A DNA stretch of 32,000 nt from Candidatus Saccharimonadota bacterium. Lineage in GTDB: Bacteria > Patescibacteriota > Gracilibacteria > BD1-5 > UBA6164. Below the pieces are notes generated by a model. That model saw only the letters and a program-made list of their open reading frames with translations. It had not been told where the DNA came from and did not search any database. The translations under genes were made by a program, and so were the position numbers. Each line of letters begins with the position of its first letter. Position 1 is the first letter of the stretch. The DNA is taken from the NCBI GenBank assembly GCA_965227835.1, contig OZ245768.1, positions 660,001-692,000 on the forward strand, given 5' to 3'. Shown one piece after another: positions 1 through 32,000 of the stretch.

Positions 1-392
1 AAGAAGCTTTAGAGCAAGATATAGAAATAATTCCTATTCCTTGAGTTACGGCTTTTTCTACAGCCTTAGTTTGAGCTGGTGTTCCTATGAATCATTTTTT
101 ATATTTATGATTTTTGCCTTTGAAAAAATGAAGAAAAACAATTTTTGAAAAACTTTCTTCTAGGAGAAAAGAAAAAAATTCAGAGACTATTGTAGTTTAT
201 GAATCTGTACATAGACTTATAAAAACTATTTTTGATATAAAAAACTATTTTTGAGAAAATCATTATATAGTTGTTGCAAGAGAACTGACTAAAAAGTTTG
301 AAGAATTTAATAGAGGTAGTGTAGAAGATATACTTGAATTTTTTTCTAAGAATCCCTGAAAGCTTAAATGAGAATTTGTGATAATTTTTTAA
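1..392 (+). CDS. rsmI: 16S rRNA 2'-O-ribose C1402 methyltransferase RsmI, C-terminal part (5' end lies outside the window)
   Basis: Frame 3. With TGA=Gly it reads ..IPIPGVTAFSTALVGAGVPMNHFLYLGFLPLKKGRKT..VVYESVHRL..VVARELTKKFEEF..GEFVIIF, ending at TAA 390-392. TGA at 42-44 sits at the conserved Gly of the IPG motif and another in YLGFLP. Confidence 0.85.
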
Positions 393-398
393 AATATT

Positions 399-1118
399 AT
401 GCAGAGTTTTTCCACTAAATATCATGATAAATTTATAAATTTTTTTAAGATTAAAAAAAATCCTTGAAAAATAGAGTTATGACTTCTAAAAAAAACTGAA
501 ATATATTTGAAATTTTTAAGATTTCTTCCATGACTTAAAATGATTTGAGTATGAAATAGTGTTTCTATGAATTGTGCTAAAGAAGAAAGTGATATAGATT
601 TATTTATTGTTACTACAAAAAACTCTATGTGGTTTAATAGAGTTTTTATAACTTTATTTTTTGAAATTCTTTGATTAAGAAAAACAAAAAAAACTCACAT
701 ATGAAAATTTTGCTTGAGTTTTTTTTCTACACTTGATTGACTTGACTTTAGCTCTTGGAAAATAAAAGATGATATATATCTTTATTTTTGGATACTTTAT
801 TTCAAACCTATACTTGATTATTGAGATACTTATAAAGTTTTTTTAGAAAAAAATTCTTCTTGGGCTGATTTTTCATCTTATAATAATTTAATAGATAGAA
901 ATAAAAAATATATTAAATATAAAAAAGAATATTTAGCTTCAAAGTCAGAGTGATTTTTTGTAAAATTTCTTGATTATTTATTAAAAAAAGTATTTTTTTC
1001 TAAAACTTTAAAATCATACGAAATATTATCTAAACCTTATTGAGTAATAATAAATGATGATTTATTGAAATTTCATGATGAAGATATAAGAAAAACTTTG
1101 AGAGATAAATTAGTTTAG
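399..1118 (+). CDS. nucleotidyltransferase-fold (Pol-beta-like) domain protein, 239 aa
   Basis: ATG 399 lies 6 nt after the rsmI stop; TAG at 1116-1118. Motif GVGNSVSMNCAKEESDIDLFIVT (G-S ... DxD). All 11 Gly are TGA by my count. Confidence 0.6.
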
Positions 1119-1271
1119 TTTAAAGTAAAGGATTCAGCCTTATGTTTACGAAAAATCAAATGTTAATTTTTTAGGTTTTCTTAAATAAGATTAGAATTTT
1201 TCTCACAATATTAAGCTAGTTTTTAAGTTATTTTACTATAAAACTTTTAAATTAAATACTTTTATCAATAT

Positions 1272-2711
1272 TTATTTCCTCACAAATCCACCATGAAATC
1301 CTGCTGTTATTCTAACTGGAAAATATGCTGAAAATTCTTCTTTAAAATTTTTAGCATTAAGCCCAAGTAAAAAGTTTTTCTCTTTTTTTTCATCAAACCC
1401 ATAACACAATAAAATTCCATCATCTTCACTTTTAGAATTTTTATTTTCTACAAAAACTGGTTCTCCAAAATAACAATGTTTTTTTGTAAAAATTAATGAT
1501 TTTTTATGTTCTATTACATCAAGTTTTACTATGTTTTTAAAAATATCATTTCCTTTTATATTTCTTTTCAAGTTCCCAATTCCATACACAAATCTATGTT
1601 TTTTATTTACATATTTCTCATTTATTCTTTGAAGCTCACAAGTATAATCTGATATTTTTTCTTCTTTAACTAATCCACTTTTTAAGTTCATAAAATATCT
1701 CATGTATTTTGGTGGATAAATTGAAACTCCTCCTTTTTTTAAATTTTCTATCATAAAATCTTTTAAAATTTGTGCATTTTCAAAAACTGGAAGTTCAAGT
1801 GTAATTGTATCATTTTCTTCATAGGCATTTGTTGTGTGAAAAAAGAAAAAAGGATTTACTTTAAATGATTTAACTTTTTCACCATTTGATTTTTTAATAA
1901 TATGAATTTTTGTTTTCATAAAATTTCCAAACCATTTTATATTTTGAAAAAATGAGAAAGGCAAAAAAACAACTGCTGCTGGAAATAATAATTTATAGGG
2001 TTGTTCAATTACAACTACATAGTTTTTTGTTTGAGAGAGTGAGTGAAAATAACTGGGACATAATCTAAAAAACCTTTTTATAACTTCTCTTTTTTCAGTT
2101 TTAATATTTTGTTTAATAACTTTATGCTGAGAAATTAAGTTCATTGAGGCAATTATGTTATACATATTTTTCCCATCAATTTGTGGATGAGCAGTTGTTA
2201 TTTGTCCAAAAATTCTGTTAAACTTATAATTCCCTAGTGTGTTTAAACATTTATCAAATTCAACATACTGAGTAGTTTCAGTGAGCGCGAGAAAGTTTTT
2301 ATTTTTATTTTGAATAATATTCACATTACAATTATCCATATCTTTTTGAGAACTTTGAGGAATTTGTGGAAGTACACTTCTTAAAATTCTAAATAACCAA
2401 AATTTAGAAAACCCACTTGGTTTTGTAGCAAACATAAATCCTTTATTTTTATTTTCTTCAATTGATTTTTTATAAGAGTGAGATCTTAAAAATTTATTTT
2501 TAAAATAGATATTATTGTTGACAAACTTTATTGAAAACAAATGTGAAAAACCATCAAACCAATGATTTAAATTATCTTCTCCAACATTAAATTTTCCAGG
2601 TCCAATTCTAAGTAATTGTCCTTTAATATCTTTTGGAATTTTTCAAAGAATTTTTAGTTTAGTCCAATCAGTTTCATTTGATACTTCATCAAAAAAGTTT
2701 TTGAAAACCAT
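1272..2711 (-). CDS. carotenoid cleavage oxygenase family protein (RPE65/CCD/lignostilbene dioxygenase-like), 479 aa
   Basis: The track ORF 1272..2540 extends upstream through one TGA (2643-2645) to ATG 2711. N-terminus: MVFKNFFDEV..LGKIPKDIKGQLLRIGPGKFNVGEDNLNHWFDGFSHLFSIKF. Internal FFFHTTNAYEE and C-terminal TAGFHGGFV are typical His-containing family motifs. Confidence 0.85.
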
Positions 2712-2721
2712 TATAAGAAAA

Positions 2722-3162
2722 TTAAAAAATAATTTTGGATTCCTTTTTTTGTAATTCTTCTTCTAATATTAAAAGCTGTTCAAAAAAGCTTTTTTTTTGT
2801 TTTTTTGAAAATTCACTGAATAATTCTTTACTTGTTTCAAGATATTTTTCTTCTACTTTTTTTATAGTTTTGGTTCATTTTTGGGTTATATAAAAATACC
2901 ATCTTCTTTTATCTTTTTTATTAATATTTCTCACTATAAATCAAGAATCTTCTAGTTTTTTTATTTTTTGTGTGAGACTTGATTTTGTCTCATCTGATAT
3001 TTTTTGTATTTCATGTATTTCAGATAGTCATTTATCTATTACTTTTAACAATCTATAAAGACTTACAGTAAGACTAAATTCTTTAAAAATCATTTTGTTT
3101 CATGTTTTTTCTAGGAGTGTTTTTACTATGAATAGTTTGTTTATAATTTTTATTTCTATCAT
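2722..3162 (-). CDS. MarR-family winged-helix transcriptional regulator, 146 aa
   Basis: ATG 3162, TAA 2722-2724, 10 nt upstream of the oxygenase start. Sequence LTVSLYRLLKVIDKGLSEIHEIQKISDETKSSLTQKIKKLEDSGFIVRNINKKDKRRWYFYITQKGTK (wHTH plus wing). 4/4 Gly are TGA. Confidence 0.75.
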
Positions 3163-3170
3163 TTCTTATT

Positions 3171-3189
3171 TAGTTAAGTAACTTAATTA
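3171..3189. promoter_or_regulatory. palindrome (core TTAAGT-A-ACTTAA, 3174-3186) 9 nt upstream of the marR start; candidate MarR operator
   Basis: Perfect 6-1-6 inverted repeat read directly. It extends to 9-1-9 with one mismatch. A second palindrome, AAAATTG-TT-CAATTTT, lies at 3222-3237. Confidence 0.3.
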
Positions 3190-3253
3190 TATATTTGGTT
3201 AATAAAAATCAAGCAAAAATTAAAATTGTTCAATTTTTAATCATAATTTTTTA

Positions 3254-3281
3254 TTGACATTATTATTATGATAATTATAAT
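3254..3281 (+). promoter_or_regulatory. sigma70-type promoter TTGACA-16 nt-TATAAT
   Basis: TTGACA 3254-3259 and TATAAT 3276-3281, followed by AAAGGAG about 8 nt before ATG 3341. Confidence 0.6.
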
Positions 3282-3340
3282 ACTAGGTGGATTTCAAATT
3301 TATTTGAAGTTTAAATATTTTTTAAAAAGGAGTAGTTATT

Positions 3341-3595
3341 ATGTTTAGTATATTTTACTTTTTTGGTATAATTCCTGAACTTTTCCCTAAGTTTTGCCGT
3401 GACTTTTTTAATGCTTATAACATTTTTTCTTCACTGTTATCGATTACAATATTCATAGTCATTTGTAGTAATCATCCTGATTTAAGTATATGGGGTAAGT
3501 TAATTTTGGGATTTTTTATCCTAATAGCAACGACTTTTATATTAGGACCAAATACACTAAAAGTAGAACTTAACAACTTAAAAAAGACCGTTTGA
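3341..3595 (+). CDS. small hydrophobic (about 2 TM) protein; 84 aa if TGA 3593-3595 stops, 108 aa (to TAG 3665-3667) if TGA=Gly as elsewhere
   Basis: Consensus promoter, Shine-Dalgarno-like AAAGGAG and a hydrophobic sequence. All 4 Gly are GGN and there is no internal TGA. The first TGA sits in the loop of the terminator hairpin. Confidence 0.45.
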   Translation: MFSIFYFFGIIPELFPKFCRDFFNAYNIFSSLLSITIFIVICSNHPDLSIWGKLILGFFILIATTFILGPNTLKVELNNLKKTV

Positions 3596-3610
3596 AAAAC
3601 GGTCTTTTTT
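3581..3610. terminator. bidirectional intrinsic terminator
   Basis: A5-GACCGTT-TGAAA-AACGGTC-T6. It lies 13 nt downstream of the pheA stop on the minus strand and at the end of ORF 3341 on the plus strand. Confidence 0.75.
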
Positions 3611-3622
3611 AAAATTTCCTCT

Positions 3623-4435
3623 CTAATACTCTCACAAAACCTTAACAAATTTTGTAAAAAACTTTAGTTCTAGCAAAGCCTTTTTTACATTTTTATCTTC
3701 AGTTTTTCATTCAAACTCAAGCCAAAAATAATAAGAAAACTTTCCTTTATAACTAGGCAAACTTTCTATTTTACTTAGATTTATGTTATTTGTAGCAAAA
3801 GCTCAAAGACATTTATACAAACTTGAAGGTATATTTTTAGCTTCAAAAATTATACTCACTTTGTTACTTAAATCCCTATATTTTAAACAAGAATTCTTTT
3901 TTACTATTATGGCAAATCTAGTTGTATTTTCTTTGTTATCATTTATATCTTCATCCAGTATATTTAGTTTGTATAAACTAGCTGCTTTCTTAGAGCATAT
4001 CGCTGCCACTCATTCTTCCTTATTTTCTCATACATATTTTGCAGCAAGAGAAGTATCTGAAAAATCTATGGGAACTATTCATTTTTCTTTTAAATATTTA
4101 TGGCATTGTTCAAGAGCTGGTGTTTGAGAATAAGCTTTTTTTACATTTTTTATTTCTTTTTCTTTTGAAGCTAAACAATGACTAATTTTTAGATAATATT
4201 CTCATATTATTTTAAAATCATATTTCAAAAAACCATATAGATTTGGGTGTATACTTCACATATAAGAATTTTCTATAGCCAAAACTCATATAGAATCATT
4301 TCAAATATTTTCCCAAACATTACTAAATTCTGGCATTCATATTATATCTTCTATTTTTGTGTTTAGTTTAGTTGATACTTTTTGAGAAGCTATATCCATA
4401 TAACTTCAAGTATTTCATTGGTAATATATTTTCAT
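3623..4435 (-). CDS. pheA: prephenate dehydratase (PDT plus ACT domains), 270 aa
   Basis: MKIYYQGNTGSY..GVLAIENSYMGSIHPNLY..TRFAIIVKK..IIFEAKNIPSSLYKCLGAFATNNINLSKIESLPS.. (TRF and ESxP motifs). ATG 4435, TAG 3623-3625. Confidence 0.85.
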
Positions 4436-4440
4436 ATTTT

Positions 4441-5259
4441 TTAGTTTTTCTTTAACAATTCCAAAATAAAAATAAAAGTTGCCCTATAAATTCTTTTTAT
4501 TCTTTTCAGTTTATTTCTTCATACAATAAGTCTATAAAACCATTCAAAACCTATATCACTCCAAAATTTTGGGGCTTTTTTTTGAAAACCTATGAAATAG
4601 TCAAAGCTACTTCACACTCAAAGACCGATTTTTATATTTTTGCATTCTTCCATAATCTCTACAATAGATTCTTCTTGTTTTTTCATTCATAGTGTTGAAA
4701 AAACTATTTTGGAGTCTGATTTTTTAATTTCTTCTATTACTTCTTCTTTTTTATCATATACAAAATAATCAAAACTAAGTGAGGGGAATTTTTTCAATAA
4801 ATTCTTTCTAAAATTTTTTTGAGACTCTATTTTAATTTCATCATTTGGAGAATGTAAATCTATTATTGAAATTTTTATATTTTTTTCTTCACAATGTAGC
4901 AATAAGTCTTTTGTCAAAAGACTTCATTGTATTCTTTCTCCATACTTTTTATACAAATATTTTTTTCTAAAAACTACATTAAAAATATAAAAGAGAAGTG
5001 ATAAGGTTTCTATAAAGTGGTTTTTTTTATTTTCAAGAATACTATATCATATGTATAATCAAATTCAGTCTGGGATTGAATATGTAGCTTTGTTTAAAAT
5101 ATCTAAAAATCCTTTATCTTCTTTTGCTTTCAAAACTATTTCAGGATTTGGTGTAAAAACTATATTTTGTTTTGTGCTTTTTTCTTCCAACTGCTTTTTT
5201 AAATCATCCAAAAGAGTTTTGTATTTTAGTTTATGTATCTTCACTCAAAAAATTTCCAT
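4441..5259 (-). CDS. WecG/TagA/CpsF-family glycosyltransferase, 272 aa
   Basis: MEIFGVKIHKL..NIVFTPNPEIV..IPDGIGL..ERIQGS..GLGVGSSFDYFIGFQKKAPKFWSDIGFEWFYRLI. Joins track ORF 4687..4917 to flanking pieces through TGA codons. Confidence 0.8.
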
Positions 5260-5262
5260 AGT

Positions 5263-6633
5263 TTATTTTTTAAAATTCTTTTTTAAAATAAAGGTCCTTT
5301 CCATTCTGCCTTCTTCATCATAACAATTATATCTAGAATAATATTTCATTTCAAAGCTTAAAAGTTCTTTTGAATTATCATATTTCAAACTTAGATCTTT
5401 TATAGGTACTTTTAAAATGTAATCATATTTTTTATCATAATCAAGATTTGAAGTTGGATCAAATTGTTCAAAATCAGAATTAGAAGTTCAATTTATCTTA
5501 GTAGGGTATTTCAATCAATTATTATGAATTTCTAATTTATTATCGTCTAGTGTTAATATATCATCATCTGACTGACTAAAAAATGGATATATTTTATCTT
5601 GTAGTTTAGCATAGTATGTTCAAGTTCAAGAAAAACCACTAAGGTTATCTATTTTTATTTCTTCATCATTAAATGATATGATTGTTCATCAGGAAAAACT
5701 ATAAATTAATTTGTTATTGCTTGTAGATAAACTATCTCAACCTTGTCTTGTATAATTATCAAAAGTAAAATCACTAGTATTTAAATTATTATCTATATTT
5801 TTCTCTCAATTTTGATCAAAAAATTCTATTTCAAATTTATCTTTACCTGAAAAACTTACTCAAGTTAGTGTAAGAATTGGAGCCTGTATTTTTTCAGAAT
5901 AAAATTTTAATATTTCTCATTTTGCTGAATTTGAGATATATAGAGCATTTTCTGAATCACTGTAATACAATCAAGTTGGTTCTAGTAATCAATCTTCTCA
6001 ATCTAATAGTTTGTAAATTTTTGAGCCTGATTCATAAAGTACTCTGTTATTTCATGTGTCTGAAATAAATTTTATAATTCAGTTGCTTCATGTTCAAGTT
6101 GGATTATTTAAATATACTTCATCTTTATTTAATCATTCATTTTCTATTTCATTATATCAAAAAAATCATCTTCATATACCATTTATTTCGTGAGATTTTT
6201 GTGTATCTAAATCAAAATCTGGAATAAAGCTTTTTATAAAAATATGATTTGTTGTCACATCTTCACTTCAGCTTAAACAATATATACCGTTTCAAGAATT
6301 ATCTTTAATAGATCAAGTGCTTCATATATAGACAAAACCTATTTCATCATAATTAGAGTCTATTTTTAAATATACACCAGTGTTTGTTCAATCTCAAACA
6401 ATTACAGGTTTGAAATTTTTGTTCACTCTAAAAAATATATCTGTTATTTTTTTTTGAAAAGATGAAAAATCTTTGTTGTTTTTTATATCTTTTTCTTGTT
6501 TTGTGAGATTTCATATTCCACCGGAAACCAAAACTCAAATAGACACCATAAGAAGTATTGAGATACTTATTCAAACTATTGTTTCCACTAGAGTAAAAGC
6601 ATTTATCCTGTTTTTTACTTTTTTATTTTCCAT
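5263..6633 (-). CDS. large type IV pilin-like / pseudopilin protein with a prepilin-type N-terminal motif, 456 aa
   Basis: N-terminus MENKKVKNRINA|FTLVETIVGISISILLMVSIGVLV (FTLVE plus hydrophobic helix). The ATG (6633-6631) overlaps the holB stop by 11 nt; TAA at 5263-5265. About 45 in-frame TGA and no TAA/TAG. Confidence 0.6.
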
Positions 6634-7330
6634 AATTTATTATTTTTACTATCCATTTATCAGCTATATTTCTAGCTAAAACATTATTTTTTTCTATGAG
6701 CTTTTTATCTTCAAATATATCCTGTATATTTTCAATAAAAATAAACTCTTTTTTTATAAAAAGTATCAAGTTTTCCAAAAAATCTATATATTCTTCTTTT
6801 TCAAGTTTGTTTTTAAAAAAATATGAAACTAGATTTCTACTATTTTTGTCTTTTAATGATTCCTGTATTAAATTATAAAAAAAATCATTTTTTATTTCTT
6901 GTCTTTGGGATGATATATTTACCACTTGGCTTCTTGATAAAATCGTATCGGCTATACCTGATTCACCTTTATTTGTGAAGAAAAATATATTGTATATTCA
7001 AGGTTCTTCAAATATTTTCAGGCAAGAATTTAAAGCTCCTATAGTTGCTCTAGAGAAATTTTCTATCAAAAATATTTGGATTTTATATCATGGTTTGGTA
7101 TTTGCTCTACTTAAAAATTCTTTTATTCCTGCTAATTTTATATTTTTTTTATCATCTTCTAGTTTAAATAAATAGCTTGGTGGAACACCAAGCTTTTTTA
7201 ATAGCTCCAAACAAATAGACTCTACTTTTTTGTTTACCAACTCTTCATTTTCTCAAACAAATAAAATTGGAGAATTTTCTACCTCCAATTTTATATTTTC
7301 TATTATTTTTTCTATTATTCTATCTCACAT
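6623..7330 (-). CDS. holB: DNA polymerase III delta'-like clamp-loader subunit, 235 aa
   Basis: ..KIQIFLIENFSRATIGALNSCLKIFEEPGIYNIFFFTNKGESGIADTILSRSQVV.. (sensor-1/SRC-like region). No Walker A motif seen. Extends track ORF 6623..6925 to ATG 7330. Confidence 0.6.
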
Positions 7331-7332
7331 TT

Positions 7333-7710
7333 TTACTCTATTTCTATATTCATTATTTCTTCTCATAAAATTTCTTCTATATTTATCTCATCATCAAAAT
7401 CTTTTGTAAGTTCTTCTATTGTTTTATCTTCGTTTTCATTACTACTTTGCTCATTTCAAGAATTATTTTCTTCACTATCTTTTACCATTTCTTTCAATAA
7501 TTCTTTTTCTTCACTTCACTGATTATCTCAATCTTCTTTCATCATTTCATCTCACTGCTGTGTATTATCATCAAGACCTACAGCTATTGTTTCTTCTAAA
7601 ACTTGCTCATTCTCTCACATCTCATTTTCAGGAGATTGTGTTTTGTTGCTATTAAAACAAGAACTCAAAAGAAAAACTGTCAAAATAGCTAAATATAATT
7701 TCATTTTCAT
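7333..7710 (-). CDS. acidic lipoprotein, 125 aa
   Basis: MKMKLYLAILTVFLLSSC (signal peptide plus lipobox L-S-S-C) followed by a Glu/Asp/Asn-rich sequence. TAA 7333-7335 lies 2 nt before the holB ATG. Confidence 0.55.
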
Positions 7711-8032
7711 TTTATATTTATTTAAAAAATATTATAATCCTCCAAATTTTTCTTCATTATAATTGAAAAATAATTTAAAACAAAAAATTTTTCTGGTGAA
7801 AATTAGCAAATAAAGATTACTTTTTAATAGATGCTAATTTCATATAGGGCTCTTATATTCCTGCTATAATTTTAATTTGGTTAATTTTTATTTTTAAAAT
7901 TAAAAAAAGACCAAAAAACTATTTTTAATCTTTTTAAATAATTATTTTATCAAGTATTAAGGAGAAGCTGAGAAATTACTTTGTTAGGATAAAAATAAAT
8001 ATTTTTTTAATTTTTCTATAAATTCAAAATCT

Positions 8033-8239
8033 CTATGCTACCATATCTTCTTCCTCTAAATCTTCTCAATCATCTCACATTATGGAAGCTTGTTCTTGTC
8101 TGTACATATTTAAATAGTCTACTATTTTTGCTTCATCAATTCCTTTCTTATATCAAATAATACCAAATATACTTATTCTAAAATTTTTTAAATAAGCTTT
8201 TGTATTTTTTTCTTTATTTACAATACTGTGTTCTTCCAT
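8033..8239 (-). CDS. hypothetical small protein, 68 aa
   Basis: ATG 8239 to TAG 8033-8035 with 3 in-frame TGA: MEEHSIVNKEKNTKAYLKNFRISIFGIIGYKKG..EDLEEEDMVA. No recognisable motif. Confidence 0.35.
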
Positions 8240-8367
8240 AAATTTATTTTTTTAATTTTCCAATATATAAGTATAATTCTAACAAAATAATATAAAAAAA
8301 TCAAAAAAATAGACTTATATTGTTAAATATAATTAAAATAAATAAAAAATAGTTTCTTTTTAGACCT

Positions 8368-9630
8368 ATGATTATAATAAATAACAAAGACCGAGCTTTA
8401 GATATACTAGAGAAAATCAATTATTTAGTATCAAAATATGAGAAAACTAAGTTTATTGATAAAAAAGAAAAAATAGAATTACTTATTAAAACCAGTAATA
8501 AGATTCTATTAAACTACTCAGAGTTAAAATTTTTAAGAGATAGTATAGGTGATTTAAATCTAGAAATAAGTTTATTATGAATAGTAGAGTGACCTGTAAT
8601 ACTTAAAAACCTAGATTTGTTATGAATCAAATATGGATTTTTAGAAGATAGGTATAAACTATTTAAATTTATGAAATCCATGTTTAGTTTTTTAAAAAAA
8701 GCTAGGAAATATATATTTATTGTAGCTAGTATAATGCTTTTATATTGCCTAGCTATGGTTTCTCTTTATTTTTATAAATCAGGTCAGGAGATATACTATA
8801 TAGAAAAAGATTTTATATTATCCTCAAGCTCTATAGAATGACCAAAACTCAATAAACTTTCTCTAGAAATAGATCATGAATTAGTTTTTCTACCCAACAA
8901 TATAGATTTTTCTTGAACAAGTAGATCTATATGAAGTGTTTCTTTTGAAAATAAATCTGGTAGAAGCATAAACCTAGTTGAAAAAACAAGACTTAAAAAT
9001 TCAAACTGATTAATATTTAGAATAATAGAAGACATAAACATTCCACCTTCTAGTATTAGTAACGGTGTTAAAACTCCTTGAATTATAAAAACAACCGTTA
9101 TAGCTGATATATTTGATCAATCTTGAAGTTTTATTTGACAAAGATGAAATATAGAAAAAAATACAAATTTAGAACTTGTAAGCAAAAACAATTTCAACCT
9201 CAATATAAAAGCTTTAGATGATTTCTATTGATGAAAAGGTAATTATGTATTTTATTTTAAAGAGAAAGATGAAGAAAATGTATTAAATATTTTTAGAGGT
9301 GATATAAAAAACAAAGCTATAGCTGAAGCATCAAAAAAACTAATGCTAGATTGAGCTAAAAAAAATAAAGAATTTTTACTCGTAAAAGATTCTAGAACAT
9401 ACAGTTTTCAAAACTACGAAGTAAATTTAGATAAAACACTTGAAAAACAGATAAAACTAAATTGAAAAATAAACCTAGATTCTTATTATATAGATATTAC
9501 AGAAGTAAAAAATTTGATGATTTGAGACACAAATTATAAAAAAGAAGAAATAAAGGTAAAAAATATAGAAATATTAAGTCAAAATCCCCTAAAAATAAGT
9601 TTGTCTTTAACAATTAAGGAAAGTCTTTAA
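8368..9630 (+). CDS. hypothetical membrane-anchored protein (420 aa; alternative in-frame start ATG 8671 gives a 319-aa signal-anchor protein)
   Basis: Continuous code-25 frame from ATG 8368 to TAA 9628-9630. The segment from 8671 reads MKSMFSFLKKARKYIFIVASIMLLYCLAMVSLYFY (a typical N-terminal anchor). Confidence 0.5.
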
Positions 9631-9705
9631 AAGCTATTTGTTTTGTCAAAATTAAAGAATTTTTCGGTTTTTCCTTAAAATATCAATAACCTCCACCAAA
9701 AAATT

Positions 9706-10527
9706 ATGAAAGTTTCTATAATACTTCCTACTAGAAACAGTCAAAGGACAATAAAAAAATGCCTAGAATGAATAAAAAAACAAAGCTATAAGAATATAGA
9801 AACTATATTTGTAGACAATTATTCTTGTGATTGAACCTTTGAAATATGAGAACAATTTAAAAAACAAATAGATATAAAATTATTTAGAAAAGGACCTGAA
9901 AGAAATAAACAAAGACCTTATTGAGTACAAAAAGCTAACTGAGGTATATATATTTTTTTGGATGATGATATGTATATTCCAAAAGATTTAGTAGAGGAAG
10001 TAGTAAATATTATGGAAAAAAATAAAAGTATAGGTTCTTTGATAATTCCAGAAGAAAATATTGCTTATGATTGATTTTGGTCAAAAGTAAGGGCATTTGA
10101 AAAGACTTTTTATGATTGAGATGATGGTATAGAATCTCCTAGAGTATTTAGAAAAGAGGTTTATAAAAAAGTATGATGATATAACAAAAAATTAATCTCT
10201 GGAGAAGATTGGGACTTATCAAATAGAGTCAGAGAAATGTCAAAAATATCAAGAACTAAAAAAAAATTGCTACATGACGAATGAGACATAAGACTAATAG
10301 AGTTGATGAAGAAAAAATTTTATTATTGAGAAGAGTTTGTAAATTATACAAAGTACAATTCTTTTAAAAATACACTAAATAAACCATTTTTTATGAGAAA
10401 ATGTTTTTATACTAAATACAAAATGTATTTTAAAAAACCAATTTTAACTTTTTGACTTTTTACAATGTTAAAACTTACACTATTATCTTTTTGAGCTTGA
10501 TACATAAAATGAAAATTGAGAAAATAA
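9706..10527 (+). CDS. family 2 glycosyltransferase, 273 aa
   Basis: MKVSIILPTRNSQRTIKKCLEGIKKQSYKNIETIFVDNYSCDGT..YGVQKANGGIYIFLDDDM..GGYNKKLISGEDWDL (GT-A fold, DDD and ED motifs). Confidence 0.85.
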
Positions 10528-13500
10528 AATCTATATTTAAAAGTAAAATAAAAACAAATATCTTAGCTTTTTTTATATTTGTTTCTTTTTTGTTTTTATT
10601 TTTCCCTCTATTTAGAAGTGAATGAGTAATAGTTTTTTGAGACATAGATATATGATTTTATACTGATAATTATATAAAAAGAATACTTCCTTTATGGAAT
10701 GAAATTTGGTCAACCAGTAATTTTTTTAATTCCACAAGAATATTTTATGTAAGTTTTGTTTCTGTAATATCATTTATCTTTTCTTTTGATTCCTCATCAT
10801 TTCAAAAATTAATGATATTCACATTTTTGTTTTTAAGTTTTTTTGGAATGTATCTTTTTGTAAAACAAATACTTACATTTGAAAAATTTAGAAAAAATTT
10901 GGTATTGCCTGCATATTTCATTTTTATCATATCAATAATATCAGCACTTTTTTATGCCTTTAATCCTTGGAGTATAATAAGAATTCAACATATATTTTTA
11001 TTAGCTTGATATGCTCTTCTGCCATTTATATTTTTAAGTATTATATTTATAACAAATTTTGAAAGATTATATAGATATAAAATACCTTTTTATTATATAG
11101 TTATGATAGCTGTATTGTATGTCATATCTATTTGATCAATACACTATCTGATTTTTATTTTTCTTTTCATTTTTTCACGGTACATATACAACTTTTTTAT
11201 ATTTTTGCTCAACAAAAAATATGATAAACTTCTAAGATTTAATTATTTTTTCATACTTTTGGGGATTATAATAGCCTGACTCATATCTTATTTTACTATA
11301 CCCTATATACTATCAAATACTATTTATGAAATAAGTCCTAAAAATCTAAATACCATAGAAACAATAAATCTATTTTCTAGGTTTTCAAGTATAGACAAGA
11401 TACTTTATCTAACAAGCTATTGGTGGACAATGATAGATTTTTCAAGCTTTTGATTGTGATACAAAATTGGATGATTTCTAATAATAACAACTGTATTTTT
11501 ACCAAATTTATTTAACCTAAAAAATAAATATGTAAGTTTCTTTTTAGTATGGAGTATAATACTTTTAATACTTTCAAGCTGAACATATTACTGACTAGCT
11601 CCTTTTTATAAATGGCTTATATTTGATGCCCCTATAATATCAAAAGTAGGTTTTATATTGAGAGATCCAAACAAATTTGTATGACTTTTGGCTTTTTGTT
11701 ATTCTGTGCTTTGGGGACTAGGGCTAGCTTATTTTTTATCATCACTTTTCAAAATAAGAAGAAAAATAGAAAGTGAAAAAAACTTGATAGATACAAGCAA
11801 AAACTTAAATCTATGAAAAGTTAAAAATAGGTATTTTTTATTATCAAAATCAGTATATATATTTGCTGTTTTTTTCATATTAATATCTATTATATCCTAT
11901 AGTTTTTATATAAAACCATTTAAGCTAGTTTTTATAGACAATTTTTATTCTCCAGTAAAAATTCCTGATAATTATATTGAACTCATTGAATACCAGAAAA
12001 AAGATGAAGGAAAATGAAAGTATATTTATATGCCTAGATATGAATCTAAAATGTCTCCCTGATATGACTTTTCTATTGCTAAATGGAATACCAAAAAATA
12101 TGAAAACTCTTCCCAAAAAGCTATGTGATCAATAGATATAAACTCTAGCATAAAACCTACTTATCATCCATTAGAAGGTTCTATAAATTACCTTTCAATG
12201 TTTTATAACTATATAGATAGCTATCTAACAATGTGAATATGAAAAAATCTACACAAATATTTATATTTACTAAATATAGATAAACTCGTTTATCATAATG
12301 ACATATTATTTTTAGAACAAGAGCAAAAAATACAATTAGAAAATATAAAAAAACAAGACAACATTAAACTAGATAAAAACTTTTGATTTATTGATGTGTT
12401 TGATGTAGAGCAAAAAAGTAATTATATAAATGTATATGGTAATAATTTATTTCATTTTTGATGATTTAACAACCTAGAAACTATATTTTCTTTACCGGGT
12501 TATAACTACAAAAAGTTTGCTAATATATTTGTGCAACAAGATACAAAAATTAATAATTGGTCTAAATATGAAAAGCAAAGTGATTTGATAAATGTAAAAA
12601 ATAAACAAGATTTATTTACAAGCTATTTAGAAGATGATGAAATACTAGCTCCTTTTGATTACAACAATTATTATTCTCCTTTTGATAGATGGAGTATAAT
12701 GAGAACAGATATGAAAGATTTTAGATGGCATTTAAAACATTTATGAATAAAAAACTGGGGATGGGATTTTGATTTAAATAAATGATTTATATTTACCTAC
12801 TCACCAACAAGTATAGACATAGAACCTTATGAAGATATTTATGATAAATGAAAAGATATAATAAATTTTTGAGAAATAAAAGATATAAGCCAACTTCTAA
12901 AACCAGATAGTAAACTTATAAATATTTCTATTGAAAAAACTAAAAAATATGATTCTCTACCTTCAATAAAATGAGAAATATGGAAATGAGACTCAAAAAC
13001 TTGGAGAGTATGAATTATGAAGAACATAGAAGTAAAAGAAGCAAATCCATATTTTTTTGAGCTTTTAGTTTCAGGTAAATGAGTAAACAATATACATGGT
13101 AAAATTCACTTTTTAGACGAAGAACTAAACGAAATATGAAACAGTTATGTAAGTGCTCCTAAAAATTCAGAAAATTTTAAAGCTATAAAATTTAGATGAA
13201 ACTTTATTACTCCTATAAATACTAGATATATATCCTTTAAAATACTATCGCTTGAAAATCCAAAACAAGATACATATTGGTGGATACATGACATAAAGCT
13301 AAATGACTTAGAAGAGTATAAAAAAGATAATATCCAAAAGCTAGAATATGATTTTAAAGCCCCTGGTATTTATAATATTTATGCTAGAGTTTTTAAAAAT
13401 ACAAAATGATGAGAAATAGAGATTGATATATCTTGAAAGAAATATAATATAAAAACAAAAACAAATTCACTAAACAAATTTTCTTGGCAATATTTATGAA

Positions 13501-15197
13501 AATATGAAACACTTAGATCTTGAAAGAGACCTGTTGAAATTAAAAATATAGAAGGTTTTAACTGAGTTAATGTAATTTGATTTATGCCCGAAGAGAAATT
13601 AAAAGAAATAGAGAGAAATTATAATGAATCAAGCTTATTTAAATCCAAACAAATATCTTTATTTGAAGGAGAAAAGGATTTTAAAATAAACTGAAATGTT
13701 TTGTCCAACAATATAAATATCAATTTATCCAACTGAAAAAGTGCTAATGTATTTGATTGAAGTTTTTCTACAAATTTTAACATACTTAAAAAAGGAAATT
13801 ACAATATAGCCTTAAACTTAAATAAACTTAGAAGAGATCCTTTTTACTATGAAATAAATATTATAAAAAATTCCAATATTATTAAACAATTTAAAGCTAG
13901 AACTGATTCTCAAAAACTGGATGTAAATTTATGATATTTAGATATTTGAGAATATTTTCTTGAGATAATACTTCAAGACAAAGATGGTTCAGAGATAGAT
14001 GAGTGAGATTTACAAAGACTTGATTGGATAAATATAGAAAAAGATAAGGTAATACAACCACAAGATGAAACTGGGTGTAGTTATTATGAATGACTTTATA
14101 ATAATAAATCAAGATATATTAATTATTACAATAAAAAAAGAATAGAGCTTTATAGATGACTTTCTTGTTTTTGGTTAAACACATCTCACAAGAAAAAAAT
14201 AGAGGTAAAACCATGACAAGAGTATTTAATAAGTTATATTCTAGATAAATATGATACCAAAGATCTACATTCAAAATTAAAGTTTTATAATGATAAATGA
14301 GAAAATATAAAAGATATATTTTTGTTTAATCACGAAGAATTTAGTGATGGTAAGAGAAGAAAATTTGAGAAAATAATAACTATACCAAACAAAGTTAGCT
14401 ATTTCAAGATACATTTTTTACAAAAACAACTTCAAGAATTTTATAAAAGATCTGTTGTTGAAATAAGTGATTTAAATGTTAGAAATTATGATGAAATGCC
14501 TGGGCTAGATTCAGCTATTTTATATGATAAGGATTCCAATCTATTTAGTAACAATAACTATTGAATAAAAATAGATGTTTATGATAACAAGAAATTTTCT
14601 AAAAAGATAAATTTAAGAAAAGATTCTGCCAATATAAAGATAAAACTAGAACCTTTACTTTGAGTAAACAAGACAAAAATAAACAGTATAGAGATAGAAA
14701 ATTCTTCTATAGCTTATACTTGAGATATAACTGATCTTTTAAGTACAAACAGAGAGTTAAATATAGTTAGTTATTCTCTATCTCCATATTCACTTTTATT
14801 GAAAGATGATAAAAATAGATTATCAACTATTTATTTTACAGATACTTTTAAATCAGGGGATGATTTTTTAAGATTTTTTCTAATAGAAAATTTAGGCTTT
14901 CTCGAAGAAAAAAAAGAAGAAAAGCTGAAATCTATTTTGGATATTGATTGAAAAACTTTACAGTTGAATGAGACTTTTACAAAGTTTTGGCAAGTTAATA
15001 AAGGGGATATTTATATAGAACCTGTTATAATAAATTTGGTTTCAAATGGTTATATATTGAAAAATTCTTTAGGAGATGAGTTTGAAATAGCTTATGTTCC
15101 TAAAAAATATGTAATAATATGATATGTTATATCTATTTGATTATTTCTTGTTTTTGTAACGGTTGCTATACTTAGGAAAAGAAAAAAAGAAATTTAA
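10509..15197 (+). CDS. giant polytopic membrane / surface protein, 1562 aa; possible GT-C-type glycosyltransferase with a large extracytoplasmic domain and a C-terminal TM anchor
   Basis: The single frame links track ORFs 10812.., 12531.. and 14322.. (all the same frame) through many TGA with no TAA/TAG. The N-terminal roughly 480 aa contain many hydrophobic segments. The C-terminus [29 protein letters not shown] is TM-like. The ATG overlaps the GT2 3' end by 19 nt. The GT-C call is inference from architecture and context. Confidence 0.6.
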
Positions 15198-16732
15198 ACC
15201 ATAAAATGGTCAAAAATTCTTGAGACTAATTTTTTTCTGCAATGATATTTAAGGTTTTCTTCATTTTCGTATCTTTTTATTGTTCATTTTGATTTAGCTA
15301 TTACTTCTCATTTGTATATCAAACTTATAGAATAGTTTGATTCAGTTTTTTTTGTTTTTACTCTAAAAATATTTTTCTCTCAAATAATTATTTTTGTTTG
15401 GTTTAAAATGTTTAAAAAACCCTTTGGTGAAAGTACTTTGTCTTCTAATATTCTTTTTCTTATCAATTTTTTTAAATCTTCATCTTTTCATAAAAGAATT
15501 ATTCCCACAGCCCATGTCCAAAATCAAGGTACACCATCAACTACAAGTTCCATTATAGATTTTTTTATAGAACTAGGGAGTTTTAATGACCTATTGCTAG
15601 ATTTTCTTATAAAAGACTTCATATCATATACTTCTATTTTTCTTCAAAGCCTTCTTTCTGTTTTTCTGATAAAATCTTTTCATTTATTATCTATATCAAT
15701 TTGTGTACCTAGAGTTTCAATTTTCCACCTAGTATTGTTTGAATGAGTTGCTATAAATTTATTATCATTTTTAGAGTAAGGTAATTCTTCTCATCTATGT
15801 AAAGCTTTTATGGTTCTGTGTATAACTATATCCACATATCTTCTAATAGGTGAAGTGAAATGAGTATAGTTTTTCATTGATAATCATTTATGAAAACTAT
15901 TAGGGTAGTGATTATAATAACTTTGTTCTTCCAAACTATCGTGTCTTTTTAATATAACAGGTACTTTTTTATCCACCAAGTACTGACCTGCTGTAACGTT
16001 TGCAAGTACCATAAAGGATTCTATAATATCATGAGATATTTTTTTGGGTATAGAGGAATTAGTATCTTTTATGGCTTTTTCTCAAATATAAAGTCTTCTA
16101 CTACCATCATCCCAGTTAAGTATTCAACCTTTACTTAATCTTTTCATTCTTAGTATATCTGATATTTCTTTTAGAGTTTGTAGCTGTTCATAATTTATGG
16201 ATTCAGGATTTACAAAATCGTATCAAAATGATTCATAGTCATATCTTTTTATATTTTCAAATCTACTTTCATAAAATAGATAGTTTTTTATATTTCCTTC
16301 ATTGTCTAAATCTATTTGTAGTGATATAGTTAGTTTTTTTCATCATTCAGGAGTAAGGGATAGTATATTATTAGATAGTTCTCTTGGTAACATATTTATT
16401 ATATGATCTTTTCTATATATGCTTGTGGTTCTATGTAGTGCCTCTATATCAAGGGGAGAAAATATTGATATAGCTTCACTTACATCTGATATATGTATCC
16501 AAACACAATATCAGCTAGATGTTTTTTCTCACCATATTGCATCATCTAAATCTATAGAATTTATTCAATCAATTGTTATTGCTCCAACTTCTTTTCTTGA
16601 TATGGCTCTATCATAAATACCATTTTCAATTATTTTATGTACTTGTTTTATAGCTTCTTCACTATAATCTGTTTGTATATATGTTTCGTTAAAAACATCG
16701 GGAGATATATGTTTTTCAAGTTTTGAATTCAT
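15194..16732 (-). CDS. RNB-domain 3'-5' exoribonuclease (RNase II/R family), 512 aa
   Basis: ..[74 protein letters not shown].. ATG 16732. The TAA at 15194-15196 overlaps the stop of the convergent giant gene (15195-15197). Confidence 0.85.
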
Positions 16733-16940
16733 ATACTAAATTAATAATTTATTTTTAGTAACTATTTATAACAATAAAATGTTTTTTGTAAAATATAAAG
16801 TAAAAAAATCAAAGTGAAAAAACTCATATATTTAATTATTTCAAGAATATATCCAAACTAAACTCTCCATATTTTTTACATTTATATTAATTTATGTTAA
16901 AATTGTAATATATATTTAACTTATGCTATAAATTCTATAA

Positions 16941-19900
16941 ATGGTTGAAAAAAGAGAAATAGGTGGAGGTTCTATTGAGTCAAATTCAAGCAATAGAGTT
17001 GACACTTCAGTTAAAAGCCATGTAGAAGGTATTTTATGAAATAAAAACGAAATAAATACTTGTCTTACAAGTTATAGATTAAATCAAAATTTAAATAAAA
17101 AAAACTTTGATTTGATTTTTGATTCATTTTTAGAAAAAGCAAAAAGTGATGATAATTTTGCAGAAAATATAGTCCCAGCATTAATAAATACCTGAAATAT
17201 ATCAGAAGAAAAACTGAACTCTAGCTTTGATTTAATCTTAAGAGAATCAAAAAATAGAGATAGTTGGTCAAGATATATATTTCCAGTATTAATAAAAACC
17301 TGAAAGATATCAGAGGATAAATTAAACTCTAATTTTGAGTCAGTTCTACAAGAAGCAAAGCATAATACATATTTAGCAATATATGTAGTACCAGAATTAA
17401 TAAATACATGAAGAATATCGGAAGAAAAATTAAGATTTTTAGATAATTTTTTTGATTTTGCTTTAAAAGAAGCAAGAACTAATCAGGACTTTGCAATATA
17501 TATAATTCCAGCACTAATAAATACCTGAAAGATACCAGAAGAAAAGTTAAACTCTATTTTTGAATCATCTTTAGAAGAAGCAAAAGATAATGAAGACTGG
17601 GCAAAATATATAATTCCACTTTTAATAAATACCTGAAAAATATCAGAAGAGAAATTGAATTCTATTTTTGAATCATCTTTAGAAGAAGCAAAAACAGATT
17701 ATTACTGGACAATCTATATAGTTCCAGTATTAATAAATACATGAAAGATATCAGAAGATAAATTAAACTCTATTTTTGATACAGCTTTAGAAGAAACAAA
17801 AGTTAATGAAAATTGGTCAGAATATATAATTCCAGAACTATTAAATACCTGAAAAATATCGGAAGAAAAACTGAACTCTAGCTTTGATTTAATTTTTAGA
17901 GAATCAAAAAATAGAGGTAGTTGTTCAAAATATATATTTCCAGCACTGATAAAAACCTGAAAGATATCAGAAGATAAATTAAACTCTATTTTTGAATCAT
18001 CTTTAAAAGAAGCAAAAATTAATGAAAATTGGGCAGAATATATAATTCCAGAACTAATAAAAACATGAAAGATATCAGAAGATAAATTAAACTCTATTTT
18101 TGAGTCATCTTTAAAAGAAGCAAAAATTAATGAAAATTGGGCAGAATATATAATTCCAGAACTAATAAAAGCCTTAAAGATATCAGAAGAAAAATTAGAA
18201 CTTCTAGATGATTTTTTTGATTTTATTTTAGAAGAAGCAAAAAGTAACGACGTTTGTGCACGATATGTATTTCTACCACTATTAAATACCTGAAAGATTC
18301 CAGAAAAAAAATTAAAACTTATAGATGGTTTTTTTAGCTTAGCTTTAGAAAAAGCAAAAAATGATTACTTTCGGAGAGAATATATAATTCCACTTTTATT
18401 AAATACCTGAAAGATATCAGAAGAAAAACTGAATTCTATTTTTGAATCGTCTTTAGAAGAAGCAAAGGATAATGAAGATTGGACAGAACATATTGCTCTA
18501 GCATTAATAAATACTTGAAAGATATCAAAAGAGAAATTGAACTCTGTTTTTGAATTATCTTTAGAAGAAGCAAAAACAAATTATTTTTGGGCAGAATATA
18601 TAGTTCCAGCATTGATAAATACATGAAAAATATCAGAAGAAAAATTAAAACTTCTAGATGATTTTTTTGACTTTATTTTAGAAGAAGCAAAAGTTAATGG
18701 TGATTTAGCAGAATATGTAATTCCAGAATTAATAAATACTTGAAAAATATCAGAGGAAAAATTAAAACTTCTAGATGATTTTTTCTATTTAGTTCTAGAA
18801 AATACAGTAACATATGATGATTACCAATCAACACATGCAATATTAGCATTACTAAAAACCTGAAAAGTATTAAATTTTACAATACTAGAACACGATGAAG
18901 AATTTTTATTAAACTATAAAAGAAATAACGAACTATTTGACTCAATATTTAATAAATTAAATCAAAACTTCAAAATACTAACATTTCTAAACAAGAATTT
19001 TCTAAATTTAGAAATCCTTGAAAAAGTAAATAAATTCTTAGAAAAATATCAAGTTAATACAGATATATTTTGAGAAAACATAGAAAAAATTCTACAAAAC
19101 GAAAATGGAATGGAAATATGATATTTTTTAGAATGTATAAAAAAAGAAGAAAATCTTCCTGAAAACTATCCAATAAATACAACCAATTTCACAAACTACA
19201 TAAAAGAAGAAAATGAAGTAATATTTAGCTTTGAAAAAGATGAATGATTAACCTGAGAAACTAAACCCTGGACAAAGAAATGGTTTTTAGAAAATACAGA
19301 AAGAAAAAATTACTTAAAAAAAGAAAATTACAAAACCATAAAGAAATTTGGAACAATAATCTGAATATGGTTACTATGATGATGTAAAGATAAAAAAAGT
19401 CTAGAAAAATTCTATAAATACATATTCTCATCAATAAACATAAAAAAATCAAGAACAAGCCTACTACAGCTATGAGAAATATTTAATCTAATCCTAAGAA
19501 AAGAAGATTACAGTTTACTAGATGAACTAGTATGAAACAAAGTGGAAATATGAAAATGCTTTAAAAACTTTGTAGAGCAATACAAAATCTCAGATAAATG
19601 AAAAACCATACTAACACTATTAATAACAAGAGAAATAAGAGATAGTTACCAAATATTTAATAACAAAAACTGAGACCAACAAATAGACTACACAAGTATA
19701 GAACGTTTATTATTATCAGTCTATAAAAAGCTAGAAAAATATAAAAAAGTAATAGAAATATACAAAAACATACCAGTAAAAACATCTATATGAATAGAAA
19801 TAGAAGTAACACAAAGTATATCAGAAGCATACAAAGAATTAAATCAAAGTGACTATAAAAATGATATAGAAATAATATCAGACTATAGCTGAATATCATC

Positions 19901-21221
19901 ATGAAACGATGCAGTACATGAAATATGTACAAAACCAACAGATAACCCATATTTACTAATACTAGAAATACAACTACTCCAAGACCTAGACTTCCTAGAC
20001 CTAAACTTCAAAAAAGAGTGATATGACAAATGATCTAGATGATTACACATAACAATATGATGAGAAAAAGTAGAAATGGATGAAGAAAGTAATTTCATAC
20101 AAAACATACTATCATTATCAAATATATGAAGTGTAAACTCATGAGAAGAAATAAATAAAGTTAATTATTATTGGAGTATAAGATGAAAAGGAGGTTTAGA
20201 AGATATATATTGAAATATGAACTGAGTAGAATTTAGGAGTTTGAGTATAGATAAATTTGAACAATTTGAGAGGATGATAATATCTACATTTAATCTATTT
20301 ATGTTGAAACAGTTATCTAGTATTAAAGAGATAAATAAATGAAAAGAAAACTGAATATTATTAAAATTAAAAAGACTATTAAGTAAGCAAACAAAAATTA
20401 AAAATCTAAAAAAACTACAAACTCACTTTAAAGAATTAAAAACAAAAATAAAAAGAACTATAGAAAACCACAATAAATATTTTTTAAGGAATGAAAGCTT
20501 AAATGAATGATTAGATAAAAATATAGAAAACCTATTAAAATTATTTATAAGTACCTGACCTGTAATAGAACTAATAAACAAACTAAACTTAAGTATTTGA
20601 TATCTAAGAAGTATATGAGACACAGAAATAAAAACCCAAGAAGAATTTGAACAAAGATTAAATAAAGACTGAAAAGATATATATAGTTTATGAGAGAAAC
20701 AAAGAAAAATACTTTATATGAACTACAAAATAAGAATAAAACCAAACTTAGAAAAGATAAGGAAAAAAGATGAAGAACTATATAACAATATATGAAAATA
20801 TTTAAATTGAAATTTAGATGAGACACTAAGGAAACTAACAAATAGATCTAGATTTTTAGAAGTATGTTTATGAGATGAAAAGAAACTACTAGATTATATA
20901 GAAAGTATAAAAATAGAACCAGAATATATGTATGAGAAAATGGATGAAGATTTATCAAATAAATTTATTAGGATAAATAATCTTTTTATAAAGAAAGATT
21001 CAGTTAATGCTATATGAATGTTAACAACAACTAAAGAAGAGGATTGAGTACTTGTTGATTTATTACAAACAGAGCTTAGTATATATGACAAGCTAGATAG
21101 ATGAATTGAGCCTAGAAAATGATATAATGTTATCCAGTGAGCTAGTGAAGATATGCTTGTACATAGTGTTGCAAGAGAAATTCTTGAATGTAATAGATTG
21201 GTTTTAGAGTATTTGAATTAG
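16941..21221 (+). CDS. giant repeat protein, 1426 aa: 16 tandem 36/39-aa helical repeats, then a linker, an amidoligase-like (GS/GCS2-fold) region and a C-terminal helical region
   Basis: ATG 16941 to TAG 21219-21221, with no TAA/TAG in frame. Candidate ligase motifs at about 19780-20320: IGIEIEV, SGNDAVHEICTKP, SRGLHITIGG, GVEFRSLS. Confidence 0.7.
17094..18863 (+). repeat. in-frame tandem repeat array, 16 units of 108 nt (11 units), 117 nt (4 units) or 120 nt (last unit)
   Basis: Consensus KISEEKLNSIFESSLEEAKxNxxWAEYIIPxLINTG. The invariant Gly is TGA in 15 of 16 units (17193, 17301, 17409, 17526, 17634, 17742, 17850, 17958, 18066, [TTA 18174], 18291, 18408, 18516, 18624, 18741, 18861). 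Confidence 0.9.
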
Positions 21222-21457
21222 AGTGAATAAAAATATTTAGTAAAATTAAAATATTTTTAATTTTGTAAGAATAATTTTTCGACTGTTTTTTCTTGCAAAT
21301 AAAATCTAAAATTATAATATATAAAAAAGAGATTAATAGCTCTTATATAATAATAAAAGTGAAGAAATATTTTACCGAAAGTGCCTTTATTTTTATTTAT
21401 ATAAAAGCATTTCTTCAGCTTTTTCTAAAAACTTTTTATATAATAAATTAAAAAAAT

Positions 21458-21766
21458 ATGGAATTAAAGGTGCAAATAAAGCTCAGTGATAATATAGAAC
21501 ATGATAAAGAAGTTGTTGAAAGACTTGTAAAGTTGAATTTAGATAACAAGGTGAGTTGATATTTAAAAAAATATGAAGATAAAAATGATGCAGAAGGTTT
21601 AATTGAATTAAAACTAGATAAAAATAAGAAAGATTTGTTTGATTGAAAACTAATTGTTAATTTAGATAGGGACGACTATATTTATGAAAGAGAAGATTAT
21701 CAAAATTTAGATGCCCTAATAAATAATTTATTCAAACATTTAAAAGAAGAATTAAGTTCTAAATAA
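21458..21766 (+). CDS. hpf: ribosome hibernation promoting factor / RaiA-family protein, 102 aa
   Basis: MELKVQIKLSDNIEHDKEVVERLVKL..GYLKKY..GLIELKLDKNKKDLFDGKLIVNL..YEREDYQNLDALINNLFKHLKEEL. Pattern and size fit HPF/YfiA. Judged by eye only. Confidence 0.55.
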
Positions 21767-21816
21767 TAAGGGAGTATTTAAGAAACTTGGGAATCTTTAT
21801 TTTCATAAATATTAAA

Positions 21817-21856
21817 CTAATAGCTCTGTGGCTAGCCACAGAGCTATTAGTTTTTT
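21817..21856. terminator. strong bidirectional intrinsic terminator
   Basis: CTAATAGCTCTGTGGC-TA-GCCACAGAGCTATTAG followed by T6. It lies between the convergent hpf (stop 21766) and the solute-binding protein gene (stop 21866). Confidence 0.8.
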
Positions 21857-21865
21857 AGATATAAT

Positions 21866-23203
21866 TTATCTACAATTTTTACTTAAATTTTCAAGGTTTA
21901 TAATTTTATCTCATACACACCTCAAAGATGAGAAAAGACTACCAGCTTTTTGTAAATAAGAAACCTGATCGTCAAGTATTTTTTTTATTTCATAATCATA
22001 ATCTTCTCTTACTATTTTATTAAAAGATGAATAAATAGCCTCACTATTATAAAAATTACTTATTTTTATGTAAAAATCATCGTTTATATTCGTATCCTTC
22101 AAATCTGCATAAACAGAAATTCTAGCAGGAATATAATATTTAAATGCAGTTATGTATGCTTTTTGTCATTCTTCAGAAAATAAATATTTTAAAAAGTCAT
22201 AAGCTAACTCTTTATTGTTAGAATACTTACTCATAACAAAATAGTTATAATTAACCAGCTTTTCACTATCATTTATGAAATCTGGAAAGCTAGTAACTCT
22301 CAAAAAATTTCTTGAAAATCAAGCTTCAGCAATTCTATTTAGCATCCTTGGATAGGCAAAAATCATTGCGATTTTTCAATCTATAAAATAATCTAGATTT
22401 GTTCTATTACTCTTAATTAATATTTCATGATCATCTATATATTTATTATCTTCAGACGAGTAAGCAAAATATTCTGAAAAAGCTGAATTTATTTCAGAAC
22501 CTCATACACTAGATATTCATTTAGCTCAAGAAGACATTATAAATTGAGTTATTATATCTTGAGAATCTTCAACACTGGTTCACATTCAAATACCAAGAGC
22601 TGTGTATCATGGTCTGTTTTCTGAAAAATCTTCAATAACTTCTTGTATTTTGGGAAAACTTCAAAGCTTTTTTACATCATTTACCCTCTTAAAATTATAA
22701 TACAATCACAAAGTCTCATATCAAAAAGGAACACCTAGTAAAAATTCTATTTTTTCTCATTCCTCTTCACTATTTGTTATTAAATCATCTCAAAAAAAAG
22801 GCTTAAAATAAGATCTAAGTTCATCTGGAGATATTATCAAAGGATCTATTCAAGCTGCATTTTCCAAAAATATAGATTTTTCATTATTATTTAGCATATA
22901 CAAATCTGGACTTTGTTCTTTTATTATAGCAGATGATAAAGCTTTATTGTACTCTTTGTAATTTGAAAAACTCTCTACAGTTATATTCAAGTTTTTAATC
23001 CCTGAATATTTTTTAAATTCTTCCAAAAAAATTGAAAAATCATCTTTAGAATCATCCAATATCCATATACTTAAATCTTTATCTATTTTAGAATTACCAC
23101 TACTCTTATTACCAGTATTCATACTAGCTATTATGGCTACTATAAGTAATATAAATACTATAACTCAAAGAGCTACTAAGAAGATAATTTTCTTTTTATT
23201 CAT
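21866..23203 (-). CDS. extracellular solute-binding protein (ABC-type, family-1-like) with an N-terminal membrane anchor, 445 aa
   Basis: MNKKKIIFLVALGVIVFILLIVAIIA.. then LSIWILDDSKDDFSIFLEEFKKYSGIKNLNITVESFSNYKEYNKALSSAIIKEQSPDLYML. Joins track ORFs 21911..22102 and 22850..23122 (same frame). Confidence 0.55.
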
Positions 23204-23275
23204 TATTTTAATCTTATTTGTAAATATAAATTTTTAATTCTCTCATTTTTTAAGTTTTGTTTTCCAAATTTAATA

Positions 23276-23593
23276 TTATATATCAGATGTTAAGTGCATA
23301 TGTATATGCATAATCTCTTGTCATCATTTTTCTCAAACATTGAATTTAAGATTGTATCAATCAGAAACTCCAAAATCTAATGCTAATTTTTGAGCCACAA
23401 AAAACATATTTGCCAAAAGTGAACTATCATCTTTTTTTAAGTCATTTATAGTAGGGATTTCTTTTTTTGGAATTATAAGCAAATGAGTTTTTGCAACAGG
23501 TTTTATATCTTTTATTGATATAATTTCTTCATCCTCATAAACTATTTCGGAAGGAATTTCCCTTTTTATTATTTTTGTGAATATTGAACTCAT
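23276..23593 (-). CDS. HIT-family (HinT-like) nucleotide hydrolase, 105 aa
   Basis: Track ORF 23357..23593 continues through TGA: ..GVSDGYNLKFNVGEKGGQEIMHIHMHLTSDI (histidine triad HxHxHx). Confidence 0.85.
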
Positions 23594-23603
23594 TTTTTAT
23601 TTA

Positions 23604-23900
23604 TTAATAATAATCATCTCAAATATCTTTCTTTATTATTGTCCTTTTTTCTCTGTCACTAGAATCTTTTACACTTTTATCTTCAAGTGTATATATATTA
23701 TTTCAGCTACTACTAAGAAAAATAAATATATATCCCAAAATTGTGAGAGTTATCATAACTAAATTTGCTACATTTGTTATTTTTATGATTTTTGGTTGAT
23801 ATGATTTGAATGTTAAAGAATGAATTTTAGATATAATAAAAAAACACCAAATTATAATCATTGATAGTGTGTAAATTCAAAGATAAATCAAAAAATCCAT
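23604..23900 (-). CDS. small membrane protein, 98 aa
   Basis: MDFLIYLGIYTLSMIIIWCFFIISKIH..ITNVANLVMITLTILGYIFIFLSSSG... TAA 23604-23606 lies 10 nt upstream of the HIT gene ATG. Confidence 0.4.
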
Positions 23901-23962
23901 AACTTAATATAGTTTAAAATTTATATTTTTTAGCTATTTTGATTATATTAGTTATTTTTTTT

Positions 23963-23991
23963 TTGCAAATTTTTGAATTGTCTGTTATACT
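23963..23991 (+). promoter_or_regulatory. sigma70-type promoter TTGCAA-17 nt-TATACT
   Basis: TTGCAA 23963-23968 and TATACT 23986-23991, upstream of ATG 24098. Confidence 0.5.
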
Positions 23992-24097
23992 TATATTGGT
24001 TAAAGAATTTTTACATAATTAAAAGCAATTATTTACCTTATAAATAATCAAAAATTAATTCTAAAAAATCTTATTATATAATTTTAATTATAAAACT

Positions 24098-24472
24098 ATG
24101 GCTGAATTAAAACAAAATTGAAAAACTTTTACTATATCTGATGAAATGCTTGCTAAGTATGATGAACTCATAAAGATGATTCTTGCTACTGAATCTATGG
24201 ATGATGATGAGAGACAGTATTGGTTTGATATTATGCCATCTATGACAGATGTGCAAATAGATAGACTTTATAATATACTTGATACTGAAAGAAAGAAACT
24301 TCAGGAACTTGAGTTAAAGTATCAAGAAGAAATAAAACAACTTAATGAAAAGCATCTTATTGAATGGCAAGAATTTCAAATGAAAGATTCTAAAAAGAAA
24401 ATTGCCAAAGCTGAATCAGAAGATAAGAAAAATGATGCCCAAGATGTTTTGAGTATGCTTGATGATTTATAG
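24098..24472 (+). CDS. hypothetical acidic coiled-coil protein, 124 aa
   Basis: The track ORF 24146.. extends to ATG 24098 through one TGA: MAELKQNGKTFTISDEMLAKYDELIKMILATESMDDDERQYWFDIMPSMTDVQIDRLYNIL.. Followed by a terminator. Confidence 0.6.
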
Positions 24473-24487
24473 AATTAACTAAATTTT

Positions 24488-24525
24488 AAAACCAAGGAAG
24501 CCCTAGGGCTTCCTTGGTTTTTTTG
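24488..24525 (+). terminator. intrinsic terminator
   Basis: AAACCAAGGAAGCCC-TAG-GGCTTCCTTGGTTT plus a T-run. Confidence 0.8.
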
Positions 24526-24702
24526 TTGCTTAAATTATAAAATTAAAAATCAAATATTTTTTATAAAAGCCCCCTAATTTTTTCATTAGGATAAAACTAA
24601 ATATTTATTTCATAAAAACTTGATCTTTTTTAATTCTAATATTTTACTTTTTTAAAGATTTATTGTAAAATTATTGTGATATAAAAATTTAAACTTACAA
24701 TT

Positions 24703-25686
24703 ATGTCCAATTTTGAAAATAATAATAACTATCAAGAAAATTATAATGTTAGAACTGAATCTTATAGAATTTTTCCAGATTCATATCCTTGAAAAAGTGA
24801 CTATGAAAGTAGTTTTAATGAAATAACCTGAAAATATAGAGTTATAAGTGAAACAAGATGAGAAATAGGGGATTTAAAAAGTGAGATAGGAGAAACCTTT
24901 GTAAGAAGTGAACCTGACAGAGGTTTTGATTTTCAAATCAGAACACCAAATGATAACATAACCCCTAGTCTAGATTGAAAAGATGATTGATACACCGCAT
25001 GAATTTGAACTGAGATAGAGTATTGAGGTTATTACTGATGAATTAATATGGATATTTATACTAGAAATCCTACATATACTGATAGAGATACTTGAGAATC
25101 TTTCAAATATGATTATGACGGAGAATCAAGTAGGGTGGATATTTTAAATTTTTATGCTTGAAGAGTTTTTAATCTATACGAAGATAGTAAAACACAGTTT
25201 GACTTAAAAATTTGATGATGAATTGAAGCTGAATGAAATTTCTGATGACAAGACAAAATACAAAATCCGTGGCATGAAATTTCTCAAACTTCTGACTTTG
25301 ATGTTACAGCTGATTATGATGAATGAAGAATTTGAGTATATAGTGAAACTAATTTACAAGCATTAATGTCTATTTCTGAAAATTTTTATGTATGAGCAGA
25401 TGCTTATGCCAAACTATGAACATTGTCTAGTTCGTTTGATGCAAAATCATTTTCATGAATAAGTTTTTGAGGTTTAAACATAGAAGCGGCAGTATGATAT
25501 AGTAATCTTGATACTGATTCTGACACTATAAATTATGGTGCTAACAAAGGATTATATAATGAGTTTGAGGTTTCTTATGAATTTGAAAATTGATTGAAAC
25601 CATATGTCTGATTTAAATGATATACTCAGGATCAAGATGCTCCAAATGATTGATATTGAACTGTTTGAGTTAGTTATAGCTTTTAA
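24703..25686 (+). CDS. Gly/aromatic-rich protein with beta-barrel-like sequence character and a C-terminal Phe, 327 aa
   Basis: ATG 24703 (in-frame TAA at 24682 upstream) to TAA 25684-25686, with about 30 in-frame TGA. The C-terminus reads ..LKPYVGFKGYTQDQDAPNDGYGTVGVSYSF. No N-terminal signal peptide (MSNFENNNNYQENYNV..). The standard-code track shows no ORF here. Confidence 0.55.
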
Positions 25687-25695
25687 TTATAACAA

Positions 25696-27162
25696 CTATT
25701 CTAAATAAGCCAAAATTGTCTCTTCTGGTAGAGAACTTAATTTTTCTCACCATTTACCTAGTATCCCACCTATTCTTTCACTTTGATTAATATCAACCTT
25801 AGTATGATGATAATCTTCATATATTTTACGCATTCCATCATATTCTCAGCTAAATAATATATTCTTTAAATGTTCCCCTGTTCAACTTCTGTAAAAAATA
25901 TCTGCCATAAACATTATAGTTTGATTTTCTGCATTCATATCTAAAAGATCATATTCTATATTATTATATGCTTTTTCAAGCCATTCTGGTGTTAATTCGT
26001 GATTAAAAGACATAATTGGAGGATATTTCTCTCATGTAAAATACATATATGTTCTTCTTAAAGCAACTTCTACAGAATTAAAATCTCCAGCTTCTCTTTC
26101 TCATGGTTTATTTTTTGTTTTGTATTGAAAATATCATTCCACATAGTATTCTTTTCATAAACCATCATTTCTTACGTTTTTTCAGTTTGATTCAACCTCT
26201 GTAATAAAAGCAATAAACATTGTTAAATTGTTTATTACTTTTTCTCTTTCATCTTGTTCTAATTTATTTATATCCATTTTTAATCTTTTCCTTATTAGAT
26301 CTATTCAAACTTCTAAAGCATTTTTACTCAATCAATATTTTTCTAAAAATTCGTTATAACTAAATCATTCTTCTGACTCTTTTCTTTCCAAAATATTATT
26401 ATTTGTTATTCTTCTTTCAACTTCTATTGTTTTTACATTATTATTTCAATCAGAATTTATTTCTCTTTTAATAGCATTAAATCATATTTTGAAATCAAAG
26501 CTCTCTCATATTTTCTCACTCATTCTTTTTTCTGTTTGTCCTAGAACCATAGTAATATCTTCTTCAAATAATGGTATTATTTTGCTTTTTCCTTCTATTA
26601 AAAAAGAATGCATTTTGTGAAGCCCTTTTATTCAATATTTCTGCTCATAAAAACTAATATATTCAATTGTAAATATATCTAAGAATTCATTATAGTATTT
26701 TAGCTCTAAAATACTATTTAATGCTATTATATTTGATTCTATATAACTTCTATATGATTGTTCTAATTCGGGATTTATTCTTTTTTCCTGTTTTTCTAAT
26801 TCTCGTATTATCGCTGACTCTTCATCAATTGATAAAAATTGATATTGGTAATCTGAAAAAAGTTTATCTAAATGTTTTTGTCATTTTTTGGAAATTTTAT
26901 GTCTGTTTTCTTCAAATTCATCTTTTAGTTTTTTTAATTTAATATGATAATCTATTTGACGAATTAAAGTGTATATTTCACTATCTTCTAAATAATCCTC
27001 TCTATACTCTGATAATTTACTGCTTAGATTATTAAAAGAACCTTCTAGTATTTGATTTTGCCCTTTCAAATTTTCTATTTCTTGTTTTATTTCATCACCT
27101 ATATTTTCCTGTTCTGTTTCATTACCTATATTTTCCTGTTCTGTAATACCCAAAATATCCAT
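25696..27162 (-). CDS. hypothetical protein, 488 aa (N-terminal acidic repeat plus coiled coil)
   Basis: Track ORF 26881..27162 continues through TGA codons to TAG 25696-25698. No recognisable catalytic motif. Confidence 0.55.
27097..27144 (-). repeat. exact 21-nt direct repeat x2 with 27-nt period, coding (TEQENIGN/DE)
   Basis: ACCTATATTTTCCTGTTCTGT at 27097-27117 and 27124-27144 (plus-strand reading). Confidence 0.8.
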
Positions 27163-27218
27163 TTTATAACAATATTTACATATTAAAACTATATTTTATC
27201 ACAGTTTTAATATATTTG

Positions 27219-27947
27219 CTAAATTTTAAACGAGTTTTTTTTATTTATCAAGTAAAATGAGCTTAAAAGAGGACTAAGCTCGGTTCTTAATATATTTTTT
27301 CATAAAAATACCTTTTCAAATCAATTTTTCGTGAAAGAATCTATTTCCTCATCTGAAAATCATCATTCTGGTCATGTAAACAAATTAACAGTTTTGTTTT
27401 TATCAGAACAAATAAAATCTATGTTTTTAGAATTTTTTTCATCTGTATGAAAAAAAACATTTGTTCATTCTAAATTTGAGAAATTTATCTTCTCTCATAC
27501 TACAAGGTTCGGTATGGTATTTCTACCACATTGTTCACAAGACTCAATTATTATTTTCTTAAATCTTTCCTGTTTCTTATCACTTATATTAATTCTTTGA
27601 CTTCTTTGTGCCTTAAAAAAAAGGAAATTACTTATTCAAATTTGAGTACCATTTTTTATTATAAATTCTATTTTATCTAGTTTGTTTGGCAAAGCTTGAA
27701 ATAAATTTAGTTCAAAATCTATTTCTGTATTCTTTTCTTTCCTAGAAACTTGTTCTAGAATAACCTCTATTTTAGATATTTCTTTTATTTCAAATATGTA
27801 GTCATATAAGTCTTTTCAATCAAAAAAAATGACTTTATCTCAAACAGTCATTCTCAAAACTTTCAATATTTGTTTTATTATTTCTTTATCCCTTATAACT
27901 AGGGTATAATTACTAGTATTCAAGTCTTTTATAAAAAATCTTTGCAT
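27219..27947 (-). CDS. rsmE: 16S rRNA (uracil1498-N3)-methyltransferase RsmE, 242 aa
   Basis: MQRFFIKD..VLRMTVGDKVIFFDGKD..LFQALPNKLDKIEFIIKNGTQIGISNFLFF..ERFKKIIIESCEQCGRNTIP..LFTGPEGGFSDEEI..FLGKNILRTE. The GPEGG glycines are TGA at 27372-74, 27363-65 and 27360-62. Confidence 0.85.
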
Positions 27948-27969
27948 AGATAAATAATTTTTTAGTAAA

Positions 27970-28209
27970 TTATTTTTTATTTAAAATTTCTGAAGCTTTT
28001 TTTGATGTATTTCAAGTTAAATTTGATTTATCTCCATTATATTTTTCTCTTTTTAAGCTTTCAATAAAAGAATCTAAAGGATCTATTCAAACCATAATTT
28101 TAGCACCTGCTATTAAAGATAAAATTGAAATTTGATGCTCTTCTGGTAATCCAGAAATTTCTTCTAAATTTGAATCATAGTTTCAAATTTCTTTGTTATC
28201 ATATGTCAT
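27970..28209 (-). CDS. hypothetical small protein, 79 aa
   Basis: ATG 28209 to TAA 27970-27972, with 3 in-frame TGA. It lies 22 nt upstream of rsmE. Confidence 0.35.
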
Positions 28210-28374
28210 TTCTTAGTATATTAAAATTATAATTTTTTAAATTACTTAATAGAAAAATTTATTCTTTCTCCTTAATAAATTTAAATGCTTGTTTATTTTA
28301 AAATTTTAGCAATAATAATTTTTTAAACAAGAAATTTGATTATATTTATATTTTACTTTAATCAAGAAAAAATT

Positions 28375-29439
28375 TTATTTTTCCAATTTTCTCTTCATAT
28401 AAGATATGTATTCTGCCATTTCTCTTGTTTCTTCTATGGAACTACAGGGATCTGTAATAGATTTTCATTTTATTAAATTTTCTTTATCATAGTCTTGTCT
28501 TCATCTATACAAATAACTTTCTGTCATAAAACCTTTAAACATTGATAATATCCCCTTGTTTGATTTCTCTAAACTCTGTAAGTTTTTTATTGTTTCCATC
28601 ATTATATTTAGCTGTCTAGATGGATCTTTTCAAGAATTATCATGATTAGTATCAATTATAAATCAAGGATTTTTTATTTTCATTGATTTTATTTTTTCAA
28701 ATATTTTTTTTAATGATTTTTTATCATAGTTTATTTTTATATTTCATTCAAAATTACTACCTCTTAATATTCAATGAGAAAAATTATTCCCTCTACTAAA
28801 GTATATATCTTCTCATATGGTATAAAAACTTTCAGTTTGTCAGGATTTTATTGAATTTATCATGACTGATAAGTCTCAAGATGTCGGATTTTTAAAACCT
28901 ATGGGCATATCAAGACCAGAAGCTATTTCTCTATGAGATTGATTTTCACTACTCCTAGCTCATATTGCTATATATGAATATATATCATCAAATGATTTAA
29001 TAAGTTGTGGGTGTAACATTTCATCTGCAATAGGCATTCAGAAATTTTCTATTATTTTTACAGCCATTTTTCTAGATTCGATAAGACATTTTCATATATC
29101 AGGTTCCTCTCAAGGTTTTGAATTCTGAACTCATTTCCAACCTCAAACTGTTCTTGGTTTTCCAGTATAAAACCTCATTACTATTTCTATTTCATTTTTA
29201 TGTTTATCTCTTATTTTTGATAATTCTTCTCAATATTTTAATATTGATTCTTCAAAATCTACACTGCAAGGTCAAACTATCCATATTTTTCTATCAGATT
29301 TTCAGCTTATTATATCTTTTAAGTTTTCTATGGATTGAGCAACAACTAGTCTTCATTTTGAAGATAAGGGAGAGCTTTCTTTTATTTGTGTATGAGTTGG
29401 TTTTTTTCAAATATGTATACAATTAGATGAGTTTTCCAT
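28375..29439 (-). CDS. aroG: 3-deoxy-7-phosphoheptulonate (DAHP) synthase, class I (AroG/F/H type), 354 aa
   Basis: ..[116 protein letters not shown]. The isoenzyme type cannot be decided from sequence. Confidence 0.9.
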
Positions 29440-29463
29440 AAATTTATAGTTTATATATAAAAT

Positions 29464-29498
29464 AAAAAAAGAGCCTTTGTAAGTTTCTTGAAAGGCTC
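29464..29498 (-). terminator. intrinsic terminator acting as the terminator arm of a putative aroG attenuator
   Basis: Minus-strand RNA GAGCCUUU(C)AAG-AAA-CUU(AC)AAAGGCUC plus U7. The U-run ends 25 nt before the aroG ATG. On the plus strand the same hairpin is also followed by a T-run. Confidence 0.75.
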
Positions 29499-29519
29499 TT
29501 TTTTGTTTCTAAAATTATT

Positions 29520-29591
29520 TTATGACCAAAAAACTTCTTTCAAGCACGAAAGTTTAAAAAAGAAGTAAAAATATATATTTTTAATAATCAT
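29520..29591 (-). CDS. putative aromatic-amino-acid leader peptide, 23 aa: MIIKNIYFYFFFKLSCLKEVFWS
   Basis: ATG 29591-29589, TAA 29522-29520. Codons 7-12 are UAU UUU UAC UUC UUU UUU. It sits between a TTGACA promoter and the terminator just upstream of aroG. Confidence 0.55.
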   Translation of the reverse strand: MIIKNIYFYFFFKLSCLKEVFWS

Positions 29592-29618
29592 AACTTTATT
29601 TTATTAATTGTGTCCCAA

Positions 29619-29646
29619 AGATTAATTTGATTTAGTTGTATGTCAA
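29619..29646 (-). promoter_or_regulatory. candidate promoter TTGACA-16 nt-TAATCT for the leader-aroG transcript
   Basis: Minus-strand TTGACA at 29646-29641 and TAATCT at 29624-29619, 27 nt upstream of the leader ATG. Confidence 0.4.
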
Positions 29647-29714
29647 ATTTTTTTGGCTTTATTTTATTATCTGTACCAATAGATAGGTATCAGTATTTTT
29701 TAAATTCACTATTT

Positions 29715-31706
29715 TTAGCTTTTATTTAAGTAATCTCATGCAAATTTATTTGTAAGTTCTATGAACTCACTAGGGTTTTCTATTTCACCTCATTCAAGAA
29801 GTATTGCTCAAGCATATGAATAATTTATTATATCTTTAAGTTTTTCTGATTTAACATCTTTTTCAAATTCAGATTTCATAGAATCAAGTAAAGGATTTTT
29901 AGGATTTAATTCTAAAATTCTTTTTTGAACTGGTACATCTTGCCCCATAGCTTTCATCATTTTTTCCATTTGAGGGTCTATTCAAGATTTTGATTTTCTA
30001 AGTGCGGCTAAAGCATTTCATAGTTTATCGTTTAATACCACATCTTCTATTTTTTCTTTTGGAAGACTAGATTTTATAAAATCAAACAAAGCTTTTAAAT
30101 CCTTAGATTTTTCTTCTTCTTGTTTTTTTTGTTTTTCAGTTTTTTGTTCTAATTCTATATCATCACTAGTTATAGAAATCAGTTTAGCTTCTTTATAATC
30201 AGTAAAACTTTGCATTAAAAATGAATCTATAGGATCAGTTAGGATTAAAACATCTATATTTTTTTCTCTAAATTGATTTAGGTAAGGACTAGACAGGGCT
30301 TCTGAGTGAGATTTAGATATTATATAGTAAATCTTCTTTGATGCTTTTTTGTTTTCTTCCTCATTTTCATTTTTATTATCATCTTTTTTAATTTCTTCTT
30401 TTGAGTTACTTTTTGTATCCTCTGGAGCTTTCTCTAAATATTCATCAAGTGTTATTAGTGATGTATTATTCATTGATTTAAACATAGATATTTCTGCTAT
30501 ATCTTGTTTTAGGTCATATTCATAATGTATTCATTCTTTTATAGTTTTTCAATAATTTTCCCAGAATTTTATATAATCTTCTCTTTTATTTTTCAAAGTT
30601 TTTCAAAGTTCTGTTATAACTTTTTTTGTTAATCATTTTTTTATTTTATCCAGTGAGCTATTTGATTGAAGCATTTCTCTGCTTATGTTCAAAGGTAAAT
30701 CTGAGGTTTCAACTACTCAAGAAATGAATCTAAGCCAAACAGGCATTAGCTCTTTTGCATTTTCTAAAATCAATACATTTTGTACATATAATCTTGGTCC
30801 ATAATCAACATTTGGATCATTTAAGTTTTTATACATACTCACTTCTTTTGGAGAAAAAAGTATTGATTTATAAGATACCATTCATTCTACATTATTATGA
30901 ATATGAAAAAGAGGATTATTCCAATCACTTGAAACTGTTTTATAAAACTCTTCATATTGCTCTTTTTTGATTTCAGATTTAGATTTTTTCCATATGGCTT
31001 TTGTTTCGTTTACTTGCTCAAAAGGCATTTCTTTTTTTTCTTTTTTCTTTTCTTCATCAGTTCTAGAATCATACTGCTTCATCATTATAGGAGTTGAAAT
31101 ATAGTTTGAATATTTTTTTACTAGTTCTTTTAATTTCCAATCTTCTAAATATTCTTTTTCCTCTTTTTTAATATATAAAGTAACTCTAGTTCACCTTGGT
31201 GCACTTTTGATATCCATTTCTTCTATAATATAGCTATCCTTTCAATCAGAAGACCATTTATAAGCTTTTTTATCTTCAGGACTTTTAGTAAATACCTCAA
31301 CTTTATCTGCAACCATAAAACTTGAATAAAATCAAACCCCAAATTGACCAATTAAACTATTTTCTCAAGATTCTTTTGCTTTTTTTAATTTCTCTAAAAA
31401 TTCTTTTGTTCCAGATTTTGCTATTGTTCAAAGATTTTTTTGTAATTCATTGTTTGTCATTCAAATACCGTTATCACTTACAGAAATGCTTTTATTTTTT
31501 TCATCTATTTCAATCATTATTTTAAACTCACTATCTTTTCATAAATAGTTTGTATCTGTTAGAGATTTTATCCTAGCTTTGTCTATTGCATCATTTGAGT
31601 TGGATATAAGTTCTCTTAAAAATATTTCTTTGTTTGAATATATACTGTGAGTTAAGAGTTCTAAAACTTTTCAGGTTTCAGCTTCAAAATTGTGTTTGTT
31701 GCTCAT
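29715..31706 (-). CDS. htpG: molecular chaperone HtpG (Hsp90), 663 aa
   Basis: [92 protein letters not shown].. Joins track ORFs 30018..30485 and 30882..31085 (same frame). The TGA at 31332-31334 is the Gly of GVGFYS. Confidence 0.95.
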
Positions 31707-31747
31707 TTTTTATTTAAAATTTAGGATATAAAATAAATTTTTTACCA

Positions 31748-31786
31748 AATATACTGGCACATAAATTATTTAAGTGCCAGTATATT
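31748..31786. promoter_or_regulatory. perfect 13-nt inverted repeat with a 13-nt spacer, 42-80 nt upstream of the htpG ATG; candidate operator
   Basis: AATATACTGGCAC-ATAAATTATTTAA-GTGCCAGTATATT, read directly. Unlike CIRCE (TTAGCACTC-N9-GAGTGCTAA). Confidence 0.4.
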
Positions 31787-31827
31787 ATTACTTTTTATTG
31801 TTTAGTCAAGAAAAAAGCTAAAATTAT

Positions 31828-31861
31828 AAAACAGGTTCATACATCAAGTATGAACCTGTTT
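31828..31861 (-). terminator. intrinsic terminator of the upstream minus-strand gene
   Basis: AAACAGGTTCATAC-(5 nt)-GTATGAACCTGTTT, followed on the minus strand by TTTTATAATTTT. Confidence 0.6.
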
Positions 31862-31895
31862 AGTAAAACTATTAAGTAGTTTTACTAATTTTTTT
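31861..31895 (+). other. second AT-rich hairpin (TAGTAAAACTA-TTAAG-TAGTTTTACTA) followed by a T-run on the plus strand
   Basis: Read directly. It may make the terminator region bidirectional. The stem is weak (AT-rich). Confidence 0.35.
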
Positions 31896-31911
31896 CTCTC
31901 CTTTTTCTCTT

Positions 31912-32000
31912 CTACAACTTTGCCCACTTATTTAAATCATTCATAAGTCCAATAGCTCCTGAATAATAAAATAATGTTAAAGATATAATTATCATATATG
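31912..32000 (-). CDS. 3' end of an unidentified (hydrophobic) protein gene that continues beyond the window
   Basis: The frame reads ..YMIIISLTLFYYSGAIGLMNDLNKWAKL, ending at TAG 31912-31914, followed by the terminator hairpins. Only 29 codons are visible. Confidence 0.3.
   Translation of the reverse strand, partial: YMIIISLTLFYYSGAIGLMNDLNKWAKL

Follow-up and report, generated by a model that had tools for sequence, protein, structure and literature searches.

The carotenoid oxygenases of the RPE65/CCD family have a defined iron cluster of four His residues, in which His172 of the enzyme NdCCD is an Fe ligand, and the residue at an occluding position has been described as Val in carotenoid-cleaving members and Thr in stilbene-cleaving members (PMC12051055). 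Horizontal gene gain in lineages reading UGA as Gly (code 25) is also known. In the case of Vampirococcus lugosii, belonging to a code-25 CPR lineage, 126 HGT genes were reported (PMC8080830), and an archaeal-like ATP citrate lyase was found in a Gracilibacterium (PMC6851277). The idea of a "genetic-code firewall" proposed by Campbell et al. 2013, in the form cited in PMC8080830, holds that recoding blocks the export of TGA-containing genes, but not the import of TGA-free genes. The oxygenase gene described here is very likely a xenologue that a code-25 Gracilibacterium acquired recently from standard-code, very AT-rich archaea resembling Nanoarchaeota (DPANN). The case adds a new, well-documented example to a known class of events, and the mechanism itself is not new.

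The window, the whole 32,000-nucleotide (32-kb) stretch of DNA that was analysed, is derived from a genome of 1.49 Mb, and the features relevant to the oxygenase gene are collected in Table 1.

Table 1. Features of the 32-kb window, in window positions, with Gly codon counts given as TGA/GGN for the native genes
Feature	Position	Strand	Details
Native gene, convergent with the oxygenase gene	399-1118	(+)	11/11 Gly as TGA (11/0)
Segment lacking in the sister Gracilibacterium L010 at the syntenic position	1119-3622		Oxygenase gene, marR and a small divergent ORF
Nucleotide homology to L003 and L005	1268-2722	(-)	ORF, plus 11 nt on its 5' side and 4 nt on its 3' side (blastn)
Oxygenase gene, RPE65/CCD family	1272-2711	(-)	ATG 2711-2709, TAA 1274-1272; 479 codons, 1440 nt
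His473, iron ligand 4 (by alignment)	1293-1295	(-)	AGFHGGF motif; aligned with NdCCD
His292, iron ligand 3 (by alignment)	1836-1838	(-)	FFFHTTNAYE motif; aligned with NdCCD
His223, iron ligand 2 (by alignment)	2043-2045	(-)	PSYFHS motif; aligned with NdCCD
His175, iron ligand 1 (by alignment)	2187-2189	(-)	TTAHP motif; aligned with TTAHP of NdCCD
Codon 23, sole TGA (Gly) codon of the oxygenase gene	2643-2645	(-)	Conserved N-terminal G-x-IP motif
marR, MarR-family regulator	2722-3162	(-)	PF01047, 30.2 bits (cut-off 24.6); 4/0
Prephenate dehydratase (PDT) gene	3623-4435	(-)	PF00800, E=3.7e-47; native; anchor for host identity and synteny
Comparison gene	24703-25686		31/8
aroG	28375-29439		DAHP_synth_1, E=5e-42; 20/8

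The profile search matched residues 8-477 of the oxygenase to positions 2-468 of the 469 positions of PF03055 (E=3.8e-93; 313.6 bits, cut-off 27), and this full-length match bore out the family assignment made in an earlier, sequence-only reading of the window. The best match among solved structures was NdCCD of Candidatus Nitrosotalea devanaterra (PDB 6vcf; E=7.9e-72, residues 4-476), which shares the four His motifs (TTAHP, xYxHS, FHxxNAxE and GFHG), the Glu motifs and the occluding Val. However, NdCCD is a distant relative and no orthologue, and its host is an ammonia-oxidising thaumarchaeon in contrast to the Nanoarchaeota-like archaea and Gracilibacteria harboring the present gene. The similarity was much lower to the apocarotenoid-15,15'-oxygenase (ACO) of Synechocystis (PDB 2biw; E=7e-25) and to metazoan BCO/RPE65 (beta-carotene 15,15'-monooxygenase entry 7wh0; E=4.5e-41), which belong to the same PF03055. 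The proposed check of the iron-binding His residues found all four of them kept (H175, H223, H292 and H473). The motifs TET (E145), ELQRIN (E359) and GEPVF (E417) aligned with TET, ELPRIN and GEPVF of NdCCD, and we take these residues to be the second-shell Glu hydrogen-bonding three of the His. V130 (DNCNVN) aligned with V126 of NdCCD (DNANVN), and the presence of Val at this occluding position suggested that (apo)carotenoids are favoured over stilbenes as substrates. The protein is predicted to be an intact RPE65/CCD enzyme. It was under purifying selection with omega of ~0.2, as dN/dS was 0.12-0.24 against every allele, and the 23 changes private to the window copy consisted of 12 synonymous and 11 non-synonymous ones (omega ~0.22). 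The enzyme probably catalyzes O2/Fe(II)-dependent cleavage of hydrophobic (apo)carotenoids obtained from other cells by scavenging, and retinal formation is a possibility; no gene called in the flanks examined contained a rhodopsin domain. Such a function had been considered unexpected in a reduced, host-dependent CPR lineage; homologues with ~35% identity do occur in other CPR, e.g. Paceibacterota.

The reading of TGA as Gly (code 25) in the host was verified by alignment. When 18 TGA positions in HtpG of the window were compared to HtpG of E. coli, 10 of them corresponded to Gly and none to Trp, and long ORFs in the window arose only with TGA read through. The closest named relatives of the prephenate dehydratase (PheA) of the host were those of Candidatus Gracilibacteria. 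A tRNA scan aimed at tRNA-Gly(UCA) detected no tRNA in the 32-kb window, L001 or L003. The 22 other genes of the window were used as the native background, where TGA accounted for 359 of the 493 pooled Gly codons (72.8%), along with 78 GGT and 37 GGA. The share of TGA ranged from 40% to 100% in these genes, the lowest value in any single gene being 4/10. The oxygenase gene contained 26 Gly codons under code 25, which were 16 GGA, six GGG, three GGT, no GGC and only one TGA, and this deficit was highly significant when compared with the window genes (binomial P(<=1 of 26) = 1.4e-13; Fisher p = 6.8e-13). The sequence-only reading had located the single TGA exactly, while its total of 21 Gly codons was a miscount, the recount giving 26 (25 GGN). 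Its counts for the four comparison genes were right (Table 1), and the 422-aa ORF that it had noticed in the standard-code track was confirmed at 1272-2540 with a TTG start, as by far the longest code-11 ORF of the window. Native genes equally poor in TGA, named there as an observation that would speak against import, were not found, none of the 22 window genes being comparable.

Codon 23 aligned with the Gly of NdCCD in "vkGtIPkwl". The public record translates the oxygenase gene with code 4, giving Trp at this codon, which is wrong for this lineage. The codon usage apart from Gly was also archaeal-like in the oxygenase gene, as shown by a log-likelihood ratio of -14.4, whereas the same ratio was positive in 19 of the 22 native genes and -2.6 at the lowest. 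Ile was encoded by ATT in 67% of cases in the oxygenase gene vs 25% in the native genes. The GC content of the oxygenase gene was 24.4% with GC3 of 13%.

The oxygenase was found at six archaeal loci (L003, L005, L006, L007, L011 and L012), all from one metagenome (ENA sample ERZ25074195). The window gene aligned with them without gaps over the whole 1440 nt, with nucleotide identities of 93.8% (L012), 93.4% (L005), 92.9% (L007), 92.6% (L011), 91.8% (L003) and 91.5% (L006). The archaeal contigs showed 23-28% GC and the standard code, with in-frame TGA in none of the called genes of the six loci. They carried the archaeal markers TBP (E=3.6e-60), L34e, aEF-1beta, archaeal LeuRS (leuS_arch) and Elp3, together with type II MetAP, FlaI, archaeal flagellin and aIF5A. 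The TBP encoded on L005, a contig of 948,147 bp read as circular from its record name ending in "_c", was 80-83% identical to proteins of Nanoarchaeia, Woesearchaeota and Nanoarchaeales. Two conserved neighbours in the archaea, proteins of 389 aa and 505 aa, had no match in Pfam or NCBIfam. The TTATATAA block was conserved upstream of the oxygenase gene at all six loci, at -30 to -23 from ATG. This is the position of an archaeal TATA box and the block is predicted to be an archaeal-type promoter element; it was absent upstream of the oxygenase gene in the code-25 loci.

The Gly spectrum of the window copy was equal to that of the archaeal alleles, and its GC3 and preference for GGA matched the archaeal genomes' own genes. 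Codon 23 was GGA in the six archaeal copies, GGG in the other code-25 lineage described below, and TGA in the window copy only, which agreed with the earlier proposal that an imported gene would gain TGA slowly from GGA. In the NJ tree, the window allele was nested inside the archaeal alleles, and the next relatives (~50% identity) were in standard-code bacteria. Among the 306 homologues, a first group with identities of at least 88% was followed by standard-code bacteria at ~50%, and the next step down was at 36%, with the JGI-derived homologues all being 36% identical or less. A deep, vertically inherited Gracilibacteria clade, which had been named as a result that would contradict import, was absent among these 306 homologues. 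The similarity of the alleles and their codon usage strongly supported a candidate donor pool among archaea, presumably Nanoarchaeota-like DPANN of the same community. The term "recent" is relative to the divergence of the lineages, as even the nearest allele is 6% different (dS ~0.18).

The homology between the window and the archaeal loci ended at the ORF borders in both blastn and flank alignments, with a weak extension as far as 1251 and 2730 in the case of L006 and L007. The suggested inspection of sister genomes showed that L010 lacked the oxygenase gene at the syntenic site, where the PDT gene directly adjoins the orthologue of the 399-1118 gene. The synteny covered window 3636-5956 (L010 10800-8476) and window 1-1095 (L010 11952-10831). 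This empty site has its limits, in that L010 is also without marR and its PheA is 68% identical to that of the window. The product of the 399-1118 gene was 58.6% identical to a 241-aa protein of L010, and no Pfam match was obtained for it in support of the previous label "NTase". The marR gene is native, all four of its Gly codons being TGA, and is paired with a small divergent ORF (3341-3667). It has the same orientation as the oxygenase gene, and 10 nt of continuous sequence separate its stop codon from the ATG of the oxygenase gene downstream. The oxygenase had been placed under this regulator, but marR was adjacent to the oxygenase gene in the window only and at none of the 10 other loci with a relative of the oxygenase gene. 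The adjacency is at most promoter capture after insertion, and transcription of the oxygenase gene by read-through from marR is possible. L009, a contig of the same species, also carries marR and ends inside it at window 2994, 270 nt before the oxygenase gene.

The search for mobility signatures at 1000-3700 detected no convincing direct or inverted terminal repeats or target-site duplication. The models of an integron cassette or a composite transposon for the window copy were dropped because this search gave only low-complexity, AT-rich chance pairs. Neither integrase nor transposase was found near the window copy in the flanks covered (left flank to window position 1).

The oxygenase was also found in a second code-25 lineage, represented by L004 (OZ245922.1, 35% GC) and L008. 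The use of code 25 was indicated by TGA aligning to Gly in an IPMS homologue, and reading these contigs with code 11 yielded only three ORFs of at least 150 aa. None of the 23 Gly codons in this oxygenase copy was TGA, when compared to 103 of 248 in the neighbouring genes (Fisher p=1.6e-5). The GC content of the gene was 29% in the 35% GC genome of L004, AT-shifted toward the archaeal composition. L004 and L008 were 96% identical across the oxygenase gene and both flanks, and the IS at L008 was a later insertion relative to L004. These comparisons indicated that the same ORF also entered, independently, this second and unrelated code-25 lineage.

The codon bias could alternatively be that of a native, vertically inherited gene in which TGA was avoided by selection (e.g. 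for accurate translation, expression level or regulation), or the gene could have passed from Gracilibacteria to archaea. We regard this as the least probable of the explanations. The share of TGA indeed varies among native genes and a TGA-free allele is exportable in principle, but no native gene of the window comes near the 4% of the oxygenase gene, which is also absent from L010 and archaeal-like in its non-Gly codons. The AT shift in the 35% GC lineage, the promoter block conserved across archaeal contexts and the lack of a deep Gracilibacteria clade argue in the same direction. It is also very improbable that assembly or binning wrongly placed reads of the abundant archaeal gene in the contig of the Gracilibacterium, so that the gene would not truly belong to a code-25 genome. 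At least 13 oxygenase alleles with 86-96% identity occurred together in the sample, a situation prone to tangled assembly graphs, and L009 breaks just before the oxygenase gene. However, the window allele was identical to no archaeal allele, and its 23 private nucleotide states include TGA at a conserved Gly, a stop in archaea. The sequence is continuous over the 10 nt between marR and the oxygenase gene, and the published entry for the 1.49-Mb contig holds the same oxygenase protein (P0128). The shared context in two independent contigs of the other code-25 lineage, L004 and L008, likewise argues against an artefact.

A further alternative, improbable in our view, is that the immediate donor was an unsampled standard-code vehicle or organism, such as a plasmid, a virus or another AT-rich microbe, from which the archaea and each of the two code-25 lineages received the gene independently. 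Such a vehicle would fit the homology limited to the ORF in the bacterial recipients, the bacterial origin of the next relatives, and the mosaic alleles, for which recombination was detected (PHI p<=0.001). It would also fit the five different genome contexts of the archaeal copies and the neighbours of the gene, which included IS elements at L006 and L008 only, and R-M/defence-type genes at L003 and L011. On the other hand, no relative was detected in 2.9 million viral contigs (IMG/VR) or INPHARED phages, and the window allele lies within archaeal diversity. The archaeal-type TATA block in all archaeal copies, and the agreement of the non-Gly codon usage, GC3 and GGA preference with the archaeal genomes' own genes, also point to archaea themselves.

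In the import from archaea, which we consider very likely, an intact and promoter-less oxygenase ORF would have entered the Gracilibacterium from the archaeal pool of the same community. The incoming ORF would have been free of in-frame TGA because the donors read TGA as stop, with Gly encoded by their preferred GGA. It would have landed 10 nt downstream of the native marR in the same orientation, with expression most likely by read-through from marR, and its catalytic apparatus would have been kept by purifying selection in the new host. Since arrival, one GGA would have changed to TGA at codon 23. This single change matches the background synonymous rate, so that the oxygenase gene would still bear the donor codon signature. 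The sequence-only proposal of recent import from a standard-code donor was thus supported by the standard-code alleles of 91-94% nucleotide identity, the ORF-limited homology, the empty site and the archaeal-like codons.

The same ORF would also move and recombine among several archaeal genomes. It was present in at least five archaeal (Nanoarchaeota-like) contexts and in two unrelated code-25 CPR lineages. Active exchange and recombination of one ORF-sized oxygenase gene between the archaea and bacteria of a single community is conceivable, a wider reading that we put forward tentatively and with some doubt. If true, DNA traffic between DPANN and CPR episymbionts would be routine, via shared hosts or direct contact, and the alleles would provide a natural time series for the rate of invasion by a reassigned codon as well as a test of one-way flow.

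The import from archaea would mean that an O2-dependent, lipid-cleaving enzyme passed very recently from archaea to CPR, from one ultra-small episymbiont to another, and it would bear on how reduced organisms acquire metabolic functions. The enzyme might also enable these auxotrophic cells to produce retinal or apocarotenoids out of the carotenoids of their hosts. The locus would also illustrate, in nature, how genes flow one way across the boundary between genetic codes, and to our knowledge concrete, datable examples of the one-way firewall are scarce. With alleles of both the donor pool and the recipients in hand (86-94% DNA identity), the first GGA-to-TGA conversion becomes directly observable, and the two independent code-25 recipients permit an estimate of the rate of TGA gain, with conversion at one of 17 GGA codons in the window copy and at none of about 13-15 in the other, compared to equilibrium TGA shares of 73% and 42%.

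According to the amelioration concept of Lawrence and Ochman, a foreign gene is said to keep the codon usage of its donor and to drift slowly toward that of the host. The present case differs in that GC content is uninformative, with about 23-24% GC in the donor as well as the recipient, and the reassigned codon serves as the marker instead. The earlier code-25 HGT cases likewise concerned gene gain, including from archaea, in reduced lineages with UGA as Gly. The evidence for them came from phylogeny or best hits among far more divergent sequences, whereas here alleles of the donor pool with 91-94% DNA identity are available, comparison with a sister genome fixes the insertion site, and the codon signature of 1/26 is quantified.

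When translated with code 25, in which TGA encodes glycine, the carotenoid oxygenase homologue contained 26 glycine codons, consisting of 16 GGA, 6 GGG, 3 GGT, and one TGA. The sequence-only reading had counted 21 glycines; its position for the lone TGA, its 422-aa ORF in code 11 (the standard code), and its TGA counts for the comparison genes were exact on recount. The native codon background here consisted of 22 further credible window genes, in which 359 of 493 glycines (72.8%) were encoded by TGA, and the lowest share in any single one was 4/10. With a share of 1/26, the oxygenase gene is therefore an extreme outlier in TGA use among the window genes (binomial P = 1.4e-13, Fisher p = 6.8e-13). 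In the alignment of the window HtpG with that of E. coli, TGA was opposite glycine at 10 of 18 alignable positions and opposite tryptophan at none, indicating that TGA is read as glycine in this genome. The prephenate dehydratase encoded beside the oxygenase had its nearest named relatives in Candidatus Gracilibacteria. The window oxygenase as deposited (P0128, on a 1,489,121-bp contig) is a code-4 translation with Trp at codon 23, and the genome was therefore annotated with code 4, not code 25; TGA-encoded glycine is probably mistranslated as Trp throughout that record.

The product belongs to the carotenoid oxygenase (RPE65/CCD) family, which it matched at full length (PF03055, E = 3.8e-93), and its best relative of solved structure was the archaeal apocarotenoid-cleaving NdCCD (6vcf, E = 7.9e-72). 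Motif alignment to NdCCD located all four iron-binding histidines (H175, H223, H292, and H473), along with three Glu-containing motifs, TET, ELQRIN, and GEPVF, which are taken to be those of the second shell in this family. Val130 aligned to V126, the occluding residue of NdCCD; carotenoid cleavers, NdCCD among them, have Val at this site, and the stilbenoid cleaver CAO1 has Thr (PMC12051055). As the four histidines, the three Glu motifs, and Val130 are all retained, the enzyme looks intact, and hydrophobic (apo)carotenoids are more likely substrates than stilbenes.

The protein search detected one match at 92% identity and four at 49-52%, with no other above 36%. The 92% match stands for a cluster of 15 sequences at 90% identity, among them P0128, and genomic contexts were fetched for eight members besides P0128, all of which except L004 derived from one ENA metagenome analysis (ERZ25074195). 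Six contexts (L003, L005, L006, L007, L011, and L012) showed dense long code-11 ORFs with in-frame TGA in no called gene, TGA as a stop, GGA as the preferred glycine codon, and a GC content of 23-28%. They were assigned as archaeal because of the marker genes present, namely those for TATA-binding protein (TBP, E = 3.6e-60), ribosomal protein L34e, aEF-1beta, archaeal-type LeuRS, Elp3, type II methionine aminopeptidase, FlaI-like ATPase, archaeal flagellin, and aIF5A. The TBP of L005, a 948,147-bp contig read as circular from the '_c' ending of its record name, showed 80-83% identity to proteins labelled Nanoarchaeia, Woesearchaeota, and Nanoarchaeales, which are DPANN archaea with small genomes. 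The other two contexts, L008 and L004 (OZ245922.1, a 1.0-Mb chromosome labelled 'Patescibacteria group bacterium'), had a GC content of 34-35% and just three code-11 ORFs of 150 aa or more, and TGA aligned to glycine in an isopropylmalate-synthase homologue. These two represent a recoded bacterium different from that of the window.

The window ORF aligned gap-free over 1440 nt to all eight other copies. The nucleotide identities were 93.8% (L012), 93.4% (L005), 92.9% (L007), 92.6% (L011), 91.8% (L003), and 91.5% (L006) for the archaeal copies, and 88.5% (L008) and 86.1% (L004) for the code-25 copies. Homology ended at the borders of the ORF; against L003 and L005 it was confined to 1268-2722, and the flanks gave no alignment. 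At codon 23, the six archaeal copies all had GGA, and L004 and L008 had GGG; TGA occurred there in the window copy alone, whose remaining 25 glycine codons followed the archaeal spectrum. With glycine excluded, the log-likelihood ratio of codon usage was -14.4 for the oxygenase, which is archaeal-like, while it was positive in 19 of the 22 native window genes with a minimum of -2.6. ATT made up 67% of the isoleucine codons in the oxygenase, compared with 25% among native and 55% among archaeal genes. These values carry weight because GC content was uninformative (approximately 23-24% in both genomes). In L010, a sister Gracilibacterium from another study with a 68% identical PheA, the same 23% GC, and synteny on both sides, the prephenate dehydratase gene directly adjoined the orthologue of gene 399-1118 and the segment corresponding to 1119-3622 was missing, so that L010 has an empty site here. 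The window allele was nested among the archaeal alleles in the tree, in which the sister group (approximately 50% identity) consisted of standard-code bacteria with 49-60% GC.

The same pattern recurred in the second code-25 lineage, L004/L008, whose copies had no TGA among 23 glycine codons versus 103/248 in the neighbouring genes (p = 1.6e-5), and their GC content of 29% within a 35% GC genome pointed to a lower-GC source. Although they lie in five different genomic contexts, all archaeal copies share, upstream of the gene, a conserved block containing TTATATAA at positions -30 to -23 relative to the ATG, where the TATA box for a leaderless mRNA is placed in archaeal promoters; this block was absent at the code-25 loci. 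The import from a standard-code donor proposed from the sequence alone was thus supported by the 91-94% identical archaeal alleles, the empty site, and the archaeal-like codons. The data point to standard-code archaea, or an archaea-like pool, as the donor, with the archaeal alleles sampled so far at >90% DNA identity.

Had the gene left a code-25 genome, numerous TGA codons would normally be expected in it. Transfer from archaea (or the archaea-like pool) to bacteria is the direction indicated by codon usage, by the archaeal promoter, and by the AT shift seen in L004/L008. The synonymous divergence of 0.18 from the nearest alleles, L012 and L005, indicated that the transfer was recent relative to the divergence of the lineages but not instantaneous. 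The nucleotide states private to the window comprised 12 synonymous and 11 non-synonymous changes over approximately 275 and 1162 sites, respectively (omega ~0.22), and pairwise dN/dS against the other alleles was 0.12-0.24, indicating that the gene has stayed functional in the new host. The gain of TGA at one of 17 ancestral GGA codons (6%) was close to the private synonymous change (12/275 sites, 4%). This fits a slow and neutral gain of TGA, a gain that the sequence-only reading had supposed to be slow.

The imported fragment would have lost its archaeal promoter; resemblance to the archaeal upstream block was limited to 10-19 nt beside the ATG, with a 10-nt match to L012 lying within the final codons of marR. 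The oxygenase ORF begins 10 nt past the stop of this native MarR-family gene (PF01047, 30.2 bits; TGA at 4/4 glycines) on the same strand, and read-through from marR would be the simplest route of transcription. The oxygenase had been described as lying under a MarR-type regulator. The upstream adjacency holds, but a MarR neighbour was found at none of the 10 other loci carrying relatives, and marR is paired with a divergent small ORF; we therefore infer an opportunistic link, not an inherited operon. This small hydrophobic ORF has a perfect sigma-70-like promoter match (TTGACA-16-TATAAT) and an AAAGGAG ribosome-binding site, and its sole TGA lies in the loop of a perfect 16-bp bidirectional terminator hairpin. 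It stops there in code 11 (84 aa) and continues to 3667 in code 25, overlapping the end of the prephenate dehydratase gene. Its protein was markedly different in L009 (contig ctg42947, 33.7 kb), a strain of the same species with 97.3% nucleotide identity over 11.4 kb. L009 ends within marR at window position 2994, 270 nt short of the oxygenase, which may reflect either strain variation at the site or a break in assembly owing to the numerous near-identical oxygenase alleles that the sample contains.

Coordinates of features in the window and in the fetched loci
Feature	Locus	Position	Strand	Remark
Oxygenase gene	window	2711 (ATG) to 1272 (TAA)	-	479 codons
Single TGA codon of oxygenase	window	2643-2645	-	codon 23
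Small hydrophobic ORF	window	from 3341, within 3254-3667	+	divergent from marR
Promoter of small ORF	window	3254-3281		
Terminator hairpin	window	3578-3612		
TGA of small ORF	window	3593-3595		
1426-aa protein gene	window	16941-21221	+	
389-aa protein gene	L003/L005	7131-8300	-	
389-aa protein gene	L006	7634-8803	-	
5' oxygenase fragment	L006	7217-7435		219 nt; homology from 7176, including upstream block
IS5-family transposase	L006	8905-9816		
3' oxygenase fragment	L007	12784-12917		last ~115 nt of ORF and 3' flank
Insertion sequence	L008	688-2861		2.17 kb
Defence-type genes	L001	11608-19259		
Defence-type genes	L002	11487-15610		
Defence-type genes	L003	14204-18983		
Defence-type genes	L011	1048-7451		

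The oxygenase alleles are mosaic; the variant blocks at residues 105-112 and 120-124 occurred in all four possible combinations, and the PHI test on seven nucleotide copies was significant (p <= 0.001). The surroundings of the gene are rearranged in the archaeal loci. The 1.09-Mb archaeal contig L006 carries an extra 5' fragment, 94% identical to its own full-length copy, which adjoins the gene for a 389-aa protein and is separated from the full-length oxygenase by a transposase gene. In L007, the intact gene is followed by an Lnt/CN-hydrolase-like 430-aa gene and then, at a distance of 1.3 kb, by an extra 3' fragment whose 3' flank matches the 3' flank in L012. Such an arrangement suggests cassette-like replacement via recombination at the 3' end of the oxygenase. 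In L008, an insertion sequence that encodes two transposases (DDE_Tnp_1 and Transposase_mut), with TGA codons in the ORFs of both, lies approximately 150-190 nt upstream of the oxygenase; it is missing at approximately 9820 of L004, which is otherwise 96-99% identical. The oxygenase appears to be decaying in some hosts, as seen in P0127 and P0134, a split oxygenase on one 76,853-bp contig (272 + 215 aa), and the shortened P0132 (108 aa). No virus or phage carrier was detected in IMG/VR viral contigs or INPHARED phage genomes, and no mobility signature was found in a repeat search of the flanks (window 1000-3700).

The 389-aa protein was encoded near the oxygenase in three archaeal loci, and its gene was 82.5% identical at the nucleotide level in L006 and L005. 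This protein matched nothing in Pfam or NCBIfam and may act as a functional partner of the oxygenase or be a piece of a larger mobile module. In four unrelated genomes, restriction-modification/helicase-type defence genes lay no more than a few kb from the oxygenase or from its relatives at 50% identity, which hints that the oxygenase tends to occupy variable 'island' regions. Elsewhere in the window, the N-terminal half of a 1426-aa protein was built from tandem units, at least a dozen and each approximately 38-40 aa long, whose sequence includes INTGKISEEKLNSIFESSLEEAK, and its gene used 57 TGA and 11 GGN glycine codons.

The oxygenase is regarded here as a xenologous CCD-family gene that follows the classic logic of amelioration, with no new mechanism. 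Horizontal gene transfer into Absconditabacteria and Gracilibacteria, including that from archaeal sources, is on record (PMC8080830, PMC6851277), and the genetic isolation of these lineages by UGA recoding has already been discussed (PMC8080830). What is new relative to the earlier reports is the presence of donor-pool alleles at >90% DNA identity together with a defined insertion site, two independent recoded recipients, and a reassigned codon acting as the only compositional marker.

Follow-up and report, generated by a model that had tools for sequence, protein, structure and literature searches.

A code-25 Patescibacteria gene for a protein with 16 fast-evolving repeats and, at the C-terminus, a module conserved in an unannotated family and predicted to have a glutamine synthetase-like fold

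The locus at positions 16941-21221 of the window (the whole stretch of 32,000 nucleotides analysed here) raises the question of what protein is encoded by a reading frame that appears only under an alternative genetic code, and what such a protein might do. The original prediction was of a single uninterrupted frame under code 25, invisible under the standard code, and this is what we found: the interval contains 58 stops with table 11, while with table 25 only the terminal stop is left, and 57 TGA codons are read in frame. The reading of TGA as Gly is seen in the HtpG gene of the window, where it stands at the positions of invariant glycines (DNGI#MT and GQFGV#FYS, # being the TGA codon), and in a codon tally over 19 ORFs, with 348 TGA versus 156 GGN codons. 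No in-frame start codon exists further upstream of the ATG at 16941, and the N-terminus MVEK.EIGGG is also that of an ortholog with 90% identity (P0001). In the best explanation, a code-25 member of the Patescibacteria (Gracilibacteria-type) carries this ORF on its chromosome as a genuine gene. The best promoter-like site upstream of the ORF is listed below; consensus sites of this type are rarer in the upstream region than in shuffled sequence, so that the promoter evidence is weak. Read by eye, the translation shows nothing that is obviously a signal peptide or a membrane-spanning segment, and no hydrophobic, signal-peptide-like stretch was seen in the leader (aa 1-51). In the 1,426-aa protein, 16 fast-evolving repeats are combined with a C-terminal module that is conserved within an unannotated family. 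The features up to the end of the array are:

16875..16903, + strand: promoter-like site TTTACA-17-TAAAAT with extended -10 TG, 38 nt before the ATG (consensus match only)
16941..21221, + strand: coding sequence, 1,426 aa in code 25, 57 in-frame TGA, stop TAA at 21219-21221
16941..17093, + strand: N-terminal non-repeat leader, aa 1-51 (from the translation)
17094..18863, + strand: 16 tandem repeats, aa 52-641 (Tandem Repeats Finder, unit alignment and column entropy)

The array had been described as 16 units spanning aa ~52-641, with four internal units of 39 aa and a final one of 40 aa, and our delimitation agrees on all counts. In order, the units measure 34, 36, 36, 39, six times 36, 39, 39, 36, 36, 39 and 40 aa; eleven are thus 36 aa long or truncated to 34 aa, the four internal units of 39 aa form a variant with the signature KL-K/R/E-L/F-L/I-D...FF, and the last is degenerate. 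At the DNA level, Tandem Repeats Finder reported a 108-nt period with 15 copies (17115-18766, 74% matches, score 1287). A collapsed-repeat misassembly is unlikely, since the DNA copies are only 62-83% identical to one reference copy. The units are built on the conserved frame KISEEKL..F..L.EAK.......Y.IP.LINTG, whose closing G is a TGA codon. Entropy across units is highest, reaching 2.7 bits, at columns 23-29 and 34 and is about 0 in the flanking columns, in line with the short variable cluster that had been noted within the otherwise conserved unit; all the strings quoted for it were found. Variation in the cluster exceeds the synonymous expectation, with dN/dS of 1.57 versus 0.41 elsewhere, resulting from dN of 0.68 versus 0.18 at an equal dS of 0.44. 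The array also differs between close relatives: P0001 shares the first four units identically, after which both the order and the number of units change, for a total of 15 units that include three identical tandem copies.

Tandem units of 34-40 aa with a conserved frame and few variable positions, clustered where one would expect a loop, are reminiscent of TPR, HEAT/ARM, Sel1, PPR and TALE repeats, although the variable cluster comprises about 7 residues here and 2 in TALEs. The specific likeness to HEAT/ARM, Sel1 or PPR repeats that had been suggested found no support in repeat HMMs: none of the Pfam repeat families (TPR, HEAT, ARM, Sel1, PPR) matched the units, and the sub-threshold Pfam matches (FF_PRPF40A at 26.6 bits for a cutoff of 27, covering a stretch of 24 residues only; TMP_2; Phasin) are compositionally driven. 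A phmmer search of the repeats against PDB sequences gave nothing below E 0.5, and an HMM built from the repeats recovered the closest Gracilibacteria orthologs only. A word-indexed search with the repeat region returned no match, P0001 included, probably because low-complexity words swamp the search, and carries no weight here. From the sequence pattern, each unit is probably a two-helix hairpin. The hypervariable PTD-repeat gene of a Gracilibacteria genome (PMC6851277) encodes a different protein.

The family is defined by the C-terminal ~530-690 aa; when its members are clustered at 50% identity, at least 210 groups result. A profile search of 1.84 billion representatives gave 210 matches, of which 152 had E<=1e-30, and a word-indexed search gave 23 homologs. 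Nearly all members are "hypothetical proteins" of 950-1,850 aa from metagenome-assembled genomes (MAGs) of Patescibacteria/CPR, with the module placed at the extreme C-terminus and preceded by highly variable N-termini of 400-1,300 aa. The 45 genomic loci that we located spread over many Patescibacteria lineages and both genetic codes, with a sporadic distribution and some tandem paralogs. Many public homologs were translated with code 4 (Trp in place of Gly) or are fragmented under code 11, which has kept the family hidden from routine annotation. When the protein and its homologs were scanned with Pfam, NCBIfam and PHROGs, no relevant family came up at E<=1, no Pfam domain was detected at that threshold in 24 homologs, and the literature and profile-library searches that we tried gave no match to the family. 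All homologs are "hypothetical" and devoid of Pfam domains, and, in line with the original prediction, we came across no described protein of this architecture. The profile of the family retrieved no GS (glutamine synthetase), YbdK or PafA chain from PDB sequences; the one match of the phmmer and profile searches there, a designed helical bundle (E 0.09), was rejected as compositional. An "amidoligase" from Klebsiella described in a preprint is an ATP-grasp enzyme and not relevant here.

Gene context was examined at the 45 loci and in the window. No conserved neighbour gene was found, nor was any partner gene or tag-like small ORF conserved beside family members; with a context that is not conserved, we rejected operon-based inference of function. 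An origin in mobile elements was likewise rejected, since no copy of the family turned up in phages or plasmids (tblastn) or in viral contigs (pattern scan). The role of effector or surface factor put forward in the original prediction is hypothetical: neither the translation read by eye, nor the gene context, nor these searches gave a lead to it.

Downstream of the array, the following features were delimited:

18864..19145, + strand: poorly conserved linker, aa 642-735 (homolog alignment without conserved columns here)
19146..19541, + strand: helical subdomain, aa 736-867 (conserved mainly in the code-25 clade)
19542..20339, + strand: predicted catalytic core, aa ~868-1133 (GS/GCS2/PafA/amidoligase-like fold of the ortholog model)
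19785..19811, + strand: motif 1, S-I-G-I-E-I-E-V-T (G951, E953, E955), aa 949-957 (predicted strand 1)
19902..19949, + strand: motif 2, GNDAVHEICTKPTDNP (G988, D990, E994, P999, P1003), aa 988-1003 (predicted strands 119-121 and 126-129)
20034..20066, + strand: motif 3, S-R-G-L-H-I-T-I-G-G-E, aa 1032-1042 (predicted strand 167-174)
20223..20273, + strand: motif 4, G-V-E-F-R-S-L-S-I-D-K-F-E-Q-F-E-R, aa 1095-1111 (predicted strand 233-239)
20340..20969, + strand: helical region containing an insertion specific to the clade, aa 1134-1343 (ortholog equivalent at pLDDT <50)
20463-20495, + strand: conserved motif E-N-H-N-K-Y-F..NE (H388, N389 and F392 in alignment numbering, nearly invariant)
20970..21218, + strand: conserved C-terminal subdomain, aa 1344-1426 (ortholog model at pLDDT 80-96)

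The four ligase-like motifs reported in the original prediction are all present, in the order and at the positions that it gave. Invariance was assessed in an alignment of 31 diverse homologs, all below 50% identity (25-46% shared). In the core, G84, E86, E88, G121, E127, P136, H169, G174, E234 and E244 are invariant and D123, the Asp of motif 2, is nearly so; the window protein keeps the equivalents of G84, E86, E88, G121, E127, H169, G174, E234 and E244, with E86, E88, E127, H169 and E234 corresponding to E953, E955, E994, H1036 and E1097, respectively. In window numbering, D990 lies in the loop preceding the strand with E994; H1036 and G1041 of motif 3 and E1097 and E1107 of motif 4 are invariant, and E1042 (motif 3) and E1110 (motif 4) are nearly invariant. 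The family does not keep the Arg residues of "SRG" and "VEFR" throughout: R1033 varies, and position 1099 is R or K. The C-terminal subdomain (motifs R-I-N-N-L-F-I-K-K-D and R-K-G-Y-N-V-I-Q-G-A-S-E-D-M) contributes the invariant N464 and Q508 and the nearly invariant R501, G503, Y505 and S511 (alignment numbering, same 31 homologs). The helical subdomain shows the motifs PIN..NF, EKD.G, PWTK.WF.E..ER, FGTIIG and LLQLGE.F.L; the matching stretch is helical in the ortholog model (pLDDT 53-90), and the profile match of standard-code homologs begins only at profile positions about 80-140.

Structure predictions consisted of two AlphaFold models, both of an ortholog 49% identical to the window protein (P0002), based on alignments of 9 and 31 sequences. 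The ortholog model m18d6063e9760 has pLDDT >90 for residues 1-270. The predicted strands are 81-89, 119-121, 126-129, 167-174, 214-216 and 233-239, with flanking helices, and each invariant Glu or His sits on one of these six strands, in the order ExE...E...H...ExR. The carboxylate-amine ligase fold is a curved six-stranded sheet on a cluster of helices, with the active site on the concave face (PMC3511204); a six-stranded sheet on helices, as in GS-like carboxylate-amine ligases, is present in the ortholog model, albeit with low TM-scores. In Foldseek searches of the two models against PDB, the top ~50 matches were nearly exclusively from the GS-type superfamily (best E 9.7e-4, probability 1.00), including GS, the GS-like 4hpp, gamma-glutamylmethylamide synthetase, YbdK (1r8g, 1tt4) and PafA (4bjr). 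Against BFVD, "Amidoligase enzyme" made up most of the named matches among the top 30 (best E 1.8e-4, probability 1.00). In both libraries TM-scores were only 0.2-0.3, with rmsd of 7-11 A, and one match per library reached E<=1e-3. Since two models and two libraries return essentially one superfamily, a GS-type fold is supported.

Profile methods gave a different picture. The HMM of Amidoligase_2 (PF12224) did not match the full protein, its 785-aa C-terminus, the 222-aa core or 24 homologs at E<=1, whereas the positive control, Pseudomonas phage tf gp21, matched at 24.9 bits; Gln-synt_C (PF00120), GCS2 (PF04107) and Pup_ligase (PF03136) gave no match at E<=1 either. With hhalign, the family alignment of 31 sequences against 26 members of the clade around tf gp21 (a single narrow clade, compared without secondary-structure scoring) yielded E 0.15, and the core only, E 0.086, with the VEFR segment alone aligned; neither this nor a comparison with a single Amidoligase_2 sequence was significant. 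Under permissive settings (mact 0.05), GxExE and VEFR were colinear with the Amidoligase_2 motifs. The proposed GS/GCS2/amidoligase fold is thus backed by Foldseek on the two ortholog models and not by profile searches. The resemblance could be a false positive, arising from a low-TM alpha/beta match and short motifs in a module with a new fold or an unrelated activity, as the low TM-scores, the single match at E<=1e-3 per library, the lack of profile evidence and the model alignments of 9 and 31 sequences only might suggest. We regard this as unlikely, given that two separately built models pointed, in two libraries and with ~50 top matches each, to essentially one superfamily, that the predicted strands carry the invariant residues in an order characteristic of this superfamily, and that the permissive alignment sets the two motifs in register with Amidoligase_2. 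The prediction of a GS/GCS2/PafA/amidoligase-like fold for the C-terminal module, made on the 49%-identical ortholog, holds up.

In the viral library, the module is structurally closest to Amidoligase_2, a family of GS-like "putative amidoligases" from phages and mobile elements to which tf gp21 belongs. The classification of GS-like amidoligases is said to originate in Iyer et al. 2009. The two families have in common the motif order (GxExE, an acidic residue then Pro, a His on a strand, VEFR), the Amidoligase_2 clade reading GxELELE...DGSLR.G.E..P...H.H...VEFR, and a similarly compact core without the GS N-terminal domain. They differ in the third motif ("H.H.D" in Amidoligase_2, "RG.H.T.GGE" here), in the ~300 extra conserved C-terminal residues and the 400-1,300-aa N-terminal extensions of the family described here, and in its chromosomal location in Patescibacteria. 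The kinship to Amidoligase_2 is at the level of the fold, not of Pfam membership. Among PDB structures, the top fold matches (probability ~1.0) are the GS catalytic domain (Gln-synt_C; 8s59, 8oox, 1lgr) and the GS-like 4hpp. Like GS, the module is predicted to have acidic and His residues on an antiparallel sheet, in an order that corresponds to E129/E131, E212/E220, H269 and E357/R359 of the S. typhimurium enzyme; motif 1 would be the counterpart of the ExE metal ligands. In contrast to GS, no beta-grasp N-domain was detected, the motif spacing is much shorter, there is no sequence similarity and the TM-score is ~0.27.

PafA/Dop and GCS2/YbdK are of the same fold class (4bjr, 1r8g, 1tt4), and their six-stranded sheet cradle matches that of the model; however, these matches are weaker (E 0.03-0.3), no HMM matched and the architecture is entirely different. 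In the carboxylate-amine ligase fold, an Asp in an inter-strand loop has been proposed as catalytic for PafA (PMC3511204), and the nearly invariant D990 occupies a similar loop. PafA shows that an enzyme with this fold can modify proteins, but no Pup-like gene or proteasome context is present here. PafA and Dop also catalyze opposite reactions with one fold (PMC3511204), and the module may accordingly be a Dop-like amidase or deamidase, or a catalytically dead binding domain, a reading to which the variability, in this family, of the positions whose Arg binds phosphate in GS would lend weight. We consider it very unlikely: five acidic or His residues and several Gly are strictly invariant at 25-46% identity, as would be expected for a maintained metal-dependent site rather than a pseudoenzyme, although sequence alone cannot separate a ligase from a hydrolase.

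A possible, though doubtful, alternative is that the fold acts on a small molecule (an amino acid, polyamine, peptide or cell-wall precursor), as in GS, YbdK and gamma-glutamyl-amine synthetases, with the repeats serving oligomerisation, scaffolding or localisation. The structural neighbours are mostly small-molecule ligases, phage Amidoligase_2 genes adjoin glutamine amidotransferase and ATP-grasp genes, suggesting metabolite or peptide synthesis, and the missing tag-like partner and the envelope glycosyltransferases among the window neighbours fit such a role. The link to the envelope is weak, however, as gene context is not conserved, and a conserved enzyme with such long, variable N-termini and diversifying repeat loops would be unusual in metabolism, as would the sporadic distribution and the tandem paralogs.

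We find it rather probable that the protein has three parts, namely solenoid repeats, a helical adaptor and a carboxylate-amine ligase module of the GS superfamily. In this three-part protein, the 16 tandem units of 36/39 aa that make up the N-terminal solenoid would change by duplication and reshuffling while the loop cluster diversifies, and would most likely provide a binding or recruitment surface. The helical adaptor region would join the repeats to the ~530-aa C-terminal module, whose core may be an ATP-dependent ligase of the GS/GCS2/PafA/amidoligase superfamily. By analogy with its members, E953, E955, E994, H1036 and E1097, together with R1099, would line the concave side of the sheet and bind Mg/Mn-ATP, a carboxylate would be activated to an acyl-phosphate, and attack by an amine would produce an amide or isopeptide bond, with D990 in the adjacent loop as the candidate general base, as in PafA. 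We infer catalysis itself, the ligand roles of these residues and the choice of a macromolecular substrate or partner by the repeats. A bolder version, which we hold to be quite unlikely, is that the repeats are a rapidly re-programmable recognition device, reading one target feature per unit loop and directing a ligase of the PafA type, acting on proteins or peptides, to macromolecules of the host or of the cell itself, so that the family would be a set of Patescibacteria-wide, targeted amide-bond "writers" in episymbiosis; if so, the divergent N-termini and tandem paralogs would represent different target specificities.

The genomes of Patescibacteria/CPR are small and mostly unexplained, and for organisms of this kind a gene of 4.3 kb is costly. 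The most likely activity of the conserved module is ATP-dependent amide-bond chemistry as in GS and PafA, with E953, E955, D990, E994, H1036 and E1097 as candidate functional residues. Should the variable N-termini prove to choose macromolecules as targets, these proteins would form a new class of enzymes that modify proteins or peptides, in organisms living attached to other cells.

Long ORFs appeared in the window, whose G+C content is 24%, only when TGA was read as a sense codon. In the HtpG gene, TGA falls at universally conserved glycines (DNGI#MT and GQFGV#FYS), and it is likewise found at glycine in the HIT protein, DAHP synthase and prephenate dehydratase of the window. Codon counts over 19 window ORFs gave 348 TGA versus 156 GGN, making TGA the main glycine codon (examples are 29715-31706 on the minus strand and 24703-25686 on the plus strand). 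Given its position on conserved glycines and this excess, TGA encodes Gly in the window, i.e., the genome uses code 25, the Gracilibacteria/Absconditabacteria code. No tRNA or Rfam elements were found in the window. Read with code 25, 16941-21221 (+) has 57 internal TGAs, one terminal stop and a 1,426-aa product, bearing out the single uninterrupted frame of the original prediction. Its first possible in-frame start is the ATG at 16941, and the closest homolog has the same N-terminal residues. Inspection by eye revealed no hydrophobic N-terminal signal or transmembrane segment.

The gene is surrounded by ordinary chromosomal genes:

9706-10527, plus strand, GT2 glycosyltransferase
10509-15197, plus strand, upstream 1,562-aa polytopic membrane protein, no Pfam match
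15194-16732, minus strand, RNase II/R-like, divergent
21458-21766, plus strand, 102-aa ORF
21866-23203, minus strand, solute-binding protein
23276-23593, minus strand, HIT protein

The best promoter-like site for the gene (16875-16903) is weak evidence, and no terminator-like site was found, both to be read in the light of such AT-rich DNA. The start of the ORF at 10509-15197 overlaps the end of the GT2 ORF, an arrangement suggestive of a pair for envelope glycosylation; in the overlapping protein, a long hydrophobic, polytopic N-terminal region is followed by a large C-terminal part. Elsewhere in the window, the ORF at 24703-25686 (+) has 31 TGA in 327 codons and a Gly/Tyr/Asp-rich product without a Pfam match, whose end (...VGVSYSF) resembles a beta-barrel C-terminus. 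The ORF at 5263-6633 (-) encodes 456 aa with 30 TGA codons and no Pfam match at E<=1e-3; its N-terminus (…RINAFTLVETIVGISISILLMV…) is similar to a type IV pilin/pseudopilin class III signal. A full-length homolog of RPE65/carotenoid-cleavage oxygenases (E 3.8e-93) adjoins a MarR-type regulator (1272-2711 and 2722-3162, both on the minus strand); such an enzyme is unexpected in a Patescibacteria genome of reduced size.

The N-terminal part of the 1,426-aa protein is a repeat array. Tandem Repeats Finder reported 15 copies of period 108 nt at 17115-18766 (74% matches, score 1287). The DNA copies are 62-83% identical to one reference copy, so assembly collapse does not explain the array. In the translated protein we identified 16 units (aa 52-641): one truncated to 34 aa, ten of 36 aa, four internal units of 39 aa, in which three residues are inserted after KISEEKL, and a degenerate last unit of 40 aa. 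The 16 units, four internal variants and degenerate end proposed from the sequence alone agree exactly with this parsing. Apart from their ends, units 9 and 10 match residue for residue; unit 10 (18069-18176) finishes with ELIKAL versus ELIKTG and is the sole unit without the terminal T-G(TGA). The repeat region matched no Pfam repeat family and no PDB chain; from its sequence, each unit may fold as a helix-loop-helix hairpin.

Variation among units is concentrated in a few columns. Entropy is near 0 at KISEEKL, F14, L18, EAK, Y30, P33 and L35..TG; columns 23-29 and 34 reach 1.6-2.7 bits. Using the Nei-Gojobori method adapted to code 25 on all unit pairs of the array, we obtained a dN of 0.68 for the variable columns, which were picked after the entropy profile had been inspected, versus 0.18 for the remainder, at an equal dS of 0.44 (dN/dS 1.57 vs 0.41). 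Since dN differs at equal dS, the variable cluster diverges well past the synonymous expectation. Repeat number also differs among relatives: a 90%-identical ortholog (P0001) has the same leader and first four units as the window protein, and past unit four it differs in the order and number of units (15 in total), with three identical copies in tandem. Duplication and recombination of units thus reshape the array within a short span of evolution. An HMM of the unit matched only the nearest Gracilibacteria orthologs (P0001 with 15 units, P0008 with 4, P0009 with 3 and P0005 with 1), and BLAST detected internal repeats in 17 of 136 N-termini of the family, chiefly in code-25 lineages.

The C-terminal part defines a much broader family. 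A word-indexed search with aa 642-1426 returned 23 homologs, all "hypothetical" and without a precomputed Pfam domain; the named ones come from Gracilibacteria MAGs. We then searched 1.84 billion cluster representatives with a profile built from nine modules in correct translation and found 210 proteins at E<=1e-3 (152 at E<=1e-30), nearly all of 950-1,850 aa and aligned up to their last residues. No sampled cluster member had an informative name, the long standard-code members had no Pfam domain anywhere, and the family was not found in phage, plasmid or viral-contig collections. Scanning a single genome for each GTDB species gave 45 loci, 15 requiring code 25 and 30 using the standard code, in Gracilibacteria, SR1, Peribacteria, Moranii-, Falkow-, Doudna- and Nomurabacteria, Paceibacterota, Saccharibacteria, Microgenomates and unclassified Patescibacteria. 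Taking labels as deposited, members also occur in about 15 co-assembly MAGs under the name "Gammaproteobacteria" and in one under "Woesearchaeota". The proteins of the MAGs labelled "uncultured Gammaproteobacteria" (within loci L018-L041, several in CAZ... records) are like those of Patescibacteria-labelled MAGs in length and sequence. The Woesearchaeota-labelled contig (L012, CAYXZJ010000024.1) is probably mis-binned, as its member ORF is open only with code 25. We found no conserved neighbour gene across the family loci. In the MAG UBA6489, at least three paralogs lie in tandem on DJMN01000070.1 (L004; 4294-8133, 8175-13301 and 13385-14100) and a fourth on another contig, with a common C-terminal module and different N-termini (see also L005 and L011).

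Deposited code-25 homologs (P0001, P0003, P0005, P0010 and at least 22 others) were translated with code 4, which puts Trp at every TGA (e.g., "LINTW", "SIWIEIEV"), and further public ones are probably fragmented under code 11. Such misreading spoils alignments and keeps the family out of annotation.

Across 31 modules, 25-46% identical to the reference, the invariant columns are G84, E86, E88, G121, E127, A129, P136, E142, L145, H169, G174, E234, E244, N464, Q508 and Q520. Near-invariant columns include D123, T130, P132, N135, D153, N155, F156, E175, E247, H388, N389, F392, R501, G503, Y505 and S511. The window protein keeps G951, E953, E955, G988, D990, E994, P1003, E1009, H1036, G1041, E1042, E1097, R1099, E1107 and E1110; it departs from the family in having Cys for Ala at 996 and Ala at 1411, the latter possibly alignment drift. 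The Arg residues of "SRG" and "VEFR" are common in the family, not invariant.

Structure was modelled on an ortholog (P0002) that is 49% identical to the window protein and keeps every motif. The first model (664 aa, alignment of 9 sequences) had pLDDT 70.5 and pTM 0.76, and the second (532 aa, 31 sequences) pLDDT 78.3 and pTM 0.79, with residues 1-270 above 90. The predicted core has six strands (81-89, 119-121, 126-129, 167-174, 214-216 and 233-239) against helices; E86/E88, E127, H169 and E234 lie on strands and D123 in the loop joining strands 2 and 3. This agrees with the published fold of carboxylate-amine ligases, in which a helix cluster bears a curved six-stranded sheet; the concave face of the sheet houses the active site, with ATP at one end, and a loop between strands carries a catalytic Asp (PMC3511204). 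For both models, the top-50 Foldseek lists against PDB belonged almost entirely to one superfamily: glutamine synthetases (GS) of types I-III, the GS homolog 4hpp, gamma-glutamylmethylamide synthetase, 1-naphthylamine GS, YbdK/GCS2 (1r8g, 1tt4) and PafA (4bjr), with best E-values of 3.3e-3 and 9.7e-4 and probabilities of 0.99-1.00. Against BFVD, the named top matches were overwhelmingly phage "Amidoligase enzyme" (best E 1.8e-4). A rival explanation is that the match to the GS/amidoligase fold is spurious; TM-scores were only 0.2-0.3 and rmsd 7-11 Å, partly expected because the common core covers about 200 of the 532 query residues and the targets have extra domains.

At the sequence level, no family member had a match at E<=1 in Pfam, NCBIfam or PHROGs, and family profiles matched no chain among PDB sequences. 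As a control we aligned 26 homologs of Pseudomonas phage tf gp21, an annotated amidoligase that matches PF12224. This clade (motifs GxELELE, DGSLR.G.E..P, R.STH.H.D and GSVEFR) has acidic, His and Arg motifs in the same order as the family. An hhalign comparison of the clade with the family gave E 0.15 (0.086 for the core only) and aligned the VEFR strand alone; with permissive extension, GxExE and VEFR were colinear. In phage tf (L046, 7593-13587), the Amidoligase_2 gene is clustered with a COOH-NH2 ligase type 2, a glutamine amidotransferase, an ATP-grasp protein and an AIG2/gamma-glutamylcyclotransferase-like protein, a cluster without counterpart around the Patescibacteria members. The amidoligase-like fold originally proposed from motifs gained support from structural matches but not from profile searches; the effector or surface role originally suggested is a hypothesis. 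No sequence-level link is significant. We therefore assign the window protein, by prediction, to the fold class of GS-like carboxylate-amine ligases, in a form nearest to amidoligases; membership in PF12224 is not demonstrated.

Our analyses establish the architecture, the family-wide invariant Glu/His/Asp/Gly positions and the predicted fold class. By analogy to the established reactions of GS, GCS2 and PafA, the Glu and His residues on the strands would bind ATP together with two divalent cations, a carboxylate would be phosphorylated to an acyl-phosphate, and attack by an amine, with D990 as a possible base, would yield an amide. The C-terminal module may instead have a Dop-like hydrolytic activity. 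The diversifying, reshuffling array would determine which partner or substrate is bound, possibly a protein, for which PafA is the precedent, the rival being a small-molecule substrate; the very different N-termini of other members would likewise confer partner or substrate specificity. The protein represents a new family and a new architecture inside a known enzyme superfamily, a finding of moderate to high interest for CPR biology that supplies concrete residues and constructs.

Follow-up and report, generated by a model that had tools for sequence, protein, structure and literature searches.

The analysed window, meaning the whole 32,000-nt stretch of DNA, carries a gene for a type I-alpha DAHP synthase (3-deoxy-7-phosphoheptulonate synthase) preceded on the same strand by htpG (Table 1). 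The DAHP synthase was assigned from PF00793 (E=5e-42) and TIGR00034 aroFGH (233 bits, cutoff 173), and the HtpG product from Pfam HSP90 (E=5e-103). A gap of 275 nt separates the htpG stop codon (29717-29715) from the DAHP synthase ATG at 29439. In an alignment, 11 of the 20 in-frame TGA codons of the DAHP synthase gene fell at conserved Gly columns and none at Trp; UGA is read as Gly in this organism. A prephenate dehydratase gene is also present in the window, located 5 nt behind a WecG-type glycosyltransferase gene. This gene has no leader, and no second attenuator was found in the window.

Table 1. Features of the DAHP synthase leader region and its flanking genes, in window coordinates.
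Feature	Position	Strand	Basis or remark
DAHP synthase gene, type I-alpha (regulated gene)	28375..29439	(-)	354 aa, 20 in-frame UGA=Gly codons
htpG, gene 5' of the attenuator	29715..31709	(-)	Context only, outside the element
-35 hexamer TTGACA of the leader promoter	29641..29646	(-)	Read from sequence
-10 hexamer TAATCT	29619..29624	(-)	16-nt spacer; weak
Leader ORF MIIKNIYFYFFFKLSCLKEVFWS, 23 codons + TAA	29520..29591	(-)	ORF reading; homologous leaders in 12 other loci
Regulatory codon run TAT TTT TAC TTC TTT TTT (Y F Y F F F), proposed ribosome stall site	29556..29573	(-)	
Segment 1 ACUUCUUUU, anti-antiterminator partner of segment 2, lying within the aromatic run	29558..29566	(-)	MFE folds
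Segment 2 CUUGAAAGAAG, then U6 tract + G (UUUUUUG)	29527..29544	(-)	Alternative partner: segment 1 (via 29541-29533) or segment 3
Segment 3 CAAAAAAGAGCCUUUCAAG, 5' arm of terminator and antiterminator partner of segment 2	29487..29505	(-)	Folding
Predicted intrinsic terminator	29465..29504	(-)	Core stem 29498-29491 / 29478-29471 (4 G-C pairs), A6:U6 extension, 12-nt loop
U7 tract of terminator	29464..29470	(-)	24 nt left before the DAHP synthase ATG

The gap contains a short leader ORF with six aromatic codons in succession, and the amino acids they encode, Phe and Tyr, are products of the regulated pathway. A preliminary description of this DNA had placed a promoter, the ORF, three pairings and a terminator in the gap; all of these features were re-read, and every coordinate was correct. 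The 23 codons and the aromatic run stood as described, but the Phe-Trp pair before the stop codon, which had also been pointed out, probably owes its presence to a conserved U-tract and not to a regulatory role. A Shine-Dalgarno motif is missing from the leader ORF, as it is from all 23 window gene starts that were inspected; its absence is a property of the whole lineage.

The proposed promoter was also in place, with TTGACA and TAATCT separated by 16 nt, but TAATCT keeps only three of six consensus positions (T1, A2 and T6). Since promoter-like matches occurred at chance level in the AT-rich DNA of the window in a consensus promoter scan, support for the promoter comes from conservation. At least 10 of 13 related loci have TTGAC[AT] or TTTGC[AC] in the corresponding position, and the -10 hexamers of the relatives read TATAGT, TATAAA, TATACT, TATAAT or CATAAT. 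These hexamers end 26-36 nt before the leader ATG, or 8 nt before it in loci L001 and L002. The consensus promoter/terminator scan missed both the -10 hexamer, which lies below its threshold, and the terminator, whose loop exceeds its 8-nt limit, and was not relied on for either feature.

The three mutually exclusive pairings of the preliminary description were all found at their positions. The core of the 1:2 pairing joins ACUUCUUU (29566-29559) to AAAGAAGU (29540-29533), and its 5' arm (29566-29558) lies within the aromatic run, where a ribosome at the regulatory codons would cover it. The antiterminator joins CUUGAAAG (29544-29537) to CUUUCAAG (29494-29487) over 8 bp, but it is longer than had been described, with a second helix of 7 bp between UUUUUUG (29533-29527) and CAAAAAA (29505-29499). 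In total, 29544-29527 pairs with 29505-29487 in two helices that together comprise 15 bp and reach -12.7 kcal/mol, in a manner exclusive of the terminator. The terminator core arms are GAGCCUUU (29498-29491) and AAAGGCUC (29478-29471), followed by U7; the full predicted stem, 29504-29491 / 29478-29465, lies between the leader ORF and the gene. The 1:2 hairpin reached -8.2 kcal/mol in MFE folds, or -12.8 with outer pairs, and the terminator -9.0 kcal/mol for the core and -15.1 when extended. Energetic irrelevance of the antiterminator had been named as a possible objection, and it does not apply at -12.7 kcal/mol against -8.2 (1:2) and -15.1 (terminator). Additionally, the fold of the leader region has a z-score of -3.8, and the complementarity of segments 2 and 3 is modestly significant for the window alone (p=0.04 against dinucleotide shuffles).

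Ribosome occupancy was modelled by masking. When the mask was moved from the aromatic run to the stop codon, the energy in the window changed from -14.5 to -5.8 kcal/mol. At equilibrium, the terminator stays in the MFE structure of the window under every ribosome mask, so the switch would have to be kinetic. Classical attenuators likewise rely on a kinetic switch. Among the 11 loci modelled, a mask on the aromatic run allowed segment 3 to pair with segment 2 before segment 4 exists in all 11, and a mask at the stop codon removed or reduced the 2:3 pairing in 10. In the case of L082, the simple stop-codon mask leaves the 2:3 pairing in place, and steric exclusion or re-formation of 1:2 therefore has to be assumed there.

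The whole design, consisting of promoter, Phe/Tyr run, three-way exclusive pairings and terminator, was identified in 13 distinct UGA=Gly recoded loci, 12 of them besides the window. Their DAHP synthases are 46-58% identical, and their GC content ranges from 24 to 40%. Three of the loci (L001-L003) were the useful ones from a scan of a genome collection, whose other matches were mostly Firmicutes, as recoded genes rank low; they are labelled 'Peribacteria', yet their DAHP synthases contain UGA=Gly codons. The ATG and the in-frame Phe/Tyr run are kept in 13/13 loci with synonymous variation (TTT/TTC, TAT/TAC). Leader length varies between 17 and 26 codons and the run between 5 and 7 aromatic codons, with at least four Phe and at least one Tyr in the run of every relative; two of the leaders contain internal UGA codons, and the leader of the window contains none. 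In the 11 loci measured, the leader stop lies 14-34 nt before the terminator stem, and the terminator 22-35 nt before the ATG of the gene. Segment 2 of the relatives is purine-rich and has two complementary partners, the aromatic codons and the terminator 5' arm. The arrangement with segment 1 in the aromatic codons recurs, and in 10 loci (all but L001-L003) segment 2 is followed immediately on its 3' side by a U5-6 tract. The stem sequences themselves differ from locus to locus. The genes 5' of the element vary as well and comprise HtpG, a WecG-type glycosyltransferase, divergent genes and an uncharacterised 191-aa gene that sits downstream of a TerC-family gene. The element was not found within the examined flanks of three related loci (L086, L093 and L170), and L168 carries a (TA)n repeat in place of the leader.

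Alignment of the leaders with MAFFT/RNAalifold recovered the terminator only. Since the registers of 1:2 and 2:3 shift slightly between loci, these pairings were analysed per sequence and on a model-based alignment. Across the 13 loci, 97% of the cells of the terminator are paired and seven of its eight pairs are compensatory, a level reached in 0/500 shuffles. For the antiterminator, to which the alignment had not been fitted, 77% of cells are paired compared with at most 56% when the helix is slid, four of eight pairs are compensatory, and 2/500 shuffles scored as high. Its complementarity over nine independent loci gave a combined Fisher p=1.5e-7 against dinucleotide shuffles.

A covariance model built from the relatives only (R1, leave-one-out) gave a full-length match in the window at 29463-29591(-), the expected position and strand, with 72.9 bits and E=7e-10. 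The next best match in the window (28.8 bits, 3578-3690(-)) was rejected as a second element, as it corresponds to the 3' end of the prephenate dehydratase gene and a bidirectional terminator. R1 also found a further member in L083, where it heads an aroK/aroD-aroE-DAHPS operon. In about 150 non-recoded homologous loci (Firmicutes, Bacteroidales and spirochaetes), no covariance-model match was obtained at E<0.1, and the search for an aromatic leader ORF yielded one chance ORF only. Furthermore, a Tyr-richer leader (RYYYYFF or RYYYRFF) with a terminator was observed before a prephenate-dehydrogenase-like (tyrA-like) gene in L001 and L003. The protein downstream of this leader in L001 shows NCBIfam prephenate dehydrogenase similarity below the cutoff; it had no Pfam match, and a PDB sequence search returned irrelevant matches only. 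Leader composition thus appears to follow the branch of the pathway.

In Rfam, every match in the window stayed below the gathering score of its family. On the strand of the element, RF01859 Phe_leader gave the lowest E-value (24.8 bits, E=0.13, 29464-29586); its score is far below the gathering threshold of 55 bits, and it alone among the sub-threshold matches spans the whole leader. Membership in Phe_leader was rejected because the match is below threshold, is absent from the leaders of eight relatives, and is paralleled by comparably weak scores of the model at an ordinary terminator (L001, 6426-6501). A T-box gave no match at E<=10 in 29000-30000, and neither a T-box nor any other cis-regulatory Rfam family came near threshold in the relatives.

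The sequence parts, the exclusive pairings and their energies, the conservation and the covariation were established in silico. They suggest that the element is very probably a ribosome-mediated leader-peptide transcription attenuator that sets DAHP synthase expression by the supply of charged tRNA-Phe and tRNA-Tyr. This interpretation, already offered in the preliminary description, is supported by the design conserved in the 13 recoded loci, the exclusive pairings and the antiterminator energy; one check proposed there was whether relatives share a short aromatic-rich ORF and alternative pairings upstream of DAHP synthase. That DAHP synthase catalyses the first step of the pathway making the leader-encoded amino acids also counts for an attenuator.

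From these features, we infer leader translation, ribosome stalling, polymerase pausing and termination as the steps of the following mechanism. Transcription would start from the TTGACA/TAATCT promoter, and the 23-codon leader would be translated as RNA polymerase advances. The pyrimidine-rich aromatic codons of segment 1 could pair with the purine-rich segment 2, whose alternative partner would be segment 3, the terminator 5' arm, which mimics the aromatic-codon sequence. At low levels of charged Phe/Tyr-tRNA, the ribosome would stall on YFYFFF and cover segment 1; the 15-bp 2:3 pairing would then form once segment 3 is made, the terminator would be blocked, and the polymerase would enter the gene. 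With ample aromatic tRNAs, the ribosome at UAA would cover the 3' part of segment 2, sitting between segments 2 and 3, or alternatively 1:2 would re-form behind it, and 3:4 with U7 would end transcription ahead of the gene. Without translation, 1:2 would form and lead to termination. The 1:2 hairpin and the conserved U-tract probably pause the polymerase until the ribosome arrives, as in trpL.

The simplest competing explanation is that the hairpin and U7 are the htpG terminator, that the aromatic ORF and the pairings arose by chance in T-rich DNA, and that DAHP synthase is transcribed from elsewhere. A canonical terminator does lie downstream of htpG on the same strand, none that is convincing directly follows the htpG stop, and T-rich DNA gives Phe-rich ORFs: at least five aromatic residues in seven were counted in 12 of the 455 short ORFs in the window, mostly antisense to genes. 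When the 275-nt gap was dinucleotide-shuffled 5000 times, however, an ATG ORF of 8-45 codons with at least six aromatic residues in seven appeared in just 0.04% of cases, and the 24 nt from terminator to ATG are too short for a separate promoter and UTR. The unit of ORF and terminator also stands upstream of DAHP synthase behind different or divergent genes (L082, L085, L087, L169), and in L085 and L169 the terminator is kept although the gene before it lies on the opposite strand, which answers the objection, foreseen in the preliminary description, that the hairpin merely terminates htpG. Together with the score of the covariance model built without the window, these comparative data already contradict this explanation, which we regard as extremely improbable; a second role of the hairpin in stopping htpG read-through is quite plausible.

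A genuine terminator/antiterminator switch could also be driven by an RNA-binding protein (TRAP- or PyrR-like), an uncharged tRNA as in a T-box, or a small ligand, with the ORF incidental. The nature of the sensor does not follow from alternative structures alone, and Rfam gave weak sub-threshold matches overlapping the region for the PyrR binding site and for the PyrG leader. We nevertheless consider another sensor very unlikely, given that no T-box or cis-regulatory family reached threshold in the window or came near it in the relatives, that the ATG, the synonymously varying Phe/Tyr run and the spacing of the stop codon are maintained, that segment 1 consists of the aromatic codons themselves, and that the leader shifts towards Tyr before the tyrA-like gene. 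The conserved position of the ORF and its own promoter and terminator could in turn point to a functional small hydrophobic or aromatic peptide unrelated to DAHP synthase regulation. Outside the aromatic run, however, conservation tracks the RNA helices and not the peptide (for instance the LS codons CUU UCG, and KE/KD in GAAAGAAG), the length varies from 17 to 26 residues, the ORF always lies directly upstream of an aromatic-pathway gene, and no space is left for a promoter between terminator and gene. A peptide function of this kind is therefore exceedingly unlikely.

The proposed attenuator is canonical in mechanism and adds nothing to the trpL/pheL/aroR paradigm. With pheL-pheA of Enterobacteria it shares a run of Phe codons, the alternative 1:2, 2:3 and 3:4 hairpins and an intrinsic terminator, whereas pheL controls pheA (chorismate mutase/prephenate dehydratase) and the element here precedes DAHP synthase. 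The pheL leader is not known to contain Tyr codons. The four-segment topology and the kinetic competition between antiterminator and terminator are shared with trpL-trpEDCBA of E. coli (Yanofsky model, as cited in PMC11802643). A 1:2 hairpin as a possible pause signal is a further common feature. In trpL, segments 1 and 2 are separated by the stop codon, and only two Trp codons are regulatory; in the element described here, the codon run itself forms segment 1, and the ORF extends through segment 2.

A close match in design is the aroR-aroF leader-peptide attenuator, which regulates DAHP synthase in Corynebacterium glutamicum (Neshat et al. 2014, summarised in PMC11802643). According to that summary, a Phe/Tyr-codon leader likewise precedes a DAHP synthase gene or operon, and ribosome stalling at low aromatic tRNA charging raises read-through, the same logic as proposed here. 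AroR is described there with a Phe-Tyr-Phe triplet only, in contrast to 5-7 aromatic codons, and as an experimentally supported system of Actinobacteria, whereas the present element is known from sequence alone in recoded candidate-phyla bacteria. The two are likened by design, and no sequence relationship is expected. PMC1173090 describes predicted attenuators before DAHP-synthase-led operons, among them aroA-I-alpha_Y > tyrA in Vibrio and aroA-I-beta > tyrA in Thermus. These are also computed terminator/antiterminator elements upstream of DAHP synthase genes, albeit from other phyla and a generic attenuator screen, and they are likened to the present element by their description only. Our literature searches found no report of a leader-peptide attenuator in candidate-phyla bacteria or Gracilibacteria, in agreement with the novelty claimed for this lineage in the preliminary description; the kind itself is known, including for DAHP synthase.

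Candidate-phyla bacteria are usually described as poorly regulated symbionts without amino-acid biosynthesis. Here, the first enzyme of aromatic synthesis is still present in a recoded lineage and seems to be controlled through the charging state of tRNA. It seems reasonably likely that aromatic-gene attenuators are lineage-wide in UGA=Gly recoded candidate-phyla bacteria of the Gracilibacteria/Absconditabacteria type, with a Phe/Tyr leader before DAHP synthase or the aroK/D-aroE-DAHPS operon and a Tyr-richer leader before the tyrA-like gene. If so, they would provide the first evidence of transcription-translation-coupled amino-acid sensing in these ultra-small bacteria, and would imply that the two processes are closely coupled in organisms showing no Shine-Dalgarno motifs. 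The conserved 1:2 hairpin with its U-tract could then be a translation-dependent pause or a first terminator. With 13 members and a functioning covariance model, the element constitutes a defined RNA family that Rfam does not contain, and it may offer a handle for predicting growth-limiting amino acids. Some of the leaders could be read only if UGA encodes an amino acid, and those with internal UGA may be useful as small natural tests of UGA=Gly decoding.

The interval between htpG and the DAHP synthase gene is supported, on sequence grounds, as a canonical leader-peptide attenuator whose mechanism would be that of trpL, pheL and pheM. The attenuator interpretation of the preliminary description is borne out by the leader and terminator conserved in relatives, the complementarity of segments 2 and 3, covariation and a leave-one-out model match. 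The coordinates it assigned to the promoter hexamers, the ORF, the three 8-nt complementarities, the terminator and the U7 tract all match the sequence. Leader translation, stalling, pausing and termination are events that we infer from these features.

Features of the putative attenuator, its relatives and its surroundings (window coordinates unless an L handle, denoting a locus around a DAHP synthase homologue, is given)
Feature	Coordinates	Strand	Details
htpG	ends 29715	minus	Pfam HSP90, E=5e-103
Type I-alpha DAHP synthase gene (354 aa)	start 29439	minus	PF00793 E=5e-42; TIGR00034 aroFGH 233 bits (cutoff 173)
Putative leader ORF, 23 codons	29591-29520	minus	MIIKNIYFYFFFKLSCLKEVFWS, read from sequence
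1:2 hairpin (anti-antiterminator)			-8.2 kcal/mol; with outer pairs -12.8
2:3 pairing (antiterminator)			-12.7 kcal/mol
3:4 pairing (terminator)			core -9.0 kcal/mol; with A6:U6 extension -15.1
L082 leader			MQTYSSTFFYFFFRSRRMFFGMISK
L084 leader	codon 3, L084:181-183		MTGNTNTFYFFYFWTPMVSKNVFCV; codon 3 is UGA
L090 leader	two UGA, L090:1407-1412		ORF end ...VF-UGA-UGA-UAA
L083 element	L083:404-600		promoter TTGACA/TATACT, leader MKINNLSLNFFYFYFSGYFLK, terminator
Prephenate dehydratase gene	3623-4435	minus	NCBIfam PRK11898 E=2e-57, 194 bits (below curated cutoff of 219)
Strong bidirectional terminator	3579-3609		AAAAAAGACCGUUUUUCAAACGGUCUUUUUU; after prephenate dehydratase gene; source of 28.8-bit model match

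The leader region folds at -31.5 kcal/mol (z=-3.8 against shuffles), and this fold comprises the terminator and the 1:2 hairpin. The Phe/Tyr codon run (YUUCUUY) itself serves as segment 1 and is mimicked by segment 3, and segment 2 is GAAGAA-like. For the antiterminator, the helix proposed earlier, CUUGAAAG:CUUUCAAG, stands, but its extent had to be revised, as a second helix pairs UUUUUUG (29533-29527) with CAAAAAA (29505-29499). The terminator was always favoured in equilibrium folding; the switch must therefore be kinetic, a property shared with the classical attenuator systems. Among dinucleotide-preserving shuffles of the 275-nt gap, 2 of 5000 yielded an ATG-initiated ORF of 8-45 codons with at least six aromatic residues in seven. 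Runs of at least five in seven occurred in 12 of the 455 short ORFs of the whole window, nearly all antisense to coding sequence.

The comparative evidence is the decisive part of the case for this putative element. Metagenomes and genomes carrying a Gracilibacteria label supplied DAHP synthases with 46-58% identity, and the surrounding DNA was compared. The element is carried by L081, which represents essentially the window's own strain, and an ORF scan detected an aromatic-run leader in L082, L084, L085, L087, L089, L090, L092, L169, L001, L002 and L003, in each case with a promoter of its own and a terminator lying 22-35 nt ahead of the gene. The geometry is conserved, with 126-173 nt from leader ATG to gene ATG across the family loci. 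These loci share descent, but their flanking proteins are only ~50% identical, and an intergenic architecture kept beside such proteins points to selection, without which it would not persist. The element could alternatively be read as the terminator of the upstream gene; this is contradicted by the neighbour itself, which differs between loci (HtpG, a WecG-type glycosyltransferase, or an uncharacterised 191-aa gene that follows a TerC-family gene) or is divergent. Among approximately 150 non-recoded homologous loci of Firmicutes, Bacteroidales and spirochaetes, a single chance ORF turned up, and there were zero model matches. The relative L168 keeps the terminator and promoter at 1095-1180, but a ~30-nt (TA)n microsatellite stands in place of the leader ORF, which reflects either decay of the attenuator or faulty assembly.

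A covariance model of the leader element (R1) was trained on eleven relatives with the window left out. It recovered a full-length match in the window at 29463-29591 on the minus strand (72.9 bits, E=7e-10, model E-values being rough). The second-best match in the window, 28.8 bits where the prephenate dehydratase gene ends, was rejected as a second element, as it is an ordinary terminator. Searching all 170 loci returned family members only, plus extra matches in L083 and L001. The former, absent from the training set (476-597, 46.5 bits), lies in Gracilibacteria genome GCA_041659565 and heads an aroK/aroD-aroE-DAHP synthase operon rather than directly preceding the DAHP synthase gene.

Stem sequences vary by locus, the 5' arm of the terminator being GAGCCUUU, GAUUCUUCG, AUUUCCUUUAG, AUCUUUCAA, GAGCUAUUU, GUCCUUCUU or CCCUUCGC. 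At every locus, the purine-rich segment 2 complements both the terminator 5' arm (segment 3) and segment 1, which is formed by the aromatic codons or by the sequence immediately 3' of them. The 2:3 complementarity exceeded that of dinucleotide shuffles in the window (p=0.04) and across nine independent loci (Fisher p=1.5e-7). In a 13-sequence alignment fitted to the terminator helix, that helix was paired in 97% of cells, with compensatory changes at 7 of 8 pairs (0/500 shuffles as high). The antiterminator helix, to which the alignment was not fitted, was paired in 77% of cells with 4 of 8 pairs compensatory (2/500), and sliding it lowered pairing to at most 56%. A ribosome on the aromatic run was modelled as a mask from A-15 to A+12, with the transcript folded without segment 4; segment 3 then paired with segment 2 in 11/11 loci. 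Masking at the stop codon abolished or reduced this pairing in 10/11 loci, the exception being L082, where the ribosome would sit within the loop.

A U5-6 tract lies immediately 3' of segment 2 in ten loci, all but L001-L003. It is present whether inside or outside the ORF, and in L089 without a partner A-tract, which gives the 1:2 hairpin with its U-tract the appearance of a signal for pausing or termination. It may hold the polymerase pending arrival of a ribosome, in analogy to the 1:2 pause of trpL. The Phe-Trp pair previously noted before the leader stop is best explained as this conserved tract read in frame.

The window has a GC content of ~23%, and its ORFs are fragmented under table 11 and become long genes when TGA is a sense codon. 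Its DAHP synthase gene has 20 in-frame TGA codons, 11 of them at columns where standard-code homologues nearly always have Gly and none at Trp, so the codon positions indicate that UGA is read as Gly. Every family locus has 5-25 in-frame TGA codons in this gene, and in L084 translation of the leader into its aromatic run requires UGA to be read as sense. L001, L002 and L003 are titled 'Candidatus Peribacteria', a lineage usually considered standard-code. Each has 5-8 in-frame TGA codons in its DAHP synthase gene, at conserved Gly in the two checked (L001 and L003), and these genomes, judged by their codons, use UGA as Gly despite the label. No Shine-Dalgarno-like motif was found within 20 nt upstream of the 23 gene starts checked in the window, so its lack before the leader is no argument against translation; these upstream regions were A/T-rich only.

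The element family in these UGA=Gly recoded candidate-phyla bacteria is previously uncatalogued. RF01859 scored the window element at 24.8 bits against a threshold of 55, scored a plain terminator about equally and gave zero matches to the relatives' leaders; nothing across the window reached an Rfam threshold. Full-text literature searches on leader peptides or attenuation in Gracilibacteria, Patescibacteria and the candidate phyla radiation returned nothing relevant. A precedent for DAHP synthase is aroR-aroF of C. glutamicum, with a Phe-Tyr-Phe leader (PMC11802643), and there are generic attenuator predictions ahead of DAHP-synthase-led operons in Vibrio and Thermus (PMC1173090).

The extra match in L001 (5383-5536) is weaker and combines a leader, MLTTLHIARYYYYFFLGRKDVSYCP, with a strong terminator; L003:5376-5510 holds the homologous leader-gene pair (...RYYYRFF...). 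Directly downstream is a 279-290-aa protein whose similarity to prephenate dehydrogenase falls below cutoff (NCBIfam PRK11199 E=6e-13; PRK08655 E=5e-7). From its sequence, this second element looks like a leader biased towards Tyr and placed ahead of a tyrA-like gene, and a Tyr-richer leader in that position is as predicted by the ribosome-stalling model.

The window prephenate dehydratase gene lacks its own leader and is separated by only 5 nt from the WecG-type glycosyltransferase gene that precedes it; in L082, the immediate upstream neighbour of the attenuator-DAHP synthase unit is a WecG-type gene. Upstream of htpG, a 14-bp terminator-like hairpin (31861-31829, minus) is overlapped by a 12-codon ORF, MNLFYNFSFFLD (31840-31802, minus). 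The covariance model gave only 12 bits at 31802-31861 (minus), and the hairpin is probably the terminator of the gene preceding htpG. A 1426-aa protein (16941-21221, plus) consists in its N-terminal half of many ~37-aa tandem repeats (...INTGKISEEKLNSIFESSLEEAK...). A carotenoid/lignostilbene-cleavage-dioxygenase-like gene (1272-3162, minus; NCBIfam E=1.5e-39, sub-cutoff) adjoins a small MarR-like ORF and is unusual cargo in a reduced genome.
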